From: Candidatus Omnitrophota bacterium | Lineage (GTDB): Bacteria > Omnitrophota > Gorgyraeia > Gygaellales > Profunditerraquicolaceae | Direction: 5' to 3' | Assembly (NCBI GenBank): GCA_018825985.1 | Contig: JAHKAP010000052.1 | Location: forward strand, 6,373-70,372 | Length of the DNA: 64,000 nt | Shown: one piece after another, positions 1 through 64,000 of the stretch | Layout of the letters: each line of letters opens with the position of its first letter | Numbering within the stretch: the stretch's first letter is position 1 | The notes under the pieces: generated by a model | The model's database searches: none | Told to the model about the DNA's origin: nothing | Seen by the model: only the letters and a program-made list of their open reading frames with translations | Made by a program: the position numbers and the translations under genes

Positions 1-397
1 TGAAAAAATGGCCCACAAGATCGCTGAGGGTATAATTGCCTCCGGTTTAGAGGTAAAACTTTTTAATGTTGCCCAATCTGACCATACTGAAATAATACAA
101 GAGATGCTGGATGCCAAAGGTTATCTTTTTGGTTCTTCTACCCATGATAATAATATGCTGCCTGGCATGGGAGGTTTTATGGAATTTTTTAAAGGACTTA
201 AGCCTAAAAACAGGATCGCCGGGGTATTCGGTTCCTATGGCTGGGCAGGCGGAGCAGTAAAAGAGATTGAAGGAGTTCTTAAGGAAGCGGGTATAGAAAA
301 TATCCATCCTTCAATTTCATTCCAATATCTGCCGGATAAGGAAGAGATGGCAAAATGCCCGGTATATGGCCAAGATTTTGCCCAAAGAATAGAATAG
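1..397 (+). CDS. Flavodiiron protein (FprA/rubredoxin:oxygen oxidoreductase-like), C-terminal flavodoxin domain; 5' end lies outside the window
   Basis: Flavodoxin-fold motifs (SSTHDNNMLPGM, GSYGWAGGAV) in the frame reaching the window edge. Genomic context is rubredoxin/SOR. Confidence 0.55.
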   Translation, partial: EKMAHKIAEGIIASGLEVKLFNVAQSDHTEIIQEMLDAKGYLFGSSTHDNNMLPGMGGFMEFFKGLKPKNRIAGVFGSYGWAGGAVKEIEGVLKEAGIENIHPSISFQYLPDKEEMAKCPVYGQDFAQRIE

Positions 398-406
398 GAG
401 GAGGGT

Positions 407-583
407 ATGATCCCCATAGAAGCTTTAAGGATTGCTTTAACCGAAGAAGCCAAAGCAATCGCCCTATACAGAAAATTATCCTTAGAACATAATTCAATAA
501 GAGAAGTGTTTGATTTTTTGATAACCGAGGAAGAGAAACACCAGCAGCTCCTTGAAAATAAAATCATAGAATTGACAAAATAG
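407..583 (+). CDS. Small (58 aa) ferritin-like/rubrerythrin-like helical protein
   Basis: ORF below the track length cut-off. GAGGAGGG RBS 6 nt upstream of ATG 407. E-x-x-H type motif ([11 protein letters not shown]). Sits between the flavodiiron and rubredoxin genes. Confidence 0.4.
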
Positions 584-591
584 GAGGTGTG

Positions 592-750
592 ATGGCCAAA
601 TATCGTTGCAAAGTTTGTGGTTATATCTATGACCCTGCCGTTGGGGACCCTGATAACGGGATAAAGCCGGGGACTTCATTTGAAAGTTTACCGGATAATT
701 GGGTTTGTCCTGAGTGTGGGGTGGGAAAGAGTGAGTTTGAAAAAATATAA
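592..750 (+). CDS. Rubredoxin
   Basis: 52-aa ORF not in the track. Two CxxC knuckles (CKVCGY...CPECG) and conserved rubredoxin core [34 protein letters not shown]. Confidence 0.85.
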
Positions 751-770
751 ACCAAAAAAGCGAGGTTAAT

Positions 771-1211
771 ATGGATACGTTTGTCTGTAAAGTCTGCGGA
801 TATGCTTCTTTTAGGGAAGCCCCGGAGAAATGCCCGGTTTGCGGAGCGGCTAAACAAGCTTTTCAGCTTATGCCGGATGTTATCAAGAAACCCATTGACC
901 CTAACAATCTCAATGACCTGGAGAAAAAACACATTCCGGTAGTTAAGATAAGTAAGGTTTGTGGTTTGGTTGGGCCGGGTTGCATTGACGCGCATATTAA
1001 GATCGGCGAGGTAATGCATGTAATGGAGGCCAAGCATTTTATAATGTACGTTGACGTGTATCATGATTATAATTTCCTCTGTCGGGTGCATTTGACTCCT
1101 GAAAAAATTAACCCGGTTATTAGCCTGCATTTAAAAGTCGTAAGCGGTAAGTTGCTGGCCCTGGAGAATTGCAATGTGCATGGCCGCTGGATAGCTGAGG
1201 TAGATTTATAG
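771..1211 (+). CDS. Superoxide reductase (desulfoferrodoxin-like) with N-terminal CxxC...CxxC metal-binding knuckle
   Basis: N-terminal C-x2-C-x14-C-x2-C knuckle. SOR active-site motif E-K-K-H-I-P, additional His/Cys ligands downstream. Confidence 0.7.
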   Translation: MDTFVCKVCGYASFREAPEKCPVCGAAKQAFQLMPDVIKKPIDPNNLNDLEKKHIPVVKISKVCGLVGPGCIDAHIKIGEVMHVMEAKHFIMYVDVYHDYNFLCRVHLTPEKINPVISLHLKVVSGKLLALENCNVHGRWIAEVDL

Positions 1212-1213
1212 CC

Positions 1214-1738
1214 ATGGCTCAACTTCCCCGGGAAGTGGTGGCATTTTTCCTGCAGCAGCATTTTGTGATTGTGACTACTATTGATAGGCAGGGCAGGCTG
1301 CATAATTCATGTAAGGGGATAGTGGATATCGCGCCGGACGGGAAGGTGTATCTTCTAGACCTTTATATGAAAAATACTTTTAATAATTTAAAAGCCAGGC
1401 CGGACATAAGCGTCACTGCGGTAGAGGAACATGAGTTTAGGGGATATTCGATTAAAGGCCGGGGTTCGATAGTCAAAAGAGATGACCTCTCTCCTAAGAT
1501 CATCAGCAAGTGGGATGAGTTGCTCACCCAGCGGATCTCCCAGCGTATAATCAAGAATATCCATAACGGAAAAGCTCAGAAACAGCATCCGGAAGCGCTT
1601 TTACCCAAACCCGCGTATATGGTCTTAGTTAAAGTAGAAGAGGTGGTGGATCTGTCTCCACAACATATCAAAAAGGGGAGTAGAAATGGGCAATATCTTA
1701 ACCGCAAGCGAGATAGTGGAATTAGGTATTCAGATTGA
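1214..1738 (+). CDS. Pyridoxamine 5'-phosphate oxidase-like FMN-binding split-barrel protein
   Basis: PNPOx-like N-terminal pattern (VVAFFLQQHFVIVTTIDRQGRLH...). ATG directly after the SOR stop suggests coupling. The 3' end overlaps the next gene by 53 nt. Confidence 0.45.
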   Translation: MAQLPREVVAFFLQQHFVIVTTIDRQGRLHNSCKGIVDIAPDGKVYLLDLYMKNTFNNLKARPDISVTAVEEHEFRGYSIKGRGSIVKRDDLSPKIISKWDELLTQRISQRIIKNIHNGKAQKQHPEALLPKPAYMVLVKVEEVVDLSPQHIKKGSRNGQYLNRKRDSGIRYSD

Positions 1739-2168
1739 GAAGAACGGCTACGATTTTTATACTGAAGTAGCATCAAAGTCTATAGAGCCAAAAGCCAGGG
1801 GGAGGTTTGAATATCTGGCGGGTGAGGAAAAACAGCATATCAGCGTTTTTCAGGAGATATTGGATAAAGTTGATAAATATGAGCCGGCTGAAAGTTATAC
1901 CGGAGAAAACAAGGATTATTTGAATGCCTTGGCCAGCGAAAATGTTTTTACCCGGGAAGGTAAAGGTAAGGAGATCGCAAGGGCAATAGACTCCGAAAAG
2001 AAAGCGATTGATATGGCGATAAATTTCGAAAAAGATTCAATCAACCTTTTTTCAGTTATGAAGAAGGCGGTCCCTGCCCAGCAGCATAATATAATAGAGG
2101 CTCTTATCCAGCAGGAACAGGGGCACCTGGTTCTGCTGGTTGAAATTAAACAAACCCTTAAAATATAG
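1686..2168 (+). CDS. Rubrerythrin/ferritin-like diiron protein
   Basis: Two E-x-x-H motifs (EEKQH, QQEQGH) spaced as in ferritin-like four-helix bundles. GGGGAG RBS before ATG 1686. Confidence 0.5.
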   Translation: MGNILTASEIVELGIQIEKNGYDFYTEVASKSIEPKARGRFEYLAGEEKQHISVFQEILDKVDKYEPAESYTGENKDYLNALASENVFTREGKGKEIARAIDSEKKAIDMAINFEKDSINLFSVMKKAVPAQQHNIIEALIQQEQGHLVLLVEIKQTLKI

Positions 2169-2177
2169 AGGTTATCG

Positions 2178-2414
2178 ATGAATAAAAAAATCACGGTTTA
2201 CAGTACCCCTACCTGTCCTTACTGCATCAGGGTAAAGCAATTTTTAAAAGACAATAATATTTCATTTGAGCATCACGATGTTTCCGTAGACCAGGAGAAA
2301 GCCGAGGAGATGATTAAGAAATCAGGCCAGATGGGCGTTCCGGTCCTGGATATCGAAGGCGAAATAATTATCGGATTTGACAAAGAAAGAATCAAGGAAT
2401 TATTAGGCATATAG
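2178..2414 (+). CDS. Glutaredoxin
   Basis: CPYC active site in thioredoxin-fold context (VYSTPTCPYCIRVKQFL). 78 aa. Confidence 0.8.
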   Translation: MNKKITVYSTPTCPYCIRVKQFLKDNNISFEHHDVSVDQEKAEEMIKKSGQMGVPVLDIEGEIIIGFDKERIKELLGI

Positions 2415-2422
2415 GCGATTTT

Positions 2423-3343
2423 ATGTATGATTTGATTATCATAGGCGCCGGACCTGCCGGGATCACCGCCGGGATTTACGCTGCCCGCAAGAAGATGGAT
2501 ACCCTGATCATTACCAAGGATGTAGGCGGACAGACAGCCTGGAGCGGTGATATAGAAAATTATACCGGTTATCAATTTATCAGCGGCTTGGATTTAGTGG
2601 CTAAATTCGAAGAGCATATCCGTAAATATGCGATTCATTTAAAAGAGGGCGAAGAAGTCGAAAGCCTCAATAAGGTCCGAGATGTAGTATATCTTAAGAC
2701 CAATAAGGCTGAATATGAAGCCAGGACCGTGATTATAGCTTCTGGAAAAAGGTCAAAAGAATTAGGTGTTCCCGGAGAAAAGGAATTTAAAAATAGAGGG
2801 CTCACCTTTTGCGCTACCTGTGACGGCCCTTTATTCTCCGGAAAGGATGTGGCTGTTATCGGCGGAGGAAATTCTGCTCTGGATGCGGTTCTACAATTAG
2901 CCCGTATCGCAAAAAAAGTATACGTTATCAATAATACAATATCTTTAGGCGCAGACGCGATAATGCGGGAAAAGGTCATCCAGGCAAACAATGTAATTTT
3001 ATTCAATCAGGCCAGAGTTATCGCTATCACCGGGGATAAATTCGTAAGCGGGATCAAGATAAAAGCCCAAGATGAAGAGAAGAGTATATCCTTAGATGGT
3101 GTTTTTGTGGAGGTAGGGTTAAAACCAAATTCCGAGTTCGCGCCTGATGCAGAGAAAAACGCGATTGGAGAAATAAAAGTAAATTGCAATAATGAGACTA
3201 ACCTCCCCGGCATCTTTGCAGCCGGCGATGTAACTGATATCCAGGGTAAGCAGATAATCATTGCCTGTGGCGAAGGGGCGAAATCCTGCTTGTCGGCGTT
3301 CAGTTATCTTAATCAGCATAAATTCAGCGATGATAAAAATTAG
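2423..3343 (+). CDS. trxB: Thioredoxin-disulfide reductase
   Basis: FAD motif GAGPAG, redox-active CATCDG, NADPH motif GGGNSA. Confidence 0.85.
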   Translation: MYDLIIIGAGPAGITAGIYAARKKMDTLIITKDVGGQTAWSGDIENYTGYQFISGLDLVAKFEEHIRKYAIHLKEGEEVESLNKVRDVVYLKTNKAEYEARTVIIASGKRSKELGVPGEKEFKNRGLTFCATCDGPLFSGKDVAVIGGGNSALDAVLQLARIAKKVYVINNTISLGADAIMREKVIQANNVILFNQARVIAITGDKFVSGIKIKAQDEEKSISLDGVFVEVGLKPNSEFAPDAEKNAIGEIKVNCNNETNLPGIFAAGDVTDIQGKQIIIACGEGAKSCLSAFSYLNQHKFSDDKN

Positions 3344-3971
3344 AAGGGCCAGGCAATTTTTTATGGCTGCAGTTTTTATGGCAGTATTTATTTTTGGCTG
3401 GATTTACCCTATTCTGGGATTTTTTATACCTCTATGCATGATCTTAGGGATAGGTATAGGGTTGTTTAAAGGCAGGAAATTCTGCGACTGGTATTGCCCC
3501 AGGGGAAGTTTTTATGACGCCTGGTTTAAGTCCTTGAGTCCGCAAAGAAAGATACCGGCCCTATTTAAGAATATCTATTTTCGTTTGGGGGTGTTATTAT
3601 TTCTGATGGCGGTAATGGTGGTTAACCTGTTTTACCGCTGGCCAAACCCTATTAATATAGGTATGTTTTTTGTGATTATGATGACTTCCACAACTGTTTT
3701 GGGTGTTGGTTTGGCGCTATTTTTCCATCAGCGCAGCTGGTGCTCGTTTTGCCCTGTGGGCACGATTGCCAATTTAGCCGGCAGGAATAAATTTAGCCTC
3801 ATGATAAATTCCCAGGATTGTAACGAATGTAAGGCCTGCGCTAAAGTTTGCCCCATACAGATCGAGCCTTATAAATTCAAAAAAACAGGCATCCGGGAAG
3901 TAAAAGATTTTGATTGCCTAAAATGCGGCACCTGCGTCGCAGCCTGCCCTAAAAAAGCCTTAAGTTTTTAA
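3330..3971 (+). CDS. Membrane-bound polyferredoxin-like protein with 4Fe-4S clusters
   Basis: Several transmembrane segments plus CxxCxxCxxxCP-type motifs (CNECKACAKVCP, CLKCGTCVAACP). Start is uncertain: ATG 3330 or 3363. The track ORF starts at 3261 inside trxB. Confidence 0.55.
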   Translation: MIKIRRARQFFMAAVFMAVFIFGWIYPILGFFIPLCMILGIGIGLFKGRKFCDWYCPRGSFYDAWFKSLSPQRKIPALFKNIYFRLGVLLFLMAVMVVNLFYRWPNPINIGMFFVIMMTSTTVLGVGLALFFHQRSWCSFCPVGTIANLAGRNKFSLMINSQDCNECKACAKVCPIQIEPYKFKKTGIREVKDFDCLKCGTCVAACPKKALSF

Positions 3972-3981
3972 AGGATAGATT

Positions 3982-4791
3982 ATGCTTAGGATACTCTTTA
4001 ATTTAGGCCCAATAAATATTTATTCTTACGGGTTAATGCTGGCCCTGGCATTTTTATCCGGGATGTATTTAATTGAAAAAAGAGCCCGGAAGCAGGGTCT
4101 GAATAAAAACAAAATTCTGGATCTGGTTTTTCTTATTCTTTTTTCTGCAATCCTGGGCGCGAGGGCATTATTCGTTATACTAAACTGGGATTATTACAGG
4201 TCTGACCTAATTGGTATTTTAAAGGTTTGGGAAGGCGGCCTGGTTTTCTACGGCGGATTGATCCTGGCTTTTTTTGCCAGCGTTTGGTTTTTAAAAAAGA
4301 ATAAACTATCTTTCTGGAAAACAGCGGATATTCTAAGCCCGGCATTAGCCTTGGGAGAAGTTTTTGGCAGGATCGGATGTTTTTTGAACGGGTGCTGTTA
4401 TGGTTTGATTTCCGAAAAGTGGGGGATTAGTTTTCCGGCGCGGGATAATCCTCCGGCTTTTTCCCAACAGGTCTTTGATGGCCTGATATCCCCGGCAGCA
4501 AGATGTTCATTGCCGGTGATCCCGACCCAGATCTATTCTGCCCTGGCTGGCCTGGCGATATTTTGTATACTCCTGGTTTTGGAGAAGAAGAAAAGTTTTG
4601 ACGGATTTTTATTCTGGGTTTTTATCCTGCTTTATTCCTTATTTAGGTTTGTAATCGAAAGCTTTCGTTATTACGAAAAAAACTTTTTTGTTCTCAATAA
4701 TCTGACCATATCCCAGGTCATCAGTATAGTTTTGGTTATAATTTCCCTGGTTTTTTTAGTCAAAGGCAAAAAGCAGGCAGAAAACAGGTGA
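3982..4791 (+). CDS. lgt: Prolipoprotein diacylglyceryl transferase
   Basis: Lgt signature regions (YGLMLALAFL, GGLVFYGG, GRIGCFLNGCCYG). Polytopic membrane protein. Confidence 0.85.
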   Translation: MLRILFNLGPINIYSYGLMLALAFLSGMYLIEKRARKQGLNKNKILDLVFLILFSAILGARALFVILNWDYYRSDLIGILKVWEGGLVFYGGLILAFFASVWFLKKNKLSFWKTADILSPALALGEVFGRIGCFLNGCCYGLISEKWGISFPARDNPPAFSQQVFDGLISPAARCSLPVIPTQIYSALAGLAIFCILLVLEKKKSFDGFLFWVFILLYSLFRFVIESFRYYEKNFFVLNNLTISQVISIVLVIISLVFLVKGKKQAENR

Positions 4792-6965
4792 AGATGAATA
4801 ATAAAATAGTGCTGGATATTTCCGGGATGCATTGCGCCTCCTGCGCTTTAAATATTGAACAGTCATTGAAAAAAGTTGCCGGCGTAATTGGTTCCCGGGT
4901 TAATTTCGCTTCAGAAAAGGCATATATTGAGTTTGATCCCGATAGGTTAAATGTCCAGGATTTTATCCGGATAGTTGAGCACAGCGGGTATAAGGCCGCT
5001 GTTCCCGGGACAATGGATGCGGAAAAAGAGTCCCGGGATAAAGAAGTTAAGGCTTTAAGGACGAAATTCATCATCGCTCTGATCCTTTCATCCATCCTGA
5101 TGGTTATATCAATGATAAAGCATACACAAATGGTTATGCCCCAGTTTGTCTTATCTACTGCGGTATTGGTCTGTGGCTATCAGTTTTTTATCCGGGGGAT
5201 AACCGTGGTTTTTAAAAACAAACAGGCGAATATGGATACCCTGGTAGCTTTGGGGGTAGGCAGCGCCTATTTTTATAGTTTATGGGCAAGTCTTTTTGGA
5301 GGCGCTAATCTTTATTATGAGTCAGCCGCTTTTTTGCTTACTTTTATTTTATTGGGTAAATACCTTGAAGCAGCGACCAAGAGAAAGACTTCTCAGGCTA
5401 TCAGGCGACTCTGGGGATTAAGGCCCAAAACAGCTTTGGTTATCCGTGAGGATAAGGAGCAAGAGGTTGCCGTGGAAGATTTAGTAATTGGGGATATTAT
5501 TATTGTTAAACCCGGCCAGAGCATACCGGTGGACGGTAAGGTTATGCACGGTTATTCCAGCGTAGATGAGTCAATGGTGACCGGAGAGAGCTTGCCAATA
5601 GAGAAGACCATCAATTCCATGGTTATCGGGGGGACAATAAATAAATCCGGCTCCTTTAAATTTCAGGCCGAAAAAATAGGTAAAGATACCATTCTGGCCC
5701 AGATCATTAAATTAGTGGAAGAGGCCCAGGGGTCTAAGGCCCCTATCCAGAAGCTGGCAGATAAAATTTCGGGTTTTTTTGTGCCGGCTGTTTTATTGAT
5801 AGGTGCGCTGACGTTTATGATCTGGTTTTTTCTGGGGAAAAACCCTGATTTGGCCTTAAGTAATTTTATCTCGGTATTAATCATCGCTTGCCCTTGCGCC
5901 TTGGGGCTGGCTACTCCTACGGCTGTGATGATGGGAACAGGTATAGGAGCGAACAACGGCATACTTATTAAGAACGCCTCCAGTCTTGAGATTACCCATA
6001 AATCCGGGGTGGTTGTTTTTGATAAAACCGGGACCCTGACCGAAGGAAGGCCGTCTTTGACCGATGTAGTATTAATGAGAGCTAAAGATAGACGGGAAGT
6101 TTTGAAATACGCGGCCATAGCCGAGAAACGTTCCGAGCATCCTTTGGCCGAGGCTATTATGGCTGAGGTCAAGAAAGAAGATTTAGATATTCCTGACCCG
6201 GATTTGTTTAATTCCCTGGCCGGGAAAGGGGTGATTGCCAGGTTTAATTCAGAGGTAATAATTTTAGGGAATCGGAGGTTGTTCGGCGAAAGAAAGATTG
6301 ATTATTCTAATTTAGAAGATAAATTAGCGGCATTAGAAGCCCAGGGTAAGACTGTGATGATGGCCGGGTATAAAAACGAAATTTTGGGGATACTGGCTTT
6401 CGCAGATACCTTAAAAGAAACAGCTAAATCTACGGTAGAGGTGTTAAATAAAATGGGCAAAGAAGTCATAATGATCAGCGGAGATAATCTGGCTACAGCC
6501 AAAGCGATCGCGAAGGCCGCAGGCATAGAAAGAGTTTTGGCTGAAGTTCTGCCGCAGGACAAGGTTCAAGAGATAAAGAATATTCAGGCTAAAGGTTCGA
6601 CGGTGGTTATGGTGGGAGACGGGATAAATGACGCTCCGGCATTAGCCCAGGCTGATGTAGGCATCGCAATAGGTGCGGGAACGGATATAGCCATGGAATC
6701 GGCGGATATTGTATTGATCAGGGATGATTTGTTGGGCGTGATCCTGGCTATTGACTTATCTCGGTATACCTTAAGAAAGATTCGGCAGAATCTTTTCTGG
6801 GCTTTCTTTTATAACAGCATAAGCATACCTGTAGCCGCAGGCCTGCTATATCCGTTTTTTAAAATCTTGCTTAATCCTGTAGTTGCCGCCCTGGCCATGA
6901 CTTTCAGCTCAGTTTCAGTTGTGGTTAATTCGCTTATGATGAAAAGATACTGTTTTAGGCGGTAG
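4788..6965 (+). CDS. copA: Heavy-metal (Cu+-type) translocating P1B-type ATPase
   Basis: N-terminal HMA domain GMHCASCA, transmembrane CPC motif, phosphorylation site DKTGTLT, GDGINDAP hinge. Confidence 0.85.
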   Translation: MKMNNKIVLDISGMHCASCALNIEQSLKKVAGVIGSRVNFASEKAYIEFDPDRLNVQDFIRIVEHSGYKAAVPGTMDAEKESRDKEVKALRTKFIIALILSSILMVISMIKHTQMVMPQFVLSTAVLVCGYQFFIRGITVVFKNKQANMDTLVALGVGSAYFYSLWASLFGGANLYYESAAFLLTFILLGKYLEAATKRKTSQAIRRLWGLRPKTALVIREDKEQEVAVEDLVIGDIIIVKPGQSIPVDGKVMHGYSSVDESMVTGESLPIEKTINSMVIGGTINKSGSFKFQAEKIGKDTILAQIIKLVEEAQGSKAPIQKLADKISGFFVPAVLLIGALTFMIWFFLGKNPDLALSNFISVLIIACPCALGLATPTAVMMGTGIGANNGILIKNASSLEITHKSGVVVFDKTGTLTEGRPSLTDVVLMRAKDRREVLKYAAIAEKRSEHPLAEAIMAEVKKEDLDIPDPDLFNSLAGKGVIARFNSEVIILGNRRLFGERKIDYSNLEDKLAALEAQGKTVMMAGYKNEILGILAFADTLKETAKSTVEVLNKMGKEVIMISGDNLATAKAIAKAAGIERVLAEVLPQDKVQEIKNIQAKGSTVVMVGDGINDAPALAQADVGIAIGAGTDIAMESADIVLIRDDLLGVILAIDLSRYTLRKIRQNLFWAFFYNSISIPVAAGLLYPFFKILLNPVVAALAMTFSSVSVVVNSLMMKRYCFRR

Positions 6966-6990
6966 GGGGTGTTTTTCCAAGCGTATTTAT

Positions 6991-7019
6991 TTGCCTAAAG
7001 AGTATTACTTTGGTATAAT
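6991..7019 (+). promoter_or_regulatory. Sigma70-like promoter (TTGCCT-17-TGgTATAAT) ahead of the DUF39 operon, followed by a ~110-nt structured leader
   Basis: -35 TTGCCT at 6991-6996. 17-nt spacer. Extended -10 TGgTATAAT at 7011-7019. Confidence 0.45.
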
Positions 7020-7135
7020 TTAATGAAATAAAAAGGGTTTTATTCCCGCTATCGCTGGATTTCACCGATCGCCTGCCAGCCGGCGAGGTAGGTGCATTAT
7101 GGTTAAAAAATTGTGTTCACGGAGGTAAATAGGTT

Positions 7136-8338
7136 ATGAAGACGATTGCTGAGATTAACCAGAAGATCAAAAAAGGCGAAGTAGTAGTGGTAACCGCCGA
7201 AGAGATTATTGATCTGGTGGAGAAAAAAGGCTTAAAAAAAGCAGCCCAGGAGGTGGATGTAGTCACAACCGGTACTTTCGGCCCGATGTGCTCTTCCGGG
7301 GCTTATTTTAATATCGGCCATTCTAAGCCAAAGATAAAGATCGGGGGTGGCGCCTGCCGGCTGAATGATGTTCCGGTTTATACCGGATTCGCGGCTATGG
7401 ATATTTATTTAGGGGCTACGGCTCTTCCGGATGATGATCCGTTAAATAAGGTTTATCCGGGTGAGTTCCGTTACGGCGGAGGGCATGTTATCCAGGAACT
7501 GTTGGAAGGAAAAGATATTCGCCTGGAGGCGACAGCTTACGGAACAGATTGTTATCCCCGCAAGAAACTGGACACCTATATATCCTTAAAAGATCTGAAT
7601 GAAGCAGTGCTTTTTAACTTACGTAACTGTTATCAGAATTATAATGTGGCGGTCAACCTTTCGGATAGGATTTTATATACCTATATGGGGGTGCTCAAGC
7701 CTAATTGCGGGAATGCCAATTATTGTTCTGCCGGGCAATTATCACCGCTTTTAAATGATCCTTATTATAAGACTATTGGTATTGGCACCCGGATATTCTT
7801 AGGCGGTGGAATTGGTTATGTAGCCTGGCAGGGGACTCAGCATAATCCTAATGTTAAGAGAAAGGATAATGGGGTGCCTTTTGCGCCAGGCGGAACTCTG
7901 GCGGTTATCGGAGACCTGAAACAGATGGAATCCCAGTGGCTCAGGGGCACCAGTATGTTGGGGTATGGAGTAACATTAAGCGTAGGAATCGGCGTGCCTA
8001 TTCCGGTATTAAATGAGGAGATCGCTCAGTTTTGCGCGGTTAAGGACGAAGAGATTTACGCTTATATAATCGATTATTCCCAGGCTTACCCGCAAGGCAT
8101 GCCTGGGACATTAGGAGAGGTTAATTATAAACAGCTGAAGTCCGGTAAGATTAATCTTCAGGGCAAAGAAATATCAACAGGAGCGCTCTCCAGTTATTCT
8201 AAGGCTAAAGAGATCGCCGAAGAATTAAAATCCTGGATAAAAAAAGGTGATTTTCTATTGAGCGATCCAGTAGCGCCTTTGCCTGGAGTTGAATCCGGAT
8301 ATAGCTTTAAACCGTTGAAAGAACGGCTCATTAAATAA
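7136..8338 (+). CDS. DUF39 (COG1900) homocysteine-biosynthesis protein, MA1821-type L-aspartate-semialdehyde sulfurtransferase family
   Basis: 400-aa protein with the characteristic DUF39 layout and conserved Cys-containing segments. GGAGG RBS. Followed by NifU-like and NIL-ferredoxin genes as in the methanogen pathway. Confidence 0.65.
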   Translation: MKTIAEINQKIKKGEVVVVTAEEIIDLVEKKGLKKAAQEVDVVTTGTFGPMCSSGAYFNIGHSKPKIKIGGGACRLNDVPVYTGFAAMDIYLGATALPDDDPLNKVYPGEFRYGGGHVIQELLEGKDIRLEATAYGTDCYPRKKLDTYISLKDLNEAVLFNLRNCYQNYNVAVNLSDRILYTYMGVLKPNCGNANYCSAGQLSPLLNDPYYKTIGIGTRIFLGGGIGYVAWQGTQHNPNVKRKDNGVPFAPGGTLAVIGDLKQMESQWLRGTSMLGYGVTLSVGIGVPIPVLNEEIAQFCAVKDEEIYAYIIDYSQAYPQGMPGTLGEVNYKQLKSGKINLQGKEISTGALSSYSKAKEIAEELKSWIKKGDFLLSDPVAPLPGVESGYSFKPLKERLIK

Positions 8339-8371
8339 TTGGATTAACTGAGTTTACAATGGAGGCTTACT

Positions 8372-8596
8372 ATGGATAGGGCGCAAATAGAAAAGGCTTT
8401 GGATAAAGTAAGAGGTATGCTGGCCATGGACGGAGGAAATGTAGAATTAGTGGATGTTTCTGATGATGGGATAGTTAAGGTGAAGCTCACCGGTTCCTGC
8501 GGCTGTTGTCCGATGAGCCAGATGACTTTAAAAATGGGAATTGAGCGGGCCTTAAAACAGGAAGTCCCGCAGGTAAAAGAGGTGGTTTCAGTATGA
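8372..8596 (+). CDS. NifU-like (Nfu C-terminal domain) Fe-S protein
   Basis: 74 aa. LTGSCGCCP CxxC-type motif in Nfu-like context. Confidence 0.55.
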
Positions 8597-9000
8597 TTAC
8601 TAAACGCATAGTTTTACATTTTCCCCAACGGCTGGTGGATAAGCCGATAGTTTACAAATTAATCAGGGATTTTAACCTGGAATTCAATATCCTCAAGGCT
8701 TATGTTACTCCTCAGGAGGAGGGGCTGATGGTTTTAGAGCTTAAAGGAAAAGACGAAGATTACCAGAAAGGGATAAAATATCTCGAGTCCTCAGGGGTAA
8801 AGATTCAGCCTTTAAGCGAGGACATCATTCGTAATGAAACTAAGTGCACCCATTGCGGCGTATGTGTTCCTATTTGTCCTACTCAGGCCCTGGCGGTTGA
8901 TCTGATCACCCGCAAGGTTAATTTCTACGACACAAAATGCATTGCCTGTGAAGTCTGCATCAAGGCTTGTCCCACCCACGCCATGGAAGTGCATTTCTAA
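8593..9000 (+). CDS. NIL-domain ferredoxin (2x[4Fe-4S]), MA1822-type partner of DUF39
   Basis: N-terminal NIL-like ~75 aa followed by [12 protein letters not shown] and [12 protein letters not shown]. 4-nt overlap with the upstream gene. Confidence 0.6.
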
Positions 9001-9006
9001 ATAAAA

Positions 9007-9843
9007 ATGCAAGATAAAATTCTGGATTTCCTAAAGTTGAAACAGGATATATCAGGTGCTCACCCGGAGAGATTATCCTCAGCAGGTGTCACCCATCAAT
9101 TGCATACTAAATTTATCGGGCGTAAGGTTTATTATTTCCAAAAAGTAGTTTCTACGATGGACGTGGCAATGCAGTGGGTTACTAAAGGCGCCTGCGAAGG
9201 GGCTTTAGTACTGGCTGAGACTCAGACTAAAGGCAGGGGAAGATTAGGCAGGTTTTGGTCATCGCCTAAATATAAAGGTTTATATTTTTCTTTGATTTTG
9301 AAACCTAAGATCCTGCCATCCGAGGCCTCTATATTTACTCTAATGGCGGCTGTATCTATATGTGAGGCAATTAAAGAGACGACTGAGTTGGAGCCTCAGA
9401 TAAAATGGCCAAATGATATCCTGATCCAGAATAAGAAAGTCGGCGGGATATTAACTGAATTAGACGCTGAAATGGATGAAGTGCGTTTTCTGGTTATTGG
9501 GATTGGCCTGAATGTGAATAATGATAAGGCCGGCATTGTTCTGGGCGCTACCTCTTTAAAGGAGCAGAAGAAAGAAGAAATAAACCGCTTAAGCCTGCTT
9601 CAGGAGATACTGCGCCGGATCGAGGATAATTATCTTGTATTCCAGAAAGAGGGCCCGAGGCCGGTCCTTAAGAAATGGCGCGATTTTAATATTACCCTGG
9701 GTAAAAGGGTAAAGGTAAATTTTCATAAAAAGCATATTGAAGGAGTGGCGGTGGATATCGATGTTGATGGGGCTTTATTGGTGAGGGATAATCCAGGTTT
9801 GATCCATAGGTTTACTGCCGGGGATGTTACCCTCTGCCGGTAA
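9007..9843 (+). CDS. birA: Biotin--[acetyl-CoA-carboxylase] ligase
   Basis: BirA catalytic motif QTKGRGRLGRFWSSP. The N-terminal region may carry an HTH. Confidence 0.8.
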   Translation: MQDKILDFLKLKQDISGAHPERLSSAGVTHQLHTKFIGRKVYYFQKVVSTMDVAMQWVTKGACEGALVLAETQTKGRGRLGRFWSSPKYKGLYFSLILKPKILPSEASIFTLMAAVSICEAIKETTELEPQIKWPNDILIQNKKVGGILTELDAEMDEVRFLVIGIGLNVNNDKAGIVLGATSLKEQKKEEINRLSLLQEILRRIEDNYLVFQKEGPRPVLKKWRDFNITLGKRVKVNFHKKHIEGVAVDIDVDGALLVRDNPGLIHRFTAGDVTLCR

Positions 9844-9921
9844 AAAGAAGATTGCCTGCGGCTGTGGATTAAGGTATAATCACCAGAAATCCGAACCTTG
9901 GATTTAGATAAAGGAGTTTAG

Positions 9922-10845
9922 ATGTTTAGAAAATTATTCAAGTTTGGCTTGGAAGGAAAGATTAAAGAATTAAAGAAAAAACGCGCTGCCGTCATCCTGG
10001 CTCATAATTACCAGCTGCCGGAAGTCCAGGACGTGGCTGATTACCGGGGGGATTCTTTGGAACTGAGTCGGATAGCCGCTAAAATTGATGCCAAGGTAAT
10101 TATTTTTTGCGGAGTGTATTTTATGGCTGAGACCGCGTCGATCCTTTGCCCTGATAAAAAGATCATTATGCCGGATACGTCTGCCGGATGCCCGATGGCA
10201 AACATGATCACGGCCGAAGACGTAAGAAACTTAAGAAAAGAGCATCCTCGGGCCATTGTTGTGGGCTACGTAAATACCTCGGCGGAAGTCAAGGCAGAGC
10301 TAGATGTCTGCTGCACTTCGACCAATGCCGTGGCAGTGGTCAATGCTTTTAAAGACGCCAAAGAGATAATTTTTATCCCGGATAAATACCTGGCGGATTA
10401 TGTTTCCAAAAAAACAGGCAGAAAACTTATCTCTTGGAATGGATTTTGTCCTACCCACGTGCAGATCCTGCCGGAAGATATAAAAAAAGAAAAAAAATTC
10501 CACCCTAAAGCTAAAGTTATAGTCCATCCTGAATGTCTGCCGGAGGTAGTAGCTATGGCGGATGCGGCATTATCCACCAGTAAGATGGGTCAATTCGCTA
10601 AAGAGACTTCTGCAAAAGAGATTATCGTGGGAACTGAAGTAGGAATAATTTATCGCTTAAAGCGGGATAATCTGGATAAGGAATTTTATCCGGCTTCTGA
10701 GCGGGCAGTCTGCCCGAATATGAAACGCACTACCCAGGAGAAGATTCTTTGGTCCTTGCAGGAGTTAAAAGAAGAGGTCAGGGTATCCGCAGACATAAGG
10801 TGTCGGGCGATCAAGGCCATTGATAAAATGCTTAAAATATTCTAA
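9922..10845 (+). CDS. nadA: Quinolinate synthase A
   Basis: NadA signatures (ILAHNYQ, FCGVYFMAE, cluster-ligating Cys residues). Confidence 0.85.
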   Translation: MFRKLFKFGLEGKIKELKKKRAAVILAHNYQLPEVQDVADYRGDSLELSRIAAKIDAKVIIFCGVYFMAETASILCPDKKIIMPDTSAGCPMANMITAEDVRNLRKEHPRAIVVGYVNTSAEVKAELDVCCTSTNAVAVVNAFKDAKEIIFIPDKYLADYVSKKTGRKLISWNGFCPTHVQILPEDIKKEKKFHPKAKVIVHPECLPEVVAMADAALSTSKMGQFAKETSAKEIIVGTEVGIIYRLKRDNLDKEFYPASERAVCPNMKRTTQEKILWSLQELKEEVRVSADIRCRAIKAIDKMLKIF

Positions 10846-11498
10846 TGGAGGATTATTTTAAATATAAGCTCAGCAATATCCCGGTAGTTTATGAGGATGA
10901 TTGGCTCCTGATCGTTGATAAGCCATCGGGACTTTTAACCATACCTACGCCTAAGGCTGAAGTCAGGACTTTAACCAGTATATTAAATGAAGAAATGGAT
11001 AAAAGGGGCGGTGGATTTAAGCTTCATCCCTGCCATCGCCTGGATAGAGAGACTTCCGGATTAATCATTTATGCCAAAGGTAAATCCACCCAGCAAAAGA
11101 TGATGGGGCTGTTTCACCAACAAAAGGTTCGTAAGTCCTATGTCGCTTTTGTCCAGGGTAATCCGTTTAGAGACGAAGGAGAAATTAAAAACCGGATTGG
11201 AGGAGAAAACGCCCTTACTGGGTATAAGGTTTGCCAGCGTAAAAAAGATTTCAGCGTAGTTGAAGTCAGTCCTTTGACAGGAAGGACGAATCAGATCAGG
11301 ATACATTTTAAGCAGATCGGCCATCCGGTTGTCGGTGATGATAAATTCGCTTTCCGGAAAGATTTTGCCTTAAGGTCAAAACATCTATGCCTTCAGTCTA
11401 AGGCAATAAGTTTTCCCCATCCGGTAAGCGCTAAAATAATCAGTCTGGATATACCCTTATCCGGATATCTGTGCGATTTTTTAAGGAAGCACCAATGA
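10845..11498 (+). CDS. RluA-family 23S rRNA/tRNA pseudouridine synthase
   Basis: Catalytic motif HRLDRETSG, downstream TGRTNQIR motif. Overlaps the nadA stop. Confidence 0.75.
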   Translation: MEDYFKYKLSNIPVVYEDDWLLIVDKPSGLLTIPTPKAEVRTLTSILNEEMDKRGGGFKLHPCHRLDRETSGLIIYAKGKSTQQKMMGLFHQQKVRKSYVAFVQGNPFRDEGEIKNRIGGENALTGYKVCQRKKDFSVVEVSPLTGRTNQIRIHFKQIGHPVVGDDKFAFRKDFALRSKHLCLQSKAISFPHPVSAKIISLDIPLSGYLCDFLRKHQ

Positions 11499-12235
11499 TA
11501 AAATATATCATATTAGGCATAACCCAGGGGCTTACTGAATTCTTGCCGGTAAGTAGTTCTGGCCATCTGGTAATTATGCAGCGGATTTTAGGGCTGCCAG
11601 GTGAGGAATTGGTTTTATCGGTAGTCCTGCATTTAGGGACCGTATTGGCCATTTTGGTTTTTTTATATAAGGATATAATTAAATTATTCCGGAATTTTAA
11701 ATTAGTATTACTCATCCTTCTAGTTACGGTTATTACCGGCGCTATCGGAATATCAGGCAAGGATTTTTTCAAGAGCCTGTTTTCTGGGCCTGAGTACTCC
11801 GTATTGGGGCTATTAGCGACAGGGATAATCCTTATCTTGACCAAAAAGATCAGGGGCCATGGAAGAGAGGATTTAAATTTTAAAGATGCTTTGATTCTAG
11901 GTTTTACCCAGGCAATAGCAATAATTCCCGGGATCTCCCGTTCCGGGATTACCATATCTACGCTATTATTCCGCGGCTTAAGCCCGGATGTTGTTTTCCG
12001 TTTTTCATTCTTAGCCTCGATACCGGTGATTTTAGGCGCGGCCTTATTAGAGGTTAAAGATATATCCCTAAGTTTTCAGGGCCATGTCAGTAATCTCATT
12101 GCCGGATTTATTTTTAGTTTTCTTGCCGGTATAATTGCCCTTTTATTATTGCGTAGGATAATTTTAAACGCCAAATTCCATTATTTTGGATATTATTGTA
12201 TAATCGTTGCTTTATTAATATTATTATTTATATAA
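11495..12235 (+). CDS. uppP: Undecaprenyl-diphosphatase
   Basis: BacA/UppP motif GITQGLTEFLPVSSSGH. AGGAAG RBS. ATG 11495 overlaps the upstream stop (ATGA). The track ORF starts further upstream at 11471. Confidence 0.85.
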   Translation: MIKYIILGITQGLTEFLPVSSSGHLVIMQRILGLPGEELVLSVVLHLGTVLAILVFLYKDIIKLFRNFKLVLLILLVTVITGAIGISGKDFFKSLFSGPEYSVLGLLATGIILILTKKIRGHGREDLNFKDALILGFTQAIAIIPGISRSGITISTLLFRGLSPDVVFRFSFLASIPVILGAALLEVKDISLSFQGHVSNLIAGFIFSFLAGIIALLLLRRIILNAKFHYFGYYCIIVALLILLFI

Positions 12236-12236
12236 G

Positions 12237-13136
12237 ATGAGCCTGTTAGTATTAGGGACAGTTGCCTTAGATACCGTAAAAACCCCGTTTGGACTGCGTA
12301 AGAAGATGTTGGGCGGTTCAGCTGTGCATTTTTCTATGTCGGCCCGTCTTTTTACCGATATACATTTAGTGGCGGTGGTGGGTGAAGATTTTCCCGCGCA
12401 GCATTTGAAATTTTTAAAAGGTAAAGGGATTGCTTTTGACTCTCTTGTTCAAAGCGCCGGCAATACTTTTCATTGGGAGGGTAAATACGAAGGAGATTTA
12501 AATAGCGCTGTTACGTTGAATACCCATTTAGGAGTGCTTTCGGATTTTAGTCCTAAAATCAGCCTCAAAGACAGGAAGATCGGGAACATATTTTTAGCCA
12601 ATATTGACCCGGATACCCAAATGAATTTATTGGAGGGGATGGATTCCCCTCGGTTCGTGGCGGTGGATAGCATGAACTATTGGATAGATACTAAGCGCGC
12701 TTCTTTGCTTCGCCTGCTAAAGAAGGTGGATATCTATGTGGCTAATGATGCCGAGGCCAGGAGTTTATCCGGCGAGACTAACTTGATCAAAGCTGCCAAG
12801 AGATTGCGTTCTTTAGGCCCGAAGACAGTCTTAATTAAAAAAGGCGAGCACGGGGTTTTGCTTTATAATGACAAATTTATTTTTAGCCTGCCTGCTTATC
12901 CGCTTAGCAGGGTTATTGATCCTACCGGGGCCGGCGATACGTTTGCCGGCGGATTTATGGGGTATCTTGCTAGGTCTGGAAAAAAAGATAAAGAGTCTTT
13001 TAAAAAAGCTATTTGTTACGGGACTGTTGCCGCTTCTTTTAATGTTGAGGGTTTTGGGGTGGAGAGAACCTCCAGGATTAATTTTGAACAATTGAAAAAA
13101 AGATTCAAGGAATTTAGGGAGATAGTTATATTCTAA
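12237..13136 (+). CDS. PfkB-family carbohydrate/nucleoside kinase
   Basis: Ribokinase-family anion-hole motif DPTGAGDTFAGGF. Substrate cannot be assigned from sequence. Confidence 0.65.
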   Translation: MSLLVLGTVALDTVKTPFGLRKKMLGGSAVHFSMSARLFTDIHLVAVVGEDFPAQHLKFLKGKGIAFDSLVQSAGNTFHWEGKYEGDLNSAVTLNTHLGVLSDFSPKISLKDRKIGNIFLANIDPDTQMNLLEGMDSPRFVAVDSMNYWIDTKRASLLRLLKKVDIYVANDAEARSLSGETNLIKAAKRLRSLGPKTVLIKKGEHGVLLYNDKFIFSLPAYPLSRVIDPTGAGDTFAGGFMGYLARSGKKDKESFKKAICYGTVAASFNVEGFGVERTSRINFEQLKKRFKEFREIVIF

Positions 13137-13149
13137 ACGGAGGTTGCCG

Positions 13150-13596
13150 ATGCTTGAAGAAAAGATACTCACTGATTATAAAGAGGCAATGAAAAATAAA
13201 GATAGTTTAAGAAGCGGAATCTTGAGTTTCTTGCGGGCCCAATTTATGAATCTGGTCCTGGAAAAGAAGAAGAATAAACTGGATGACGCTGATTGTATGT
13301 CTGTGATCAGGAAACTGATTAAACAGCACCAGGACTCCATCGAGCAGTTTACTAAAGGATCGAGGCTTGACCTGGTCGACAAAGAAGCAAAAGAAATGGA
13401 GATCCTGAAAAGCTATTTACCCAAAGAATTAGGCCCGGATGAAGTTAAAAAGCTCATTGAAGAAGCTATTTCTTTAACCGGCGCCGCGGGCATGAAAGAC
13501 ATGGGCAAGGTAATGAAGGAAGTAATGTCTAAAGCCGCCGGGGCCTGCGATAATAAATTAGTCAGCGATTTAATCAGGCAAAAACTTACCGATTAA
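13150..13596 (+). CDS. GatB/YqeY domain protein
   Basis: YqeY-like helical protein. GGAGG RBS 6 nt before ATG 13150. The track uses a TTG at 13144. Confidence 0.65.
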   Translation: MLEEKILTDYKEAMKNKDSLRSGILSFLRAQFMNLVLEKKKNKLDDADCMSVIRKLIKQHQDSIEQFTKGSRLDLVDKEAKEMEILKSYLPKELGPDEVKKLIEEAISLTGAAGMKDMGKVMKEVMSKAAGACDNKLVSDLIRQKLTD

Positions 13597-13599
13597 AAG

Positions 13600-14799
13600 A
13601 TGTTCTCCTCGCTCTCTATCCGGAATTACCGCTTATACGGAAGCGGGATGTTTATTTCCTTTACCGGAACCTGGATCCAATCAGTAGCTTTGAGCTGGTT
13701 GGTTTTTCAACTGACTAATTCAGCTTTTTTATTAGGGTTGATTGGTTTTTTAAACTCGATTCCGGTATTTCTGTTTTCTTTATTCGGTGGAGTAGTCGCC
13801 GACAGGATGAATAAACGCAATGTGCTTTTATTTACCCAGACAGTTTTTATGGCTCTGGCTTTTATTTTGGCCGTTCTTACCCAGATGAAATTGATCACCA
13901 CTTGGCAGATAATGCTTATCGCACTTTTAAATGGGATGACCATGGCTTTTGACGCGCCCAGCCGCCAGGCAATGGTCGTGGATTTGGTAGGGAAAAAACA
14001 TTTAATGAACGCTATTGCTTTAAACTCCGCGGCCTTTAATTCCAGCCGGATAATAGGACCGGCCTTAGCCGGTATATTTGTAGCCAGTATCGGGATGAGC
14101 GGGTGTTTTTATATTAACGCCCTAAGTTTCATAGCGGCTATTATCGCCCTTTTATTTATTAATTTAACCTACGTCAAAAGCGCTAATGGCAAGGGTGGCT
14201 CAGCTATCGCGGATTTAAAAGAAGGATTGCTGTTTATCCGGGATAATCGCCTGATATTAATATTAGTGGTAATGATAGGGGTGATGAGTCTATTCGGGAC
14301 GTCTTATGTTATCCTGATGCCGATATTTGCCAATGATATTTTAAAAGTCGGGGTTAAGGGCTTGGGTATTTTAATGTCATCTGCCGGTATAGGCGCGGTA
14401 ATCGCGTCTTTAGCCCTGGCCAGGCTGGGAGACTTTAAATATAAGGGCAATTTATTAATAATATCGTCAATAGTATTCTCGATTTTTTTAATAACATTTT
14501 CTTTTTCCCGCAATTATTTATTTTCAATCATAAGCCTAATCCTGATGGGTTGGGGAAATGTTAGTTTATTCGCCCTGGTTAATACCATATTGCAGATTAG
14601 GGTTAAAGATGAATTCCGCGGAAGGGTAATGAGCGTATACATGTTTACTTTTGCCGGAATGATGCCTTTCGGTAATTTAATTTCCGGAAGCCTGGCTTCT
14701 AAGACCGGCGCCCCTTTTGCCGTGATGCTGGGAGGGGCTATTTGTCTGGCCTCATTTTTAGCCATTGGGCTCAAATATCCGGATTTACGAAAGCTTTAA
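13600..14799 (+). CDS. MFS transporter
   Basis: About 12 predicted TM helices with MFS-type loop motifs. Confidence 0.7.
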   Translation: MFSSLSIRNYRLYGSGMFISFTGTWIQSVALSWLVFQLTNSAFLLGLIGFLNSIPVFLFSLFGGVVADRMNKRNVLLFTQTVFMALAFILAVLTQMKLITTWQIMLIALLNGMTMAFDAPSRQAMVVDLVGKKHLMNAIALNSAAFNSSRIIGPALAGIFVASIGMSGCFYINALSFIAAIIALLFINLTYVKSANGKGGSAIADLKEGLLFIRDNRLILILVVMIGVMSLFGTSYVILMPIFANDILKVGVKGLGILMSSAGIGAVIASLALARLGDFKYKGNLLIISSIVFSIFLITFSFSRNYLFSIISLILMGWGNVSLFALVNTILQIRVKDEFRGRVMSVYMFTFAGMMPFGNLISGSLASKTGAPFAVMLGGAICLASFLAIGLKYPDLRKL

Positions 14800-14860
14800 T
14801 ATTTCATTTGATTTTTTACTAAGAAGTAATACAATGATTTCAAGAAAGGAGGAACAATAG

Positions 14861-15382
14861 ATGAGGAGATTTGGTTTTATAATATTAATTTTAGCGGTGG
14901 TTGTGGTCTTGGCTGGTTGCGGCAAGAAACAGGAGGCCCTGGAACAGATGCAGCAGCCTATGGCGCCCGAGGATTTAAGCAGGCTTAAGACTGAGGCCCA
15001 GGTTGCCACGGAGATGAAGCCGGAGGCTATAATGTTTCAATCCCAAAAGGCGGCTTCTGCGGGTTTACAGCCTCAAACAGCGGTAGCGCCGCAATCAGAG
15101 GTAAGGCTGGAACCGTTACCCCCGGCAGGACCTTATAGGCCTACAATTCACGAGATCCAGACAGCCTTAAAGAACTCTGGTTATTATATAGGTAAGGTTG
15201 ACGGTAAGGTTGGTCCGATGACCAAAAAGGCGATTGAAGAATTTCAGAAAGCCAATAATCTTAAGGTTGACGGTAAGGTTGGTCCTAAGACCTGGTCAGT
15301 ATTAAACCAGAACCTTAATCAAGCTTCAGCTGTAACAGCGGAAACTCTATCAGCTTCTTCTGCATCAAGCCAGAAAAGATAA
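14861..15382 (+). CDS. Lipoprotein with tandem peptidoglycan-binding (PG_binding_1-like) repeats
   Basis: Lipobox LAGC. Two repeats of the form GKVDGKVGP.TKKAIEEFQKANNLKVDG. Confidence 0.6.
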   Translation: MRRFGFIILILAVVVVLAGCGKKQEALEQMQQPMAPEDLSRLKTEAQVATEMKPEAIMFQSQKAASAGLQPQTAVAPQSEVRLEPLPPAGPYRPTIHEIQTALKNSGYYIGKVDGKVGPMTKKAIEEFQKANNLKVDGKVGPKTWSVLNQNLNQASAVTAETLSASSASSQKR

Positions 15383-15389
15383 GCTGGTC

Positions 15390-15418
15390 TTGAAAAATAT
15401 ATAGCCTTATGCTATTCT
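15390..15418 (+). promoter_or_regulatory. Sigma70-like promoter (TTGAAA-17-TATTCT) driving the structured RNA
   Basis: -35 at 15390-15395, -10 at 15413-15418. The predicted TSS (~15424) coincides with the first base of the RNA's closing stem. Confidence 0.4.
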
Positions 15419-15423
15419 TTAAT

Positions 15424-15620
15424 AGCCGATAAAGGCAAACTCTGGGAAACCAGGGGGCCCCTGCGGATTTATCGCAGGGCCCACTTAAGCCAAACGTGTA
15501 AACAGTCTGGCGTAGGCGGGGCAAAGCCACAGGCCTAATCCTGCCGATAGTAGAGGTGGGGATGGCGGCTGGGTTGCCGAAAGGGGCGAGGATATTTTAA
15601 TAGACCCGCCTTTATCGGCT
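15424..15620 (+). ncRNA. Candidate ~197-nt structured RNA of unassigned class (GEMM/c-di-GMP-I-like signatures, or a novel sRNA)
   Basis: 5' AGCCGAUAAAGGC pairs with 3' GCCUUUAUCGGCU (13 bp). Internal CUGG-GAAA-CCAG GNRA hairpin preceded by GCAAAC. 11-bp GC hairpin GGGGGCCCCUGCG/CGCAGGGCCC. GGGGCAAAGCC-ACA-GGCCUAA string. Own promoter and downstream terminator. No ORF. Confidence 0.35.
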
Positions 15621-15644
15621 GCTAAATTTCCGAGTTTTTAGAAT

Positions 15645-15677
15645 AATCCCAACATTTTTGTTGGGATTTTCTATTTA
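15645..15677 (+). terminator. Intrinsic terminator-like hairpin (AATCCCAACA/TGTTGGGATT, U-rich tail)
   Basis: 10-bp perfect stem, 4-nt loop, then TTCTATTTA. Confidence 0.4.
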
Positions 15678-15697
15678 CGGGTGGTATAATAGCCACT

Positions 15698-16921
15698 ATG
15701 ATTGTTTTCCCTCAGGGTTTTTTATGGGGCGCGGCCACTTCTGCCCATCAAGTCGAAGGCGAAAATAGAAATAATGATTGGTGGAAGTGGGAGAGGTCCG
15801 CAAATTTGAAAGAAACCTCCGGGAGCGCCTGCCGGCATTACCAGCTTTTTAAAGAAGACTTTGATCTGGCCCGGTCCCTCAATCATAATTGCCATCGTTT
15901 TTCAATCGAATGGAGCCGTATATTTCCTTCCAGCGGCGCAATTTCTCGCGAAGAGCTTACGCATTATCGGAATGTTATCCAGGCGTTAAAAGAACGGGGC
16001 CTGGAGCCTATAGTTAGTCTCCATCATTTTACCAATCCTCTTTGGTTCAGTAAATTAGGCGGCTGGGAGAATCCGGGATCTCAAGGGCACTACTTAAATT
16101 ATGTCCGCAGGGTAGTGGAAGAATTCGCCGATTTGGTTAAATATTGGGTGACTATTAATGAGCCTATGGTTTACGTTTATTATTCTTATGTTATCGGCGC
16201 CTGGCCCCCGCAGGAAAAATCTTTTTTAAAAGCCAGAAGAGTTACCGCTAATCTTATTTCCGCGCATACCCAAGCTTATAAATTGATCCAGGTAATTTAT
16301 AGAAATAAGGGATTGCCTAAGCCTGAGGTTGGCATCGCCAAGAATATGCAGGCTTTTGTTCCCTGCAAAAATAACTTTAGGAACAGATTGGCGGTTTATC
16401 TGCGGGATAAATCATTTAACTTCGATTTTCTAAACAAGTTGGCAAAGTCTAAAACCATGGATTTCATCGGGGTAAACTATTATACCCGTAGCCTGGTTGA
16501 GACTTCCAGTTGGTCGCTGAATAACGTATTGACCCGGATCTGCCAGGACAACCATAGTTCTCTTCTTAAGAATTCCTTAGGTTGGGATATTTACCCTGAA
16601 GGATTAGTCGACCTTTTATTAAGGCTCAAAATTTACGATCTTCCGGTGATAATCCTGGAGAATGGAATTTGTACTATGGATGATGCTCTAAGATGGAATT
16701 TTATTAATCAGCACCTGAAAAGTATAGGCATTGCCTTAGCCAAAGGAGTAAGGATTTCAGGTTATATCTATTGGTCCCTTTTGGATAATTTTGAATGGGA
16801 CAAAGGTTTTGGTCCCCGCTTCGGTTTAATCGGAGTAGATTATTCTGATTTCAGGCGCACGGTCAGAGAGAGCGCAAGAATTTTTTCCCTGGTTTGCAAA
16901 ACCGGGATACTTGAGCAATGA
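15698..16921 (+). CDS. Glycoside hydrolase family 1 beta-glucosidase
   Basis: GH1 N-terminus FPQGFLWGAATSAHQVEG, acid/base region TINEP, nucleophile region ILENG. Extended -10 TGgTATAAT at 15682-15690 lies only 7 nt from the ATG, with no SD, so the mRNA is probably leaderless. Confidence 0.8.
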   Translation: MIVFPQGFLWGAATSAHQVEGENRNNDWWKWERSANLKETSGSACRHYQLFKEDFDLARSLNHNCHRFSIEWSRIFPSSGAISREELTHYRNVIQALKERGLEPIVSLHHFTNPLWFSKLGGWENPGSQGHYLNYVRRVVEEFADLVKYWVTINEPMVYVYYSYVIGAWPPQEKSFLKARRVTANLISAHTQAYKLIQVIYRNKGLPKPEVGIAKNMQAFVPCKNNFRNRLAVYLRDKSFNFDFLNKLAKSKTMDFIGVNYYTRSLVETSSWSLNNVLTRICQDNHSSLLKNSLGWDIYPEGLVDLLLRLKIYDLPVIILENGICTMDDALRWNFINQHLKSIGIALAKGVRISGYIYWSLLDNFEWDKGFGPRFGLIGVDYSDFRRTVRESARIFSLVCKTGILEQ

Positions 16922-18927
16922 AGACATTTAAAAAAGAACTGATTTTAAAAGAGATACCCCTGTTCGTAGGCCTATCCACTAAAGAGCTCATTCTTATTAA
17001 AGAAAGTTCGAGTTTAGTTGAATACCGTAAGGGGCAGGTTATATACAAAGAGGGAACCAATCCTTCGGCGTTTTATTGCATTGTTTTTGGCAGGGTAGTG
17101 ATCTCGGCCTTGGATTTCCAGGGGAAAGAAACAATACTTGAATATCTTCACCGGGGTAAATATTTCGGGATAATTTCTTTGCTTACCGGAGAACCCCATT
17201 CTGTCAGCGCCAAGGCTATTAATGACTGCCTACTTTTAGTTATAAACAAAGAAGAATTTGATTTCCTTCTCAAAAAAATATCCTCTTTGGCCATTGACTT
17301 GAGCCGGACTTTATCCCGCAGGCTAAAGCGCAAAGATATCCATGCTAAGAAGATATTTGAAAGCACGATCATTTCCGTCTTTAGTTCTTATCCCAGGGCA
17401 GGAAAGACTATCTACGCGGCAAACTTAGGCTTCGGCCTGAAAAAAGAAACCCATAAATCGGTAGTTATACTGGATATCTGCCCGAAAATTAAGACCCACA
17501 GCATGCCCAGAAGGTTGGGAATGGAATCCGGGTATAAAGTTTTTGACCTTTCCAACAAAGCTGCGGATATGAACAAAGTAAAAGAATTTATTTTTAAGGA
17601 TAGATTTGATATCGATATCATATTTTTTAATTACCGGCCTAAGGATAAATCTTATGTCAGGATGCTTTTGGGTATTTTAAGTTCATTGGTCAATGATTAC
17701 CATTATATAGTTTTAGACCTTCCTTCTTATATGGATGATTCAATTTTCGGTATTTTAAACCAATCAGACATAATTCACTTATTGACCAGTCCGGATCTGG
17801 CCGACTTAAAGAGAACTCGTAGGCTCATCCAGAAGATGAAAAACTATTTTTTCTTTTCCCCTTCCAAGATAAAAGTCATTATAAATGAATATAAATCAGG
17901 AAGATTAAGCTATCCTGAAGAAATGAAATTACTGGGTAGCAATATTTTTGCTGTCCTGCCCCGCATAGAATACAAGGAACCGGCAAGGTTATTTCTGGAT
18001 AAGCCTGCCTGCGAGTATGCCAAGACTATCCGCAGGATATCCCGCCAGGAAGGTGATTGTATGGTGGGATTAGCTTTGGGGATCGGCGTGGCCTATGGAT
18101 TCTGTCATATCGGAGTATTAAAAGTAATTGAAGAGGAAAAGATCCCCATAGATGTTATTACCGGCTCGAGCATGGGCGCGTTTGTTGCCGGATTATGGGC
18201 CTTGGGTAAATCAAGCGCAGAAATCTTGGATATTGCCCGGGAATTAAAGGCCCCTAGGTGGATATTCGGCATGTTGGATTTTACATTCCCCCGTTTGGGT
18301 TTTATTAAGGGTAACCGGCTTTATAGTTTAATCAAGAAATATTTTCAGGAAAAGACGTTTTATGATTTAAAAATTCCCTTGAAGATTATTGCCAGCGATA
18401 TTAAAATGAAGGAACCTAGGGTATTGGATAAAGGGCTTTTGGCAGATGCGATCATGGCCAGCTGTTCCATGCCCGGGGTATTTAAGCCCTTCCGGATAAA
18501 GGAAGATGCTTTATATGACGGCGGGGTGGTCCATCCTTTGCCGACCGAGCCTTTATTTGAGATGGGGGTGAAAAAGATAATCGCGGTTAATGTTACTCCA
18601 TCGCGCCAGGACATACTTAAACAGTATGAGAAAATAAAGGAAATGGTCATTAACAGCAAGGGTGCGGATAAAAAGCAGTGGTTTAATCTGGGTGAATATT
18701 TTAAAGAGAAGTTTAAGTCCAATATTTTGGATATTATTTTCAGTAGTTTTGAAATATTGCAATCGACAGTGGCGGAACAGGAAGGTAATCTTGCGGATAT
18801 AGTTCTACATCCGGATACTTCGGGGATGCATTGGTTAGAATTGCACAAGGCTGAAGAGTTCGCTAAAAGAGGCGAAGAGGAAACCCGTAGGTGTCTAGAT
18901 AAGGTCTGGGAGGTAATTAATGAATAG
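16918..18927 (+). CDS. Three-domain protein: cyclic-nucleotide-binding (CAP/CNB) domain + degenerate ParA/MinD-like domain + patatin-like phospholipase
   Basis: aa 1-140: CNB fold (GE.SLL.G.P..ATA-like pattern around GKYFGIISLLTGEPHSVSAKAI). aa ~150-380: MinD/ParA-like with degenerate Walker A (SSYPRAGKT) and YHYIVLDLPS. aa ~385-669: patatin motifs GxGxxG (GLALGIG), GxSxG (GSSMGA), catalytic DGG (YDGGVV). ATGA overlap with the beta-glucosidase stop. Confidence 0.75.
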   Translation: MKTFKKELILKEIPLFVGLSTKELILIKESSSLVEYRKGQVIYKEGTNPSAFYCIVFGRVVISALDFQGKETILEYLHRGKYFGIISLLTGEPHSVSAKAINDCLLLVINKEEFDFLLKKISSLAIDLSRTLSRRLKRKDIHAKKIFESTIISVFSSYPRAGKTIYAANLGFGLKKETHKSVVILDICPKIKTHSMPRRLGMESGYKVFDLSNKAADMNKVKEFIFKDRFDIDIIFFNYRPKDKSYVRMLLGILSSLVNDYHYIVLDLPSYMDDSIFGILNQSDIIHLLTSPDLADLKRTRRLIQKMKNYFFFSPSKIKVIINEYKSGRLSYPEEMKLLGSNIFAVLPRIEYKEPARLFLDKPACEYAKTIRRISRQEGDCMVGLALGIGVAYGFCHIGVLKVIEEEKIPIDVITGSSMGAFVAGLWALGKSSAEILDIARELKAPRWIFGMLDFTFPRLGFIKGNRLYSLIKKYFQEKTFYDLKIPLKIIASDIKMKEPRVLDKGLLADAIMASCSMPGVFKPFRIKEDALYDGGVVHPLPTEPLFEMGVKKIIAVNVTPSRQDILKQYEKIKEMVINSKGADKKQWFNLGEYFKEKFKSNILDIIFSSFEILQSTVAEQEGNLADIVLHPDTSGMHWLELHKAEEFAKRGEEETRRCLDKVWEVINE

Positions 18928-18938
18928 GGGAGGGGATT

Positions 18939-19406
18939 ATGATCAAGTTTAAAGTTAAAAGTTTAAAGTCTAAAATCAGTCTAGTAAGCGCTTTGAGCCT
19001 TTTGTTTTTTGCCGGGGGATGTTCTTCTTTAGTAAACTATCCTAAAAGATTCTTGGGGCTTTCGACAGTTGAACTAGAGAGGCAGCGCGCTGAAGCGATC
19101 AGTATGGTTTTTAGCTTGGATTATCCGGTTTGTTACGCTAAAACGCAGGATATATTAAAGGAAATCGGGGTTTATATTTACGCTAAGGATAATAAAAAGC
19201 GGATGATCGCTATTTATTTATCAAGCGAGGATACTACACCAGTGGGTTTGTTTTTTAAAGAGATTGCGGTCGGTAAGACAGAAATAGAAGTTTCCTCCCC
19301 GAGTATTTATGGCAAAGAGATTATTGCCAAAAGGGTCTTTACGATGCTGGAAGGATTGCCTGATCCAATGAAGAAGATCGAAAAAGGCAATGAGCAAAAT
19401 AAATAG
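18939..19406 (+). CDS. Lipoprotein, unknown function
   Basis: Signal peptide with lipobox FFAGGCSS. No recognisable catalytic motif. Confidence 0.45.
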   Translation: MIKFKVKSLKSKISLVSALSLLFFAGGCSSLVNYPKRFLGLSTVELERQRAEAISMVFSLDYPVCYAKTQDILKEIGVYIYAKDNKKRMIAIYLSSEDTTPVGLFFKEIAVGKTEIEVSSPSIYGKEIIAKRVFTMLEGLPDPMKKIEKGNEQNK

Positions 19407-19426
19407 TTTTTTCTGTTCAGAGCAAT

Positions 19427-19816
19427 ATGAAAGATTGTTTTATTGAAAAGAAGATATACTATCACGATACAGATTGCGGCGGAGTGGTCTATTACGCTAA
19501 TTACCTGAAATTCTTTGAGGAGGGCAGGGCTGAGTATTGTCTGGATAAAGGAGTGGCATTAAAGGATTTAGCAAATAGGCATACTTATTTTGTGGTGGCT
19601 CATACTGAAATCAATTATAAGGCTCCGGCCCGCTATCAGGATAAGATTAGTATTTCTACCGGGATTGAAAAGATTGGAAATGCCTCGATAAATTTTATCC
19701 AGAAGATCGCCAGAGATGATATTGTTTTGGTTGAGTCAAAGACTACCTGGGTTTGTGTGGGGAAAGATTTCAAGCCTAAACCTGTGCCTGAAGAGGCTAT
19801 AAGAGCGTTGGTGTAG
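19427..19816 (+). CDS. Hotdog-fold acyl-CoA thioesterase (YbgC/4HBT family)
   Basis: YYHDTDCGGVVYYANYLKFFEEGR is characteristic of YbgC-type thioesterases. Confidence 0.7.
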   Translation: MKDCFIEKKIYYHDTDCGGVVYYANYLKFFEEGRAEYCLDKGVALKDLANRHTYFVVAHTEINYKAPARYQDKISISTGIEKIGNASINFIQKIARDDIVLVESKTTWVCVGKDFKPKPVPEEAIRALV

Positions 19817-19817
19817 C

Positions 19818-21386
19818 GTGGGAAAAATCAGAAAGAGAGATAGCTGGGGGTCGCGCCTAGGTATTATTATGGCTGTGGCAGGTTCCGCTATCGGTCTAGG
19901 TAATTTCTTAAGGTTTCCGGCCAAGGCAGCCTGTTACGGCGGAGGAGCGTTTATGATCCCCTATTTTGTTTCTCTGCTTCTTTTAGGGATCCCGCTGATG
20001 TGGATCGAATGGACATTGGGAAGGTACGGCGGAGGATACGGCCATGGCAGCGCCCCGGGGATATTCCATAGTATCTGGAATAAAAACCGCTTCATCAAAT
20101 ATTTTGGGATTATCGGTATCTTTGGTCCCTTGGTCATATTAATTTATTATACCTATATAGAATCATGGACCTTGGCTTATAGTTTTTACGCCTTGACAGG
20201 TAAATACAGTCAGATAGCCAGCCAGTCTGGTATGCAGAGTTTCTTGCGTGGATTCCAGGGTTTGGAGAATAACCAGTATTTTCATGGTTTAGGGGCGGCC
20301 TACTTCTTTTTCCTCGTTACCTTTATTCTTAATATCACGGTAATTTATTATGGGATAAAAGGCGGCATAGAAAGATTATGTAAATTTGCTATGCCGCTTT
20401 TATTTATCTGCGGGTTGATGCTTTTGGCCAGGGTTGTAACTTTAGGCGCTCCCGATCCGGCTAAACCTGACTGGAACATTTTGAATGGATTCGGTTTTTT
20501 ATGGAACCCTGACTTTTCAGCTTTAAAATCAGCCAGGGTCTGGCTGGAAGCTGCCGGACAGATATTCTTTACTTTAAGCGTTGGTATAGGAGTGATACTT
20601 ACTTATGCCAGTTATTTATCTAAAGGAGATGATGTGGTTCTTTCCGGACTCACCGCGGCTACCACTAATGAAATAGCTGAGGTTATAATAGGCGGAAGCA
20701 TTATAATACCTGCGGCTTTTGTTTTTTTCGGTCCTGCAGATATACGGGCTATTGCTCAATCCGGGGTGTTTAATTTAGGGTTCGTGACCACTCCTTTAGT
20801 TTTAAATAAGTTACCTCTGCCCCAGATAATGGGTTTTATTTGGTTCTCGCTTTTGTTTTTGGCTGGGGTAACTTCTTCGGTTTCCCTGGCTCAGCCGGCG
20901 GTAGCTTTTTTAGAGGACGAGTTTAATTTAAATCGCAAAAAAGCGGTTTTTATATTTGCCGCGGCCACATTTATACTTTGCCAGCCGGCAATATTTTTCT
21001 TGGGTAAAGGCGTAGTTAACGAATTGGATTTCTGGGGCGGGACATTCTTTCTGGTTTTATTCGCGGCTATCGAGATCATACTTTTTGTCTGGGTTTTTGG
21101 GATGGAGAAGGCCTGGGACGAAATACATAAAGGCGCGGATATGTCTATCCCCAGGGTTTATAAATTTATAATCAAGTATATCACCCCTTTATTTATTTTC
21201 TTTATCTTGGGGATGTGGTTTTGGCAGGAGTGGCTGCCGGTGATTTTGATGAAAGGGGTATCGATTCAGGAGCGTCCCTTTATTTTGTGGACCAGGATTT
21301 GCCTGTTGGTGATATTTCTGATTCTGGCTCTAATGGTCAAATCCGCGTGGAGAAAAAGAAAGATGCAATTGGAGATGATTAAATGA
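19818..21386 (+). CDS. Neurotransmitter:sodium symporter (NSS/SNF) family transporter
   Basis: NSS N-terminal signature (WGSRLGIIMAVAGSAIGLGNFLRFP), ~11-12 TM helices. GTG start. Confidence 0.8.
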   Translation: MGKIRKRDSWGSRLGIIMAVAGSAIGLGNFLRFPAKAACYGGGAFMIPYFVSLLLLGIPLMWIEWTLGRYGGGYGHGSAPGIFHSIWNKNRFIKYFGIIGIFGPLVILIYYTYIESWTLAYSFYALTGKYSQIASQSGMQSFLRGFQGLENNQYFHGLGAAYFFFLVTFILNITVIYYGIKGGIERLCKFAMPLLFICGLMLLARVVTLGAPDPAKPDWNILNGFGFLWNPDFSALKSARVWLEAAGQIFFTLSVGIGVILTYASYLSKGDDVVLSGLTAATTNEIAEVIIGGSIIIPAAFVFFGPADIRAIAQSGVFNLGFVTTPLVLNKLPLPQIMGFIWFSLLFLAGVTSSVSLAQPAVAFLEDEFNLNRKKAVFIFAAATFILCQPAIFFLGKGVVNELDFWGGTFFLVLFAAIEIILFVWVFGMEKAWDEIHKGADMSIPRVYKFIIKYITPLFIFFILGMWFWQEWLPVILMKGVSIQERPFILWTRICLLVIFLILALMVKSAWRKRKMQLEMIK

Positions 21387-21483
21387 ATATTAAAGGATGG
21401 CTGTTTTTGATTTTATCTTGGGGATTGATATTAGGAATAGCTGTTTTTTGCTTTGGCAAAGTAATTTCAAAAAAGGAGTTGAA

Positions 21484-21873
21484 ATGAGAAATAATTCCAT
21501 CGTTTGTGTTTTGGCAATACTCTGTTTGGTTAGTTTCGGATGTGCCCCTATTCTTATTGGGGCGGCAGTCGGGGCCGGAGCGGTAGGCGGTTATGCGGTA
21601 AGTAAGGATACTATTCAGACCGATCTGGATAAGCCTTACGAGAATATCTGGAATAGCGCCTTATCAGTAAGTAAAAATTACGGCAATATTAAGTATGAGA
21701 ATATCGCTCAGGGTTATCTTGAACTAGAGCAGGGTCCGACGCATGTCTGGATCAGATTAAGTCGGATGACCAGGGCAACTACCCGGATAAGGGTCTCGGT
21801 TCGCAAATACCATTTACCGAATATGGCTTTAGCCCAGGAGATATTCGCCAAGGTCGTCCAGGAGGCCAGGTAA
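21484..21873 (+). CDS. Small lipoprotein, unknown function
   Basis: AAGGAG RBS before ATG 21484. Lipobox SFGCAP. The track ORF starts upstream at 21397. Confidence 0.45.
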   Translation: MRNNSIVCVLAILCLVSFGCAPILIGAAVGAGAVGGYAVSKDTIQTDLDKPYENIWNSALSVSKNYGNIKYENIAQGYLELEQGPTHVWIRLSRMTRATTRIRVSVRKYHLPNMALAQEIFAKVVQEAR

Positions 21874-21950
21874 AATTTTTTCCTGTATGAAAAACCTTGC
21901 AAAAAATAAATAATCCGTTAAAATTATCCTGGTCGCTTTAAAAGATTCCT

Positions 21951-22526
21951 ATGGATATATTAAAACTTAAACCAGTTAACCTAAATTACGAGATCTTGTG
22001 TTTTCTTGAGGAGAGGCAGCTGATCCGCAGCTTAAGGCCTACCTTAAAGATATTACAAAATCACTCTGCCGGCGGGATGGTGGATACTATTTATACTTCC
22101 GCTTCCGAATTCGGATCGCATAAGCTTATTTGCATTGGTTTAAGCGCCGATTCCACCCGGATAGAGCTTAATTCTCATCCGGATAACGAGGAATTCATTA
22201 TCATTAATAATACCTTCACTAAATTCAAGCCTCTATATATGGCTATAGGTTTGCATAAACATAATATCCTGGAGGAGAAAGCTAAAAACAGAGTATTAAC
22301 ATCCGATGATATTATGCTCTTAAGGTTAAAATATAATAATGCCAAGACCAGCATTTTTACCATGCTTAAGGATACTCCCCACTGCGAATTAACCACTAAA
22401 GAAGAAGGCACCCATCCGGTTTTTTTCGTGTCTGAGCCCAGCAATTTAACTATGAATTACCTTAAGCTTGAAGGTTACGAACTCAGGCCTGATCACTCCA
22501 ACGATCACCTCCACTGCAAAAAATAG
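21951..22526 (+). CDS. Hypothetical protein (possible cupin-like fold)
   Basis: ORF with acceptable codon usage. No confident motif. Confidence 0.3.
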   Translation: MDILKLKPVNLNYEILCFLEERQLIRSLRPTLKILQNHSAGGMVDTIYTSASEFGSHKLICIGLSADSTRIELNSHPDNEEFIIINNTFTKFKPLYMAIGLHKHNILEEKAKNRVLTSDDIMLLRLKYNNAKTSIFTMLKDTPHCELTTKEEGTHPVFFVSEPSNLTMNYLKLEGYELRPDHSNDHLHCKK

Positions 22527-22584
22527 AATAGAAAAGGGATTTCTCGTTAGTTGATTGGCGAGACGTCCCCTAAGTTTTTGAGAT

Positions 22585-22621
22585 GGGGACACCCTTAGCT
22601 TTAGCTGGGGAGGGTGTCCCC
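22585..22621. repeat. Palindromic hairpin repeat GGGGACACCCT-loop-AGGGTGTCCCC (copy 1 of 3)
   Basis: 11-bp arms. The loop TAGCTTTAGCTG is the reverse complement of the loop of the copy at 46051. Confidence 0.6.
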
Positions 22622-22655
22622 TGCTTTGACTGCCTAAAAATTAGGCATAAAGATA

Positions 22656-22684
22656 TTGACAAAAAACGCATTTATATTATTATA
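22656..22684 (+). promoter_or_regulatory. Sigma70-like promoter (TTGACA-16-TATTAT) for the nfnA/sudB-like operon, followed by a GACGTC hairpin leader
   Basis: TTGACA then a 16-nt spacer then TATTAT. Downstream GAGACGTCC.../GGGCGTCT hairpin with U-rich tail (22699-22737). Confidence 0.4.
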
Positions 22685-22774
22685 AGAGGGCAGACAGAGA
22701 CGTCCGGAACATTTATGGGGCGTCTTTTCCTGTTTTAGGATAGGTATAGTAAAGGTAAAATTAGGGGTATTGAA

Positions 22775-23584
22775 ATGTTCAAAATACTGGAGAAATATTC
22801 TTTAGCGCCGCAAATACATTATTGCTTAGTTGAGGCGCCATTAATTGCCAGGAAAGCTAAAGCGGGGCAGTTTGTGATTGTCCGTGTCCGTGAACAAGGC
22901 GAGCGTATCCCTCTGACTATTGCTGATTTTGACCGCGATAAGGGTACGATTATTTTAGTTTTTCAGTCTTTGGGCAAGACTACTTGTTTGTTCTCCCAGA
23001 TGAAAGCCGGGGATAATCTATTAGATTTGCTTGGGCCCCAGGGTAATCCTACGGAAATTGAAAATTATGGCCATACGGTGGTTATCGGAGGCGGGATCGG
23101 TATTGCTCCGGTGTATCCATTAGCCAGAAGCTTAAAAGAGGCAGGGAACAAAGTCAGTTCAATTATTGGTTTCCGGGGGAAAGAGTATGTATTCTGGGAA
23201 GATAAGATGCGCTCAGTATCAAATGATCTTTTGATAGCTACTAATGACGGCTCTTATGGTAAAAAAGGTTTTGTTACTGATGTGCTTAAAGAATTAATGA
23301 ATAGCGATGAAAAAATAGATAGGGTATTTGCAATCGGTCCGGCAATTATGATGAAAGCAGTTAGCGATATGACTAAAGTCAGCAATATTCCTACAATCGT
23401 TAGTTTAAACTCTTCGATGGTATGCGGTATGGGGATGTGCGGTGCCTGCAGGGTTAGCGTCGGAGGCAAGACCAAGTTTACCTGTATGGATGGCCCGGAT
23501 TTTGACGGCCATCAGGTTGATTTTGAAGAACTGATGAAAAGGCTGGATACCTATAAACAGGAAGAGATATCTTGTAAAGGTTAA
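22775..23584 (+). CDS. NfnA/SudB-type FAD/[2Fe-2S] oxidoreductase subunit
   Basis: PyrK-like fold with FAD/NAD region and C-terminal cluster of 4 Cys (CGMGMCGACRV). Confidence 0.7.
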   Translation: MFKILEKYSLAPQIHYCLVEAPLIARKAKAGQFVIVRVREQGERIPLTIADFDRDKGTIILVFQSLGKTTCLFSQMKAGDNLLDLLGPQGNPTEIENYGHTVVIGGGIGIAPVYPLARSLKEAGNKVSSIIGFRGKEYVFWEDKMRSVSNDLLIATNDGSYGKKGFVTDVLKELMNSDEKIDRVFAIGPAIMMKAVSDMTKVSNIPTIVSLNSSMVCGMGMCGACRVSVGGKTKFTCMDGPDFDGHQVDFEELMKRLDTYKQEEISCKG

Positions 23585-24979
<1,395 letters not shown>

Positions 24980-25152
24980 AGCGTTAGCCAGTAGTGATAG
25001 CTTGCGCCGCAAAAGTCTTTGCGGCACCAAGCAAAAAATATACGCCAGCCGGCATTTTTTGCTTGACAAAACATTTTGGGCATTTTAAGATAAGCGAGTA
25101 AAAAGACAGGGCCTTTTTTAGAATTTAGCAAGGGCGCGTAAGTTTTAATGAC

Positions 25153-26585
<1,433 letters not shown>

Positions 26586-26607
26586 TAAAGAATAAGCCGT
26601 TACACTA

Positions 26608-26647
26608 AGCGCCCCTCCTGTAATTTAAGAAGGGGCGCTTTTTTTTC
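26608..26647 (+). terminator. Rho-independent terminator of gdhA
   Basis: AGCGCCCCT / AGGGGCGCT 9-bp stem followed by T8. Confidence 0.7.
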
Positions 26648-26800
26648 TTGACAAATAAAAATTAAGTGCTATATTTATAATAGAAGTACAAAGGTGTAAA
26701 AGAACGCAGGCGTTCGCTCTAAAGGCGAACGTTTTTTTATTTGTAAGGGACTAAAGGCGGTCCAATACCCAATAAAGGGTAAGGGCCGCCTTTTTATTTT
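26648..26800 (+). promoter_or_regulatory. Promoter (TTGACA-16-TATATT) plus leader with mutually exclusive hairpins and two terminator-like structures ahead of the sigma-factor gene
   Basis: GAACG-CAGG-CGUUC hairpin (26702-26715) overlaps terminator CGUUCGC-UCUAAAG-GCGAACG-U7 (26711-26738). Second hairpin GGCGGUCC/GGGCCGCC-U-run (26756-26800) abuts the SD. Confidence 0.45.
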
Positions 26801-26812
26801 AGGAGCGAAGAT

Positions 26813-27328
26813 ATGGAATTTAATGATTTATCAGCTAAATTATCCTCTAAATTGAAGGCTATAGCTTATAGGCTTAATCATCAGTTCACTTTTTTTAACG
26901 AAGAAGACCTATATCAGGAAGCCCTGATTCGTTTATGGGAAGATTCCCGGACCGGGCGCTTAGATGATAAAACAGACAGTTATATCTTACAAGGGTGTTA
27001 TTTTCATCTAAAAAATTATATCCGCAAGAACAGGGTAAAGACAAAGTTGGTGAGTATTGAGGAGAATGTCGGACAGGGGGAAAATAGTTTTGAGGACTTA
27101 TTTTTAAAAGATGAGAAATCGCCTGATCTGCGGGACCGTTTGAACGACTTATTCTTGGCAGAGACGATCCTTAATAACGGGTTTACGTTAAGAGAAAAAC
27201 AGGTCCTCAGGGGATACGCCGAAGGCCTGACTACCCGCCAGATCGGGGAGAAACTGGGGGTTTCGCATGTCAGCGTAGTCAAGATGACTGATAGGATTAG
27301 AAAAAAAAGCCGGAGATATATCGATTAA
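26813..27328 (+). CDS. Sigma-70 family (ECF-like) RNA polymerase sigma factor
   Basis: Region 2-like EDLYQEALIRLWE. Region 4 HTH LTTRQIGEKLGVSHVSVVKM. 171 aa. Confidence 0.65.
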   Translation: MEFNDLSAKLSSKLKAIAYRLNHQFTFFNEEDLYQEALIRLWEDSRTGRLDDKTDSYILQGCYFHLKNYIRKNRVKTKLVSIEENVGQGENSFEDLFLKDEKSPDLRDRLNDLFLAETILNNGFTLREKQVLRGYAEGLTTRQIGEKLGVSHVSVVKMTDRIRKKSRRYID

Positions 27329-27397
27329 ATCCTGACCCCATTTCCCTGATTAGAACCGTCCCTGTTTAAAAAATTGGTTACCAGAGACGGCATATTT

Positions 27398-27473
27398 TTA
27401 CTTGTAATAATGTAGCAGACACGTAGATGTGTAAAAAACAGAGGCGTTCTAGAAATTAAAGAACGCTTTTTTT
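27398..27473 (+). promoter_or_regulatory. TTACTTGTAA palindromic motif plus GCGUUCU/AGAACGC-U7 terminator hairpin (paralog of the 26648 and 32399 leaders)
   Basis: Motif at 27398-27407. Hairpin 27444-27466 followed by T7. Confidence 0.4.
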
Positions 27474-27536
27474 ATTACCGTAATGGGTAAGCCAGCAATC
27501 ATATAAGCTGGGAGATATTACGAGTTTTAAAGACCG

Positions 27537-27582
27537 AGACGTCTTTTAAAATCCAAATAAGGATAAAAGACGTCTTTTTTTT
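27537..27582 (+). promoter_or_regulatory. GACGTC-palindrome terminator hairpin in the porin-amt leader
   Basis: AGACGUCUUUU / AAAAGACGUCU 11-bp stem with a 17-nt loop, followed by U8. Further small hairpins at 27583-27621 before the GGAGG RBS. Confidence 0.45.
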
Positions 27583-27646
27583 CGCCAAAAATCTTGGCGA
27601 ATCCGCCACGTATTGTGGCGGAATTTCTGAACCTAAAGGAGGAAGA

Positions 27647-28435
27647 ATGAAACGGATTATGGCAATAATAGTTTTAACGGTAGTCCTTAATTTTGGCCAT
27701 GTTGGTTTCGCCCAGGAATCAAAGACTGTTTTGGGCGATTTAGGTCTTGAATTTTCCGGAGACCTGGCGTTTAATTCAATTTATATGTGGAGGGGTATTA
27801 TGCTTGATGGCGATCCGGTTGTCCAGCCCGGATTTTACGTTAAATCGCCAGAATCAAAATATGGCCGGGTTAAATTAGGCTGGTGGATGAGCCATGATTT
27901 AGAAAATAAGGACGCATTGAAGTATAGCGAGACTGATTGGATAATAGATTATACTTACAATTTTCCCAGCGTAGGCCTATCTTTTGGGCATACCTATTAT
28001 GATTTTCCCGATGCCCTGCCTACTGACGGCGCGCCTAAGGGTTTCAGCCGGGAATTATACACAGGAATAGCATTTACTAAATTGTTTTTGACTCCTTCGG
28101 TATACTATTATTATGATTATGGTAAGAAAGAAGATGGCGGCGGCGAAGGAAGCTATACGGTATTGAATTTGGCTTATAGTGTTCCGTTTAAAGTCAAGGA
28201 TATTGGTATGAGCCTTGATCTCTTTGGGCATGTTGGCCATAATAATAAACAATATTATAGAGGTAAGGGTGGTGACGCTGCTGTTAGCGCGGGGATAACC
28301 ATACCATTAGCTAAAAATTTATCCTGTAAGCCGAATATTAATTATTCGGCTCCCTGGGGCAATATCAGTGATAAGGGCAATGGCAACCAGAAGAACAGGT
28401 TCTACAGCGGTGTATATTTGAATTATGTATTTTAA
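27647..28435 (+). CDS. Outer-membrane beta-barrel porin (amt-associated, TorF-like)
   Basis: Signal peptide. Alternating amphipathic beta-strand pattern rich in Tyr/Gly. C-terminal aromatic residue (YVF). Located immediately upstream of amt. Confidence 0.55.
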   Translation: MKRIMAIIVLTVVLNFGHVGFAQESKTVLGDLGLEFSGDLAFNSIYMWRGIMLDGDPVVQPGFYVKSPESKYGRVKLGWWMSHDLENKDALKYSETDWIIDYTYNFPSVGLSFGHTYYDFPDALPTDGAPKGFSRELYTGIAFTKLFLTPSVYYYYDYGKKEDGGGEGSYTVLNLAYSVPFKVKDIGMSLDLFGHVGHNNKQYYRGKGGDAAVSAGITIPLAKNLSCKPNINYSAPWGNISDKGNGNQKNRFYSGVYLNYVF

Positions 28436-28455
28436 AAAATCAAAGGAGGTAACAA

Positions 28456-29685
28456 ATGGTAAACACTGGGGATACAGCCTGGGTTTTGATTTCGTCGGCG
28501 CTGGTTTTACTAATGACTCCGGGATTGGCTTTTTTTTACGGAGGAATGGTTAGGCGCAAAAATGTTTTAAGTGTTTTAATGCAGTGTTTTGTGATCATGT
28601 GTGTTTTAAGTTTACAGTGGGTTTTGTTCGGCTATAGCCTTTCTTTTCACCCCTCCAATGGTTTTTGGGGAGGTTTTGGCTGGATGGGTCTTCATGGTGT
28701 GGGTTTGGAGCCTTATGCTGATTATGCCGGGACAATCCCTCATCAGGCATTTATGATTTTTCAGGCAATGTTTGCCATAATTACACCGGCCTTGATTATT
28801 GGCGCGTTTGCCGAACGGATGAAATTTGCCGCTTTCCTGCTCTTTACCGTATTATGGGCAACTTTTGTTTACAATCCTCTTTGTCATTGGGTCTGGGGCT
28901 TAGGCGGTTGGCTGCGCAACTATGGCGCTCTGGATTTTGCCGGAGGAACAGTAGTTCATATTAATGCCGGGATCGCAGCTTTAGTTACTGCGTTAGTGAT
29001 CGGCAAGAGGAAGAATCTGGAGAAAAATGTCCCCTCTCCACATAACCTGCCATTTGTAGTTTTAGGCACTGGTTTATTATGGTTTGGCTGGTTTGGTTTT
29101 AATGCCGGCAGCGCTTTGGCAGCCAATGGTTTAGCGGTGAATGCTTTTGTAGTGACTAATACTGCTGCCGCAGCCGCGGGTCTAAGCTGGGCGCTTATGG
29201 AGTGGATGCGTAATGGTAAACCGACTATATTCGGGCTTTGCAGCGGCGCAGTGGCAGGTTTGGTAGCTATTACTCCGGCAGCCGGATATGTGAGCGTAAT
29301 TCCGGCGATAATCATTGGTATATTGGTCAGCTTGTTTTGTTTTGCCGCAGTCAGCGTTATTAAGCCTAAATTAGGCTATGATGATTCTTTGGACGCCTTT
29401 GGGGTGCACTGCGTGGGCGGAATATGGGGAGCTTTAGCTACAGGGTTATTCGCTTCTAAAGCAGTAAATCCGGCAGGAGCTAATGGTTTGTTCTTTGGAA
29501 ATCCCCAGCAGTTTCTAATCCAATTATTTACTGTTTTAGTTACAGTTGTTTACGCAGGAGTAGTAACTTTTGTGATTTACAAGGTAGTGGATTTTATTAT
29601 CGGTGTGCGGGTTAATGAGAAGGCTGAATCTTTAGGGCTTGATCTTACCCAGCACAGGGAAAGGGCGTATACCGTACTAGAATAA
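28456..29685 (+). CDS. amt: Ammonium transporter
   Basis: Amt/MEP signatures throughout (DFAGGTVVHINAGIAAL, twin-His region). 11 TM helices. Confidence 0.9.
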   Translation: MVNTGDTAWVLISSALVLLMTPGLAFFYGGMVRRKNVLSVLMQCFVIMCVLSLQWVLFGYSLSFHPSNGFWGGFGWMGLHGVGLEPYADYAGTIPHQAFMIFQAMFAIITPALIIGAFAERMKFAAFLLFTVLWATFVYNPLCHWVWGLGGWLRNYGALDFAGGTVVHINAGIAALVTALVIGKRKNLEKNVPSPHNLPFVVLGTGLLWFGWFGFNAGSALAANGLAVNAFVVTNTAAAAAGLSWALMEWMRNGKPTIFGLCSGAVAGLVAITPAAGYVSVIPAIIIGILVSLFCFAAVSVIKPKLGYDDSLDAFGVHCVGGIWGALATGLFASKAVNPAGANGLFFGNPQQFLIQLFTVLVTVVYAGVVTFVIYKVVDFIIGVRVNEKAESLGLDLTQHRERAYTVLE

Positions 29686-29722
29686 AAGTAGGTAGTATAT
29701 AGTAGGTAATATGTAGGTAAAA
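29686..29722 (+). promoter_or_regulatory. Three direct repeats of GTAGGTA(A) in the amt-glnK intergenic region
   Basis: GTAGGTA at 29688, 29702 and 29713 (spacing 14 and 11 nt). Confidence 0.35.
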
Positions 29723-29750
29723 CAAAAGAATCTAAAAAAGCGAGGGGAAA

Positions 29751-30092
29751 ATGAAATTAGTGATAGCGATAATCCAGCCGGATAAGCTGGAAGAGGTTAA
29801 GGAGGAATTATATAAAGCAGAGATTAATCTTTTAACTGTAAGCGAGGTTCTTGGCCATGGTCGGCAAAAAGGGATTACTGAGGTTTACCGCGGCCATAAG
29901 GAGACTGGCAATCTTTTGAGAAAAGTTCGTTTGGAGATTGCCGTTAATGATCATTTCCTTGAGCCAACAATTAAGGCTATTGTTAGGGGGGCTAAGACCG
30001 GCGAGACAGGAGATGGAAAAATATTTATTCTGGATCTTAAAGAGTGCATCCGCATACGTACAGAAGAACGGGGTTCAACAGCTATAGGTTAA
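29751..30092 (+). CDS. glnK: P-II nitrogen regulatory protein
   Basis: PII fold with T-loop [11 protein letters not shown] and C-terminal GDGKIFI. Adjacent to amt. Confidence 0.85.
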
Positions 30093-30116
30093 GCTTTTGG
30101 TTACCGGGGTAAACTT

Positions 30117-30150
30117 AATTTTACTTGTAAAATATTGGGTAATTTGTGGT
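30117..30150 (+). promoter_or_regulatory. AATTTTAC-TT-GTAAAAT palindrome plus GGTAA direct repeats upstream of glnN
   Basis: Near-perfect 17-bp palindrome centred on TTACTTGTAA (30121-30130). GGTAA half-sites at +12 and +22. Confidence 0.35.
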
Positions 30151-30182
30151 AAAATAATATATAAATAAAAAAGGGGGAAGTT

Positions 30183-32372
30183 ATGGGACTAAGACAAAAA
30201 ACATTGTTCAGAATAAAAAATGTGGAGTTGAAAAAGATCGACCATCCTAAAAAAGTATCTTCTTATTTCGGGGAAAACACCTTTAGTTTAGAGACCATGC
30301 AAAAGCATATCTCTAAAACGACATTTGAGGCTTTTAAAGCCTGGATGTCAGAAGGTAAAACTATTAATATTAAACAAGCTGATGAGATTGCCGCAGCGAT
30401 GAAGGATTGGGCAATCTCCAAAGGCGCGACTTATTATACCCATTGGTTTCAGCCGATGACCGGGCTTACCGCTGAAAAGCACGATAGTTTTATTTCAATG
30501 GCTGGTCCGGGAAAGGTCATCGAAAAATTCTCCGGGAATAAATTGATCCAGGGTGAGCCTGATGCCTCGAGTTTTCCTTCGGGAGGGATCAGGGCCACAT
30601 TTGAAGCCAGGGGTTATACTGCCTGGGATCCTTCCAGCCCGGCTTTTATCATTGAGAGCGCGTTAGGTAAGACTTTATGTATACCTACTATTTTTATTTC
30701 TTACCATGGCGAGGCACTGGATAAAAAGCTTCCCTTGTTACGTTCTGATGAGGCCTTAAATAAAGCGGCAACAGGCTTATTAAAAATTTTTGGGCGTAAA
30801 GACGCGCAAAAAGTCTTTTCTACCTGTGGACCGGAACAAGAGTATTTTTTAATCGACCGGAATTATTATAACCTCAGGCAGGATCTGTTATTGACTGGAC
30901 GGACTTTAGTTGGGGCTGCTTCTCCTAAGGGTCAGCAGTTAGAAGACCAGTATTTCGGGACGATCAAGGAACGGGTAGTTAACTTTATGTTTGAGGTAGC
31001 CGAAGAAGCCTATAAGTTGGGTATTCCGGTGATGACCAGACATAATGAAGTTGCTCCGCATCAATATGAATTCGCTCCTATATTTGAGGAGTCAAATTTA
31101 GCTGCGGATCATAACCAGCTTTTAATGGAATTGATGAAAAAGGTGGCGTTAAGGCATAACCTGGTCTGTCTTTTACATGAAAAGCCTTTTGCCGGCATTA
31201 ATGGAAGCGGTAAACATCTGAATTGGTCTTTGGCGGATAACAACGGGAATAACCTGCTTAATCCCGGAGAGACCCCAGAAGATAATCTTCAGTTTTTAGC
31301 AGTATTAGCCGCAGTATTAAGGGCGGTATATCTGCATGGCGATTTATTAAGGGCTAGCGTTGCCTTGGCCGGGAATGAACACCGTTTAGGCGCTAATGAA
31401 GCGCCGCCTGCGATTATCAGTGTTTTCTTAGGGGAACAGTTAACTTCAATTTTGGATATGATTGAAAAAGGGGCAAAATCCAAAGTCTCTAAGCGCGATA
31501 TTATTGATTTAGGGATAGCCCGCCTGCCGAAATTCAATAAAGATTCTACTGACCGCAACCGCACTTCTCCGTTTGCCTTTACCGGAGCCAAGTTTGAGTT
31601 CAGGGCTGTAGGCTCATCTCAGAATATTGCAACCGCGATCGCAATGATCAATACTATCATTGCTGAAAGCCTGGATTATGTCGCTGATAAGGTCAATAAG
31701 GCCAAAGGAAGCGATTTCAGCACTAAAGTAATGCAGGTGATCGCTCAAATCGTAAAGGAGACTAAGGACATCCGTTTTGAAGGCAATAACTACGCTGAGG
31801 AATGGATAAAAGAAGCTAAAAAAAGAGGCCTGCCTAATGTCGCTTCCACAATAGACGCGCTTAAGGCCTTGACCGAAAAGAAGAATATAAATCTTTTTGA
31901 AAGATACAAGGTTTTCTCTAAGGAAGAATTAATCGCCCGGCACCATATCTGGGTTCATATGTATAACCTTACTCTTGAGATCGAAGCTAATACTTTGAAT
32001 GAAATGGTCAATGCCAGTATTGTCCCGGCAGGCTATGAATACGAAAAACTCCTGGCTGGTAACTTGAAAAAAATAGTTGAACTTTTAAAAGAAGCGAAAC
32101 TTAAGCTGGACCCGGCCGTAATCAGTGATCAGAAAGAACATTTAAGCGATGTGGTCAGTAAGATCTATTATGTCCGGCGCAATACCAAGGAATTGGTGAA
32201 GCTTCTGGAAAAAGCCAGGGGTTTGGATAATGACTTGAGGGCGAATCTGTATTTTAAAGAGCTTAAACCTTTGATGGAGCATATCCGTAGGCATGTTGAT
32301 GCTTTGGAATGCGTTGTCCCGGATGAGCTTTGGGAGTTACCGAAATACCGGGAGATGCTTTTTATTAAATAA
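30183..32372 (+). CDS. glnN: Glutamine synthetase type III
   Basis: 729-aa GS with type III architecture. GGGGG RBS. Confidence 0.85.
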   Translation: MGLRQKTLFRIKNVELKKIDHPKKVSSYFGENTFSLETMQKHISKTTFEAFKAWMSEGKTINIKQADEIAAAMKDWAISKGATYYTHWFQPMTGLTAEKHDSFISMAGPGKVIEKFSGNKLIQGEPDASSFPSGGIRATFEARGYTAWDPSSPAFIIESALGKTLCIPTIFISYHGEALDKKLPLLRSDEALNKAATGLLKIFGRKDAQKVFSTCGPEQEYFLIDRNYYNLRQDLLLTGRTLVGAASPKGQQLEDQYFGTIKERVVNFMFEVAEEAYKLGIPVMTRHNEVAPHQYEFAPIFEESNLAADHNQLLMELMKKVALRHNLVCLLHEKPFAGINGSGKHLNWSLADNNGNNLLNPGETPEDNLQFLAVLAAVLRAVYLHGDLLRASVALAGNEHRLGANEAPPAIISVFLGEQLTSILDMIEKGAKSKVSKRDIIDLGIARLPKFNKDSTDRNRTSPFAFTGAKFEFRAVGSSQNIATAIAMINTIIAESLDYVADKVNKAKGSDFSTKVMQVIAQIVKETKDIRFEGNNYAEEWIKEAKKRGLPNVASTIDALKALTEKKNINLFERYKVFSKEELIARHHIWVHMYNLTLEIEANTLNEMVNASIVPAGYEYEKLLAGNLKKIVELLKEAKLKLDPAVISDQKEHLSDVVSKIYYVRRNTKELVKLLEKARGLDNDLRANLYFKELKPLMEHIRRHVDALECVVPDELWELPKYREMLFIK

Positions 32373-32398
32373 AAAAAGGTTACCAGGCGGCTACAATC

Positions 32399-32508
32399 TT
32401 TACTTGTATATATAGGTAAAGACTGCACGTTGTAGTGCATCAGTAGCCGACTAATTTAAAGAACGCAGGCGTTCATCTTCGTTTGGTAACGGGGTGAGCG
32501 CCTTTTTT
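32399..32508 (+). promoter_or_regulatory. Leader with TTTACTTGTA motif, TGCAC-N6-GTGCA palindrome, and GAACG-CAGG-CGUUC hairpin overlapping a terminator
   Basis: AAAGAACGCAGGCGTTC 17-mer is identical to the one at 26697-26715. Terminator GGCGUUCA/UGAGCGCC followed by U6 (32468-32508). NtrC-box-like palindrome at 32424-32439. Confidence 0.45.
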
Positions 32509-32541
32509 ATTGTTCTTGACTGATTAAATATTAGGCAGGAT

Positions 32542-32919
32542 ATGATCACAATATTGATCACTGAAGACGAATTAAAAGCCAAGGATGCCTTGGCTAAGGC
32601 GCTCTCTCAGGAAGGGTATGCCTTATCCGAAGGTTTTAATGATTCGAATATGATCCGGATAGTAAAAAAAGATTGTATCCGGGATTTGGCTTTTATCAAA
32701 GATAAAGTGATCGAGCTGGAAGACGCTTTAGTCAATGAAAAGAAAGGGTTTTTGTATAAGTCTGTGTTGGAGGCTATTGAAAAACCACTTATTGAACATA
32801 TCCTGGAGCGCACCGAGGGAAATCAGTTAAAGGCAGCCAGGATTCTGGGGATTAACCGTAATACTATGCGCTCTAAAATTAAAAAACTGGGGATTAGCGC
32901 GGCAAAATGGAAGGTTTGA
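32542..32919 (+). CDS. Stand-alone Fis/NtrC-type HTH DNA-binding protein
   Basis: C-terminal 45 aa (EKPLIEHILERTEGNQLKAARILGINRNTMRSKIKKLGI) match the HTH_8 DNA-binding domain of sigma54 activators. No receiver or AAA+ domain. Confidence 0.6.
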   Translation: MITILITEDELKAKDALAKALSQEGYALSEGFNDSNMIRIVKKDCIRDLAFIKDKVIELEDALVNEKKGFLYKSVLEAIEKPLIEHILERTEGNQLKAARILGINRNTMRSKIKKLGISAAKWKV

Positions 32920-35900
32920 TGGAAAAACAAGGGCTTTATGATCCTAAGTTTGAACATGATTCCTGCGGCACCGGGTTTGTTTGCCAGGTCAAGGGAGAGA
33001 GGTCTTTTTCAATTATCCAGCAGGGCCTGGAGGTATTAAGGAGATTGTCTCATCGCGGGGCAACCGGAGCAGACCCCAAAACCGGAGATGGCGCAGGAGT
33101 GCTGATCCAGATGCCGCATGATTTCCTGGTAGATGAATGTTTGAAGTTAGGGATAAATCTTCCCCGCATAGGAGATTATGCCTGCGGTTTAGTTTTTCTG
33201 CCGGTGGAAAAGTTAGAGCGTCAATATTGCAAAGATGCCTTTGCCGAGATAGTCGAGCATGAAGGACAACTTCTTTTAGGCTGGAGAAAAGTTCCGGTAA
33301 ATGATTCAGATATAGGGCATACCGCCAAAAAGACCCAGCCAATGATTGAACAGGTTTTTATCCAAAAAGGCCGGGGTATTTTTAAGGATAACCTCGCCTT
33401 TGAGAGAAAGCTTTATATCATTAGGAAGAGAGTTGAAAATATAATCCGCAGGAAGGGTTTAAGCAAAGATTCATTATTTTATATCACTAATCTTTCTTCT
33501 CGGACATTGTCTTATAAGGGCCTGTTGATGCCCACCCAGGTAAAGGATTATTTTCCCGACCTTAAGAACCCGCTTTTAAAAAGCGCGATCTGTTTAGTCC
33601 ATTCCCGGTATTCCACTAATACTTTTCCTACCTGGGACCTGGCTCAGCCGTTTAGATATTTGGCTCATAACGGAGAGATAAATACTCTGCGGGGGAATAT
33701 TAATTGGATGCAAGCCAGGGAAGGTTTATTGGAAAGCGAGTTATTTGGCTCGGATATAGAAAAACTTAAACCGGTGATCGTTCCCGGCGGAAGCGATTCA
33801 GCCACATTAGACAATGTTTTTGAATTACTTTTCTTAGGAGGCAGGCCTTTAGCCCAGGTAATGATGATGCTTATTCCTTCGGCTTGGGAGCAATCCAAGT
33901 CAATGGATGAGAAATTGCGCAGTTTCTATAAATACCACGCTTGTCTTATGGAGCCCTGGGATGGGCCGGCAGCTATTGTTTTTACTGACGGTATCCGGGT
34001 AGGGGCAGTGTTGGACAGGAATGGCCTGAGGCCCTGCCGTTACATTACTACCCGGGATAACCGGGTAATCATGGCTTCTGAAGTCGGGATTTTAGATATA
34101 CCTCCCCATGATATTCTTTCTTCAGGGAGGATCGAGCCGGGAAAGATATTTTTTATCAATACTGAGGTAGGCAGGATTATTGAAGACCGGGAGCTAAAGG
34201 AGATAACCGCCGGCAAACATCCCTACCGCAGCTGGGTTTTAGAAAACATGCGTAATCTCGAAGACCTGGCTGAAAAAGAAATAGATTCCAAACGGTTGGA
34301 TATTCTCCCACAGTTAAAAGCCTTCGGCTATACCCGAGAGGACATTAAAACCATTATCAAACCGATGATGGAAACGGCTCAAGAGCCGGTGGGTTCAATG
34401 GGAAATGATACTCCTTTAGCTGTTCTTTCCCAAAAACCCCAGATGCTTTACAGTTATTTCAAACAACTCTTTGCTCAGGTAACTAATCCGGCGATCGATC
34501 CTATACGCGAAGAACTGGTAATGTCTTTGTCGACTTATTTAGGCCCGGAAAAGAATATCCTGGAAGAATCTCCGGCAAATTGCCACAAGATATTTATAAA
34601 AGAACCGGTAATTACTAATGAATCCCTGGAAAAGATCCGCAATATCGATTTAAATTCCTTTAAGACTAAGACCGTATCTCTTTTATTCGAAGCATCCGCG
34701 CCTGATAATTTTCTAAAAACCTTAGATAGGATATGCCAGGACGCGTTATCCGCTATAAGGCAGGGTTATACTTTCATAATATTAAGCGACCGGGGGGTAG
34801 ATAAAAAACACGCGGCGATTCCTGCACTTCTAGCCATAGGCGCGGTGCATCATTTTCTGGTGAGAAAATCCCTGCGCACCCGTATCGGCATCGTAGTTGA
34901 AAGCGCTGAGCCTAGGGAAGTGCATCATTTTGCCCTTTTATTCGGATACGGAGCGGATTGCGTTAATCCTTATCTGGCCTTCGAAGCGGTAAAATCAATA
35001 CTTAAAGAAGAATCCGGCAGCCTTAATGATGAAGAATATTTACATAAATATATTAAGGCGGTTAATAAGGGGATTTTAAAGATCCTCTCTAAAATGGGGA
35101 TATCTACTCTACAAAGTTACCGGGGGGCCCAGATATTTGAGGCTCTGGGTTTAGGAAAAGAAGTGATCGAGCAATGTTTTAGCGGGACGGTATCAAGGAT
35201 AGGAGGTATAGGCTTTGATATTATAGTTCAGGAGACCTTGTTAAGGCACGCCCAAGCTTTTGTAAAAGGCCAGCCAGAAACTCCGTATTTATCCTCGGGG
35301 GGGATGTATCAATGGAGAAAAGACGGTGAATTCCACCTTTGGAATCCGGAAACCATCGCTGCTTTGCAAGACGCAGTGCGAACCGGGAATTACCAGAAAT
35401 ATAAAGAATTCAGTAAATTAATAAATGACCAATCTTTAAATCCTACTACCTTGCGTAGCCTCTTGAAATTCAAGGATGGAACTGCCGTAATTGATTTGAA
35501 AGAAGTTGAGCCGCAGGAATTTATTATTAAGCGTTTTGCCACCGGGGCAATGAGTTTCGGCTCGATAAGCGGCGCGGCTCATCGCACCATTGCCCTGGCT
35601 ATGAACCGCCTGGGAGCAAAGTCAAATACCGGAGAAGGGGGAGAAGACCCGGTTCGTTTTATGCCTTTGCCAAACGGTGATAGTTTCCGCAGCGCGATCA
35701 AACAAGTCGCCTCCGGCAGGTTTGGGGTAACTACAAATTATTTGGTTAATGCCGATGAGTTGCAGATCAAGATCTGCCAGGGAGCTAAACCCGGTGAAGG
35801 AGGGCAATTACCCGGGCATAAGGTCAGTTTGATCATTGCCAAGACCCGCTATACTACTCCGGGAGTGACTCTGATCTCTCCTCCTCCGCATCATGATATT

Positions 35901-37433
35901 TATTCTATTGAAGATTTAGCCCAGCTTATATTTGATCTAAAGAATGTTAATCCTAAAGCCAGGATAAGCGTTAAGTTAGTTTCCGAGATTGGCGTAGGTA
36001 CTGTTGCTGCCGGAGTAGCTAAAGGGCATGCGGATATGATCCTGATATCCGGCGGGGACGGTGGAACTGGAGCCTCGCCAATAAGCTCGATCAAACACGC
36101 CGGCCTGCCCTGGGAACTGGGTTTATCCGAGGCCCACCAGACCCTGGTATTAAATGATTTAAGGAGCAGGGTAAGGTTGCAAACCGACGGTCAACTGCGC
36201 ACCGGAAGGGATATCGCTATAGCAGCTTTATTAGGTGCGGAAGAATACGGCTTTGCCACCAGCGTATTGGTTACATTAGGATGCGTTATGTTAAGACATT
36301 GTAATTTAAATAATTGCTCTTTAGGTATAGCTACCCAGGACGAGTTATTAGAGAAAAAATTCTTAGGCCAGGCAGACTATGTGATTAATTATTTTCGTTT
36401 TGTGGTTACCGAGCTTAGAGAGATCATGGCCCATCTTGGCATAAAGACTATTGACGAGATGATCGGCCGCACCGATTTATTGGAGCTCAATAAAAATATA
36501 TTACCCTGGAAAGCTAAGGAATTAGATTTCTCTCGGATACTTTATAAGCCTGATCTCTTTGCGCAAGTCGGCAGGTATAAGATTATTTCTCAGGAGCACG
36601 GCATTGATAAAGTTTTAGATTTAAAATTAATTGAAGCGGTAAAATCAGGATTAGGTAAGGATAATCAGATTAAGCTGGAATTACCGATAAAAAACTCCGA
36701 TCGGGCTGTAGGGGCGATGTTAAGCGGTTATGTGGCTAAAAACTTCGGCGAGGCCGGCCTGGTTGAAAAATCCATTCATTGTAATTTTAAAGGTTATGCC
36801 GGACAGAGTTTCGGCGCTTTTCTTGTTCCCGGGATAACCTTTGAGCTTGAAGGTATGGCTAATGATTATGTTGGTAAAGGTATATCCGGAGGCCGGATCA
36901 TAATCTATCCGGATAAAGAGGTAACTTACAGCGCCCGGGAGAATATCATTATTGGCAATACCGCATTTTACGGAAGCGTAAACGGTGAGGCCTATATCCG
37001 CGGCCGCTCAGGAGAAAGATTTGCGATCCGCAATTCCGGGCTCTATGCGGTTGTGGAAGGCGTGGGAGACCATGGTTGCGAGTATATGACCGGAGGAAGG
37101 GTTGTGGTTTTAGGAAGGACCGGCAAGAATTTTGCCGCTGGTATGGCCGGAGGCATTGCCTATGTATATAACCGGGAAGGAAATTTTAAATACCGTTGTA
37201 ACTATGATATGGTGGGTTTAGAAAAACTTAATCCGGACGACATAGAAACGGTTAAAAAATTAATTCTTAATCATTACAAATATACCCAGAGTTTACTGGC
37301 CAAGAGAATAATGGACAATTTTTCTTCCGAGATACGGGATTTTGTCAAGGTTATACCTTTTGAGTATAAGCGTATCTTAGAAGAAAAGAAACCGGCTAAA
37401 AATAATAATTTAGACGAAGTATCAGATGGGTAA
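32907..37433 (+). CDS. gltB: Glutamate synthase large subunit
   Basis: N-terminal amidotransferase Cys (HDSCGTGFV), FMN and 3Fe-4S domains, C-terminal GXGXG domain. 1508 aa. Start may instead be the ATG at 32919. Confidence 0.9.
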   Translation: MEGLMEKQGLYDPKFEHDSCGTGFVCQVKGERSFSIIQQGLEVLRRLSHRGATGADPKTGDGAGVLIQMPHDFLVDECLKLGINLPRIGDYACGLVFLPVEKLERQYCKDAFAEIVEHEGQLLLGWRKVPVNDSDIGHTAKKTQPMIEQVFIQKGRGIFKDNLAFERKLYIIRKRVENIIRRKGLSKDSLFYITNLSSRTLSYKGLLMPTQVKDYFPDLKNPLLKSAICLVHSRYSTNTFPTWDLAQPFRYLAHNGEINTLRGNINWMQAREGLLESELFGSDIEKLKPVIVPGGSDSATLDNVFELLFLGGRPLAQVMMMLIPSAWEQSKSMDEKLRSFYKYHACLMEPWDGPAAIVFTDGIRVGAVLDRNGLRPCRYITTRDNRVIMASEVGILDIPPHDILSSGRIEPGKIFFINTEVGRIIEDRELKEITAGKHPYRSWVLENMRNLEDLAEKEIDSKRLDILPQLKAFGYTREDIKTIIKPMMETAQEPVGSMGNDTPLAVLSQKPQMLYSYFKQLFAQVTNPAIDPIREELVMSLSTYLGPEKNILEESPANCHKIFIKEPVITNESLEKIRNIDLNSFKTKTVSLLFEASAPDNFLKTLDRICQDALSAIRQGYTFIILSDRGVDKKHAAIPALLAIGAVHHFLVRKSLRTRIGIVVESAEPREVHHFALLFGYGADCVNPYLAFEAVKSILKEESGSLNDEEYLHKYIKAVNKGILKILSKMGISTLQSYRGAQIFEALGLGKEVIEQCFSGTVSRIGGIGFDIIVQETLLRHAQAFVKGQPETPYLSSGGMYQWRKDGEFHLWNPETIAALQDAVRTGNYQKYKEFSKLINDQSLNPTTLRSLLKFKDGTAVIDLKEVEPQEFIIKRFATGAMSFGSISGAAHRTIALAMNRLGAKSNTGEGGEDPVRFMPLPNGDSFRSAIKQVASGRFGVTTNYLVNADELQIKICQGAKPGEGGQLPGHKVSLIIAKTRYTTPGVTLISPPPHHDIYSIEDLAQLIFDLKNVNPKARISVKLVSEIGVGTVAAGVAKGHADMILISGGDGGTGASPISSIKHAGLPWELGLSEAHQTLVLNDLRSRVRLQTDGQLRTGRDIAIAALLGAEEYGFATSVLVTLGCVMLRHCNLNNCSLGIATQDELLEKKFLGQADYVINYFRFVVTELREIMAHLGIKTIDEMIGRTDLLELNKNILPWKAKELDFSRILYKPDLFAQVGRYKIISQEHGIDKVLDLKLIEAVKSGLGKDNQIKLELPIKNSDRAVGAMLSGYVAKNFGEAGLVEKSIHCNFKGYAGQSFGAFLVPGITFELEGMANDYVGKGISGGRIIIYPDKEVTYSARENIIIGNTAFYGSVNGEAYIRGRSGERFAIRNSGLYAVVEGVGDHGCEYMTGGRVVVLGRTGKNFAAGMAGGIAYVYNREGNFKYRCNYDMVGLEKLNPDDIETVKKLILNHYKYTQSLLAKRIMDNFSSEIRDFVKVIPFEYKRILEEKKPAKNNNLDEVSDG

Positions 37434-37445
37434 AGCGGAGTTATT

Positions 37446-38891
37446 ATGGGTGATCCTAAAGGTTTCTTAAAGGTTAAAAGAGAGCATCCGGCATACCGTC
37501 CGGTATGCGAACGGGTCCGGGATTATAAGCAGGTATCTGCTTTAAGGAGCGACTCCAAATCTATGGAACAGGCCTCGCGTTGCATGGACTGCGGCACTCC
37601 CTTCTGCCATTGGGCCTGTCCGATAGGTAATTACATACCGGAATGGAATGATCTGGTATTTCATAACCGTTGGGAAGAAGCGATAAGTCTGCTCATGGCG
37701 ACAAATAATCTTCCGGAAGTTACCGGCAGGGTCTGCCCGGCGCTGTGCGAATACTCCTGTGTTTTAGGTATTAATGATGATCCGGTCACTATAAGAGAGA
37801 ATGAATTTTCGGTTATCGAGCATGCTTTTAAGGAAGGAATAATCATTCCTATCCTGCCTAAGAATAGGACCGGTAAAACTGTAGCGATAGTAGGTTCAGG
37901 GCCGTCAGGCCTGGCTTGCGCTGATCAATTGAATCAAGCCGGGCATAGGGTGATAGTTTTTGAAAAGGATGATTCAATAGGTGGGATATTGCGCTTTGGC
38001 ATACCGGATTTTAAATTAGAGAAAAAGGTAATCGATCGCAGGTTGAATATTTTAAAGGCTGAAGGAATAGAGTTTCGGACTAAAATAAATGTAGGCCTTG
38101 ATTATCCGGCTAAAAAATTATTAGAAGATTTTGACGCAGTCTGCCTGGCCGGCGGAAGCAGGGTTGCCCGGGATTTGAAGATTCCTGGGCGGGATTTAAA
38201 AGGTATTTATTTTGCCATGGATTATTTAACCCAGTCAAACCGCAGGGGCAGAGGAGAGAATATTCCCGACAATCTCCTTATAGACGCCAATAATAAATCA
38301 GTAGTAGTGATCGGCGGCGGTGATACCGGTTCGGATTGCGTGGGTACTGCTAATCGCCAGCAGGCTAAATGTGTAGTCCAGATAGAAGTATTACCTAAGC
38401 CTTCCGAGTGCCGGACTCCCGACCACGCTTGGCCTAAATACCCGGTTATTTTAAAAACTTCAACCAGCCATGAAGAAGGAGGGCTTAGGCATTGGGCGGT
38501 TTTGTCTAAAGAATTTATTGGAGATAATGGCAAGGTGAGTAGAATTTCTTGTGTAAACGCGGACTTCTCTGAAAAAGATAGCCAGGGATGCGGGATCATG
38601 AAAGAAGTGGCTGGTTCGGGTTTTGAGGTTCCGGCGGATTTAGTTATTATTGCGGCAGGTTTTCTGCACCCTGAGCATAACGGGTTGATCAAGGATTTGA
38701 ATCTGGACATGGATAACCGGGGAAATGTTTTAACCGGCCAAGATTATGCTACTTTAGTAAAAAAAGTTTTTGCAGCCGGAGATATACGCCGGGGCCAGTC
38801 TTTAGTAGTCTGGGCTATTTCTGAAGGCAGACAGGCAGCGTTTAACATTGATAAATATCTTATGGGTTATACCAACCTGCCTATGCTCTAA
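37446..38891 (+). CDS. gltD: Glutamate synthase small subunit (NADPH)
   Basis: GltD family: N-terminal Fe-S Cys clusters, FAD (IVGSGPSGL) and NADPH ([11 protein letters not shown]) Rossmann motifs. Confidence 0.9.
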
Positions 38892-38927
38892 ACCAGTTCC
38901 ACCTTTGCAGGTGGATAGGGGGGTTTT

Positions 38928-41495
38928 ATGGTAAGCACCGGGTTAAAAGGCCTGGATAAAGTAATCAACTCCTTACGCTTAGGCGATAATGTAGTCTGGC
39001 AGATCGATAGTATTGATGATTACGCTGATTTTGTCCGGCCTTTTGTTAAATCCGCCCTGGAAGAAAAACGCAGGCTGGTTTACATCCGCTTTGCCCATCA
39101 CAAACCTCTTTTGCCGGATAAAAAAGAAATTACAGTCTATAAGCTTGACGCCTTCAGCGGCTTTGAATCTTTTTCCACCCAGTTAAATAGCATCATTACC
39201 AAAGAAGGTAAAGAGGTTTTTTACGTTTTTGACTGCCTCTCTGATCTTCTTTCTGCCTGGTCCAACGACCTGATGATCGGGAATTTCTTCAAGATCACCT
39301 GTCCCTACCTTTTTGAGCTGGATACTATCGCTTATTTTTCATTATTACGCAACAGCCATTCTTTTAAAACCGTGGCCCGTATCCGCGAGATCACCCAGCT
39401 TTTGGTCAATGTCTATAACTTTGAAGGAAACTATTATGTTCATCCTTTAAAGGTCTGGAACCGTTATTCACCGACCATGTTCCTGCCGCACTTAAAGAAA
39501 CAGGAGCGGTTTGTTCCTATTGGAAATAGCGTGGATACTGCCCGGCTTTTTTCCAACATAATCAAAAAAGGGGCAAAAAGCACCAAAAGAAACCTGGATT
39601 ACTGGGACAGGTTGTTTTTAAAAGTCGAGGATTTAACCGGCCAGAGCGGAACGGCCGAGGAAAAGTCTAAAATGTTAGAGCATTTATGCCGGATGATCAT
39701 TGCCCGGGATGAGAAATTCTTCCGTCTGGCCAAAGAAAACCTTTCTTTGGAAGATTTTTTAGCTATAAAGACCAGGATGGTGGGGACAGGTTTTATCGGA
39801 GGCAAGTCCGTAGGCATGCTTATTGCCAGGAGCATCCTTTTGAAAGAAAAAGATTTAAAAGCTGAGGAGTTCTTTGAGCCCCATGATTCTTTCTACATCG
39901 GCTCGGACGTGTTCTATACCTATATAGTGGAGAACGGTTGGTGGAAAGCCAGGATGGATCAGAGGACTAAAGACGGGTATTTTAAGGTAGCTAATATATT
40001 GAAAGAGCAGATGCTTTCCGGGGTGTTCCCTGAAGAGATTAAAGAGCAGTTCAAGCAGATGATCGATTATTTTGGCCAATCTCCGATCATTGTGCGCTCC
40101 TCAAGCCTTTTAGAAGATAGTTTCGGCAACGCCTTTGCCGGAAAATACGAAAGCATTTTTTTAGTTAACCAGGGGACTCCGGATGAACGCTATGCCAGAT
40201 TTTCCGAGGCAGTGAGACGGATCTATGCCTCGACCATGAATGAAGACGCATTAGCGTATCGGCTGCAAAGAGGCTTAGATCAACAAGATGAACAAATGGC
40301 TTTATTGGTCCAGAGGGTATCGGGTGCATATCATAAGGATTATTTTTTTCCTGACGCAGCCGGAGTCGGGATCTCTTATAATACTTTTGTTTGGAAAAAA
40401 GATCTGGACCCTGAGGCTGGGATGCTCAGGATAGTTTTAGGCTTAGGCACCCGGGCAGTTAACCGGGTAGAGGGTGATTATCCGCGGATAGTAGCTTTGG
40501 ATCAACCTCTGCTTAAGGCTCATTCCGGCCTGGAAGACGCTCAAAAGTTTTCCCAGCATGACATCGATCTATTGAATATCCGGGAAAACAAGCTACAGAC
40601 CCGGACATTAAGAGAGTTGTTGAATGAAAAAGTAGAGATAAAGCTGGATTTGTTGGCAGTAAGGGATTATGAGGCTTCTGAGAGGATGCGCCAGATGGGT
40701 AAGGATGAAGAATCCTGGATCATTAATTTCGATACCCTATTTACAAAAACAGATTTTAGAGAGACTTTGCAAAAAATCCTGAAGATCCTGCAGGCTCATT
40801 ACGGCTATCCTGTAGATATAGAATTTACGGTTAATTTTGACAAACACGATAAATTTAAGATAAATCTTTTACAATGCCGGACTATCCAGGGTAGGGGTTT
40901 GGGAAAAAGGGTAGAAATACCTGAGAAAATAGAAAAAGAAAGAATACTTTTCGAATCCCAGGGTAATTTTCTAGGAGGAAATTTTTCCCATCTGATCCGC
41001 AGGGTGATCTATGTTGATCCGCAAGGTTATTCGCAGCTGCCGGTAACAGGAAAATATGATATTGCTAGAGCGGTGGGAGAATTAAACCGGCAGATAAAGG
41101 ATAAGGAAGAATTTCCGGTTATTTTATTAGGTCCGGGAAGATGGGGGACTACTACTCCTTCTTTAGGCGTCCCGGTTTCTTTTGCCGAGATAAATAATAT
41201 ATCCGTATTGGCAGAGGTGTCTTTTGCCAGCGCTAATTGCATCCCGGAGCTTTCTTTCGGCACCCATTTCTTCCAGGACCTGATTGAAACCGGGATTTTT
41301 TATGTAGCTTTATTTGTGGATAATAAAGAAGCATTTTTAAATACTGAGATGATCGGTTCCTGGCCGAATTCCTTGACTAAATTCGCCCAGTCTTATGCTA
41401 AATACAGCCCGGTGATCAAGGTTTATGATCTGGATAAAAAAGAACTGCGCATTGTCTCGGATATTATCTCTCAAAAAGTAGTTTGTTTTCACTGA
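38928..41495 (+). CDS. Fusion protein: degenerate KaiC/RecA-like N-terminal domain + PEP-utilising-enzyme N-terminal (PPDK_N ATP-grasp) domain
   Basis: C-terminal ~600 aa carry PPDK_N motifs (GGKSVGM, VRSSSLLEDSFGNAFAGKYES, MALLVQRV, GLGTRAV) but no phospho-His or PEP/pyruvate domains. N-terminal ~230 aa is KaiC-like (GLDKVINSLRLGDNVV) without a Walker A. Confidence 0.55.
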   Translation: MVSTGLKGLDKVINSLRLGDNVVWQIDSIDDYADFVRPFVKSALEEKRRLVYIRFAHHKPLLPDKKEITVYKLDAFSGFESFSTQLNSIITKEGKEVFYVFDCLSDLLSAWSNDLMIGNFFKITCPYLFELDTIAYFSLLRNSHSFKTVARIREITQLLVNVYNFEGNYYVHPLKVWNRYSPTMFLPHLKKQERFVPIGNSVDTARLFSNIIKKGAKSTKRNLDYWDRLFLKVEDLTGQSGTAEEKSKMLEHLCRMIIARDEKFFRLAKENLSLEDFLAIKTRMVGTGFIGGKSVGMLIARSILLKEKDLKAEEFFEPHDSFYIGSDVFYTYIVENGWWKARMDQRTKDGYFKVANILKEQMLSGVFPEEIKEQFKQMIDYFGQSPIIVRSSSLLEDSFGNAFAGKYESIFLVNQGTPDERYARFSEAVRRIYASTMNEDALAYRLQRGLDQQDEQMALLVQRVSGAYHKDYFFPDAAGVGISYNTFVWKKDLDPEAGMLRIVLGLGTRAVNRVEGDYPRIVALDQPLLKAHSGLEDAQKFSQHDIDLLNIRENKLQTRTLRELLNEKVEIKLDLLAVRDYEASERMRQMGKDEESWIINFDTLFTKTDFRETLQKILKILQAHYGYPVDIEFTVNFDKHDKFKINLLQCRTIQGRGLGKRVEIPEKIEKERILFESQGNFLGGNFSHLIRRVIYVDPQGYSQLPVTGKYDIARAVGELNRQIKDKEEFPVILLGPGRWGTTTPSLGVPVSFAEINNISVLAEVSFASANCIPELSFGTHFFQDLIETGIFYVALFVDNKEAFLNTEMIGSWPNSLTKFAQSYAKYSPVIKVYDLDKKELRIVSDIISQKVVCFH

Positions 41496-43224
<1,729 letters not shown>

Positions 43225-43310
43225 GTAAAGGTAAAGAAAAGATCAGTACGGATTCCAGGTTTTCTCTGCCTATTCCTATACCTGTACCTAGTTATATTAA
43301 GGAATAATAA

Positions 43311-44396
43311 ATGGATGCTATATTAGCCTTAGAAGACGGCAGAATATTCAAAGGCAAGTCTTTTGGCGCCTCAGGCGAAAGAAGCGGTGAGGTGGTTTTT
43401 AATACCAGTATGTCCGGATACCAGGAGATCATTACTGATCCTTCCTATAAGGGCCAGATCGTAGCGATGACTTATCCCCTGATCGGAAATTACGGGGTAA
43501 ATAAAGAAGATGTAGAATCATTTAAACCTTTTGTTGAAGGTTTTGTGGTCAAGGAATATTCTAAGATTGCCAGTAATTGGCGCTCCCATACTACATTGGG
43601 AGAATATCTGAAAGAAAATAATATTTTAGGTATTGAAGGTATAGATACCCGGGCCCTGACTTTACATATAAGGCGAGCCGGAGCAATGAAAGCGGTTTTA
43701 TCAACCAAGGACCTGGATCAGGAGAGCTTGGTTGAAAAAGCCAAGAATTCTCTGGGGCTTGAGGGTGTAGATTTAGTAAAAGAAGTAACTTGTAAGAAAA
43801 GATACATCTGGTCAAAAGCAAATAAGGCCGGATGTAAAATTACAGTGATTGACTGCGGAGTAAAATACAATATATTAAGGGAGCTTTTAAAATACGGATG
43901 TCAGGTTAGTATAGTTCCGGCATTTACAACTGCCGAAGAGATACTTAAAGATAAGCCGGATGGAGTTTTACTTTCTAATGGCCCGGGAGACCCGGCAGCA
44001 GTTACTTATGTGGTAGAGACAGTCAGAAAACTGATCGGTAAAGTTCCTATTTTTGGGATATGTTTGGGGCAGCAAATGATAGGTTTGGCTTTAGGCGGCA
44101 AGACCTATAAGCTTAAATTCGGGCATCACGGCGGCAACCAGCCGGTTAAGGATCTAAAAACCGGGAAAGTTTCTATTACTTGCCAGAATCACGGGTTCTG
44201 TGTGGATATTGGTTCTTTACCTAAAAAAGATATTGAGATAACCCATAAGAACTTAAATGACCAGACCCTGGAGGGTATCCGGCATAAAAGATTTCCCTTA
44301 TTTTCCGTGCAGTTTCATCCTGAATCTTCTCCCGGCCCCCATGACGCGGAATATTTATTCAAGAATTTCATAGATATGGTTAAAAAACATGCCTAA
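43311..44396 (+). CDS. carA: Carbamoyl-phosphate synthase small (glutaminase) subunit
   Basis: CarA GATase signature (GICLGQQ, His/Glu of triad) and N-terminal CPSase small-chain domain. Confidence 0.9.
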
Positions 44397-46050
44397 ACGT
44401 AAAGACATAAAAAAAATTATGATCATCGGCTCAGGCCCGATTGTCATCGGCCAGGCCTGCGAATTTGATTATTCCGGGTCTCAGGCCTGCAAGGTTTTAA
44501 GGCAGGAAGGATACCAGGTAGTTTTGGTTAATTCTAACCCGGCTACTATTATGACTGATCCGGAGATGGCGGACAGCACTTATATCGAGCCGATTACTCC
44601 GGATATAGTTGAGAAAATAATTGCTTTGGAAAGGCCGGATGCCCTGCTTCCTACTTTAGGCGGGCAGACTGCTTTAAATACCACTGTTATTCTGGCTGAA
44701 AGAGGTGTATTAAAAAAATATAAAGTTGAAACTATCGGAGCAAATATCAAAGCGATTAAAAAAGCTGAAGATAGAAAGTTATTCAAAGAGGCGATGCTCA
44801 AGATCGGCTTGGACCTGCCTAAAAGCGGAAGAGCTTATAATTTAAAAGAAGCCTTAGAAGTTGCTGGAGAAATCGGGTTTCCTTTGATCATCCGGCCCAG
44901 TTTTACTTTAGGCGGCACCGGCGGAAGCCTGGCTTATAATATCGAAGAGTTTAAGGGTCTGGCTAAACATGGCCTGGAATCGAGCATGATCAGCGAGATC
45001 CTGATTGAAGAATCTATAGTTGGTTGGAAAGAATATGAATTAGAGGTAATGCGGGATTTAAAGGATAATGTGGTGATTATCTGTTCTATCGAGAATTTTG
45101 ATCCGATGGGAGTGCATACCGGCGATAGCATTACTGTTGCCCCTATCCAGACTTTAACTGATCGGGAATATCAGAAGATGCGCGATAGCGCTATTGCCTG
45201 TATCCGGGAGATTGGGGTTGAAACCGGAGGTTCTAATATTCAATTCGGCGTGCATCCTCAAACCGGAAGACAGGTAGTTATTGAAATGAATCCCCGGGTT
45301 TCCCGAAGTTCAGCTTTAGCCTCCAAGGCCACGGGTTTTCCTATCGCTAAAATTGCCGCCAAGTTAGCTGTAGGTTATACCTTAGATGAGATAGCTAATG
45401 ATATTACCAAAGAGACTCCGGCTTGTTTTGAGCCGGCAATAGATTATTGTGTAGTAAAAATTCCCAGGTTTACTTTTGAGAAATTCCGCGGAGCGAATTG
45501 CGAACTTACTGTTTCCATGAAATCAGTTGGCGAGGCGATGTCTATCGGGAGGACTTTTAAAGAGGCTTTGCAAAAAGGCATTCGTTCCCTGGAGATAAAA
45601 AAATACGGTTTAGACAGCATGATTTTTGCGGATCTGTCACGGATAAATCCTAACCCTAATGATCTGGATATAATCGACCAAAAATTAAGGATGCCTAACG
45701 CCGAAAGGTTATTTTACCTGGCTGATGCTTTACGCTGCGGCATGGATATTGAGAAGATCTATGAAATGACTAAGATCGACCGCTGGTTTATTTATAATAT
45801 TAAAGAGATCATTGATATGGAGAAAGAAATTATAAAGAATAAAGGCAATCTCGATAAAGAACTTTTGATTTCCGCCAAACAATACGGATTTAGCGATAAG
45901 CAGCTATCCAAGCTTACCAATAAGGCCGAGGAAGATATTTATAAACTCCGCAAGTCGTTCAATATCTCTCCAGATTTTAAATTAGTGGACACCTGCGCCG
46001 CCGAGTTCCAGGCCCACACCCCCTATTTTTATTCTACCTACGACAAATAG
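44389..46050 (+). CDS. carB: Carbamoyl-phosphate synthase large subunit, N-terminal half only (carboxyphosphate ATP-grasp + oligomerisation domains)
   Basis: 553 aa ending at ...[20 protein letters not shown]. This is the inter-half linker of canonical ~1070-aa CarB. 8-nt overlap with carA. Confidence 0.8.
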
Positions 46051-46093
46051 AGGGACACCCTCGCAGCTAAAGCTAAGGGTGTCCCTTTTTTTA
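46051..46093 (+). terminator. Terminator formed by a GGGACACCCT palindromic repeat (copy 2), followed by T7
   Basis: AGGGACACCCT-CGCAGCTAAAGCTA-AGGGTGTCCCT then TTTTTTT. Immediately follows the carB stop. Confidence 0.7.
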
Positions 46094-46099
46094 TTCCTT

Positions 46100-46136
46100 G
46101 GGGGACACCCTCCCGATTAGCTGCAAGGGTGTCCCT
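46100..46136. repeat. GGGGGACACCCT-loop-AGGGTGTCCCT palindromic repeat (copy 3)
   Basis: Same arms as copies 1 and 2, with a different loop (CCCGATTAGCTGCA). Confidence 0.6.
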
Positions 46137-46203
46137 AGTTAATTCTTGACGCAGGGGGTTCTTAGGCATAAAATACCTTTGTTACAATATATAAAAAGGA
46201 GAA

Positions 46204-47115
46204 TTGATGAAAAAAATACTGGCTTTGTTACTATTCGCGTTTATTTTTTCCGGATGTGCCACCTATAAATACCAGCATGGTAATAAACCTTATGATCAAG
46301 GATACGTGATAACCCGGAATAACCAGTTTGTCATGGAATATACCCTGGGTGAGAATAATACTGTTCCAGATAAAGAGTTAGCTAAAGAGAGGTTTAAAAG
46401 GCGCAGAAAAGCCGTTGAGATTTTTTATAAAAGAATGGGTTATATCGAAAGTTATTATAGGTTGTATTTCTGGAATCATGTATCAACGATGGCTGATGCC
46501 ATCGGAGGTTTTTTCCGTATGCCCGGTGTCGCTATTTCCGAATACAGGTATGCCCATAATCCAAAATACAGGGAAAAGATTATAAAACTTGAGGATGAGC
46601 GGGAAGCTAAAGAAGAAACCAGGGTAAATAAAATCAAAGATGAATTAAGGGAGTATGTTAAAAAAGACTTAGAAAGAGAAAAAGGTTTTCCTGACAAAGA
46701 AACAAAACCTAGAGTTAAAGCTTTAGTTAAGAAAGTCAAGCCTGCGGTTTCAACTGGTCCTATCGTAGAGAAAAAAGCCGGACCAAGGGCTGGCAGGATC
46801 AAGCCCGAAACTATTAAGGCCCAGAGTGAGGTTGCACCAGAGCTGCCGGTTGCAGTGATAATCGCCAAGCCTGAGAAAGGGTACGCACCTTTAATGGTTA
46901 ATTTCTCGGGTAAAAAGTCATATTCTCCAAAGGCCAGGATAGTTTCTTATTCCTGGGATTTTGGCGATTCAGATACTTCCAATAAACCAACAGCTGTTAA
47001 TACTTACTGGAGCGGTTCTTTTGAGACTCGCTATTTTAATGTTATTTTAACTGTTAAAGATTCCAACGGCAATACTGCTCAGGCAAATACTACTATCGAG
47101 GTTAAGAATAAATAA
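46204..47115 (+). CDS. Lipoprotein with C-terminal PKD domain
   Basis: Lipobox FSGCA. Lys/Glu-rich linker. PKD-like C-terminus (WDFGDS...TVKDSNGNTA). Confidence 0.6.
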   Translation: MMKKILALLLFAFIFSGCATYKYQHGNKPYDQGYVITRNNQFVMEYTLGENNTVPDKELAKERFKRRRKAVEIFYKRMGYIESYYRLYFWNHVSTMADAIGGFFRMPGVAISEYRYAHNPKYREKIIKLEDEREAKEETRVNKIKDELREYVKKDLEREKGFPDKETKPRVKALVKKVKPAVSTGPIVEKKAGPRAGRIKPETIKAQSEVAPELPVAVIIAKPEKGYAPLMVNFSGKKSYSPKARIVSYSWDFGDSDTSNKPTAVNTYWSGSFETRYFNVILTVKDSNGNTAQANTTIEVKNK

Positions 47116-47132
47116 GATTAGAAAGAAAGGCA

Positions 47133-48662
47133 GTGATGTTAAATAAAAACGGTTTTGACAATGAAAAATACTTAAAAGAACAAACTGCAGCAATCCTTAA
47201 CCGGGTTAGAAAATTCGATAACAAGCTTTACCTGGAATTCGGGGGGAAACTTTGTTTTGATTATCATGCGGCCCGCGTCCTTCCCGGGTATGACCCCAAT
47301 GTTAAAATAAGGCTTTTGCAGTCTTTAAAAGATAAGGTTGATATTGTCCTGTGTATTTACGCAGGGGATATTGAAAAGGGGAGGGTGCGCGGTGATTTCG
47401 GGATAACTTATGATGCAGCAACGTTTAAATTAATCGATGATTTAAGAAAATGGGGCCTGGATATATTATCAGTGGTAATTACCCGGTTTGCGAATCAACC
47501 CTTAAGCGTTATTTTTAAGAATAAATTGGAACGCCGGGGAGTCAAGGTAAACCTGCATTATCCGATAGAAGGCTATTCCACTAATTTTGATTTTGTAGTC
47601 AGCGAAAACGGTTTTGGGAAAAATGATTATATTGAAACTAAAAATCCGATTGTGATAATTACCGGGCCCGGGCCTAATAGCGGTAAGTTATCCACCTGTC
47701 TCTCCCAGTTATATCACGAACATAAAAGAGGGATTAACGCCGGTTACGCCAAATTTGAGACTTTTCCTATTTGGAATATACCTTTAAAACATCCGGTAAA
47801 TGTGGCTTATGAGGCAGCTACCGCCGATATCCTGGATTTTAACCTGGTTGATCCTTTTCACCTTGAGAAATACCAGGAGGCAGCCATAAATTACAACCGG
47901 GATGTAGAGAGTTTTCCTATTTTAAAGTTGATCCTGAACAAGATCCTGGATAAAAAAGCCGATATGCCGATGTATAATTCTCCAACAGATATGGGCGTTA
48001 ACCGCGCTGGCTTTGGGATTGTGGATGATAAAATAGTCCAGGAAGCGGCTAAACAGGAATTAATTCGGCGTTATTTCAGGTATAACGGTGAATACTTGTT
48101 AGGGGTTGAGAAGAAAGAGACCGTAGACCGGGCAAATTTATTAATGGAGGAATTAGGGATAAAAGTTACGGATCGGATAGTAGTAGAACCGGCCAGAAAG
48201 ACCGCTGAAGAGGCAGAGAGCAAGGGTAAAGGCAACGATGGTATCTATTGCGGCGCCGCTATTCAGTTGAGCGATGGAAGGATTATAACCGGGAGAAATT
48301 CTCATCTTATGCACGCGGCCTCCAGTCTGGTTTTGAACTCGGTTAAGGTTTTAGCGAATATACCTGATGAAATCCTGCTTTTATCCCCTCATATTATCAA
48401 CCAGATATCCAAATTAAAAGAAGGTATCTTAGGTAATGAGTCGGAGAGCCTGGACCTGGAAGAGGCTTTGATTGCCCTTTCTATCAGCGCTACCACTAAC
48501 CATACCGCAGAGGTGGCTATGAATAAGCTAAAGGAATTAAGGGGATGCGAAGTGCATATGACCCATATTCCCACCCCAGGCGATGAAGTGGGGCTTAAGA
48601 GATTGGGTGTTAATTTAACTACTGACGGCAAATTCTCTTCCCGCAACCTCTTCGTTACTTAA
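47133..48662 (+). CDS. DUF1846 (UPF0371) family protein
   Basis: About 500-aa protein with conserved DUF1846 N-terminal region (FDNEKYLKEQ...LYLEFGGKL) and overall collinearity with that family. Confidence 0.6.
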   Translation: MMLNKNGFDNEKYLKEQTAAILNRVRKFDNKLYLEFGGKLCFDYHAARVLPGYDPNVKIRLLQSLKDKVDIVLCIYAGDIEKGRVRGDFGITYDAATFKLIDDLRKWGLDILSVVITRFANQPLSVIFKNKLERRGVKVNLHYPIEGYSTNFDFVVSENGFGKNDYIETKNPIVIITGPGPNSGKLSTCLSQLYHEHKRGINAGYAKFETFPIWNIPLKHPVNVAYEAATADILDFNLVDPFHLEKYQEAAINYNRDVESFPILKLILNKILDKKADMPMYNSPTDMGVNRAGFGIVDDKIVQEAAKQELIRRYFRYNGEYLLGVEKKETVDRANLLMEELGIKVTDRIVVEPARKTAEEAESKGKGNDGIYCGAAIQLSDGRIITGRNSHLMHAASSLVLNSVKVLANIPDEILLLSPHIINQISKLKEGILGNESESLDLEEALIALSISATTNHTAEVAMNKLKELRGCEVHMTHIPTPGDEVGLKRLGVNLTTDGKFSSRNLFVT

Positions 48663-48685
48663 TAAAGAATAGATAAAGGTATTTT

Positions 48686-50080
48686 ATGCCGGTAAAGATT
48701 AAATTCTTAGGCGGAGTAAGGACAGTCACTGGTTCCAGTCATCTTATCTCAACCGATAAATCCGAAATACTCCTGGATGCCGGTCTGTTTCAGGGCCACC
48801 GCAATGATTTCTATGATATCAATACTACCTTTAGCTATAATCCCCGTAAGCTCAATGCCATGCTTTTATCCCATGCCCATATCGACCATAGCGGGAATAT
48901 CCCCAGCCTTTTGAAAAAAGGGATGCGCTGTAAGATATATACTACCGCTGCAACCCGTGATCTATGTAAATTAATGCTCGAAGATTCCGGAAAGATCCAG
49001 GAAGAAGATATCCGCTACGTGAATAAGATCAACCGCAGGTTGGGCCTTCCTTTGAGAAAAGCTCTTTATAACAGGAAAGAGGCCCGCCACGCTGCCAAGA
49101 GGTTTCATCCGGTCCCTTATAGTCAGAAGACCTGCGTGGCCAATAATGTTTTCGCTACTTTTTATGATGCCGGCCATATCCTGGGTTCTTCGATCATAGT
49201 CTTAGATATCAAGGATGGAGTTCAAAGTATCCGTTTAGGTTATGCCGTAGATTTAGGCAGAAGAAACCTGCCGCTCTTAAATGATCCCTTTATTCCTACG
49301 GGCCTGGATTATCTTATTATAGAGAGTACTTACGGAGGAAGGGTGCGGCCGCCTATAGAAGAAGCCAAGATCAAGCTTAAAGAGGTTATTCTGCGCACGA
49401 TCGAGCGCAAAGGAAAGATCCTGATCCCGGCTTTTACCTTGGAACGGACCCAGGAAGTGGTTTATTTTTTAAGTGAGCTCTTTAAAGATAAATCTCTTCC
49501 TTTTATTCCGGTTTATGTCGACAGCCCATTAGCCACGGATATAACCGATGTATTTAAATACCATCTGGATTACCTTAATCAAGAGACCCGCCAACATATA
49601 TCCCAGGGCCAGAGCCCTTTTGAATTTTTGAATTTAAGTTATATCCGCGACCAGAAAGAATCCAAAACCCTGAATAATGACCGCCGGCCGATGATAATCA
49701 TTGCCGGGTGCGGGATGTGTGAGTCCGGCAGGATCGTTCATCACATTAAGAATAATATTGAGGATTCCCGCAATACTATACTGGTGGTTGGCTATATGGC
49801 CAAGAATACCTTAGGCAAACGGATCGTGGAAAAGACCCCTTTTGTGCGTATTTTCGGTATTGAATATCAGTTAAATGCCGAGGTGGTAGTTATCAATTCG
49901 TTCTCCGGGCACGCGGACAAAAATGAACTGACGGATTTTATAACTCAATCCCTGCCTTTAAAAAGGATATTCTTGGTCCACGGAGACATGGAGCAGACCC
50001 AGCCGTTATTCGAAAATCTCTCTCAGATATGCCAGAATGTTTACATCCCGGCTAAAGACGAAGAAGTCTTGCTTGAGTAA
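48686..50080 (+). CDS. MBL-fold beta-CASP ribonuclease (RNA-metabolising metallo-beta-lactamase)
   Basis: HxHxDH motif (HAHIDHSG), beta-CASP motifs and C-terminal RMMBL-like region. Confidence 0.7.
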   Translation: MPVKIKFLGGVRTVTGSSHLISTDKSEILLDAGLFQGHRNDFYDINTTFSYNPRKLNAMLLSHAHIDHSGNIPSLLKKGMRCKIYTTAATRDLCKLMLEDSGKIQEEDIRYVNKINRRLGLPLRKALYNRKEARHAAKRFHPVPYSQKTCVANNVFATFYDAGHILGSSIIVLDIKDGVQSIRLGYAVDLGRRNLPLLNDPFIPTGLDYLIIESTYGGRVRPPIEEAKIKLKEVILRTIERKGKILIPAFTLERTQEVVYFLSELFKDKSLPFIPVYVDSPLATDITDVFKYHLDYLNQETRQHISQGQSPFEFLNLSYIRDQKESKTLNNDRRPMIIIAGCGMCESGRIVHHIKNNIEDSRNTILVVGYMAKNTLGKRIVEKTPFVRIFGIEYQLNAEVVVINSFSGHADKNELTDFITQSLPLKRIFLVHGDMEQTQPLFENLSQICQNVYIPAKDEEVLLE

Positions 50081-50229
50081 GGAATGTGTGATATTATACA
50101 TACATTAATTCGTGTTCTTATCCGCCTTCGCGCTTTAATAGGGCAAAAAATAGCTCTGGCGCGCTATGGCGGATTTCGCTAAATGTCTGCCTTCGGCAGA
50201 CGTATACTTGTGTTTAAGGAGGATTACAA

Positions 50230-50457
50230 ATGGTAGGCGGATTTTCAACACCCAAAAAAGATAAAGAACTTAAGGTCTCCGGAGGAGAGAAAGTAAAAAA
50301 AGGCCAGATACTTTGCCGGCAGGTTGGCGGGTATAAAGCAGGCGTTAATGTGAGCGGTATAGCTATTTTGCACGCTGACTGCGATGGAAAAGTATCTTTT
50401 TCCCGTAAAAAGACCGGTTCCGGAAAACTAAGGACTTTTATCAACGTTTTATCTTAA
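50230..50457 (+). CDS. rpmA: Divergent ribosomal protein L27-like
   Basis: Core (CRQVGGYKAGVNV...ADCDGKVSF) resembles L27. The N-terminus is atypical and there is no adjacent rplU. GGAGG RBS. Confidence 0.4.
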   Translation: MVGGFSTPKKDKELKVSGGEKVKKGQILCRQVGGYKAGVNVSGIAILHADCDGKVSFSRKKTGSGKLRTFINVLS

Positions 50458-50462
50458 GATAA

Positions 50463-51620
50463 ATGCCGGCTAGTGAGGCACTCGATAGCCTAAATGATAA
50501 GTCCAGGGTTTATTCATTGATCAAATATTCCTTGGCTATCGCGGAATTAATCTTCCTTCTTTTAATCTTAATCATATTTCAGTCTTCCGGTTCATCCAGG
50601 ATATTAGCCAATTTGTTAGTTGGGTTGATACCGCAACATTTTCTGGCTTACCCGGCATACTTTTTTATAATTTACCTAGTATATTATCTATTTAATCTTC
50701 CTATAAATTTCTGCCAATCATTTTTTATCGAGCGTCAATTCGGCTTGTCTAACCAGAAAATCTCTGATTGGATAAAAGACCAGCTAAAGTCCTGGGTAAT
50801 ATCCTGCCTCATTATAATTATTTCCCTGGAGGCTTTTTACTATAGCTTAAAATTAAGCCCTTCTTACTGGTGGCTGATAGTTTCTGCGTTTTGGATATTT
50901 TTTAATCTGGTTTTAGCTAAGATTGCCCCTGTAGTTATAATCCCCTTATTTTTTAAATATAAAAATATCTCAGACGATAGATTAAAACAAAAGATCTTAG
51001 GGCTTGCCTCCAGAATGAAAGTAAAAGTCCTGGATGTGTTTGAGATCGATTTTAGCCGGAAGAGCCTAAAAGGCAATGCCGCCTTTGTGGGAATGGACGG
51101 CACAAAACGGATCCTGCTTGCTGATACCTTAAAAGAAAAATACAATTATGATGAAATTGAAGTTATCCTGGCCCATGAATTTGCCCACTTTCGCCTTAAA
51201 CATTTATTAAAATTGGTCATTATAAATTCTCTGCTTACAATAGTTTTTTTCTGGTTGTTTTTTAAAACTAACTTTTATGCCTTAAATTTATTTGGGTTGG
51301 ATTCACTCTCTGAAGTCGCGGCCATGCCGTTTATATTTATTTATTTTATTATCTTTAGCATAGTTATGGATCCAGTAAGTAATTTCATCAGCCGTAGGTT
51401 TGAAACCAACGCCGACAGGATGAGCATACAGGCGACCGGTTTAAAAGAATCTTTCATTTCGGCGATGGAGAAACTCAGTATTCAGAACCTGGCAGACCGT
51501 AATCCCCATCCGATAATTAAGTTTATTTTTTTTAGCCATCCACCGATTGGGGAGCGCATAAAAATGGCTGAGGCATTAATTCTTAAGATTAGTGTTGACC
51601 GTTCCAACCCTAAGCAGTAG
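50463..51620 (+). CDS. M48-family (HtpX/Ste24-like) membrane zinc metallopeptidase
   Basis: HEFAH zinc motif in a multi-TM context. Confidence 0.7.
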   Translation: MPASEALDSLNDKSRVYSLIKYSLAIAELIFLLLILIIFQSSGSSRILANLLVGLIPQHFLAYPAYFFIIYLVYYLFNLPINFCQSFFIERQFGLSNQKISDWIKDQLKSWVISCLIIIISLEAFYYSLKLSPSYWWLIVSAFWIFFNLVLAKIAPVVIIPLFFKYKNISDDRLKQKILGLASRMKVKVLDVFEIDFSRKSLKGNAAFVGMDGTKRILLADTLKEKYNYDEIEVILAHEFAHFRLKHLLKLVIINSLLTIVFFWLFFKTNFYALNLFGLDSLSEVAAMPFIFIYFIIFSIVMDPVSNFISRRFETNADRMSIQATGLKESFISAMEKLSIQNLADRNPHPIIKFIFFSHPPIGERIKMAEALILKISVDRSNPKQ

Positions 51621-51647
51621 AATAAGATAAGTTTTAGGGGGGATACA

Positions 51648-52028
51648 ATGATTTTAAAAAGAGCAATATCAAAGGCAGCCCCTTTTATCCAGGGCCTGCC
51701 TATTTTTTTTATTGTTTTTGCATTGGTATCAACTGCTGGCAGCCAGGAGGTTAATAAAAACGAAACTCCTCCTAAGGGGATGGAGATCAGGGATCTTGGT
51801 TCTGCCAGGGTGATAGTCCCTAAAGATATGAAGCTGACCGAAGGCAAGGGTATAATAATCCAAGAAGACCTGAGTGAATATGTAGCCCGGGCAATCGCCA
51901 ATATGCAGGAGGATATCGCTAAAGTCAAATCTACCCAGGATGAATTAGAAAAAGAAATCGCCGAAATAAAAAAGGATTTAGAGGCCAGCAAAGAAGAAAA
52001 TAAGAATAGCAAATCTAAAGGAGAATAA
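51648..52028 (+). CDS. Secreted coiled-coil protein, unknown function
   Basis: Signal peptide, Lys/Glu-rich coiled-coil C-terminus, GGGGGG RBS. The overlapping - strand ORF 51482..52075 is judged spurious. Confidence 0.4.
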   Translation: MILKRAISKAAPFIQGLPIFFIVFALVSTAGSQEVNKNETPPKGMEIRDLGSARVIVPKDMKLTEGKGIIIQEDLSEYVARAIANMQEDIAKVKSTQDELEKEIAEIKKDLEASKEENKNSKSKGE

Positions 52029-52038
52029 GGAGGCAGGT

Positions 52039-53904
52039 ATGTTAAAAAGAATAGCTGTTTTGGCGATATTAGCAACTTTCGGATTATTTTTTATGACCAA
52101 TGTTTCAGCCCAGGAAAAGATTAAAGTAGGCATTGTCCTTGCAAGTGACCAGCCGCATTATGTGGAAGGTATGAAAGGAGTCCTTTCGCAATTAAAAAAA
52201 GAAGGTTTTGATGAATCTAATGTAGATTTCGATATCCGCTATGGTGACGGTAAAGCGGAAAAAATCGTAGAGATAGTCAGCGATTTTAAGAAAAGAGGGG
52301 TTAATTTAATAATTCCTATAGGAACTGTGGCGGCTATTAATACATATAATGAGGCTAAGAATATCCCTATTGTTTTTTCTCTTGTTTTTGACCCCATTGG
52401 TTCAGGGATAGCTAAGGCTTGGGAGACCCCGGGCAGCAATGCCACTGGCAGTAGCAGTTGGGTTAGCATGATTTCCATAGTAAAGCTGTTAAAAAAGATT
52501 AGTCCGGGAAACCGAATAGGGGTTATTTATACCGAAAGAGAAAAGCAGACAGTCTTACAGCTAGAAGAATTTAAAAAGATTCAGAATAAAATGGAAATCT
52601 CAGTGGTACCGGTTGAATTATCTAAGCCTGAAGATGCCCAGGCTGTGACTAATGCCTTGGCAGGCAAGGTTGATTATATATTCATAACCGGAGGCACAGT
52701 GGTTGGCGAAGGTTTGAATGCAATTATAGAGGTGACTAAAAAATTAAAGATTCCCACCTCTACACATTTACCGGATAGGGCAGAGAGAGGAATATTATTA
52801 GCGATGGGCGCAGATAGGTTTCAACTCGGAGAGTTAGCAGGCAGAAAAGCCGCTCAAGTCCTGAGGGGCGGAAATCCGGCTTTTATACCGATAGAGACCC
52901 TGGAACAATACGATATAACTATTAATATGCAAACGGCAAAAGATATGGGCTTAGAGATTCCGGAGTCAATTTTAAAATCAGCCAAGGAGGTTATTCAGCC
53001 GGTATCAACCCCGAGAAAGATTAAAGTAGGCATAATATTACAGAGTAACCAGCCTCAACATCAGGCCTGCCTGAAAGGTATTTTGGAAGAATTAAAAAAA
53101 GAAGGTTTTGATGAAACAAGTGTGGATTTTGATATCCGTTATGGCTCGGTTGATAATAATGATATAATTATTGCGGCAATTAAAGATTTTAAAGAGAAAA
53201 AGGTGGATTTAATAATAACTACAGGCACTCCGACAACTATTGCCGCCTCCGAAGAGATTAAAGATATCCCGGTTGTTTTTACTCAGATGTTTGATCCCTT
53301 GGGCGCTAAGATAATCGACAGATGGGAAAGCTCAGGGAATAATTTTACCGGCAGCTCTAACTGGCTTGATTTGACTGCTTTAATAAAAACAATCCGGAAG
53401 ATTGTCCCGGGAAAGCGCATTGGGGTTTTATATAGCGAGAAAGAAATGAATAGCCTTTCTCAATTAACCCAATTTAAACTATTACAGGATAAATTGGGTT
53501 TTAAGTTAATCCCGGCTAATCTATTAAAATCCGAGGATGCCAAGGCTTTAGCCGAGCCTCTGATAGGCCAAGTAGATTCGGTATATATATCCGGAAGTAA
53601 TTTAGTAGGTGAGAATATAATGGTTATATTAGAGGTTCTTAATAAAGCCAAGATTCCTACTGTAGCCCATTTGCAAGGTAAGGCAGAACAAGGAGTTTTA
53701 TTAGTCCTGGCAGTAGATTCTGTTCAATTGGGGGCTTTGGCCGGTAGAAAAGCAGCCCAGGTCCTGCAAGGGATAAAGCCGTCTTTGATTCCCGTGGAGA
53801 CGTTGGAACAGTGGGATATAATAGTCAATTTAAAGACCGCTAAAAAAATCGGCTTAGAGATCCCGAGTGCATTTTTAAAAACAGCAAAGAAGATTATCGA
53901 ATAA
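52039..53904 (+). CDS. Periplasmic protein with two tandem ABC_sub_bind-type substrate-binding domains
   Basis: Internal duplication: KIKVGIVLASDQPHYVEGMKGVLSQLKKEGFDESNVDFDIRYG versus KIKVGIILQSNQPQHQACLKGILEELKKEGFDETSVDFDIRYG. Confidence 0.6.
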   Translation: MLKRIAVLAILATFGLFFMTNVSAQEKIKVGIVLASDQPHYVEGMKGVLSQLKKEGFDESNVDFDIRYGDGKAEKIVEIVSDFKKRGVNLIIPIGTVAAINTYNEAKNIPIVFSLVFDPIGSGIAKAWETPGSNATGSSSWVSMISIVKLLKKISPGNRIGVIYTEREKQTVLQLEEFKKIQNKMEISVVPVELSKPEDAQAVTNALAGKVDYIFITGGTVVGEGLNAIIEVTKKLKIPTSTHLPDRAERGILLAMGADRFQLGELAGRKAAQVLRGGNPAFIPIETLEQYDITINMQTAKDMGLEIPESILKSAKEVIQPVSTPRKIKVGIILQSNQPQHQACLKGILEELKKEGFDETSVDFDIRYGSVDNNDIIIAAIKDFKEKKVDLIITTGTPTTIAASEEIKDIPVVFTQMFDPLGAKIIDRWESSGNNFTGSSNWLDLTALIKTIRKIVPGKRIGVLYSEKEMNSLSQLTQFKLLQDKLGFKLIPANLLKSEDAKALAEPLIGQVDSVYISGSNLVGENIMVILEVLNKAKIPTVAHLQGKAEQGVLLVLAVDSVQLGALAGRKAAQVLQGIKPSLIPVETLEQWDIIVNLKTAKKIGLEIPSAFLKTAKKIIE

Positions 53905-53924
53905 TTAAGGAGTAAATTAAAAAT

Positions 53925-55382
53925 ATGCAGCTGACCAAATTAAGCGCAAAAATATTAATTACAATTACTGGTTTAGTCCTGCTGCTTAGTGTAACATTAA
54001 TAAGTACTATTCAATTTACTCTTTCCAAAGAACTTCTGAGCGAACTTCAAAAAAGAGGCATCAGGGTAGCTAAAGATATTTCCAGGCAAGGAGCTAATTA
54101 TATACTGACTAACGATATATTGAATCTGCGGATATTGGTTAACGGGTATAAAAGGACAGATCCCGAGATAGCGTTTATATATGTTATAAATAAACAAGGC
54201 GACGTATTAGTCCATACCTTTAAAGAGGGTTTTCCCTTTGAACTAACAGGGCAAAAACACCTGGAATTCAAAACCTCCGATTTTTTGATTACGCCTGTGT
54301 TTATTGATAAAATTAAGTTTTTTAATATATCAGCTCCTATATTAAAGGAAAGTATTGGATGCGTCCATGTGGGTATTTCCGAGGCCTCTTTAAAGGCAGT
54401 TGTGAATAAAACTATTAAATTAATAACAATAATTGTTCTAGCGATTTTATTTATTATGGCTATTGTCGGAGTTATACTTTCATGGATAATTACCAGGCCA
54501 ATTTTGCAGCTGGTAAAAGTAGCCCAGGCTGTGGGTATGGGGGATTTAAATGCTAAAGTTGATATAAAATCCCAGGATGAATTAGGACAATTGGGAATGG
54601 CTTTTAATCAAATGACTAATGACTTGCAGAAAACCCAGGGCCAGCTTGTCCAGGCCGCCAAGATGGCTTCTATCGGCCAGTTGGCTGCCGGCTTAGCCCA
54701 CGAGATAAATAATCCTTTGACCGGAGTGGTTAATAATGTTCAATTAATTAAAATGATGGCCGCGCAGAAACCGGATTCTACCATATCTATGGTTGAGCTT
54801 AATGATATCTTGAACGCGATTGAGCAAGCGGGCTTACGCTGTAAAAAGATAACCCAGTCTTTATTGGATTTTTCTCACGCCTCCAAAGCTGTTTTTAAGC
54901 CTGTGTCTATAAATGAGCTAGTTGAAAATACCGTTGGCCTTATTAACCAGGAATTGAAATTGCAGAATATTGTTATCCGGGTCGAACCTGAGTTCGGGCT
55001 TCCTCTTATCTACGGTAATTCTCAGCTTCTCCAGCAGGTATTAATGAATCTGATTACTAACGCCCAATGGGCTATAAAGAAGAAATCCGGAGCTGCCAGG
55101 GGTTTAATTATCATAAAAACATTTAGCAGCCGCCAGGATAATCAGGTTTATATCGAAGTTATTGATACAGGCGTAGGAATGCCTGCGGATGTGCTGGCCA
55201 AGATATTTGAGCCTTTTTTTACCACTAAAGATGTCGGCGAAGGCACAGGTTTAGGTTTAAGCGTGCTTTTTGGCATCATTAAGGATCATCGAGGTTTAAT
55301 AAAAGCAGAAAGCCAGCCAGGCCTTGGCTCAACCTTTACGATATCCTTACCTGTTCTTCAGGAAGGTAAACAGGGAGGTTAA
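53925..55382 (+). CDS. Sensor histidine kinase (TM-periplasmic domain-TM-HAMP-HisKA-HATPase)
   Basis: HAMP region, H-box LAAGLAHEINNPLT, N/G1/G2 boxes (DTGVGM, GTGLGL). Confidence 0.8.
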   Translation: MQLTKLSAKILITITGLVLLLSVTLISTIQFTLSKELLSELQKRGIRVAKDISRQGANYILTNDILNLRILVNGYKRTDPEIAFIYVINKQGDVLVHTFKEGFPFELTGQKHLEFKTSDFLITPVFIDKIKFFNISAPILKESIGCVHVGISEASLKAVVNKTIKLITIIVLAILFIMAIVGVILSWIITRPILQLVKVAQAVGMGDLNAKVDIKSQDELGQLGMAFNQMTNDLQKTQGQLVQAAKMASIGQLAAGLAHEINNPLTGVVNNVQLIKMMAAQKPDSTISMVELNDILNAIEQAGLRCKKITQSLLDFSHASKAVFKPVSINELVENTVGLINQELKLQNIVIRVEPEFGLPLIYGNSQLLQQVLMNLITNAQWAIKKKSGAARGLIIIKTFSSRQDNQVYIEVIDTGVGMPADVLAKIFEPFFTTKDVGEGTGLGLSVLFGIIKDHRGLIKAESQPGLGSTFTISLPVLQEGKQGG

Positions 55383-55383
55383 T

Positions 55384-55761
55384 ATGGCGGATATTACTTC
55401 CAAGAAGATTTTGGTGATTGATGACGAAGAAGATGTCCAGATTTATCTGGGCAATATTTTAAAACGGCACAATTATAACGTTATTGTGGCCGCTAACGGC
55501 AGTAATGGCCTGGATTTAGCTAAAAAAGAATTGCCGGATCTGATTGTCCTGGATATTATGCTTCCGGATATTGAAGGCGGTGACGTAGCCAGTAAGCTCT
55601 CAGAGGACCCGGCTACCAGGAATATTCCGGTTATATTCTTAACTGCTTTGATCCGCAAACAAGAAGAAGAAAAGATGATGAAGACCGGGAACCGCTATAT
55701 CCTGGCTAAGCCGGCGATGAAAGAAGAGATCCTGGGCTTGATCGCTAAGATCCTGGGGTAA
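55384..55761 (+). CDS. Single-domain response regulator (receiver only)
   Basis: ILVIDDEEDV ... DLIVLDIMLPD ... receiver motifs. GGGAGG RBS before ATG 55384. Confidence 0.75.
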   Translation: MADITSKKILVIDDEEDVQIYLGNILKRHNYNVIVAANGSNGLDLAKKELPDLIVLDIMLPDIEGGDVASKLSEDPATRNIPVIFLTALIRKQEEEKMMKTGNRYILAKPAMKEEILGLIAKILG

Positions 55762-55772
55762 TCAAATTTAAT

Positions 55773-56144
55773 ATGCCTAAGAAGACAATCTTAGTAGTTG
55801 ATAACAAGCCGGATATTTTAGAATTCTTACAGAAAAGACTGGAGTCTCAGGATTATCAAGTAATTACCGCTTCCGATGGCGTTGAAGGCCTTAAAAAGGC
55901 TATCAGCCAAGAAATAGACTTAGTCTTGTTAGATATTGCCATGCCTAAGAAAGACGGTTTTGCTATGCTTAAAGAACTAAAGTCCCAGGAGGCGACTAAG
56001 GATATACAGGTAATTATCGTTTCGGCTAAAAGAGAGACTAAATCTATATTGGAAGGACAAAATTTAGGCAGTTTTGATTATTTCCTTAAGCCTTTTAATT
56101 TCGAAGAATTAATTAAGCATATCAAAAGGTGTGTCTGGAGTTAA
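55773..56144 (+). CDS. Single-domain response regulator (receiver only)
   Basis: ILVVDNKPD ... DLVLLDIAMPKKDG ... FLKPF receiver motifs. Confidence 0.75.
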   Translation: MPKKTILVVDNKPDILEFLQKRLESQDYQVITASDGVEGLKKAISQEIDLVLLDIAMPKKDGFAMLKELKSQEATKDIQVIIVSAKRETKSILEGQNLGSFDYFLKPFNFEELIKHIKRCVWS

Positions 56145-56150
56145 AAAAAA

Positions 56151-56205
56151 CGGGGTCAGAATTATTTTTTAAGACAAATACGGTGAAAAAATAATTCTGA
56201 CCCCG
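56151..56205. terminator. Bidirectional terminator formed by a GGGGTCAGAATTATTTTTT palindromic repeat (copy 1 of 2)
   Basis: 20-bp arms. A-run upstream and T-run downstream. Lies between convergent genes. Confidence 0.7.
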
Positions 56206-56208
56206 TTT

Positions 56209-57345
56209 TTATTTAAGATAATCTAAGATAATTTTGGCGGCACGGATTGCTGCGCCAGGCGAGCCTAACTGATACTTAACTTCAGCCAGCCCTTTAGTCA
56301 TTTCATCTATTTCGGAAGGGTTGTTCAATAAGGCGATTGCTTCCTTAGCGATCTTCTCCGGTTTTGCTTGATACTGGATAAATTCAGGGATTATTGACCT
56401 GTCTGCCACAAGGTTTACCATTCCGATAAAAGGAACTTTTACCAAAGGACGGTATAAAAAATAATTCAGCCAGCTCATTTTATAGATTATAAAAAAAGGC
56501 TTCTTCATGATCGTGGTTTCTAAAGTAGCGGTCCCGGAACAGACTAAAGCGAAATCCGCGGCCTCCAGGCAATCATATGTCCTGGCCTCGACTATCCTTA
56601 AATCAAAACCCGGATTTTCTGTCAATCGTTCATATATAGAAATATCGACTTGAGCTGATTTAGCGATAATAAACTGGGTATTTTTAATCCTTTGATTTAT
56701 TAACCCGGCGGACTCAAGCATTATCGGCAGGATATTCTCGATCTCCTGTTTGCGGGAACCAGGCAAAAGAGCGATAGTGATATTTGTTTGGGATAATTTT
56801 ATATTCTCAAGTATCATTGTTCTTTGTTTCTGCGGTTTGACAATATCCAACAGGGGATGTCCGGTAAAATCAACCCTTAGGCCCTGGCGCAGGTAAAAAT
56901 CCTCCTCGAATTTAAAAAGAACGACCATCCGATGAATATATTTTTTTATAGTTTTTATCCTGCCCGGCCGGCTGGCCCAGACCTGAGGGGAGACATAATA
57001 TATGACCGGGATCTTTTTATTGATTGCTTTAGCCAGCCTGAGGTTGAATCCGGAGAAATCCACCAGGATTATCCCTGAAGGCTTTACTTCATCAATTTTC
57101 TTAAGGATTAATTCTTTTAAGGCTAGGAATTTGGGGAGTTTTTTCAGGGCGTCAAAAAAACCGAATACGGCTAATTCTTTAATATCGCAATAAATCTCAG
57201 CGGCAGTTTCACTTAATGAATTTCCTCCCACCCCGGAGATTCTAATTTGTGGGTCAATTTTCTTGATAGCCCTGGCCAGCTCTCCGGCAAGCAGATCGCC
57301 TGAGGGTTCTCCGCAGATTATCAGGATCTCTTTTGTTTGCGCCAT
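56209..57345 (-). CDS. lpxB: Lipid-A-disaccharide synthase
   Basis: LpxB N-terminus (ILIICGEPSGDLLAGELARAI) and GT-B fold motifs. Confidence 0.85.
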   Translation of the reverse strand: MAQTKEILIICGEPSGDLLAGELARAIKKIDPQIRISGVGGNSLSETAAEIYCDIKELAVFGFFDALKKLPKFLALKELILKKIDEVKPSGIILVDFSGFNLRLAKAINKKIPVIYYVSPQVWASRPGRIKTIKKYIHRMVVLFKFEEDFYLRQGLRVDFTGHPLLDIVKPQKQRTMILENIKLSQTNITIALLPGSRKQEIENILPIMLESAGLINQRIKNTQFIIAKSAQVDISIYERLTENPGFDLRIVEARTYDCLEAADFALVCSGTATLETTIMKKPFFIIYKMSWLNYFLYRPLVKVPFIGMVNLVADRSIIPEFIQYQAKPEKIAKEAIALLNNPSEIDEMTKGLAEVKYQLGSPGAAIRAAKIILDYLK

Positions 57346-58253
57346 ATCTGTTCTTGGATAATGAGGCTGACTTTAAGAGCCTCCCGCGCCACTGTCCCGG
57401 ATACGAGAGCCTCCCGGTGCTCTTTAACGCAGTCAATAAAAGAGGAGAGTTCTTTTTGCAGGGGTTGTTCTTTTTCAATCGGCAGGTCAAGTTTGGTGAT
57501 ATTCATCCCAGTTTTTGTGAATACAGAGGCTTTTGCTTCCTTGTAATCCAAGGATATATAGGTGTTTTCCTGGAAGATCCGGATCTTGCGCATTACTTCG
57601 TCAGATACCCGGCTGGCAGTAAGATTGGCAACGCAGCCGTTTTTAAAAGTTATCCGGGCATTGGCAATATCCTCAAAGGGGGTGAGCACCCCTATGCCTA
57701 CGGATTCAATTTTTTTAATTTTCGAGGGAACCAGCCCCAATATAATATCGATGTCATGGATCATTATGTCCATTACCGCGCCCACATCCAGGGAACGGTT
57801 AGGGAACGGGCTTAAGCGGTGGCACTCGATAAATTTAGGATTATGGATTATTTCCTGGACTGCCTTAAACGCGGAATTAAACCTTTCGATATGCCCTACC
57901 TGCAGGATGAGTTTATTCTTTCGGGCGAGCCTGATAAGGGAATCAGCCTCTTTAAGATCGGTAGTAAATGGTTTCTCTACCAGGGCGTGTATATTATGTT
58001 TTAAAAAATCAAGGGCAATTTTATAATGTAATTTTGTGGGCACGGCAATGCTGACCGCGTCAACTTTTCCGAAAAGTTGACGGTAATCATTAAACCCGGG
58101 TACGCCCAGCTCTCGGGTCAATTTATCTAATGCTTGAGGATTGGTGTCGCAGATCCCTGCCAGCCGGCAATTCCCGATTTCTTTATAGATTTTTGCGTGC
58201 AGGCTTCCCAGGTATCCTGTGCCGATTACCGCTACTTTGATCACTTCTGTCAT
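57321..58253 (-). CDS. Gfo/Idh/MocA-family NAD(P)-dependent oxidoreductase
   Basis: Rossmann motif VAVIGTGYLGSLHA. Start taken at the ATG (MTEVIKVAV) rather than the upstream TTG used by the track. Overlaps lpxB by 25 nt. Confidence 0.7.
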   Translation of the reverse strand: MTEVIKVAVIGTGYLGSLHAKIYKEIGNCRLAGICDTNPQALDKLTRELGVPGFNDYRQLFGKVDAVSIAVPTKLHYKIALDFLKHNIHALVEKPFTTDLKEADSLIRLARKNKLILQVGHIERFNSAFKAVQEIIHNPKFIECHRLSPFPNRSLDVGAVMDIMIHDIDIILGLVPSKIKKIESVGIGVLTPFEDIANARITFKNGCVANLTASRVSDEVMRKIRIFQENTYISLDYKEAKASVFTKTGMNITKLDLPIEKEQPLQKELSSFIDCVKEHREALVSGTVAREALKVSLIIQEQIWRKQKRS

Positions 58254-58300
58254 AATATGAATGATAACAAATCCGGCTTTGGGTTGCAAGATAAATTATT

Positions 58301-58366
58301 AAATGGGGACAGCGACTATTTTTTCTCCCCCCTATTTGTGGAGAAAAATAGTCGCTGTCCCCATTT
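58301..58366. repeat. Long imperfect palindrome (27-28-bp arms) AAATGGGGACAGCGACTATTTTTTCTCC / GGAGAAAAATAGTCGCTGTCCCCATTT
   Basis: Located between divergent genes. The arm pattern GGGG-N-CAG-N3-4-TATTTTTT is related to the 56151 and 62492 repeats. Confidence 0.6.
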
Positions 58367-58411
58367 AAATTTTGCTTGATATTTAGGCATATCATATTAT
58401 CATATAACTAT

Positions 58412-59008
58412 ATGAATATTCAGAGGGTTAAGAAAAAAAATCCTGCTGGGCTTACCCCCGTACCTTTTATATATTTAAATAGTTTTAGAATAGTAAAGTA
58501 TTTAAAGCGATTGAATGTAAAAAAGGTGCGGGGACTTACCATTATTGAATTAATAATGGTAATTATTATAATCGGTATTTTAGCGGTTTTAGCCCTGCCC
58601 CGTTTTGACAGTTTTTATGAGATTAAACTTAATGGCGCGGTCAAGAAAGTAATTTCAGATATAAGATATGCCCAGCAAATAGCTATCTCCCACCACACGG
58701 ATTACCGGGTAAATTTCTCCGGGAATAGTTATAATGTCCGCCGGGTTTCTGACGGAGCGTACGCTATCAGCCCTTTTACCCGCGGGGATCTGACAATAAA
58801 TTTTAATACCGATCAGCAATATAAAGGAATAACTATCAGCGGCCCGAATTTCGCAGGTACCACGGATTTAAGATTTAATTGGCTGGGGAATCCTCAAGGC
58901 GGCACAGGTGGAAATTTGACTATTGCCGGGCAGGTCACCTTTTCGTATCAAGGGAACTCTTTGACTATTTACGTTGAGCCTGGAACAGGAAGAGTGAGCG
59001 CGCAATGA
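58412..59008 (+). CDS. Type IV pilin-like protein with an unusually long N-terminal leader (alternative TTG start at 58511 would give MNVKKVRG/LTIIE)
   Basis: Prepilin cleavage/methylation motif KKVRG-LTIIELIMV followed by a hydrophobic helix. 32 in-frame residues upstream are conserved with the 59537 paralog. Confidence 0.65.
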   Translation: MNIQRVKKKNPAGLTPVPFIYLNSFRIVKYLKRLNVKKVRGLTIIELIMVIIIIGILAVLALPRFDSFYEIKLNGAVKKVISDIRYAQQIAISHHTDYRVNFSGNSYNVRRVSDGAYAISPFTRGDLTINFNTDQQYKGITISGPNFAGTTDLRFNWLGNPQGGTGGNLTIAGQVTFSYQGNSLTIYVEPGTGRVSAQ

Positions 59009-59532
59009 AACAAAAAGGTCTAACTTTAATTGAAATGGTGGCGATAATCGTAATTTTAGGATTGACGATCCCCGTGCTTCTGACAATGTGGGCGGATGTG
59101 GCCTGGCGTTCAGCCCGCTCCGAGCAATTAGCCGACGCAACTTTTTACGCCCAGCAATTAATGGAGGAAGTTAGGTCTAAGAGGTTCGACGATAAATCCG
59201 GCCAGCCCTGGACCAACAGCGCTAGTTTTGGTGTGGATACCGGAGAAAGCAGTTCAAACAGTGCCGGGTTTGACGATATCGATGATTTTATAGGCTCTAC
59301 CGATACTAATATTACCACTCCAACTCCGGGTTTTACCCGCTCCGTAACTATGGACTATGTAAGGATTCCGGCTAATAATACCTGGACAAGTTGCGGGGCT
59401 ACGGTTTGTAGCACAACTTTCAATTGTACTTTATGCGCTGCCTGCTGCTATAAGCGGATCCAGGTTTCTGTAGCCAGTAATATTCCTAACGCCGGCAACG
59501 CCACCCTGGTAACTATAATGAGCAGTTACTAA
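59005..59532 (+). CDS. Type IV pilin/pseudopilin
   Basis: Short leader MKQKG-LTLIEMVAIIVILG. Overlaps the upstream stop. Confidence 0.7.
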   Translation: MKQKGLTLIEMVAIIVILGLTIPVLLTMWADVAWRSARSEQLADATFYAQQLMEEVRSKRFDDKSGQPWTNSASFGVDTGESSSNSAGFDDIDDFIGSTDTNITTPTPGFTRSVTMDYVRIPANNTWTSCGATVCSTTFNCTLCAACCYKRIQVSVASNIPNAGNATLVTIMSSY

Positions 59533-59536
59533 AAAT

Positions 59537-60130
59537 ATGGACATGAAGAGCAAGAAATCTGATTCCGGACTTACCCCCGCACATTCTAAATATTTAATTT
59601 TTTTTAAATTAGCAAAGCCTTTAAAACGATTGAATACCAAAAAGGCGCGGGGGTTTACCCTGATCGAGGCGATAATGGTTATTGTGATCGTGGGTATTTT
59701 AGCTGGCGGCTCCTCAATGTATATAAAACAGGTTATAAACTTATGGAGTTTTCAGAATTTCCGCGAGGAAGCGGTTTCGCAAGGCCGGATCGCTCTAATC
59801 AGGATTTCCCGAGAGATCCGCCAGATCAAAGATCCATATTCGGTAAATGCAGCTAATCAGACGGTTTTTTCTTTTGTGGATTACAATAATAATACGATCA
59901 GCTATAGCCTCTCAGGCACTGCCCTAAACCGTAATTCCAACCTTCTGATCTCAGGAGTGAATAATCTCGCCTTTTCCTATTACGATGATAATAACCAGCC
60001 GGTTGTTTCGCCAACCCTGGCTCCTTACAGGACAAATATCTATAGGATAAATATAGATTTTCAAGTTCAATCCGGCGGCCAAACCAAGAATTTAAAAACT
60101 CAGGTCTGGCCGAGGAATTTTATTTATTAG
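59537..60130 (+). CDS. Type IV pilin-like protein with long leader (alternative TTG start giving MNTKKARG/FTLIEA)
   Basis: KKARG-FTLIEAIMVIVIVG motif. Upstream in-frame region is a paralog of 58412. Confidence 0.6.
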   Translation: MDMKSKKSDSGLTPAHSKYLIFFKLAKPLKRLNTKKARGFTLIEAIMVIVIVGILAGGSSMYIKQVINLWSFQNFREEAVSQGRIALIRISREIRQIKDPYSVNAANQTVFSFVDYNNNTISYSLSGTALNRNSNLLISGVNNLAFSYYDDNNQPVVSPTLAPYRTNIYRINIDFQVQSGGQTKNLKTQVWPRNFIY

Positions 60131-60138
60131 CAAAAATT

Positions 60139-62187
60139 ATGAAAAAAGAAAAAGGCGTAGCTTTGATAATTGTCATTTTCGGAATCATGCTCTTGGCTGT
60201 ATTAGGCTGGACCTTAGTTTCTTTACAGTCGGGCGATTTTGATTTTAATCTGCGTAATCTAGAATCTGAAAGGGCTTTATTCCTGGCTGAGGCCGGGATA
60301 CATGAAGCAATGGTACTTTTAAAAAACTCAGATGCCTCATTTGATAATGATGCGGATATAATAACCCGGACTTTGAATTACGGGCAATATAGGCTTACCC
60401 GTTCCACAGTAGGTTCTGCTACTGAGGTCATTGCAACCGGATGTATTCCTACGGTCGCCAACCCCAGGGCAACCAGGGTAGTTAAGGTCGCAGTAGCCGC
60501 GGCTGTTTGGAGTAACGCGGTAGGCGGAGCGAATATTTTTGATTGGTCAGAAATGACTACGGGTTGGTTATTCAGTTCGCGGATAAGGGGTAATGTTACC
60601 GCCAAATATTTTGAAGGCGACGGAGATCCTGCTTATAACGAGCTGGGGGTTGATTACGATGTACCTCCTAATGCCTTGCCTCCGCCGAATTCAGGTTATG
60701 ACCGGACAGTCGGGACCATTACTATGCCTGAGATCGATATGGATTATTATAAGAATAAAGCGATAGGCTCAAACCATTATATTTATTCCCCTTATATCTA
60801 TCTGGCCAGCGCTGACAAAGGATTAACCGCTTTGAATAATAATATAACTAATCCTACTTCTGTAGGGTCTCTTAATACCGCCGGCAGGGTTTACGATATC
60901 CAGGGGTTTGTTGTCTACGGAGGGAATTATTATACCTGTTTAGTGGATACTCAGAGCGGCCGGGAATTTAAAATGATCCGGATCAATGATCCGCCTACCA
61001 GCCCCACTGTAGCGGATTATTGCAATATCGGAAATACCCCTTACGGAGTATTTGCCCAATTAAATAATAATTATGCTCCTACCTATGCTTTTGTTGCTGC
61101 CGGGCCTGATGGTTTTCAGGTTGTAGATATATCGAATCCCGCCAACCCTTCTTTAGTAAGAACATTAAGTTTAGGAGGGGGGATTGCTTATGGGGTTTAT
61201 GCCCGGGCTATTTATGCTTTTGTTGCCTGCGGCTCTGCCGGCCTAAAGATAATCAATATCTCTAATCCGGGGAACCCGAGTTTATTATGGACTTATAATA
61301 CCTCCGGGACTAGCCGGGGGGTATATGTCCGGGGTAGATTTGCTTATGTTGCAGATGGAGACCAAGGTTTAAACATAGTCAATATCTCCATAGCTCCTTT
61401 ATTTTTTTCTCCTTCTTCCAGGGCAACCGTGGCTACCGGTGGGACGTGTTATAATGTTTATCTTAGGGGTAATTATGCTTATGTTGCCTGCGGCACAGCC
61501 GGTTTAAAAGTAATTGACATCTCAAATATTAATAATGATTTTTTTACCCCTACGGTAGTTGCTACTTATGCCACTAGTCCCGATGACGCTACTGATGTGC
61601 AGATATCCGGTGATTACGCCTATGTATCTTGCAGTACCAGCGGCAACAAAGGCAAGGTCAAGATCGTAAATATCATTGATCCTACGGCGCCTGCTCTATC
61701 AGGAGAATATATTGATACTGCGAGCAATAGCAACGGCCTGGCGGTTTATCTGCGAGGAGATAGGTATTTTGACGGGAATTGGAATAACGAAAAGATCTGG
61801 TATACTACTGGAAATTTTATGATCGGCGGTGGAAATTTTCAAAAAACTTCTTTTGTTTCTGAAGGCGATACCGAGCTCCCTGGTTTATCCGGCATAGTAA
61901 TGAGGGCTCATGTATTGGCTAGCGCGAACGAGAACTTTCCCAATTTGGCCACTAAGAATGGAAGTATAGTCTCCGAAGGCATACTGGGCATTACAAAGGA
62001 TTTTGACGGCCTGGTGTTTACCGAAAAAGGCAGTATTATTTTTAACGGGATCAGTGGTTGCGCGGCAATTGGCTACAATGTATTTTTAAGCGATATCTGC
62101 GATATTACATATAGCGGTAAATATGTAGGTTCTCCTCCGGATGGAATCGTCGCGGGGGTAGGTATCAGCGAGTGGAGAGAGGAATAA
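60139..62187 (+). CDS. Pilus-associated protein: PilX-like N-terminal pilin helix + LVIVD-repeat beta-propeller
   Basis: N-terminus MKKEKGVALIIVIFGIMLLAVLG. At least five repeats of the form YAFVA.G..GL.I.NISNP..P.L. Confidence 0.65.
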   Translation: MKKEKGVALIIVIFGIMLLAVLGWTLVSLQSGDFDFNLRNLESERALFLAEAGIHEAMVLLKNSDASFDNDADIITRTLNYGQYRLTRSTVGSATEVIATGCIPTVANPRATRVVKVAVAAAVWSNAVGGANIFDWSEMTTGWLFSSRIRGNVTAKYFEGDGDPAYNELGVDYDVPPNALPPPNSGYDRTVGTITMPEIDMDYYKNKAIGSNHYIYSPYIYLASADKGLTALNNNITNPTSVGSLNTAGRVYDIQGFVVYGGNYYTCLVDTQSGREFKMIRINDPPTSPTVADYCNIGNTPYGVFAQLNNNYAPTYAFVAAGPDGFQVVDISNPANPSLVRTLSLGGGIAYGVYARAIYAFVACGSAGLKIINISNPGNPSLLWTYNTSGTSRGVYVRGRFAYVADGDQGLNIVNISIAPLFFSPSSRATVATGGTCYNVYLRGNYAYVACGTAGLKVIDISNINNDFFTPTVVATYATSPDDATDVQISGDYAYVSCSTSGNKGKVKIVNIIDPTAPALSGEYIDTASNSNGLAVYLRGDRYFDGNWNNEKIWYTTGNFMIGGGNFQKTSFVSEGDTELPGLSGIVMRAHVLASANENFPNLATKNGSIVSEGILGITKDFDGLVFTEKGSIIFNGISGCAAIGYNVFLSDICDITYSGKYVGSPPDGIVAGVGISEWREE

Positions 62188-62200
62188 AAAGGAGGCGGCT

Positions 62201-62482
62201 ATGATTAAAAGGGTATTTTTCATCAGTATGTTGATAATTTTTATAGGTTTATTTTTCTGTTGGGAGATAAGGGCTCAAAGGTCGGCGGATCCAAACGAGA
62301 TAATGGCCAGCCTCTCTGAGAGGTTTAATCAGATGGAGGCGAAGATGGATAAATTCAGCGCATCCCTGGATAAAGCCGGCAACCGGGATGTATTAATTAA
62401 ATTAGATCAGGTCCTGGCTAACCAGCAGAAGATCTTAGGCGAATTGGAGATAGTGAAGGTCAGGGCTTCCCAGAAAAGATAA
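62201..62482 (+). CDS. Small membrane-anchored coiled-coil protein
   Basis: One N-terminal TM helix. GGAGG RBS. Confidence 0.35.
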   Translation: MIKRVFFISMLIIFIGLFFCWEIRAQRSADPNEIMASLSERFNQMEAKMDKFSASLDKAGNRDVLIKLDQVLANQQKILGELEIVKVRASQKR

Positions 62483-62491
62483 ATAAGTAAT

Positions 62492-62547
62492 GGGGTCAGA
62501 ATTATTTTTTCTTTAGTTTTCGTGGTTGAAAAAATAATTCTGACCCC
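62492..62547 (+). terminator. Terminator hairpin, second copy of the GGGGTCAGAATTATTTTTT repeat
   Basis: 19-bp arms identical to the copy at 56151. Different 18-nt loop. Confidence 0.65.
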
Positions 62548-62559
62548 AACTCAATTGTC

Positions 62560-62588
62560 TTGACATAATAACTTAAAGGCAATACAAT
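62560..62588 (+). promoter_or_regulatory. Consensus sigma70 promoter TTGACA-17-TACAAT; TSS coincides with the pilM ATG (leaderless)
   Basis: -35 at 62560-62565, -10 at 62583-62588. ATG at 62596 is 7 nt after the -10. No SD. Confidence 0.55.
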
Positions 62589-62595
62589 TTAAAAG

Positions 62596-64000
62596 ATGGA
62601 CAACCCCTTTAAAACAAAGAAAATAAAAAATTCTCAACCTCTTAGCATTAAAAGAGTTAAGCTTTCTCTGAATAATTCGTTTTCTTTGCTTAAAAACATC
62701 GTTGTTTCTACCCAGAATATCATGGGTATAGACATCGGCTCTAATTATATAAAAATAGCCCAGCTTCAAAAAAGCGGCAAGAGTTATATTATAACTAATT
62801 ATGTTGCCAGGGCTATACCCTTGGAGGCCAGGGATAATATTTCGGAAAAGAAAAGGCTGGTCAGGGAATTTGTAAAAGAATTTCTTTCATCCTCCAGGGT
62901 TAAGACCACGCTTTTAAGGTCGACTATTTTTGGCAAGGGCATCTTCATTTTTTCCCTCAGTGTTCCTTACATGAATAAAAAAGACCTTAAGGGAGCGGTG
63001 AACATTGAGCTAAAAAAACGCCTTCCTTTTCAGCTGGATATAAATAACGTATCCTTTGACTACTTTATTACCGACCAGATCCACGACGATAAAGGTTTAA
63101 GTTATCAAATAACTTGTATCGCTGCGGAGAAATCCGCGATAGACGAACAGCTTTATTTTTTAAAAGAAATGAATATCCGGCCCGTGGGTATAAATGTAAT
63201 TCCGGATATCTTAGGCAATATTCTTCCTCTTTGCCTTAATTATCCCGCGGATAAGCCGGTCCCGGTGTTGGAGTTGGGAGCTAATGTATCTTCGCTCAAT
63301 TTTTATAAAGGAAAGAATTTGATTTTCTCCCGGGAGATCCCTATCGCAGGAGAACATCTTACCCGGGCGATGGCCAAGACAATAAATACCGCGAATGGCC
63401 CAATAAATATTTCTATCGAAGACGCCGAGAAGATCAAGCGGACTTGCGGCGTTCCTTTAGATGATGAAGCTAAAAATGAATTCCTGACTGATTTTGGAGT
63501 TATTTTGGGAGAGCAGATCTCCACAATGCTGCGGCCGACTTTAGAACGCCTGATCCTGGAGATAAACCGGACCATTAGCTACTATGTAAAGACGTTCAGA
63601 GGCGTTGCCATCGATGAGTTGTATATAACCGGAGGCAGCTCGCGGTTGAATAATATGGATAAATTCCTGTTATATAACCTTGAGGGAGTAAAAAAGGTCG
63701 AGCATTTAAACGTGCTAAAAGCAGTCAAGGGCTGGGCTGATCCGGGAGTGTTAAGGCAGGAGCTGGTCATAGAGCAAGCTGCTCCGCATTTAAGTGTAGT
63801 TTTTGGCCTTTGTTTTGGTAAGGGCGGCCGGATTAACCTTCTGCCGGCTAAGGAGAAATTGGAACAGAAGACGATTTTTCTAGCTAACATTATACGCATA
63901 TCTTTTCCTATAGTCCTAATTTTAAGCCTGGTTTTCTACGCGATTATTTACGGCAATTCTTTAAAATACAAAGTTTTAAACAGCAAGTTAGACTTGGGGA
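62596..64000 (+). CDS. pilM: Type IV pilus assembly protein PilM, apparently continuing in-frame into a PilN-like segment (3' end outside the window)
   Basis: Open frame without stop to the window end. This is why it is absent from the ORF track. GIDIGSNYIKIAQ actin-like motif. INLLPAKEK plus a TM helix near the end resembles the PilN N-terminus. Confidence 0.7.
   Translation, partial: MDNPFKTKKIKNSQPLSIKRVKLSLNNSFSLLKNIVVSTQNIMGIDIGSNYIKIAQLQKSGKSYIITNYVARAIPLEARDNISEKKRLVREFVKEFLSSSRVKTTLLRSTIFGKGIFIFSLSVPYMNKKDLKGAVNIELKKRLPFQLDINNVSFDYFITDQIHDDKGLSYQITCIAAEKSAIDEQLYFLKEMNIRPVGINVIPDILGNILPLCLNYPADKPVPVLELGANVSSLNFYKGKNLIFSREIPIAGEHLTRAMAKTINTANGPINISIEDAEKIKRTCGVPLDDEAKNEFLTDFGVILGEQISTMLRPTLERLILEINRTISYYVKTFRGVAIDELYITGGSSRLNNMDKFLLYNLEGVKKVEHLNVLKAVKGWADPGVLRQELVIEQAAPHLSVVFGLCFGKGGRINLLPAKEKLEQKTIFLANIIRISFPIVLILSLVFYAIIYGNSLKYKVLNSKLDLG

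Follow-up and report, generated by a model that had tools for sequence, protein, structure and literature searches.

In an uncultured Candidatus Omnitrophota bacterium, the region between a peptidoglycan-binding lipoprotein gene and a GH1 beta-glucosidase/cNMP-binding patatin operon contains an expanded member of a known riboswitch class. We consider it likely, with a probability of roughly 0.7, that this element is a class-I c-di-GMP (GEMM-I) riboswitch aptamer housed in a self-contained small transcription unit and governed by a pocket-excluding helix under kinetic control. The window (the whole 64-kb stretch of DNA that was analyzed; all features below are on its plus strand unless stated otherwise) was searched with Rfam cmscan, and the c-di-GMP-I model RF01051 matched positions 15424-15581 over its full length (1-87) at 41.0 bits, the gathering score being 35 (whole-window E = 1.4e-4, local E = 9.9e-7). 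This was the sole Rfam RNA-family match in the window. The margin over the gathering score was only 6 bits because the alignment bypasses 81 nt at a point for which the model provides 19, and the aptamer as delimited here (15424-15581) includes a 62-nt insertion. A sequence-only reading of the same DNA had described a c-di-GMP-I-like element that was not a textbook GEMM owing to about 60 extra nucleotides, and the scan upheld both the class and the departure from it. Its remark that the element is also 6S-like was not borne out: 6S, tmRNA, and RNase P gave no Rfam match within 15300-15760 at E up to 10 or in the whole window at E up to 0.5. These three RNAs, as well as a second aptamer hidden in the insert, were rejected as candidates, with only weak, chance-level matches at E up to 10.

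By Rfam alignment, the ligand-contacting positions G20, A47, and C92 correspond to G15434, A15523, and C15577, A47 being taken by us to be a ligand contact from the Vc2 crystal structures. C15577, which pairs with the ligand, lies in the string GCCGAAA (15576-15582), which did not vary in any orthologue, and the C15578 and G15579 that follow it are C93 and G94, the canonical P1a partners of G14 and C13. The pocket and tertiary nucleotides all map onto Vc2 positions as given in PMC11705072, which is also the source of the Vc2 numbering, the G14-C93 pair, and the ligand roles of G20 and C92. The P2 (P1b) hairpin, defined by sequence, folds, and covariation, has 6 bp (C15440 to G15455) and a GAAA tetraloop (15446-49) and sits directly 3' of GGCAAAC, much as the sequence-only reading had it with a GNRA hairpin preceded by GCAAAC. 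It is followed by GGC (15456-15458), the counterpart of Vc2 G42-A43-C44, in which C15458 is C44 and its partner G83 is G15568; this pair is essential in Vc2 (PMC11705072), and in the window its inter-helix positions are filled as judged from sequence identities. Beyond the insertion, G45 and C46 (15521-22) and A47 to A49 (15523-25) lead into P3 (P2) with its tetraloop receptor, a region (15521-15575) delimited by Rfam alignment and by covariation among six orthologues; the receptor consists of CCUAA (15534-38) and AUG (15562-64). The conserved junction string recognized earlier, GGGGCAAAGCCACAGGCCTAA, was found at 15518-38. Both parts of a type 1 GEMM, the GNRA tetraloop on P1b/P2 and the receptor in P2/P3, are thus present (one strain has GCAA, which is still GNRA), and the elements required for a predicted tetraloop-receptor docking are in place. 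Across 22 family members P2 was 100% paired, with five of its six pairs changed on both sides. Positions 42-44 always read G(A/G)C in family members, but this was demanded by the search pattern, and with C44 fixed in this way the family cannot show C44-G83 covariation.

Compared to Vc2 of Vibrio cholerae (RF01051), the window element has the same GGCAAAC, 6-bp stem with GAAA loop, and G(A/G)C, the same GCAAAGCC-NNN-GGCCUAA, receptor AUG, and GCCGA, the same G20, A47, C92, C44, and G83, and an identical P2 length. It differs from Vc2 in carrying 62 nt, in two hairpins, between C44 and G45, in having an adjacent P1a of only 2 bp (beside the pocket only C13-G94 and G14-C93 can pair), in having a distal 13-nt strand that sequesters G14 to C22, and in having a further hairpin, H4, between C93/G94 and that strand. 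P1a length affects ligand binding in Vc2 (PMC11705072), and the outer AGC/GCU of the long helix described below could lengthen P1a across H4.

Because the pocket is canonical (G20, A47, C92, C44-G83, and the GAAA loop plus receptor), we predict c-di-GMP as the ligand. An expanded junction that has changed the specificity, for example to another cyclic or linear dinucleotide, is an improbable alternative. It would have precedents in the clan (the c-GAMP variant and RF03167/RF03168), the insertion adjoins pocket nucleotides, and the orthologues score best against c-di-GMP-I-GGC (RF03167), with loci L136 and L140 above its gathering score; yet G20, A47, and C92 are the c-di-GMP combination, and even the orthologues that match RF03167 keep A47 rather than G47. 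RF03167 and c-GAMP (GEMM-Ib) share clan and fold with the window element, but the G47 of RF03167 (GCGAA) is absent, the window and all orthologues reading GCAAAG, and Rfam clan competition for the window element kept RF01051 as best. The A20 that we take to define the c-GAMP (GEMM-Ib) class is likewise absent from the window, where position 20 is G15434, and from the orthologues.

The extra 62 nt (15459-15520) form two abutting hairpins, each defined by folds and covariation, that are placed exactly between C44 and G45. Hairpin A (CCCUGCGG-AUUUA-UCGCAGGG, 15459-15479) had been read as an 11-bp GC hairpin; the hairpin is real, but it has 8 contiguous pairs (15459-66/15472-79) and reaches 11 only with a bulged C. 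The next residues, CCC 15480-82, more likely close hairpin B (CCC.CUUA.GCCA ... UGGC.UAGG.GGG, 15480-15520), which ends directly before G45, than extend hairpin A. The compact junction in which G45 follows C44 directly is therefore interrupted by these 62 nt, and the insertion turns a three-helix junction into a five-helix junction. Covariation in homologs, which had been named as a check on the stems, supports those of P2 and of both inserted hairpins: family-wide, 6/6 pairs of hairpin A and 6/6 pairs of hairpin B were changed on both sides, with 98.5% of cells paired for hairpin B. No fewer than 21 further loci, most of them from Omnitrophota, had the two-hairpin insertion, and its covariation was strong. 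Two abutting helical domains spanned the whole C44|G45 insert in 21 of 23 pattern-defined members, compared to 6.3% of shuffled inserts. When 22 sequences were aligned, 96.8% of cells were paired versus 65.8% in shuffles, and 17 of 20 pairs were changed on both sides; slid controls gave 35 to 50%. These results demonstrate that the two-hairpin insertion at C44|G45 is a recurrent expansion of Omnitrophota GEMM-I RNAs.

Insertion variants scored 37 to 49 bits in Rfam versus 66 to 82 bits for canonical GEMM-I RNAs on the same contigs, and present covariance models score expanded RNAs only just above threshold. A well-studied riboswitch fold thus accepts, and repeatedly acquires, whole hairpins at the strand break by the ligand pocket; the 5' side of P2, the P3 loop, and the position after C93 are other expansion sites. 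Such tolerance should be of use for RNA engineering and for better covariance models. A pattern scan of metagenomes gave six loci among the matches listed, every one belonging to the CCGAAAAGGC subtype, with no further closed-type relative among those matches; viral contigs gave no match to the element. The riboswitch type is known, and the expanded form appears to be undescribed, as no published description of it was found in a literature search whose incomplete coverage leaves novelty unproven.

The second departure from Vc2 is a perfect 13-nt inverted repeat, AGCCGATAAAGGC (15424-36) and GCCTTTATCGGCT (15608-20). Perfect 13-nt inverted repeats with loops of 20 to 260 nt were present at two loci in the 64-kb window, compared to a shuffle mean of 0.22, and the inverted-repeat unit (15424-15621) folds at -91.4 kcal/mol (z = -4.7), with 0 of 200 shuffles folding as well. 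The sequence-only reading had taken the repeat for a 13-bp closing stem. The repeat itself is real, but its 3' arm ends at 15620 rather than 15621, and it is not a neutral closing stem, since it pairs the 5' strand of the pocket, including G20. By Rfam alignment, this 5' strand (15424-15436) comprises C13 and G14 (15427-28), J1a/1b AUAAA (15429-33), G20 (15434), and G21 and C22 (15435-36), and the distal strand GCCUUUAUCGGCU (15608-15620), found by an inverted-repeat search, is its perfect complement. Because G14 to C22, including the ligand-contacting G20, are paired in it, the 13-bp helix is incompatible with the bound pocket; rather than P1, it is an anti-aptamer helix, and at the level of base pairing the two folds are mutually exclusive. 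The helix is conserved at 10 to 13 bp in 6/6 orthologues and was also present at the unrelated loci L022, L023, L069, and L077. In the RNAalifold consensus of the six orthologues it has 12 pairs with wobble-compatible changes only, and no compensatory double change was found within this consensus because the 5' strand is fixed by the aptamer. By our reading of the alignments, the outer pairs have also changed in a compensatory manner in L139 and L023.

The fold compatible with the pocket has AGGGGCG (15582-88) paired to CGCCUUU (15607-13), which frees the 5' strand from CCUUU and closes the variable hairpin domain H4 (15582-15613; constrained fold and tail-only fold). Each orthologue has a hairpin of different sequence in this region, with AAGG just before it. 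The pocket-compatible fold was 21.6 kcal/mol weaker than the closed fold in the constrained fold, and since this advantage exceeds any plausible binding energy, the switch would work only under kinetic control. Vc2 forms its P1a and its pocket only upon ligand binding (PMC11705072). We propose that without ligand the 13-bp helix would form and the pocket could not, whereas c-di-GMP bound while the RNA is still being transcribed and the distal strand, about 38 nt further on, has yet to emerge would lock the pocket. The CCUUU of the distal strand would then close H4 by pairing with the AAAGG repeat that immediately follows C93, so that switching would amount to a strand exchange between two AAAGG copies.

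The riboswitch has its own candidate promoter (15390-15418), which scored 9/12 in a consensus scan and consists of a -35 TTGAAA (15390-95), a 17-nt spacer, a TG (15410-11), and a -10 TATTCT (15413-18), with a predicted transcription start at about A15424. The sequence-only reading had placed this promoter so that transcription starts at the first base of the long helix, and the spacing agrees with it: TTGAAA-17-TAT(A/T)(C/T)T lies 5 to 7 nt before the 5' strand of the helix in 6/6 orthologous loci, and versions with TATACT or TATATT lie at an equal distance in L136, L139, L140, L141, and L147. These five lineages, whose GH1 proteins are 62 to 64% identical to that of the window, carry the promoter, aptamer, distal strand, terminator, and TGnTATAAT in matching synteny, and the element is thus conserved beyond one genome. 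The aptamer is missing from the syntenic lineages L006, L007, L008, L137, and L144. The nearest relatives (GH1 78 to 79% identical) have deleted it, and it is therefore dispensable. In L006, L007, and L008 there is a clean gap of about 215 nt at the aptamer site, and a promoter remnant persists in L006 and L007. Because more distant syntenic relatives carry a homologous unit, the absence in L006-type relatives is a loss, and the promoter-aptamer-distal strand-terminator unit upstream of the GH1/patatin operon is best read as ancestral, with five other lineages keeping it and five having lost it. Hairpins A and B occur at the GH1 locus only in the lineage of the window, and L136, L140, L141, and L147 lack hairpin A and have a canonical junction. 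The locus thus offers a natural series of one riboswitch unit that was lost in five lineages, is canonical in some, and is expanded in others.

The same comparison disposes of a MITE-like mobile element that landed between the stop codon and the terminator. The missing stretch of about 215 nt at exactly this site in the nearest relatives, the perfect 13-nt inverted ends, and a flanking TGCTA direct repeat (15410-14 and 15620-24) would fit such an insertion. It is nonetheless very improbable and was rejected, since a homologous unit exists in five syntenic lineages that are more distant, the window contains a single copy, viral contigs gave no match, and the inverted ends consist of a pocket strand and the strand complementary to it, which RNA pairing has kept conserved.

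Among strains, all seven of seven substitutions fell within 15441-15513, in P2, hairpin A, and hairpin B, with one in L002 breaking a hairpin B pair; hairpin B is the least constrained part of the element among strains. These substitutions, the losses in five syntenic lineages, the two closest included, and the restriction of hairpins A and B at the GH1 locus to a single lineage would suit an aptamer that is decaying neutrally, its sensing already damaged by an insertion that, adjoining C44 and G45, could impair the pocket. We regard such a relic as unlikely. The pocket and tertiary nucleotides, the promoter, and the perfect 13-bp helix are all intact, and every position downstream of 15513 through the GH1 ATG is invariant among strains. 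Moreover, the changes in P2 (U15441C, which converts U.G to C-G, and GAAA to GCAA) keep the hairpin intact, and the finding of this insertion architecture, with covarying pairs, at 21 or more further loci speaks for its being tolerated or of use.

The terminator-like hairpin recognized earlier was recovered by terminator scan and fold as an intrinsic terminator (15645-15677), AAUCCCAAC-AUUUUU-GUUGGGAUU followed by UUCUAUUUA, with the hairpin at 15645-68, a tail to 15677, and a stem extendable to 15639-74. It is conserved in most syntenic loci, including those without the riboswitch; L147 has one compensatory A-U to G-C change, and L144 has a different hairpin there. In a consensus scan, an extended -10, TGGTATAAT (15682-90), was found 7 nt before the GH1 ATG at 15698 (feature 15682-15700). 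It is the GH1 operon's own promoter, probably giving a leaderless transcript, and TGnTATAAT lies 7 to 11 nt before the ATG in 10 of 11 syntenic lineages and about 45 nt before it in L139. GH1 has no SD, which about 20 of the 65 other ORFs in the window show, and because of this and of the TATAAT 7 nt before the ATG, read-through transcripts may not be translated. Both the terminator and the GH1 promoter are also found in relatives without the riboswitch. No antiterminator was found in tail-only folds of five loci, and manual comparison of P3, H4, the distal strand, and the linker with both terminator arms gave only 4- to 6-bp matches, none of them conserved. When the 5' part of the aptamer was removed, the terminator was still folded at four of five loci that gave a valid test (L069 was left out, as its excision was mis-anchored at an earlier UGCCGAA).

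The order of pocket-occluding long-range helix, uncoupled terminator, and promoter of the next gene does not fit the standard attenuator scheme. The sequence-only reading had allowed for control of the downstream operon or for an independent sRNA. We favor, at slightly less than even odds, an output in which the element modulates, by attenuation or interference, transcripts that either end at the shared terminator or run through it into the GH1 operon. Bc1, from the Bacillus cereus group, also has a long expression platform; its downstream intrinsic terminator is folded with or without ligand and masks any response (PMC11218506), which makes Bc1 a precedent for a seemingly constitutive terminator after a GEMM-I aptamer. 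Bc1 differs in having two terminators and a canonical aptamer, whereas the window has one terminator, shared with the upstream gene, and the promoter of the downstream gene immediately after it.

It is also possible, though we think it the weaker case, that the output is a stand-alone small RNA of about 250 nt that senses c-di-GMP, is toggled by the ligand between a closed rod and an open form exposing the distal strand, and works in trans, by binding a protein, or as a c-di-GMP buffer, leaving GH1 unregulated. The conserved promoter, a terminator without competing structure, a GH1 gene that lacks an SD and has its own extended -10 even in riboswitch-less relatives, and the near-identical RNAs of L022, L069, and L077, which have a promoter and a terminator each but lie among unrelated genes at the three loci, point in this direction. 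There is precedent in the Vc2-containing small RNAs of V. cholerae described by Pursley and Waters, whose abundance is c-di-GMP dependent and in which the aptamer is the 3' end and protects against decay (10.1101/617340). As in those RNAs, a GEMM-I aptamer would lie in a noncoding transcript and the ligand state would set the fate of the RNA rather than of a downstream ORF; unlike in them, the window aptamer is 5' proximal and the terminator hairpin is the 3' end. However, the majority of characterized GEMM-I RNAs work in cis, the location upstream of GH1 is conserved in six lineages, and no target or seed sequence was identified. Closed-type relatives, moreover, precede typical c-di-GMP targets, namely, PilZ, PilZ-T2SSE, and a secreted beta-helix protein, with L023 upstream of PilZ and PilZ-T2SSE genes.

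A broader version of the small-RNA proposal is more doubtful: a family of Omnitrophota small RNAs, autonomous from promoter to terminator and with an expanded GEMM-I aptamer at the core, in which co-transcriptional capture of c-di-GMP would block the 10- to 13-bp helix by AAAGG strand exchange. Such RNAs would work in trans, or buffer c-di-GMP with high affinity, rather than serve as leaders of the adjacent gene, and the C44|G45 hairpins would be a functional expansion segment, e.g., a docking site for protein or RNA. What probability remains for the output goes to an element that affects stability from within the 3' UTR of the upstream mRNA or to the decaying relic discussed above. With its parallels to both Bc1 and the Vc2 small RNAs, the window architecture is a good test case for noncanonical riboswitch outputs in an uncultured phylum.

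Several further features of the region were noted. A pairing of 15617-32 with the pre-ATG segment 15679-94, seen in one fold, was rejected, as the sequences are not conserved in the orthologues. A small ORF after GCCGAAGGAUGG occurs only in L140, L141, and L147 and was rejected, being missing from the window and L136. The earlier statement that the element has no ORF holds in practice: a mechanically called 71-aa ORF on the minus strand (15315-15530) overlaps it, and the orthologous regions have no coding conservation. CsrA-type GGA motifs and rut-like C/U-rich linkers were also observed.

Between the genes for a PG_binding_1 lipoprotein (preceded by an MFS transporter) and a GH1 beta-glucosidase (followed by a cNMP-binding patatin), all features that the sequence-only reading had listed at 15390-15700 were present, with the 3' arm of the long helix corrected by one base. 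They comprised a plus-strand sigma-70-like promoter (15390-15418; TTGAAA, 17-nt spacer, TG-n-TATTCT), a perfect 13-nt inverted repeat providing the two arms of that helix (15424-36 and 15608-20), a GAAA hairpin immediately 3' of GGCAAAC, a GC-rich hairpin, the string GGGGCAAAGCCACAGGCCTAA (15518-38), and an intrinsic-terminator-like hairpin (15645-68) with a U-rich tail behind it. The 198-nt stretch folded at -91.4 kcal/mol (z = -4.7), and perfect 13-nt inverted repeats with a 20- to 260-nt loop occurred at two places in the window versus a mean of 0.22 in shuffles. When the whole window was scanned at Rfam gathering thresholds, the single match was RF01051 (c-di-GMP-I) at 15424-15581 on the plus strand, at 41 bits (gathering score, 35), as the proposal of a GEMM-like RNA had anticipated; permissive Rfam scans gave no further credible RNA family. 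The alignment matched the conserved blocks AAAGGCAAA, GCAAAGCC, CUAA, AUG, and UGCCGAA and skipped 81 nt in the window where the model holds 19.

Pocket and tertiary nucleotides were placed by the numbering of Vc2, the Vibrio cholerae c-di-GMP-I riboswitch (PMC11705072): G20 (15434), G21 and C22 (15435 and 15436), C44 (15458), G45 and C46 (15521 and 15522), A47 (15523), G83 (15568), and C92 and C93 (15577 and 15578). As in Vc2, the stem beneath the GAAA loop has 6 bp, and the CCUAA/AUG tetraloop receptor is present. A20 marks the c-GAMP class and G47 marks RF03167, whereas this aptamer has G20 and A47. Because G20, A47, and C92 are present, c-di-GMP is the predicted ligand. Every sequence-level feature marks the element as a true member of the c-di-GMP-I class of folds; junction topology and the P1 arrangement are where it departs from the family.

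The "extra 60 nt or so" that had made the RNA look unlike a textbook GEMM is a 62-nt segment (15459-15520) that folds into two abutting hairpins, A (15459-79) and B (15480-15520), occupying exactly the space between C44 and G45. Pattern scans of one genome per species, in which most matches were chance ones in coding DNA, and of metagenomes yielded at least 22 more GEMM-I loci in which a long insert occupies this position, nearly all from Omnitrophota and a few from MAGs labelled Planctomycetota. The insert formed two helical domains spanning its full length in 21 of 23 loci, the window included, versus 6.3% of shuffled inserts. When 22 members were aligned by structure with N padding, 96.8% of cells were paired versus 65.8% in shuffles, both-sided changes occurred at 17 of 20 pairs, and slid controls gave 35 to 50%. 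The paired percentage is biased towards structure by taking hairpin boundaries from each sequence's own minimum-energy fold, which leaves pair-type diversity unbiased. The insert stems show strong covariation. Expanded variants scored only 37 to 49 bits, canonical GEMM-I RNAs on those contigs 66 to 82 bits, and no description of a C44/G45 expansion was found in the searchable literature. Five contigs of the same population differed by seven substitutions in total, all within 15441-15513 (the GAAA hairpin P2 plus hairpins A and B), two of which preserve P2 (U.G to C-G; GAAA to GCAA).

The long helix had been read as a closing stem. The RNAalifold consensus of six orthologues retains it with 12 pairs, among which four changes were one-sided and wobble compatible and the outermost pair, by our reading, changed from A-U to G-C in one (L139). 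It recurs at four unrelated loci (L022, L069, L077, and L023), the last of which, again by our reading, differs from the window by compensatory changes at two pairs. A15 to A19 and G20 always lie within it, and in the window G21 and C22 are paired as well. In Vc2, a G14-C93 pair lies beneath the ligand-C92 pair, G20 touches the ligand, and P1a and the pocket form on ligand binding only (PMC11705072). Since the long helix pairs the G20 region, it and the bound pocket are mutually exclusive, and it is therefore an anti-aptamer helix rather than P1. The canonical P1a adjoining the pocket has just 2 bp (C13-G94 and G14-C93), and a fold forced to contain the pocket-compatible pairs was 21.6 kcal/mol less stable than the closed one. 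In the pocket-compatible fold, the distal strand uses its CCUUU to pair with AGGGGCG (15582-88), shutting H4, the variable hairpin domain after C93/G94. Because AAGG immediately follows G94 in every orthologue, CCUU would toggle between two equivalent partners, and with so large an energy gap the switch would work kinetically only, with ligand caught before the distal strand emerges some 38 nt past the aptamer end.

The closest syntenic relatives by GH1 identity (L006 and L007, 78 to 79%; L008, 67%) have a lipoprotein-GH1 gap of only about 95 to 105 nt, lacking roughly 15414-15632 and retaining a promoter-like TTGAAA...TATGCTA, the terminator, and TATAAT-ATG. This gap suggested an insertion in the window's lineage, which was ruled out by more distant syntenic loci that carry the aptamer. 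A TGCTA direct repeat (15410-14 and 15620-24) borders the segment absent from L006 and L007 and may be microhomology used in their deletion. The unit is conserved beyond this genome, with a GEMM-I aptamer in the corresponding position in five more distant lineages (L136, L139, L140, L141-143, and L147/148; GH1 62 to 64% identical). Each has a TTGAAA-17-TATACT/TATATT promoter 5 to 7 nt ahead of the 5' strand (A/G)GCCGAUAA(A/G)GG, a variable hairpin behind GCCGAAGG, the distal strand CCUUU(A/G)UCGGC, the same terminator AAUCCCAAC / GUUGGGAUU, and TGnTATAAT ahead of the GH1 ATG. L137 and L144 lack the unit. Since distant syntenic loci carry the aptamer and several lineages do not, the unit is ancestral at the GH1 locus, with several losses since. 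Only the window's lineage has gained hairpins A and B there; the junction is canonical (GGAC-GCAAAG) in L136, L140, L141, and L147, and L139 has two hairpins 5' of P2 in place of the C44/G45 insert. In L141 alone, the terminator is separated from the GH1 promoter by two inserted long inverted repeats, CACATAAGTTATG... and ATCCCGACGAGTGCACTAAAATTTTC... (1010-1140, local coordinates).

No coupled expression platform was found. The terminator persisted in folds of four loci after removal of the aptamer's 5' part (L069, mis-anchored, was left out), and neither terminator arm had a conserved upstream complement. A compensatory change in L147 shows the terminator to be a real RNA hairpin. Most riboswitch-less relatives have it too, and in them it presumably terminates the upstream operon; the hairpin at this place in L144 is a different one. 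The stretch from the lipoprotein stop codon (15382) to the promoter of the riboswitch contains no terminator. TGnTATAAT, a perfect extended -10, lies 7 to 11 nt before the GH1 ATG in 10 of 11 syntenic lineages (15682-15700 from -10 to ATG in the window; also L006-L008, L136, L137, L140, L141, L144, and L147) and about 45 nt upstream in L139. GH1 lacks a Shine-Dalgarno sequence, which about 20 of the 65 ORFs in the window show. A near-leaderless promoter of its own very probably serves GH1, whose mRNA is probably leaderless or nearly so, unusual in this genome.

We favor action in cis, on transcripts that get as far as the terminator or beyond it, at a probability of about 0.45. Placement upstream of GH1 is kept in six lineages, closed-type relatives lie upstream of genes for PilZ, PilZ-T2SSE, and secreted beta-helix proteins, and most characterised GEMM-I RNAs work in cis. 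An autonomous c-di-GMP-sensing sRNA is a doubtful alternative, and a relic is improbable. Outcomes other than cis control have precedents: Vc2 determines how stable a non-coding RNA is (10.1101/617340), and in Bc1 a second, ligand-insensitive terminator masks the switch (PMC11218506). A 3'-UTR role in stability of the upstream mRNA is very improbable.

Other variants were also seen. In Omnitrophota GEMM-I aptamers, extra hairpins lie 5' of the GAAA hairpin, not after C44, in L139 (1607-1662) and L044 (4440-4510, minus strand); because L139 is orthologous to the window riboswitch yet expanded elsewhere, this one RNA has been expanded independently at different sites. L099 holds a canonical GEMM-I (4390-4472, 82 bits) and an expanded one (6133-6269, 45 bits) 1.7 kb apart on one Omnitrophota contig, and the two forms therefore coexist in one genome. 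The same expanded riboswitch, 92 nt identical, stands at both ends of the 5.2-kb Omnitrophota contig L051 (189-280 and 5150-5241), which may reflect either repetition of a regulatory module or a repeat in the assembly. Three nearly identical closed-type RNAs (L022 6808-6991, L069 3138-3324, and L077 6537-6723; minus strands) have a roughly 100-nt insertion in P3, each with a TTGTTT-17-TGnTATGGT promoter and its own terminator in completely different gene neighbourhoods; their GAAGGGG/CCCCUU (purine-rich/pyrimidine-rich) helix and U runs could be a first terminator. Downstream of the closed-type riboswitch in L023 (3618-5538, minus strand) are genes for a PilZ protein and a PilZ-T2SSE secretion/pilus ATPase, which tie the RNA family to c-di-GMP effector genes. 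The CCGAAAAGGC subtype (L130-L133, L072, L045, and L125) has two alternative 3' halves, AUGAUCGCCGGGCG... and AUGACAGCCGAGCUGCCGAA; the second overlaps the 5' arm of a terminator, pointing to a more conventional ON switch for c-di-GMP that has an additional, competing strand. Elsewhere in the window, a 28-nt inverted repeat (56143-56213; 96% complementary, 15-nt loop, A and T runs at its flanks) between convergent genes (55773-56144, plus; 56209-57345, minus) looks like a bidirectional intrinsic terminator.

Follow-up and report, generated by a model that had tools for sequence, protein, structure and literature searches.

The window, a 64-kb stretch of Omnitrophota DNA, carries three co-oriented, tightly spaced genes preceded by a structured leader, and all coordinates given here refer to its forward strand. 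The first gene (15698..16921) encodes a 407-aa GH1 beta-glucosidase of a short, BGPh-like form (Pfam). Its stop codon overlaps the start of the next gene as ATGA (16918..16921), a feature that the first-pass annotation had reported and that can be read directly from the sequence. The second gene, a 669-aa ORF (16918..18927), encodes a lipase composed of a CNB-fold (CAP/PKA-R type) sensor domain (residues 1-140; 16918..17337), a MinD/ParA-fold module (residues 148-378; 17359..18051) and an RssA/PlpD-type patatin lipase domain (residues 382-669; 18061..18927; Pfam, NCBIfam and PDB search). Probably a third member of the same operon, the following gene (18939..19406) encodes a 155-aa DUF3568/Flpp3-like lipoprotein with the lipobox AGGC. 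Inspection of the translations revealed no obvious N-terminal signal sequence in either enzyme.

A homolog search with the lipase returned 946 matches, the best 120 of which are full-length and share 61-66% identity. Relatives are encoded in 208 species genomes, nearly all from Omnitrophota, and the protein also occurs in Nitrospirota and Lindowbacteria. Clustered at 50% identity, full-length proteins with this architecture fall into more than 100 groups. The inserted ParA-like module had been singled out as unusual; the degenerate module is real, but this distribution shows that it is not a one-off. Homologs are annotated merely as "patatin-like" or "NTE family" (the latter a JGI name), and our searches for literature on Omnitrophota patatins, on bacterial patatins with CNB domains and on c-di-GMP in Omnitrophota found nothing relevant to this family.

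The three-gene arrangement is syntenic across dozens of species. Across 80 loci, the lipase gene is accompanied by GH1 in 69 and by the lipoprotein gene in 74, and the GH1-lipase gene spacing is -20 to +5 nt in approximately 63 of the 69. The more distant family members L081 and L083 lack GH1 and share no partner gene with each other, and the GH1 partnership is confined to the close clade. PilZ genes were observed near L081. The lipoprotein has a KA1/Flpp3 helix-grip-type fold, with DUF3568 and Francisella Flpp3 lipoproteins and KA1 domains as the nearest known kinds; the window lipoprotein itself has no Pfam match at E 0.1.

Predicted riboswitch, promoters and terminator of the leader

A GEMM-like RNA had been noted upstream of the operon, and this element is a predicted c-di-GMP-I riboswitch. 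Its aptamer (15424..15581), which has an insertion of approximately 60 nt between its P2 and the GCAAAGCC strand, matches RF01051 with 41 bits (Rfam; gathering score 35); its orthologs score 48-82 bits. A purpose-built covariance model gave 90.5 bits for the window aptamer and 30 orthologous matches, across which 97.5% of cells are paired and 115 cells are compensatory, compared with 25-50% pairing in slid controls. Relative to Vc2-type c-di-GMP-I (GEMM-I) riboswitches, aptamers of this type carry large lineage-specific insertions, and their expression platform is unusual in combining its own promoter, an anti-aptamer, a terminator and a second promoter. The orphan merRNA of Bdellovibrio is a comparable c-di-GMP-I RNA.

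A consensus scan placed a putative promoter of the riboswitch transcript, P1, at 15390..15418 (TTGAAA-17-TATTCT with TG). Its promoter function is suggested by conservation, since 29/30 riboswitch-bearing loci have CTTGAAAA-N17-TATACT 6-8 nt ahead of the aptamer. Downstream of the aptamer, the anti-aptamer strand GCCUUUAUCGGCU (15608..15620) is fully complementary to the 5' strand of the aptamer, AGCCGAUAAAGGC, with which it pairs in the minimum-free-energy fold; an anti-aptamer strand is present in 30/31 leaders. A terminator scan then identified an intrinsic terminator (15645..15668), in which the hairpin AAUCCCAACA-UUUU-UGUUGGGAUU is followed by a U-tract. This hairpin is unique in the 64-kb window and is conserved, with compensatory variants and loop insertions, in loci with and without the riboswitch. 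When five leaders were folded under constraints, the hairpin formed in both riboswitch states, and the anti-aptamer could pair with the 5' strand or with the 3' tail.

The 3' arm of the hairpin is also the -35 element of a second predicted promoter, P2 (15661..15690; TTGGGA-18-TGgTATAAT), which is the best promoter match of the region (10/12 in the consensus scan) and the sole such site in the window. In nearly all loci, TGnTATAAT precedes the ATG by 6-10 nt, and it stands in front of the lipase gene if GH1 is missing. Because promoter P2 ends 7 nt before the GH1 ATG, it would be expected to yield a leaderless or near-leaderless GH1 mRNA. In three loci the 3' arm is retained although its partner is missing, as would suit a -35 element. 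We also considered the CCCAAC...GTTGGG palindrome as a protein operator, which is unlikely given the tolerance of 50-90-nt insertions between its arms and the compensatory changes within them.

These features bear on the earlier suggestion that the locus is a second-messenger-responsive unit. That suggestion is borne out as far as a predicted c-di-GMP-I riboswitch lies upstream, but GH1 lies beyond both the terminator and the second, leaderless-type promoter, making coupling between the two unproven; likewise, the conserved hairpin terminator, which forms in both states in silico, leaves c-di-GMP control of the operon unproven. The riboswitch may instead not regulate the operon at all, an alternative that we take seriously without favouring it: it would be a stand-alone, self-terminated RNA or part of an upstream unit, and the operon would be transcribed from promoter P2 only and would not respond to c-di-GMP. 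Points in its favour are the riboswitch's own conserved promoter, as P1 appears to be, the anti-aptamer followed by a U-tract in many loci, and a conserved terminator that persists in both constrained folds. The leaderless-type promoter P2 is present also at loci without a riboswitch, and in the closest relative (L001) the aptamer is gone but P1, the hairpin and P2 remain. The position of the aptamer nevertheless argues for a cis-regulator, of which such conservation is expected, as it occurs in 30 of the 69 evaluable loci (about 43% of species, over most subclades), always on the same strand and immediately upstream, and is retained before the lipase gene in three loci that lack GH1 (L011, L034 and L067). 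Read-through across promoter P2 could also act by interference.

The patatin lipase and its MinD/ParA-fold module

The lipase domain matches PF01734 (Patatin; residues 386-546, E 6.7e-30; Pfam), and the RssA model aligns with it end to end (residues 382-667, E 2.3e-29; NCBIfam), with a score of 102.5 bits that lies far below the cut-off of 272 for the RssA equivalog NF007623. PlpD is its closest solved structure (E 9e-26), and the CapV-type lipase was matched at 4.5e-5 (PDB search). The GxSxG (G416-S418-G420; 18163-18177) and DGG (D534-G536; 18517-18525) motifs, which the first-pass annotation had described as intact, show no variation among 42 relatives, the most distant at 25% identity; the oxyanion-loop glycines G384, G390 and G394 are conserved in the same relatives, and the Ser418/Asp534 dyad is intact. 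By its domain and motif content, the 669-aa protein is a patatin-like phospholipase with predicted activity. The oxyanion-loop Arg of the RssA-type GxGxxRG motif corresponds to Tyr393 in this protein. An AlphaFold model of the whole protein can be used for the CNB and MinD-like parts, but its patatin half has pLDDT <50 and is unreliable.

In its catalytic half, the protein resembles E. coli RssA (YchK) and P. aeruginosa PlpD, neither of which has CNB or MinD-like domains. Its overall layout recalls that of NTE/PNPLA6 and Drosophila Swiss-cheese, in which CNB-fold domain(s) are likewise N-terminal to a patatin Ser-Asp lipase. In NTE, an N-terminal transmembrane anchor and three CNB domains are combined with a patatin domain of the NEST type, and no MinD/ParA module is known. 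By contrast, the window protein has a single CNB domain with a decayed cassette, a MinD-fold insert of approximately 230 residues, an RssA/PlpD-type catalytic domain and a translation with no obvious hydrophobic N-terminal segment, which places it outside NTE/PNPLA6 proper. The part played by CNB sites in lipase function is debated for the NTE family as for this protein (PMC12710771). An earlier likening of the CNB-patatin pairing to NTE and CapV holds for the NTE-like layout, which the JGI name also reflects, but not for CapV, to which similarity is very weak, and the cNMP anchors of the CNB domain are lost. The best reading of the 669-aa protein is that it represents a new variant of NTE-like regulated lipases.

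The middle module has the MinD/ParA (deviant Walker A, SIMIBI) fold, with profile-level homology to MinD over residues 151-333 (E 7e-8; NCBIfam) and a sub-threshold CbiA/MinD/ParA match over residues 161-350 (E 1.3e-3; Pfam). A ParA/MinD-like domain with a degenerate Walker A had been proposed, and both the profile similarity and the motif losses bear this out. In the P-loop SSYPRAGKT (residues 156-164; 17383-17409), GKT of the deviant Walker A motif xKGGxGK[ST] is retained, the signature Lys is replaced by Tyr158 and GG by bulky residues, and the water-activating catalytic Asp of switch I (MinD Asp40) corresponds to Cys188. MinD, FlhG, FleN, ParA and BcsQ are free-standing ATPases, whereas this module forms an internal part of an enzyme; in 3EA0, an atypical ParA-family protein from Chlorobium tepidum, KGGDGGS takes the place of KGGxGKT.

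It is doubtful, although conceivable, that the module is a working nucleotide switch in which ATP would drive dimerization and/or membrane association and thereby turn on the lipase, as in MinD or FlhG. GKT, Asp186 and Asp267 are invariant in the close clade, so nucleotide binding may persist. The Lys replaced by Tyr158 is needed for the ATP sandwich dimer, however, and the losses of the catalytic Asp and of both KGG glycines also speak against a switch. Across the wider family (42 relatives), the P-loop and the CNB cassette vary while the lipase motifs stay invariant.

The GH1 beta-glucosidase

The GH1 assignment of the first gene was confirmed by PF00232 (E 3.7e-84; Pfam) and by both catalytic Glu motifs, the acid/base motif NEP (TINEP) and the nucleophile motif ENG (ILENG), which are both kept in approximately 60 of 65 orthologs. 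With 296 bits against the TIGR03356 BGL equivalog cut-off of 478.5 (NCBIfam), the enzyme is a GH1 member by sequence that falls outside the standard BGL equivalog. Its best solved relative is 1VFF, the BGPh enzyme of P. horikoshii (E 9e-100, 41% identity, full length), to which it scores 338 bits, compared with approximately 224 bits to typical natural GH1 enzymes. BGPh is membrane-associated and prefers long-alkyl beta-glucosides, with hydrophobic aglycones favoured; the characters that define BGPh-like enzymes are a preference for long-alkyl or steryl glucosides and membrane contact via a hydrophobic mound with a basic ring (PMC4687101). The two enzymes share the short format (about 405-423 aa) and the catalytic motifs, but BGPh comes from an archaeal hyperthermophile. 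By analogy, a lipid-type (BGPh-like) substrate class may be proposed for the window GH1, and the two enzymes may have a substrate preference in common, with the caveat that 41% identity leaves specificity unfixed.

We consider it unlikely that GH1 and the lipase are unrelated neighbours, with GH1 an ordinary cytoplasmic enzyme of cellobiose or beta-glucoside catabolism that happens to share the promoter. The match to the generic BGL model, even below its cut-off, would suit such an enzyme, as would the occurrence of the lipase without GH1 in distant family members and in six close loci, one of which has a response regulator in GH1's place. Against this, the overlapping or near-overlapping stop and start are kept across approximately 63 species, no sugar transporter or kinase is consistently adjacent in the 80 loci, and the higher score to 1VFF assigns the enzyme to the short BGPh-like subgroup.

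The CNB-fold domain and the proposed function of the operon

The N-terminal domain had been described as a CAP-type cyclic-nucleotide-binding domain. The fold and family assignment stands, with a PF00027 (cNMP_binding) match above the gathering score (residues 34-119, E 1.6e-21; Pfam) and structural matches to CRP, PKA-R and HCN, but the canonical phosphate-binding cassette does not. A canonical cassette has the Glu of FGE, which contacts the ribose 2'-OH, and the Arg of R[ST]A, which contacts the phosphate; in the cassette FGIISLLTGEPHSVSA (residues 83-98; 17164-17211) these are replaced by Ile85 and His94, respectively. The close clade shows no variation at His94 and at least 90% conservation of Ile85; family-wide, His94 is the majority state, and RSAT is kept solely in the most divergent relatives. 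Sensing of cAMP or cGMP is unlikely, as both cNMP-anchoring residues are replaced. This counts heavily against the model of the first-pass annotation, an NTE/CapV-like effector phospholipase switched on by a cyclic mononucleotide bound to the CNB domain, which we consider improbable; the regex scan of the window also found no cyclase motif.

A role in phage defence or abortive infection, as a CBASS- or Pycsar-type effector, is scarcely credible and was rejected, in agreement with the earlier view that a defence role is not supported: PADLOC matches are weak and domain-level only (phospholipase effectors, E 4.5e-10; TIR and PycTIR effectors, matched by the CNB region at E 1.6e-6 and 1.2e-4, respectively), CBASS_lipase scores 19 bits against a cut-off of 200 (NCBIfam), and the full-length, approximately 60% identical lipase has a fixed, housekeeping-type neighbourhood across 80 species. 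CapV, a cGAMP-activated CBASS effector, is also a patatin lipase with proposed nucleotide control, but it has no CNB domain, and the window locus has no CD-NTase. The annotated absence of a nearby cyclase agrees with the regex scan for GGDEF and class III cyclase motifs in ORFs of at least 90 aa across the 64-kb window, which found none, and with the survey of conserved neighbours of the lipase gene, which contained no cyclase or CD-NTase.

The explanation that we prefer, to which we give even chances, is that the genes form a conserved Omnitrophota housekeeping operon with which the cell turns over or remodels its own membrane (glyco)lipids. At the membrane, the BGPh-like GH1 would cleave the beta-glucosyl head group off amphiphilic glucosides, and the patatin domain would strip acyl chains. 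The two N-terminal domains would regulate or position the lipase: the CNB-fold domain, with canonical cAMP/cGMP binding presumably gone in the clade, could bind another small ligand or only relay a conformational change via its C-helix, and the MinD/ParA-fold domain could serve as a scaffold for dimerization or membrane positioning whose ATPase activity is low or absent. The conserved promoter would produce a leaderless mRNA on which the lipase is translationally coupled to GH1, and the separately promoted c-di-GMP-I riboswitch may add c-di-GMP-dependent read-through or interference in approximately 43% of species, including the source of the window. A more elaborate version, which we regard as decidedly speculative, is an Omnitrophota-specific, c-di-GMP-linked switch for envelope-lipid remodelling. 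The riboswitch transcript would gate or interfere with the leaderless promoter, the re-purposed CNB pocket with its His/Ile cassette would sense a non-cNMP ligand, and the MinD-derived pseudo-ATPase would position or dimerize the patatin lipase on the membrane, where the lipase and a glycolipid-specific GH1 would strip glucosyl-lipids, for example at host attachment.

Omnitrophota are abundant, uncultured and often ultra-small bacteria, and to our knowledge essentially nothing is known of their envelope biology. The components described here are all of known kinds and do not overturn current knowledge. Together they define a conserved, apparently housekeeping three-gene module and a protein family, with over 100 clusters at 50% identity, in which a lipase is fused to two regulatory folds in the process of decay. 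The operon offers glucosyl-lipids as a concrete substrate hypothesis, and its unusual c-di-GMP riboswitch arrangement, with its own promoter, a terminator and a second leaderless promoter, recurs in 30 species. The family also provides a natural series for the re-purposing of CNB and MinD/ParA folds after loss of their nucleotide ligands and, if the proposed role of the module is true, a lipase regulated by a cytoskeletal-type positioning module would represent a new regulatory mode.

The gene pair and its lipase family

The GH1 gene (15698-16921, + strand; 407 aa; Pfam Glyco_hydro_1, E 3.7e-84) and the gene for a 669-aa three-domain lipase (16918-18927, + strand) lie exactly where the first-pass annotation had placed both ORFs, and the ATGA coupling it had proposed can be read at 16918-16921 (+ strand), where the GH1 TGA shares bases with the lipase ATG. 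The claimed architecture of a CNB, a ParA/MinD-like and a patatin domain was recovered through Pfam and NCBIfam matches to all three parts: cNMP_binding at residues 34-119 (Pfam E 1.6e-21), Patatin at residues 386-546 (Pfam E 6.7e-30) and, between them, a CbiA/MinD/ParA match that is sub-threshold in Pfam (E 1.3e-3), together with an NCBIfam match to MinD (E 7e-8). The NCBIfam RssA model spans residues 382-667 end to end, yet scores below threshold. All motifs quoted earlier were found in the 669-aa product, namely the P-loop motif SSYPRAGKT (residues 156-164) and the lipase catalytic motifs G416-x-S418-x-G420 and D534-G-G.

A word-indexed protein search returned 946 lipase relatives. The best 120 of these, all ~670 aa long, align over the full query length at 61-66% identity; they derive from Candidatus Omnitrophota/Omnitrophica MAGs, where their only annotations are "patatin-like phospholipase family protein" or "NTE family protein". 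Exhaustive HMMER searching of 50%-identity representatives yielded more than 100 relatives, each full-length, matched in a single stretch and ~640-700 aa long, with identities as low as 25-30% (of those named, most are Omnitrophota, with one Nitrospirota and one Candidatus Lindowbacteria), and 208 genomes with a relative turned up in a scan that took one genome per species. The three-domain architecture therefore represents a large unstudied family rather than an oddity of this locus, and literature searches found no account of it. The inserted ParA-like module, earlier described as unusual and the most novel part of the architecture, belongs to a protein with relatives in >100 clusters and 208 species genomes. 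Two family members, P0249 (1031 aa) and P0253 (827 aa), carry N-terminal extensions of ~390 and ~150 residues, respectively, ahead of the CNB domain; in one source P0249 goes by the name [quoted passage not shown].

Operon neighbourhood and riboswitch leader

We searched the window proteins by tblastn against 80 loci retained out of the 208 relative-bearing species genomes; nearly all are labelled Omnitrophota, and the few other MAG labels are probably mis-assigned. Gene order is fixed: a PG_binding_1 lipoprotein (14861-15382; conserved upstream in 66/80 loci), the leader, GH1, the three-domain lipase, a 155-aa lipoprotein (74/80 loci) and often, farther on, an SNF-type transporter, which in the window is an SNF-family sodium symporter (19818-21386; syntenic in 47/80 loci, 74-86% identity). 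The gene directly 3' of the lipoprotein gene, encoding a 4HBT-type acyl thioesterase (19427-19816), is adjacent in only five of the 80 loci.

The GEMM-like RNA recognised upstream in the first pass is a c-di-GMP-I riboswitch (15424-15581, + strand; Rfam 41 bits, gathering score 35). With our own covariance model of seven aptamers, it was recovered in 30 loci besides the window, its position unchanged; these 30 make up ~43% of the 69 of 80 loci with enough upstream sequence. In the aptamer alignment, pairing holds in 97.5% of cells against 25-50% in slid controls, and compensatory changes occur in 115 cells. Where present, the riboswitch always lies between the PG_binding_1 lipoprotein gene and the hairpin/P2 unit described below, and it precedes the lipase gene even where GH1 is missing (L011, L034, L067). 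Its association with the operon is real and old. On a lipase distance tree, riboswitch loci are scattered over most subclades, one entire subclade lacks the element, and so does the closest relative, L001 (lipase 87% identity); the riboswitch thus looks like an ancestral element that was lost repeatedly. At L001 8681-8780 the aptamer and anti-aptamer have been precisely lost, with a P1-like promoter, the hairpin and P2 retained.

The leader anatomy around the aptamer is conserved in sequence. A promoter-like CTTGAAAA-N17-TATACT (P1, 15390-15418) stands 6-8 nt before the aptamer, and an anti-aptamer strand (15608-15620), often followed by a U-tract, is the perfect complement of the aptamer 5' strand. 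The terminator hairpin AAUCCCAACA...UGUUGGGAUU with its U-tract (15645-15668) occurs only once in the 64-kb window, as does the TGnTATAAT+ATG arrangement of P2 (15661-15690), an extended -10 promoter for which the hairpin 3' arm supplies the -35. With P2 only 6-10 nt from the ATG, the mRNA is expected to be leaderless. In the window (15390-15697) and the matching region of L001-L080, P1 and P2 make up two tandem, sequence-conserved promoters. Either c-di-GMP may control the operon, by read-through or by interference with P2, or the aptamer transcript may be a self-contained RNA. That the riboswitch does not regulate the operon is a substantial minority possibility: the hairpin/P2 unit is also found in loci without a riboswitch, and constrained folding produces the hairpin regardless of whether the aptamer 5' strand is left free, while the old association of riboswitch and operon weighs on the other side.

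Aptamers of the clade (L063, L025, L061 and others; window 15461-15520) carry large lineage-specific insertions at three places, the P2 branch of the aptamer, the loop of P3 and the junction that precedes GCAAAGCC, the last being the site used in the window. Immediately ahead of CGCAAAGCC, some aptamers have A and others G, and the L050 aptamer scores best as a c-di-GMP-I-GGC variant. A second c-di-GMP-I aptamer in L075 (15462-15554), upstream of a 166-aa secreted-looking protein, places the class at another locus of the same genome.

Catalytic and regulatory domains

A profile of the middle domain, built from 18 diverse family members, matched the ParA-family protein 3EA0 (E 4.6e-24, 3EA0 covered throughout) as well as MinD (~1e-15), Soj, FlhG, FleN and BY-kinases; the ParA-like assignment, for which a profile search had been set beforehand as the test, was thereby borne out. 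The Walker A motif is indeed degenerate: compared with MinD SGKGGVGKT, the lipase SSYPRAGKT retains GKT, has Tyr158 for the signature Lys and has both glycines replaced. MinD Asp38 (Asp186) and the Walker B Asp (Asp267) are kept, and the position of the water-activating Asp40 is Cys188. These positions are invariant in the close clade. Family-wide, P-loops extend from the near-canonical KGVGKT/S to sequences that lack Gly-Lys-Thr altogether. The domain has the MinD/ParA fold and lacks the defining ligand-binding motif; from these losses and the variable P-loop, it looks like a MinD/ParA ATPase at varied stages of decay to a pseudo-ATPase. A still-functional ATP switch in the close clade, with which the retained GKT and aspartates would agree and Tyr158 and Cys188 would not, seems rather unlikely.

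The GH1 protein carries the acid/base motif TINEP and the nucleophile motif ILENG, both retained in ~60/65 orthologs. Its gene is present in 69/80 loci, the other 11 comprising five truncated by contig ends and six true absences, and the interval from GH1 stop to lipase start is -20 to +5 nt in ~63/69 loci, so the coupling is conserved. By a wide margin, its best solved relative is BGPh, the membrane-associated GH1 of P. horikoshii (1VFF; 338 bits, with 41% identity along the entire length), with which it shares a short format; judged by this comparison, it is not a generic GH1. [quoted passage not shown] An unrelated sugar-catabolic neighbour is unlikely: the conserved coupling speaks against it, and the six absences speak for it, as do distant family members (30-39% identity), which occur in unrelated contexts without GH1.

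The L007 GH1 ortholog (8818-9987) has an in-frame stop in its tblastn translation, which could reflect a pseudogene or an assembly error. In place of GH1, L067 (9439-9994) has a 67-aa ORF containing the H-box-like LAHEIKNSL, together with a stand-alone CheY-like receiver of 126 aa whose gene ends 6 nt ahead of the lipase gene, and L020 has, by eye, a receiver-like coding sequence upstream of GH1, which hints at phosphorelay input in some lineages. The distant member in L081 (30% identity) has three PilZ-domain genes within 8 kb (3729-4109, 6062-6457, 11926-12369), adjoining ETF alpha/beta and a SAM hydroxide adenosyltransferase-like gene.

The AlphaFold model of the CNB domain (pLDDT 70-92) superposes on the CRP, PKA-R, PKG and HCN domains. 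Aligned to canonical cassettes (FGE...R[ST]A), its cassette is FGIISLLTGEPHSVSA, in which the ribose 2'-OH Glu is replaced by Ile85 and the cyclic-phosphate Arg by His94. Among 22 close orthologs, His94 never varies and Ile85 is conserved in at least 90%. Most of 42 diverse relatives read FGE...PHS.T, with Glu retained and Arg replaced by His, and only the most divergent keep the canonical ...PRSATV. The domain thus has the CNB fold without its defining ligand-binding motif. It probably descends from a true cNMP sensor; the loss of both anchors while the pocket sequence stays strongly conserved argues for another ligand or a purely structural role in the close clade. A genuine cNMP-gated lipase is quite improbable with both anchors replaced.

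The patatin catalytic motifs, claimed as intact, are present, and GxSxG and DG[GA] are invariant in 42/42 relatives, by which measure selection has clearly acted on lipase chemistry. Among solved structures PlpD is closest (E 9e-26), with a CapV-type lipase at merely E 4.5e-5; the AlphaFold model is poor for the patatin half, from which we draw no structural claims. In the nearest concept, NTE/PNPLA6, CNB domains precede the lipase as in the window protein, but NTE's defining architecture is absent and the catalytic half is RssA/PlpD-like. By the criteria tested, the GH1, the patatin lipase and the c-di-GMP-I riboswitch belong to their classes. The protein is not a CapV/Pycsar-type effector, in keeping with the first-pass judgement that a defence role was unsupported, and a defence effector is extremely improbable.

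A proposed role in membrane lipid turnover

We give about even credence to the operon being a housekeeping module whose targets are the (glyco)lipids of the cell's own membrane. Amphiphilic glucosides would lose a beta-glucosyl head group to the BGPh-like GH1, acyl chains would be stripped by the patatin domain, and the lipoprotein may work on the periplasmic or outer face. Two N-terminal domains would regulate or position the lipase: a sensor of CNB fold that would no longer read cAMP/cGMP, and a MinD-derived part that may serve as a dimerisation or membrane-positioning scaffold. Of this picture, the genes, domains, motifs, synteny and conservation of promoters, terminator and aptamer are observed; the substrates, the membrane localisation, the part played by each regulatory domain and the output of the riboswitch are inferences. 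With its inserted MinD-derived module, the protein would be a regulated patatin lipase, built of known parts and encoded in a phylum-typical operon, and it offers a firm, clearly delimited lead in a phylum that is still uncultured.

Follow-up and report, generated by a model that had tools for sequence, protein, structure and literature searches.

The window analysed here, a stretch of 64,000 nucleotides from a Candidatus Omnitrophota bacterium, holds a run of nitrogen-assimilation genes that all lie on the forward strand: a DHODB-FeS/gltD-like pair, gdhA, a sigma factor, a Gcw_chp porin, amtB and PII, followed by a type III glnA, a 125-residue HTH_8 protein, gltB and gltD and, further on, pyrG and carAB. 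The sigma factor (26813-27328, + strand) is a small ECF-type member of the sigma-70 family with 171 residues, containing regions 2 and 4 only. It scores 48.4 bits against NCBIfam TIGR02937 (cut-off 42.9), and in Pfam it matches Sigma70_r2 (weakly) and a GerE-type region 4. NCBI has an Omnitrophota protein with 100% identity to it, its species is also represented in GCA_018812325.1 and further assemblies, and all those of its 928 homologs whose source is named come from Omnitrophota/Omnitrophica. Its gene stands behind two predicted attenuators, and all the leader features described below are likewise on the + strand.

The sigma-gene leader (26648-26812) starts with a sigma-70-type promoter, TTGACA-N16-TGcTATATT (26648-26675), which agrees with the consensus at 11 of 12 positions, carries a TG extension and is the top match within 24000-36000; the relatives have TTGACA-N17-TAtAcT at this position. 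The first hairpin, P1 (UAC-AAAGGU-GUA, 26687-26698), has a six-base loop with A at position 1 (A1) and G at position 4 (G4) and lies within a 30.7-bit match to model R1, with orthologs such as UAC-AGCGUU-GUA in 37 relatives. It is followed by an AAA linker and P2 (GAAC-GCAGGC-GUUC, 26702-26715, G4 at 26709), which together occupy 26699-26715. The 3' arm of P2 is contained in the 5' arm of a terminator, T1 (26708-26740), whose 11-pair stem (26708-26734) precedes a U-run and folds with −13.7 kcal/mol, as against −4.8 kcal/mol for P2. A third hairpin, P3 (GGACU-AAAGGC-GGUCC, 26748-26763, A1 and G4), has the ortholog GGAC-UAAGGC-GUCC, with U at loop position 1, in 41 relatives. Its 3' arm overlaps a second terminator, T2 (26754-26797, −25.5 kcal/mol), which stops just before the Shine-Dalgarno sequence of the sigma gene. 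In the RNAalifold consensus for T2, the P3 3' arm is paired to the distal arm in 42 of 42 sequences, with pair switches between G-C and G-U and between U-A and U-G.

An initial annotation had drawn attention to a 17-mer, AAAGAACGCAGGCGTTC, shared by the leaders of the sigma gene and of HTH8-gltBD. The repeat is real: a scan of the window finds exact copies at 26699-26715 and 32458-32474 and a copy with three mismatches at 27433-27449, and none of 100 dinucleotide-preserving shuffles contained three or more matches. Both exact copies give the hairpin GAAC-GCAGGC-GUUC (26702-26715 and 32461-32474), and the proposal that its 3' arm is also a terminator 5' arm is borne out in both places (26708-26734 plus U7; 32467-32502 plus U6). 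The third paralog suggested before porin-amtB and the second hairpin with U-run suggested before the sigma gene (26754-26793) are likewise present. As the functional unit, the 17-mer itself did not hold up; that role seems to belong to a hairpin whose six-base loop carries G4. Since the relatives' leaders align as P1, P2/T1 and P3/T2, the 17-mer resolves into the AAA linker plus P2. In the close relative L081, whose sigma factor is 88% identical, the loop in the nadE-sigma leader is UCAGAC and that in the gltBD leader is GCAGGC, as in the window. That the 17-mer recurs exactly is peculiar to this lineage and accidental.

The porin-amtB leader repeats the arrangement. Its P1, CAC-GUAGAU-GUG (27420-27431, G1 and G4), lies within a 26.9-bit R1 match (27418-27450) and corresponds to ACAC-AUAGAA-GUGU in L081. 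P2, AAC-AGAGGC-GUU (27437-27448, A1 and G4), has AAC-ANNGGC-GUU orthologs before porin/amtB genes in about 25 relatives and overlaps the terminator GCGUUCU...AGAACGC plus U7 (27443-27473, −7.5 to −9.4 kcal/mol). A second module in the same leader, AAAGAC-CGAGAC-GUCUUU (27529-27546, C1 and G4; AGAC-GCAGGC-GUCU in relatives), overlaps a terminator with a U8 tract (27536-27582, −15.5 to −16.9 kcal/mol). The gltBD leader opens with a P1 of −6.3 kcal/mol, UGCAC-GUUGUA-GUGCA (32424-32439, G1 and G4; GCAC-NNNGYA-GUGC in relatives), and continues with the second copy of the 17-mer (32458-32474), again AAA plus P2 (32461-32474). Orthologs of this P2, for example GAAC-AUAGAC-GUUC, precede HTH8 genes in 12 other loci. 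The overlapping terminator, GGCGUUCA...UGAGCGCC plus U6 (32467-32508), has a stability of −20.4 to −21.8 kcal/mol.

Three further leaders contain one module each. The gdhA module, GAC-AAAGAC-GUC (25150-25161, A1 and G4; 25150-25190 with its overlapping terminator), is identical in L081, and the gdhA leader of L071 has GAC-AAAGGC-GUC. The module of the DHODB-FeS/gltD-like operon, GAC-AGAGAC-GUC (22693-22704, A1 and G4), extends with its overlapping terminator to 22728 and has orthologs in L081, L006 and L065. The pyrG (CTP synthase) module, AAAC-AAAGGC-GUUU (41556-41569, A1 and G4), is combined with a −22 kcal/mol terminator (41556-41605). The sites of the initial annotation are real, but they are part of a larger set: the window contains eight modules in six transcription units, not three or four (22693, 25150, 26702, 26748, 27437, 27529, 32461 and 41556), serving the gltD-like operon, gdhA, the sigma gene (two), porin-amtB-PII (two), HTH8-gltBD and pyrG. 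Newly recognized are the P1 hairpins in each of three leaders (26687-26698, 27420-27431 and 32424-32439), a small hexaloop hairpin in the sigma leader (26748-26763), part of which lies within T2, and the modules at 22693, 25150, 27529 and 41556. Tandem P1/P2 hairpins with stems of at least 3 bp are found in three leaders (26687-26715, 27420-27448 and 32424-32474), and the five modules at 22693, 25150, 26748, 27529 and 41556 are single hexaloop hairpins with no recognizable P1. The gltBD leader was missed as a dual motif by model R1 because its linker is 20 nt long, and was recovered by a descriptor scan instead. One R1 match (AAAGAC-GAAGAA-GUCUU, 50054-50070) was rejected, as it lies inside a beta-CASP gene with no terminator after it.

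A six-base loop can be drawn in all 11 of the window's hairpins, though for GCAGGC RNAfold prefers a 5-bp stem with a CAGG tetraloop. G4 is present in every one of the 11 loops and A1 in six; GCAGGC has G1, and the loop starting at 27535 has C1. Pairing of G1 with C6 in the 17-mer loop, which would give the 5-bp stem and tetraloop, might hinder presentation of G4.

In 8 of 8 modules, the 3' arm of the last hairpin lies within the 5' arm of an intrinsic terminator. The mutually exclusive layout proposed in the initial annotation is found in all three leaders that it named and is conserved across the phylum. By RNA folding, the small hairpins have energies of 0 to −6.3 kcal/mol and the terminators of −7.5 to −25.5 kcal/mol; in seven of the eight modules, the small hairpin, folded alone, is 7-23 kcal/mol weaker than its terminator. 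Because the terminators are so much more stable, termination is probably the default, and read-through would need a trans-acting factor. This bears on the idea that the leaders are protein-free riboswitches sensing a metabolite such as glutamine or 2-oxoglutarate. Riboswitches do use mutually exclusive layouts, and the genes downstream are those of nitrogen assimilation. However, the conserved unit, a hairpin of only 12-16 nt in which no more than one or two loop bases are conserved, leaves too little room for a ligand pocket, the energetic gap disfavors the idea, and a search of the leaders against Rfam, both at the gathering threshold and with E up to 10, returned no relevant family (the top match in 24900-32600 was an unrelated snoRNA model at 26.8 bits). 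With so short a unit and no Rfam family, we consider a metabolite-binding riboswitch unlikely in the extreme. HutP- and TRAP-type readings were set aside, as the triplet repeats are not seen in the sequence. Elsewhere in the window, the sole Rfam match at gathering level is a c-di-GMP-I riboswitch at 15424.

The initial annotation had proposed aligning homologous leaders. Via alignment of sigma homologs, we retrieved the loci of 80 other Omnitrophota genomes, and about 45 of the 80 have the promoter, P1, P2/T1, P3/T2, the Shine-Dalgarno sequence and the ATG in the same order as the window; a typical P2 in these relatives is AGAC-ACAGAA-GUCU, overlapping T1. When 1.02 Mb was searched with a covariance model derived from an alignment of 41 P1-P2 sequences, 113 matches were obtained, 111 on the gene strand and two on the other. 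Among distinct model matches, the loop is six bases long in 91 of 110 P1 and 107 of 110 P2 hairpins. In P1, G4 is found in 91 of 91 loops and A1 in 85; in P2, the corresponding counts are 101 and 81 of 107, and loop positions 2 and 3 vary freely. A model-free descriptor was also used, which called for a hexaloop on a stem of three or more Watson-Crick pairs; in addition, the 3' arm of this stem had to take part in an RNAfold hairpin of −7 kcal/mol or lower ending at a T-run. G4 was present in 192 of its 235 noncoding matches, as against 51 of 139 coding matches.

Pairing in the stems is conserved as well. In A2, an alignment of 41 leaders, 97.4% of cells are paired, as against 27-60% in slid controls. 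In A3, which was fitted to the model, 82 cells have double changes, as against 31 in shuffles (0 of 500 shuffles as high), with alternations of U-A with C-G (61/37) and of G-C with A-U (67/30). Stems are mostly invariant within orthologous leaders, and much of the covariation is between different leaders or lineages. Given this, and the fitting of A3 to the model, we take pair covariation as supportive and not decisive. The conserved unit appears to be a short stem and a six-base loop with G4 and usually A1, often preceded by P1. Across the lineage of the window, L081, L002 and L009, the loops are GCAGGC, UCAGAC and AUUGAC, so that G4 and the hexaloop length are kept while the other positions change.

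The same comparisons speak to the possibility that the inverted repeats are DNA operators, for HTH_8 or another repressor, or else constitutive terminators or insulators. In favor of this, GAACGC-AG-GCGTTC is a perfect 14-bp palindrome and the gene for a small Fis-type HTH protein lies just downstream, at 32542. Orthologs such as GAAC-AUAGAC-GUUC, however, are palindromic in the 4-bp stem only, model matches favor the gene strand by 111 to 2, the stems covary and T2 contains G-U wobble substitutions. Constitutive terminators between promoter and gene would silence eight transcription units. The operator reading of the 14-bp palindrome was rejected for its non-palindromic orthologous loops and strand-specific matches, and we regard this whole class of explanations as very improbable.

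Substrates of ANTAR-domain antiterminators have been described as two stems of at least 3 bp, with hexaloops carrying A1 and G4, in which P2 overlaps an intrinsic terminator (Ramesh et al. 2012, PMC3369931). As far as sequence can tell, the Omnitrophota leaders match this published dual-hexaloop substrate. In the structure of EutV with RNA, the sole base-specific contact is to G4 and A1 is without contact, and the minimal binding motif has been redefined as a single hexaloop (Walshe et al. 2022, PMC8934654). Three observations in Omnitrophota, the invariant G4, the looser constraint on position 1 and the modules with one hairpin, agree with that structure and with the minimal motif (PMC8934654). 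We therefore predict, with a probability of roughly 0.7, that the modules act in cis as ANTAR-type transcription attenuators. Among the effectors suggested in the initial annotation, this favors an RNA-binding antiterminator, in the form of an ANTAR-domain protein, over PII-dependent control or a metabolite.

Noncoding modules with G4 precede, in the window and its relatives, the sigma gene, two porin families, amtB, PII, HTH8-gltB, nadE and gdhA, and further ones stand before the gltD-like operon, a nifH-like gene and pyrG. In relatives, they are also found before glnA genes, encoding both the type III enzyme and a GS-like protein of about 500 residues. These gene classes are those reported for ANTAR regulons (Ramesh et al. 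2012). The coherence of this set also bears on whether the short terminated leaders could themselves be trans-acting small RNAs, for instance decoys that titrate an ANTAR protein in the manner of EutX/Rli55. Each leader would indeed yield a terminated RNA of 50-110 nt with one or two hexaloops, and sequestration of EutV by the hexaloops of EutX has been described (PMC8934654). Yet each module stands between a promoter and the gene which that promoter must express, and the terminator is not followed by a second promoter. The genes concerned make up a coherent regulon, and a decoy effect would supplement attenuation in cis, not replace it. Such a role in place of cis-acting ANTAR attenuation is very improbable.

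A candidate effector is found in the relatives. Used as a lead only, an ANTAR-domain probe matched 40 proteins of about 240 residues in the relatives' loci. Four of the probe-matched proteins were checked by Pfam, and all four consist of a GAF domain and ANTAR (PF03861, 63-73 bits, cut-off 27.3). Their ANTAR part aligns to the Rv1626, EutV and NasR chains; Tyr 209 and Met 217 are eight residues apart, as are Tyr 164 and Met 172 of EutV, a likeness by spacing only. The family is abundant in Omnitrophota; among the matches listed, the best 120 share 87% identity or more with the L010 protein. In 36 of 80 loci, a GAF-ANTAR gene is found no farther than 8 kb upstream. Of the 41 loci that bear a leader and extend more than 1.3 kb upstream, 18 have the gene directly before the leader, with its end less than 500 nt away.

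In NCBIfam, the GAF domain comes closest to the NifA N-terminus and to PtsP. The GAF domains of these two proteins sense 2-oxoglutarate and glutamine. On the strength of this similarity, the signal is probably a nitrogen-status metabolite such as 2-oxoglutarate or glutamine.

In the 64 kb of the window itself, no ANTAR gene was found by tblastn (best E 0.09) or by a Pfam scan of about 60 of the 74 listed open reading frames of at least 100 residues, nor was one found in the approximately 7.6 kb before the window's start and 0.4 kb past its end. L081 has none within 10 kb of its sigma gene. In the window's lineage, the position taken by GAF-ANTAR in relatives is occupied by gdhA or nadE. Two other open reading frames were considered as effectors and rejected: a 191-residue one at 21951 has no Pfam match, and a 219-residue one in L081 has a PAS domain only.

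The main rival to an unlinked ANTAR gene is thus a non-ANTAR effector, that is, the same attenuator anatomy read by another RNA-binding protein in this lineage (a PAS-domain protein, a PII-controlled factor or something else), with the ANTAR gene lost or replaced. Besides the negative searches near the window and in L081, it could draw on the 219-residue PAS_9 protein of L081, which sits directly upstream of the nadE-sigma leader, at the position of GAF-ANTAR elsewhere, and on the window's 17-mer P2 loops, which start with G. PAS_9, however, is not an RNA-binding domain, and retention of G4 and hexaloop length in the face of changes at the remaining loop positions is the pattern expected under ANTAR recognition. 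A linked ANTAR gene is also missing in about half of the leader-bearing relatives, so missing linkage says little about absence. We regard replacement of the effector as rather unlikely; because G4 is kept in the lineage and about half of the leader-bearing relatives do without a linked gene, the window's genome presumably encodes an unlinked ANTAR protein.

A mechanism for ANTAR-type attenuation at these leaders can be proposed. The leader would be transcribed from the promoter just upstream, and the nascent RNA would first fold into a weak hairpin or two, with stems of 3-5 bp and six-base loops carrying G4. In the last of these (P2 or P3), the 3' arm also belongs to the 5' arm of the much more stable terminator; left alone, the terminator would form and transcription would stop before the gene. 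A dimeric ANTAR protein, most likely the one-component GAF-ANTAR protein of about 240 residues in Omnitrophota, would bind the hexaloops through the flipped-out G4. The small hairpin would then stay closed, the terminator could not form and RNA polymerase would read through. The ligand of the GAF domain is probably a metabolite of nitrogen status, such as 2-oxoglutarate or glutamine.

A second recurrent element in these loci is a promoter motif, GTTACC-N16-YACTTGTA. Its 138 occurrences, spread over 78 of 82 sources, are all on the gene strand, with none on the opposite one, and the spacer is N16 throughout. The motif precedes porin/amtB/PII, glnA, HTH8-gltB and nifH-like genes. In the window, GTTACC-N16-TACTTGTA is found before porin-amtB-PII (27377-27406), type III glnA (30100-30129) and HTH8-gltB-gltD (32379-32408). 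No attenuator follows the glnA copy here, and the glnA leader of relatives carries AGAAC-AGAGGC-GUUCU.

The motif is probably read by the attenuated sigma factor. In the window, the switch would guard a dedicated ECF-type sigma factor by means of two serial attenuators, and also operons whose GTTACC-N16-TACTTGTA promoters would be served by that factor, which would amount to two-layer, feed-forward control of nitrogen genes. Tentatively, and with somewhat less than even confidence, we propose a three-tier circuit: GAF-ANTAR gates the ECF-type sigma factor via serial attenuators, the sigma factor reads the phylum-wide GTTACC-N16-YACTTGTA promoters, and the antiterminator acts again in most of the target leaders. 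If true, this would be a feed-forward AND gate of RNA switches and a sigma factor, undescribed elsewhere, and the first functional assignment for the uncharacterized GAF-ANTAR architecture.

ANTAR nitrogen regulons have been known since 2010-2012, and the RNA mechanism itself is not new; what is gained is breadth and circuit design, not principle. A circuit with attenuators upstream of a dedicated sigma factor is unusual. Within a limited literature search, we found no paper on ANTAR-type nitrogen control in Omnitrophota, and GAF-ANTAR is a recognized architecture for which the papers retrieved report no characterized member (PMC7496416). The present analysis yields a concrete model of how nitrogen assimilation may be regulated in a phylum without cultured members. 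It would bring Omnitrophota into the range of ANTAR-type antitermination; the instances number well over a hundred and could seed an Rfam-style family with a relaxed loop position 1. It also points to GAF-ANTAR as the effector, and the predicted RNA targets make this architecture testable in vitro. The likely pairing of the sigma factor with GTTACC-N16-YACTTGTA could be used for annotating nitrogen regulons in Omnitrophota MAGs.

The closest characterized systems are EutV/eut of Enterococcus faecalis, NasR/nasF of Klebsiella oxytoca and AmiR/amiE of Pseudomonas aeruginosa. They resemble the Omnitrophota leaders in having two hexaloop hairpins with G4 and usually A1, a variable linker, a P2 3' arm common to the terminator, nitrogen-metabolism targets and several elements per genome that form a regulon (PMC3369931, PMC8934654). 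There are differences, however. The likely Omnitrophota effector has a GAF sensor in place of a receiver, pseudo-receiver or NIT domain, many of the modules are single hexaloops, and a sizeable minority of loops, that of the 17-mer among them, has G, U or C at position 1. Moreover, Omnitrophota has two serial modules before the sigma gene, and it is an uncultured phylum in which the system is predicted from sequence.

ANTAR nitrogen regulons with many elements have been predicted in Desulfotomaculum acetoxidans, D. reducens and Pelobacter carbinolicus with a covariance model demanding A1 (Ramesh et al. 2012). These elements precede genes for PII, the ammonium transporter, glutamine synthetase, glutamate synthase and nitrogenase, and the 13 elements in six transcription units of D. 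acetoxidans are comparable to the eight modules in six units of the window. They belong to different phyla, and neither an associated sigma factor nor a shared promoter motif has been reported for them.

The GnfL/GnfM-GnfK/GnfR system of Geobacter sulfurreducens is similar in design, as it has two-layer nitrogen control by a dedicated initiation system and an ANTAR antiterminator that acts on leader terminators of amtB, glnK and nif genes (Ueki and Lovley 2010, PMC2995071). The GnfR site, CAGGCAANGGCGCC, can be written as GGC-AANGGC-GCC and has the same ANNGGC loop as Omnitrophota. GnfR is a response regulator, whereas the Omnitrophota candidate is a GAF protein. In Geobacter, initiation depends on RpoN and an enhancer-binding protein, which switch on the ANTAR regulator, whereas Omnitrophota apparently uses an ECF-type sigma factor with its own promoter motif. 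Since the Omnitrophota attenuators sit upstream of the sigma gene, the regulatory order looks reversed relative to that of Geobacter.

The promoter-like motif GTTACC-N16-YACTTGTA occurs in 138 copies on the gene strand, versus none on the opposite strand, across 1.02 Mb comprising the window and the sigma-factor loci of other Omnitrophota genomes (L001-L081). Its spacing is invariant throughout this set, and the genes downstream of the copies are nitrogen-assimilation operons. The window itself holds copies at 27377-27406, 30100-30129 and 32379-32408. The reader of this motif is probably the small ECF-type sigma factor.

The attenuator module is a small hexaloop hairpin whose 3' arm overlaps an intrinsic terminator. 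Upstream of the type III glnA (window 30093-30182), the promoter GTTACC-N16-TACTTGTA is present but the attenuator is absent; at the corresponding position, the glnA leaders of relatives carry AGAAC-AGAGGC-GUUCU and a terminator. The leader of pyrG, encoding CTP synthase (window 41509-41610), has just one hexaloop module, AAAC-AAAGGC-GUUU, which overlaps a terminator of -22 kcal/mol. Here only ~ 6 nt separate the U-run from the ATG, and there is no obvious SD. In L021, one of the sigma-factor loci, the module AAC-AGAGGC-GUU (L021:1104-1115) and a terminator precede a nifH-like gene (MRKIAIYGKGGIGKSTT...), and nitrogenase thus belongs to the regulon in some Omnitrophota.

In the close relative L081, a 219-aa PAS_9 protein (L081:7491-8150) is encoded directly upstream of the nadE-sigma leader, in the place held in other lineages by GAF-ANTAR, the inferred antiterminator effector. 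The same locus contains a leader of ~ 400 nt (L081:5050-5445) that ends in a terminator-like hairpin, with an amino-acid permease gene downstream.

Several further features of the window were observed. A 125-aa protein (window 32542-32919), co-transcribed with gltB, has a Fis/NtrC-type HTH_8 at its C terminus; its N terminus matches receiver domains only faintly. A c-di-GMP-I riboswitch (RF01051; window 15424-15581, + strand) scores 41 bits against a gathering score of 35; downstream of it, at 15698, is a gene of glycoside hydrolase family 1. The public record calls a small ORF at 50232-50459, flanked by a beta-CASP gene and an M48 peptidase gene, and gives it a weak match to Ribosomal_L27.

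Between the genes of many Omnitrophota loci (26 of 93) the inverted repeat GGGACGGTTC...GAACCGTCCC recurs; the window has a single half-copy of it, at 27353-27362. The copies are mostly arranged as -/+ pairs, and the repeat looks REP-like.

Follow-up and report, generated by a model that had tools for sequence, protein, structure and literature searches.

Bacteria usually control core nitrogen assimilation via sigma-54/NtrC, GlnR/TnrA, NtcA or AmtR, and the known nitrogen operators of palindromic design include TGTNAN7TNACA for TnrA/GlnR, GTAN8TAC for NtcA and GGAAN6TTCC for NrpR. Among ECF sigma systems an adjacent anti-sigma gene and positive autoregulation are common though not obligatory, and their absence is atypical. 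The HutP site of the Bacillus hut operon reads UAG-N4-UAG-N4-UAG. To our knowledge, gene regulation has not been described in Omnitrophota, a phylum that is widespread and uncultured. Antitermination by ANTAR proteins has been described for EutV, NasR and AmiR and for the GnfK/GnfR nitrogen cascade of Geobacter (PMC3369931, PMC2995071), and ANTAR RNAs are recognised by hexanucleotide loops that start with A and have G as their fourth base (PMC3369931). Among cyanobacterial STRR or heptamer repeats, one set forms a hairpin between hupS and hupL (PMC2670836), and heptamers of Nostoc are found near start codons (bioRxiv 10.1101/2022.06.06.494920).

We analysed a stretch of 64,000 nucleotides from a Candidatus Omnitrophota bacterium (contig JAHKAP010000052.1), here called the window, in which an earlier note had proposed that GGTAA and GTAA words near ammonium and glutamine genes form one regulon motif. 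Our comparison suggests, with a probability of roughly 0.65, that this apparent motif is four different things, namely a sigma promoter, a heptad repeat, an extended -10 box and a hairpin arm, together with chance copies. The regulon idea appears to have been partly right, with a different motif and mechanism: a cis-element shared by these genes does exist, includes TTACTTGTA and is conserved throughout the phylum, but it is not the GGTAA/GTAGGTAA repeats.

In the window and in its relatives, TTACTTGTA is the downstream half of a two-part element, GGTTACCA-N13-TTTACTTGTA, of which the window holds three exact copies, at 27376, 30099 and 32378. Written as GGTTACC-N14-TTTACTTGTA, the element is found three times with zero mismatches, against 0.12 occurrences expected even when three mismatches are allowed. 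All three copies are on the + strand: 27376..27406 precedes porin-amtB-glnK, 30099..30129 precedes glnN, and 32378..32408 precedes the gene for a Fis-type HTH protein followed by gltBD. The first two contain TTACTTGTAA, at 27398 and 30121, a word present twice in the window against 0.10 copies expected. The earlier note had listed it at all three sites, but the third, at 32400, reads TTACTTGTAT.

Scanning 81 Omnitrophota loci (1.13 Mb) for GTTAC-N18-ACTTGTA yielded 137 sites. Although spacings of 13–19 nt were permitted in the scan, the spacing was identical in 137/137; every site was on the gene strand, and all but two (135/137) were intergenic. The genes 3′ of these sites encode porin, AmtB, PII, GlnN, a GlnA-like protein and Fis-GltB. 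GTTAC stood exactly 23 nt 5′ of 137 of the 196 ACTTGTA heptamers in these loci, and positions that the search did not demand were near-invariant too (C5 in 137/137, A6 in 136/137 and T22 in 135/137). The consensus is an A-tract followed by rGGTTACCAr, N9 and TTyTTTACTTGTA, and its position, spacing and strand are kept across the 81 loci, in orthologous promoters across the phylum. The element starts at most 30 nt past the stop codon of a small sigma factor gene, described below, in 60/81 loci and at most 120 nt past it in 75/81, an association that is partly built in because all 81 loci were fetched via that gene.

The same alignment bears on the proposal that TTAC-TT-GTAA is a palindromic operator made of inverted GTAA half-sites, which we rejected. 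The base after GTA is A in 25, C in 3, G in 44 and T in 65 of the 137 sites, so the position counts hold no conserved dyad, and the site is strictly oriented. TTACTTGTAA itself has TTACAAGTAA as its reverse complement and is therefore no true palindrome. The element resembles the operators of TnrA/GlnR, NtcA and NrpR in placing GTA and TAC words 5′ of nitrogen genes; unlike them it has no dyad and a fixed orientation, and its two blocks are separated by 13 bases that are not conserved.

The first leader hairpin begins at a median of 12 nt (mode 10) 3′ of ACTTGTA. This distance bounds the transcription start only indirectly, and it would place the start in the gap and ACTTGTA at about -10. By inspection, neither a sigma-54 promoter nor a housekeeping -10 fits the consensus within the element. 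A canonical -10, with A as its second and T as its sixth base, cannot be accommodated there, while canonical TTGACA-16/17-TAnnnT promoters are used elsewhere in the same loci, which implies that a different sigma factor is at work. TTACTTGTA is probably half of a rigid two-part promoter that serves a dedicated nitrogen-assimilation sigma across Omnitrophota.

The presumed reader of this promoter, identified by TIGR02937, fold search and synteny, is a 171-aa protein of the ECF-type sigma-70 family, encoded at 26813..27328 (+). It matched TIGR02937 (sigma70-ECF) over its full length, residues 3–168, with 48.4 bits against a cutoff of 42.9, and a profile search of the PDB returned sigma factors, mostly of the ECF type. 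In its AlphaFold model the pLDDT averages 76.6; the linker (residues 77–104) is modelled with low confidence, and the N-terminal half is confidently helical (pLDDT ~90 for residues 1–70). All 50 Foldseek matches listed from the PDB were sigma-factor structures or complexes, again mostly ECF, with probabilities up to 1.0, and included SigH, SigL, AlgU, sigma-E, SigW and SigK; TM-scores were low (~0.35) because of domain orientation. The protein family has 928 members, and all named ones are labelled Omnitrophota or Omnitrophica. In relatives the gene is syntenic with nitrogen genes and, like the motif, the residues of the predicted DNA-reading helices do not vary.

The C-terminal domain of this protein scored best as GerE/LuxR in the Pfam search, and Pfam Sigma70_r2 fell short of its cutoff of 24 bits, scoring 20.1 (E = 5.7e-4). 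Together with the nearly dyad-symmetric GGTTACC (GGTnACC) and an upstream A-tract resembling an UP element, these results lend something to a reading in which GGTTACCA is an activator site overlapping the -35, bound by the 171-aa protein as a LuxR-type regulator or by the Fis-HTH protein, and TACTTGTA is a poor housekeeping -10 under class II activation. We consider this improbable, since the ECF superfamily model is matched above its cutoff from end to end, and since the N-terminal half is helical and the fold search matched entire ECF sigmas and not the output domains of response regulators. In addition, the downstream half of the element is as invariant as the upstream half, without the housekeeping A2 and T6, and two invariant blocks at a rigid spacing are typical of recognition by sigma regions 4 and 2. 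We infer that the bipartite element is recognised by a holoenzyme containing the ECF-type sigma encoded at 26813-27328.

Like ECF (group 4) sigmas such as E. coli sigma-E, B. subtilis SigW and M. tuberculosis SigH and SigL, the predicted factor is a small protein of two domains (regions 2 and 4). The promoter with two short blocks at rigid spacing, the target promoter adjoining the sigma gene and the small, dedicated regulon are likewise familiar from ECF systems. It departs from the common ECF systems in that the words GGTTACCA ... TACTTGTA lack the usual signatures 'AAC' (-35) and 'CGT' (-10). No anti-sigma gene was seen among the neighbours at the sigma loci, which are a target promoter with PII, porin or amtB genes downstream and gdhA, nadE or a GAF-ANTAR gene upstream. 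The bipartite motif never occurred 5′ of the sigma gene (0 of ~78 loci), so no autoregulation was seen; the promoter of the sigma gene is instead TTGACA-16-TATATT at 26648, 5′ of an ANTAR-type leader. Two further departures from ECF systems are that the supply of the sigma is apparently set by an ANTAR attenuator and that the regulon is core nitrogen assimilation. A literature search for an Omnitrophota nitrogen sigma factor, or for an ECF group tied to amtB or glutamine synthetase, returned nothing relevant.

Most operons behind the bipartite promoter, and the sigma gene itself, carry ANTAR-type attenuators with dual hexaloops. In the porin-amtB leader the two hairpins (ACAC-GTAGAT-GTGT and AAC-AGAGGC-GTT) lie over a terminator at 27419..27473 (+), where our covariance model R1 scored 35.7 bits (E = 2.8e-7), this sequence having been in the seed of the model; a second ANTAR-type attenuator follows at ~27532-27595. 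The leader of the sigma gene is at 26686..26738 (+; R1 E = 0.009), with its terminator at 26708-26734. The fis-gltBD leader at 32425..32508 (+) has P1 as GCAC-GTTGTA-GTGC and P2 as GAAC-GCAGGC-GTTC and overlaps a terminator; R1 matches its two halves separately because the linker is long. The leader of an nfnA-like gene, at 22674..22728 (+; R1 E = 0.1), has a P2 (GAC-AGAGAC-GTC) and a terminator, and further ANTAR-type leaders from the dual-hairpin set lie at 25140 and 41542. The sole element reported by an Rfam scan of the whole window was a c-di-GMP-I riboswitch; the site of the GTAGGTA repeat, discussed below, had no match.

Across the loci, the covariance model found 94 matches with E<=0.01; each lay on the gene strand, and they clustered right after the promoter and just 5′ of the sigma gene. 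In gene-strand GAAC-N6-GTTC (P2) loops the fourth base is nearly always G and the first mostly A, or G where the loop is GCAGGC; the sigma and fis leaders of the window deviate at loop position 1 because their loop is GCAGGC. In alignment A2 the pairs changed in a compensatory manner (pair 2-13: CG 25, UA 19, GC 2; pair 24-35: GC 19, AU 18, GU 7), although the paired fraction is partly built in, as the seed alignment was chosen for pairing. In the leaders of the window, as read from their sequences, an intrinsic terminator has its 5′ arm overlapping with the 3′ half of hairpin two. A GAF-ANTAR gene (PF03861) lies at most 10 kb from the sigma gene in 42 loci and directly upstream of it in ~22; in the 64-kb window tblastn found no gene for a GAF-ANTAR or other ANTAR protein.

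These leaders share with known ANTAR systems the two small hexaloop hairpins, the G at loop position 4 with mostly A at position 1, and the competition of the second hairpin with a terminator. As in the GnfK/GnfR system of Geobacter, the elements stand 5′ of genes for PII, the ammonium transporter and glutamate and glutamine synthases, and ANTAR control appears layered on a regulator of initiation. Unlike in known ANTAR systems, the predicted sensor in Omnitrophota is a GAF-ANTAR and not a receiver-ANTAR protein, initiation would depend on an ECF-type sigma and not on sigma-54/GnfM, the ANTAR targets include the gene for the sigma, and some loops begin with G, not A. The suggestion, made in passing in the earlier note, that its motif might be part of an RNA element was apt in so far as such leaders are nearby, but the GGTAA words lie outside them.

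GGTAA is no denser overall between genes than within them (2.67 per kb of intergenic against 2.23 per kb of coding sequence in the window). Several of its copies have another explanation. The window does contain the GGTA/GGTAA pair at 22743/22754 and the copy at 32415, as had been reported. The pair is downstream of the nfnA-like leader terminator, and the leader is conserved in L087, the nearest relative, whereas its GGTA-containing stretch is not. Upstream of glnN, GGTAA had been placed at 30147 and 30157; the true sites are 30138 and 30148, with TGGTAA starting at 30147 and no copy at 30157. The copy at 30148 exists because it is part of TGGTAAAAT, an extended -10 box at 30147..30155 (+) that would give glnN a second, housekeeping-type promoter. 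Of 31 species, 21 have TGnTAnnnT at 26–117 nt 5′ of the glnN start codon, and in most of these it comes directly past the leader terminator.

The three GGTAA copies reported before carA, at 43212, 43224 and 43230, are all present, but 43212 is inside the pyrG coding sequence, and GTAGGTAA at 43221 overlaps the pyrG stop, on whose last base (TAG 43222-43224) the copy at 43224 starts. Together the three make up the 5′ arm of a repeat hairpin between pyrG and carA at 43209..43290 (+), recognised by TRF and RNA folding, in which AAAGGT (4.7 copies) pairs with CCTATA/TACCT (3.7 copies). It folds to -26.9 kcal/mol (z = -2.43), and 5/200 shuffles fold as well.

That 12 of the 15 intergenic GGTAA copies fall in ~1.5 kb of nitrogen-gene spacers, that several pairs are 10–14 nt apart and that the cluster has conserved the Fis-type HTH gene would all suit half-sites at helical-turn spacing serving as operators of one regulator, for example that Fis-type protein. 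We regard this as very improbable. Apart from the lack of overall intergenic enrichment and the poor conservation of the GTAA half (A in 25/137, as above), the pairs are not kept in the nearest relative: L087, the sole relative covering the other spacers, retains GGTAA at 2 of ~9 comparable positions, the amtB-glnK and nfnA pairs are gone, and the copies at 30148, 27486, 30108 and 32485 are changed. The instances find their causes in the tandem repeat, the extended -10 box, the hairpin arm and chance, and the remaining copies are, as far as this comparison tells, non-conserved chance words. GGTAA and GTAGGTAA repeats are absent from orthologous promoters, the observation that the earlier note had itself named as speaking against them, and GGTAA words should not serve as a regulon motif here.

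The tandem repeat just mentioned lies between the amtB stop at 29685 and the glnK ATG at 29751. GTAGGTA occurs there at 29688, 29702 and 29713, with the 14- and 11-nt spacing originally noted; the first copy reads GTAGGTAG and the other two read GTAGGTAA. TRF describes 29687-29716 as a period-14 repeat of 2.1 copies with 87% matches, and we annotated 29687..29720 (+) as a tandem repeat whose 14-nt unit is two heptads, with the third GTAGGTAA overlapping. The window as a whole has nine copies of GTAGGTA against 4.3 expected, and nine or more were reached in 5/100 shuffles. On the + strand, the spacer contains no promoter motif, terminator or ANTAR match, and a sigma-70 scan gave one weak 9/12 match on the minus strand (29721-29694). 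Its RNA structure is not significant (MFE -10.5 kcal/mol, z = +0.34): the core folds to -2.4, against an average of about -24 for the same spacer in other species, and no inverted partner array or hairpin is present in the window's spacer.

The history of this spacer is uneven. L087 and its fellow closest relative L089 (AmtB 97% and 95% identical) lack GTAGGTA and have a wholly different amtB-glnK spacer, with an unrelated heptamer hairpin in its place. Homologues of the element occur in L042, L044, L033 and L074:7796-7905, and the GTAGGTA type of spacer is kept in lineages with 85–87% AmtB identity and saturated synonymous divergence. Identity to L042, L044 and L074 is 28–29/36 (p<0.0005 against shuffles), the L074 copy being in another gene context. 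Intergenic repeats at lag 7 are in excess (16 regions against 1–4 at other lags) and, in this set of loci, whose sampling is biased, ~10-fold enriched in amtB-glnK spacers, where unrelated heptamers, some without TAG, recur in other species. The array in the window is degenerate, its lag-7 score of 16/28 being below those of the clear arrays of relatives. A period-7 TRF match at 18945-18975 was discarded as an intergenic array, being lysine-rich coding sequence. A metagenome scan with GTAGNTAGNNNATAGNAGNTAR returned at least 120 contigs, mostly long (GTAGNTA)n arrays, and neither amtB nor glnK was near the repeat among the matches listed.

From these patterns, the GTAGGTA repeats look to be a fast-evolving spacer repeat of 7-base periodicity and not a shared regulator site. 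A stricter reading, that they arose neutrally by replication slippage and have no function, has a real if minority share of the probability. Only 2.1 copies of the 14-mer are present, spacers turn over rapidly between close relatives, and some 7-mer occurred three times within 35 nt in 26/300 Markov simulations of the window, which makes the GTAGGTA triple alone only weakly unusual (p ~0.09). This reading fits less well with the significant spacer identity at 85–87% AmtB identity and at another locus, or with the lag-7 excess and its enrichment between amtB and glnK. Such retention and enrichment hint at a function beyond that of a spacer.

One such function would be an RNA-protein site, with UAG spaced by 4 nt as for HutP, that tunes glnK translation or the processing of the amtB-glnK mRNA. 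The spacer has TAG at 29693, TAG at 29700, TAA at 29707 and TAG at 29714, a strict 7-nt period with four such triplets here, four to five in L042 and L044 and two sets in L074, and the element has been kept across saturated synonymous divergence, in a spacer enriched in heptad arrays. As in the HutP site, at least three UAG/UAA stand at a 7-nt period in single-stranded RNA, a likeness that is resemblance only. We nevertheless give this reading a low probability. Unlike the situation with HutP, no homologue of the protein was found among the 18 window proteins scanned, the array overlaps no terminator, and relatives use heptamers without UAG, the two closest carrying the unrelated hairpin; the metagenomes, too, have (GTAGNTA)n arrays in many settings that are unrelated. 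When 52 amtB-glnK spacers were folded as sense and as antisense strands, the energies showed no asymmetry (p = 0.19), a result that does not separate an RNA-level from a DNA-level role.

The closest described counterparts of the fast-evolving spacer repeat are the cyanobacterial STRR, which share the 7-nt unit, the few tandem copies, the intergenic or intercistronic position near a start codon, the variation of the heptamer by site and the frequent pairing of an array with an inverted array as a hairpin. The Omnitrophota arrays differ in phylum and heptamer and in their recurrent amtB-glnK placement, which is specific to the Omnitrophota genomes studied; the window copy is moreover degenerate, its 14-mer being composed of two heptads that differ, and lacks an inverted partner.

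Taken together, we propose a circuit in which TTACTTGTA would be the -10-proximal half of a fixed-geometry promoter read by a holoenzyme with the ECF-type sigma. In the window this promoter would drive porin-amtB-glnK, glnN and fis-gltBD, and across Omnitrophota also extra amtB-glnK pairs, PII genes, outer-membrane proteins and glnA. With an ANTAR-type attenuator placed behind the canonical TTGACA/TATAAT-type promoter of the sigma gene, a cascade may be envisaged in which the GAF-ANTAR protein first licenses synthesis of the sigma and then read-through of each target leader, which would amount to a feed-forward AND gate for nitrogen assimilation. Within the amtB-glnK mRNA, the GTAGGTA copy of the window would be an unstructured, C-poor and stop-codon-dense spacer before the glnK ribosome-binding site; if active at all, it would act as RNA and not as a DNA operator. 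Heptad arrays change rapidly and appear in this spacer repeatedly, their heptamers being unrelated between species.

We lean, by a modest degree, toward the broader view that nitrogen assimilation in Omnitrophota (amtB, PII/glnK, glnN/glnA, gltBD and channels) uses one promoter, an ECF-type sigma without an anti-sigma and a GAF-ANTAR protein gating twice, in place of sigma-54/NtrC, GlnR/TnrA or NtcA, with the heptad repeats possibly intercistronic control elements of a new class. The heptad arrays show that the STRR phenomenon, itself unexplained, is not confined to cyanobacteria, and the amtB-glnK spacer offers a defined, recurrent site for their study. If the proposed circuit is true, central nitrogen assimilation in these bacteria would be under an ECF-type sigma and ANTAR attenuation and not under the classical regulators, an arrangement of which we found no prior description in the literature. 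The sigma and its promoter would then be a testable part that could be moved into E. coli, and the nitrogen regulon would be predictable in any Omnitrophota MAG by a simple pattern search, as one 31-nt element and one small sigma would define the nitrogen regulon of a whole phylum.

The nitrogen-assimilation genes of the window form a supercluster in which every gene lies on the (+) strand: an nfnA/gltD-like pair (starts at 22775 and 23588), gdhA (25248), a small sigma-like gene (26813), a TorF/Gcw_chp porin-like gene (27647), amtB (28456), glnK (29751), the type III glutamine synthetase gene glnN (30183), a gene for a 125-aa Fis-type HTH protein (32542), gltB (32907), gltD (37446), a PPDK_N protein gene (38928), pyrG (41611), carA (43311) and carB (44389). 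The order sigma-(PII)-(porin)-[amtB-glnK]n-glnN-fis-gltB, with sigma first, recurs in almost all of the related Omnitrophota loci fetched around sigma homologues (L-numbered below). The 125-aa protein (32542–32919, (+) strand) ends in a Fis/NtrC-type HTH, and its N-terminus weakly resembles a receiver domain; the 3′ end of its gene overlaps the gltB start (32907), and the gene is kept upstream of gltB across the phylum.

An earlier note had proposed GGTAA direct repeats and a TTAC-TT-GTAA palindrome as a nitrogen regulon motif. Side-by-side comparison of three window sites showed that the word TTACTTGTA closes a longer element, GGTTACC-N14-TTTACTTGTA, which is matched perfectly at 27376, 30099 and 32378, each on the (+) strand; even with three mismatches allowed, 0.12 occurrences are expected by chance in the window. 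We scanned a relaxed pattern, GTTAC-N13..19-ACTTGTA, over 1.13 Mb of fetched loci (80 loci with 10-kb flanks, all retrieved through sigma homologues) and obtained 137 sites, with a single spacing throughout and all on the gene strand. All but two (135) are intergenic, and the genes they precede are porin, amtB, PII, glnN, fis-gltB, type I glnA or outer-membrane-protein genes. Counting both strands, 137 of 196 ACTTGTA heptamers have GTTAC exactly 23 nt upstream. Bases left free by the search pattern are nearly invariant as well: C occupies +5 in 137/137 sites, A occupies +6 in 136/137, +7 is R and an A-tract spans −8 to −5; a T-run precedes TAC, with T22 in 135/137. The element starts no more than 30 nt after the stop codon of sigma at 60 of the 81 loci, and no more than 120 nt after it at 75, and none was found upstream of the sigma gene among the loci examined. 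The base that would complete the inverted GTAA half-sites is A in only 25/137 sites, and therefore the ‘palindrome’ is not a conserved feature. The TTACTTGTA word does recur in orthologous promoters; the GGTAA repeats are absent from them, leaving their role as a regulon motif unsupported.

The 171-aa sigma-like protein (26813–27328, (+) strand) has an identical copy on contig JAHJDV010000031 of the Candidatus Omnitrophota MAG GCA_018812325.1. It passed TIGR02937 (ECF sigma superfamily) across its whole length (48.4 bits, cutoff 42.9), and a profile search against PDB sequences matched FliA, SigB and WhiG. In Pfam, its C-terminal domain scores as GerE/LuxR and region 2 falls under threshold. 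The AlphaFold model (pLDDT 76.6, flexible linker at 77–104) had only sigma factors among the fold matches listed, mostly ECF (SigH, SigL, AlgU, sigma-E, SigW, SigK). We collected 928 homologues, of which all those with a named source are labelled Omnitrophota or Omnitrophica, and aligned 27. In this alignment of the family, residues in the helices predicted to read DNA do not vary, which fits the invariant promoter. Neither an anti-sigma gene nor sigma autoregulation was seen at the loci examined. The first hairpin of the leaders described below begins a median of 12 nt (mode 10) downstream of ACTTGTA; the transcript is therefore predicted to begin in that gap, which would put ACTTGTA at about −10 and the upstream block, GGTTACCA, at about −35. 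We read the bipartite element as a core promoter probably specific to the adjacent ECF-type sigma. A housekeeping −10 within the element was considered and rejected, as no hexamer has A2/T6. Window spacers lacking the element carry near-consensus TTGACA-16/17-TAnnnT promoters, at 22656 (nfnA), 25063 (gdhA) and 26648 (sigma).

Pairs of small hairpins, each with a loop of six bases, follow the promoters and also precede nfnA, gdhA, sigma and pyrG (for example ACAC-GTAGAT-GTGT with AAC-AGAGGC-GTT, and GCAC-GTTGTA-GTGC with GAAC-GCAGGC-GTTC); the second hairpin of every pair has a 3′ half that doubles as the 5′ arm of an intrinsic terminator. An ANTAR substrate comprises two hairpins whose hexanucleotide loops have A in first and G in fourth place; the hairpins compete with a terminator and typically lie upstream of nitrogen genes (PMC3369931). 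The Geobacter GnfR cascade is a case of ANTAR control of nitrogen genes (PMC2995071). The leaders of the window and its relatives match the published definition (PMC3369931): in gene-strand loops, G almost always occupies position 4, and position 1 is mostly A, sometimes G. A 46-sequence leader alignment contains compensatory changes; as its sequences were selected for pairing, its information lies in this covariation alone. The covariance model derived from it matched, on the (+) strand of the window, the leaders of porin-amtB (27419, E = 2.8e-7, a seed sequence), sigma (26686, E = 0.009), pyrG (41542, E = 0.015), nfnA (22674, E = 0.1) and gdhA (25140, E = 1), and the two halves of the fis-gltB leader separately (32425 and 32453, E = 1.6 and 1.9), with no match in the window’s amtB-glnK spacer. 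Over all loci it gave 94 matches at E ≤ 0.01, 94/94 on the gene strand, clustered directly after the promoter element and 140–240 nt upstream of sigma. The earlier note had also suggested an RNA element, and ANTAR-type attenuators do lie nearby; the GGTAA words are not part of them.

In 42 loci the 10 kb upstream of sigma contain a GAF-ANTAR gene (PF03861), which in ∼22 of them is the immediate upstream neighbour, about 200 nt away. Such genes lie at about 9050–9830 in L011, L016, L036, L041, L054–L056, L059, L061, L074 and others, and also at L090:1199–1927 and L092:172–876. None was found within the 64-kb window. These genes are of two paralogous types, both present at some loci. We infer a cascade in which GAF-ANTAR would permit read-through of the sigma leader and so sigma synthesis, and sigma would then drive transcription from its dependent promoters, whose leaders would need ANTAR again. 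The product of pyrG, CTP synthase, is a glutamine amidotransferase. Upstream of this gene (41500–41610, (+) strand) an extended −10 of its own, TGTGGTATACT, precedes an ANTAR-like second hairpin (AAAC-AAAGGC-GTTT) and a terminator. The pyrG leader suggests that the ANTAR regulon may extend past ammonium assimilation.

Most of the GGTAA coordinates in the earlier note were correct; those at glnN, some carA details and the third palindrome site were not. The copies upstream of glnN are at 30138 and 30148, versus 30147 and 30157 as reported; near carA, 43212 lies within pyrG and 43224 begins at the last base of the pyrG stop; and the site reported as ‘TTACTTGTAA’ (32400) reads TTACTTGTAT. GGTAA is not denser in intergenic than in coding sequence of the window (2.67 versus 2.23 per kb), and nitrogen-gene spacers hold 12 of its 15 intergenic copies. 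The copy at 30148 sits within TGGTAAAAT, an extended −10 box found 26–117 nt upstream of glnN in 21/31 species, mostly right after the leader terminator. At most of these 31 loci, glnN is preceded by a sigma-type element with its ANTAR leader and terminator and then by the extended −10 box, as two serial promoters. The window (30099–30182) and L087, one of its two nearest relatives, have no leader or terminator between the two promoters, so glnN there would escape attenuation. The copies at 43212, 43224 and 43230 belong to an AAAGGT array (×4.7) paired with a CCTATA/TACCT array (×3.7) at 43269–43290, within a stable pyrG-carA intercistronic hairpin (43209–43290, (+) strand; −26.9 kcal/mol, z = −2.43) that, having no U-tract after it, is not an intrinsic terminator. 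Those at 22743 and 22754 come after the terminator of the nfnA leader. L087 conserves that leader but has an entirely different sequence in place of the stretch holding these two copies. The copies at 27486, 30108 and 32485 are altered in L087, which retains just those at 30138 and 32415; 32415 is unconserved in more distant species.

Other features of the window include REP-like inverted repeats, GGGGACAC...GTGTCCCC at 22560–22625 and a remnant of GGGACGGTTCT...AGAACCGTCCC at about 27335–27365, the latter complete after the sigma gene in L087 (10517–10600) and L089. A c-di-GMP-I riboswitch (15424–15581, (+) strand; Rfam RF01051, 41 bits versus a gathering score of 35) precedes an ORF (15698–16921) annotated on the identical contig as glycoside hydrolase family 1.

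GTAGGTA does occur three times between amtB and glnK, at 29688, 29702 and 29713 (14 and 11 nt apart), as the earlier note stated, and TRF finds a period-14 repeat of 2.1 copies at 29687–29716. Some 7-mer occurred three times within 35 nt in 26/300 first-order Markov simulations of the window; by itself the triple is only mildly unusual. The spacer is highly variable between species. In the nearest relatives, L087 and L089 (AmtB 97% and 95% identical), it is without GTAGGTA and consists of an unrelated hairpin of GGTTGKC heptamers and their complements. Window-like spacers occur in L042, L044 and, twice, L033 (AmtB 85–87% identical), and one in L074 is flanked by genes for an AsnC-type regulator and an aminotransferase. 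Ungapped identity to the window spacer is 28–29/36 in L042, L044 and L074a and 23–24 in the others (p ≤ 0.0005 versus shuffles). The common ungapped structure is two 14-mers, GTAGGTAGnAnATA, then GGnAAAA, with TAG every seventh base; at the place of the window’s third ‘copy’ the relatives have none. An in-frame backup TAG two codons past the amtB stop (29683–29691) is kept in GTAGGTA-type spacers (same position in L042, L044 and L033), and TAG at a 7-nt period shuts three frames within 20 nt after amtB.

Period-7 repeats are characteristic of these genomes. Lag-7 repeats with at least 20/28 matches occur in 16 intergenic regions (one a run of N), and each other lag from 4 to 14 in 1–4 at the same threshold. 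Period-7 arrays are ∼10-fold enriched in amtB-glnK spacers (7/34 versus 13/533, p = 6.6e-5); the heptamer differs per species, and the usual form is two inverted arrays making a hairpin. Long hairpins of this kind lie in the amtB-glnK spacers of L024, L040, L029, L059, L074, L081 (twice), L085, L087 and L089, and the GGGGACGGTTCT hairpin of the REP-like repeats above occupies that of L018, L022 and L043. A metagenome scan with a degenerate form of the window’s repeat listed at least 120 contigs, most with long (GTAGNTA)n arrays and many with inverted partners; none of those listed had amtB or glnK near the array. The closest described analogue is the cyanobacterial STRR/heptamer repeat, e.g. 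the hupS-hupL hairpin (PMC2670836). The window’s repeat is degenerate, C-poor and without a partner arm, and closes all three reading frames. Its spacer RNA is unstructured (z = +0.34), folding at −2.4 kcal/mol versus a mean of −24 for the amtB-glnK spacer elsewhere; sense and antisense folding of these spacers showed no asymmetry that would favour an RNA-level over a DNA-level role. From these properties we read the GTAGGTA repeat as a candidate heptad-repeat spacer in the amtB-glnK mRNA and not as an operator.

None of the components is new in kind: ECF-type sigmas with bipartite promoters, ANTAR attenuation of nitrogen genes and STRR-like heptamer repeats are all known. We found no description, in the literature searched, of a sigma family, ANTAR-set supply, promoter word and ammonium regulon in combination. 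Support for the combination is wholly comparative. It would bring together a sigma family so far named only from Omnitrophota and without an anti-sigma, apparent control of sigma supply through an ANTAR attenuator, a promoter word both unusual and invariant, and a regulon that would be core ammonium assimilation.
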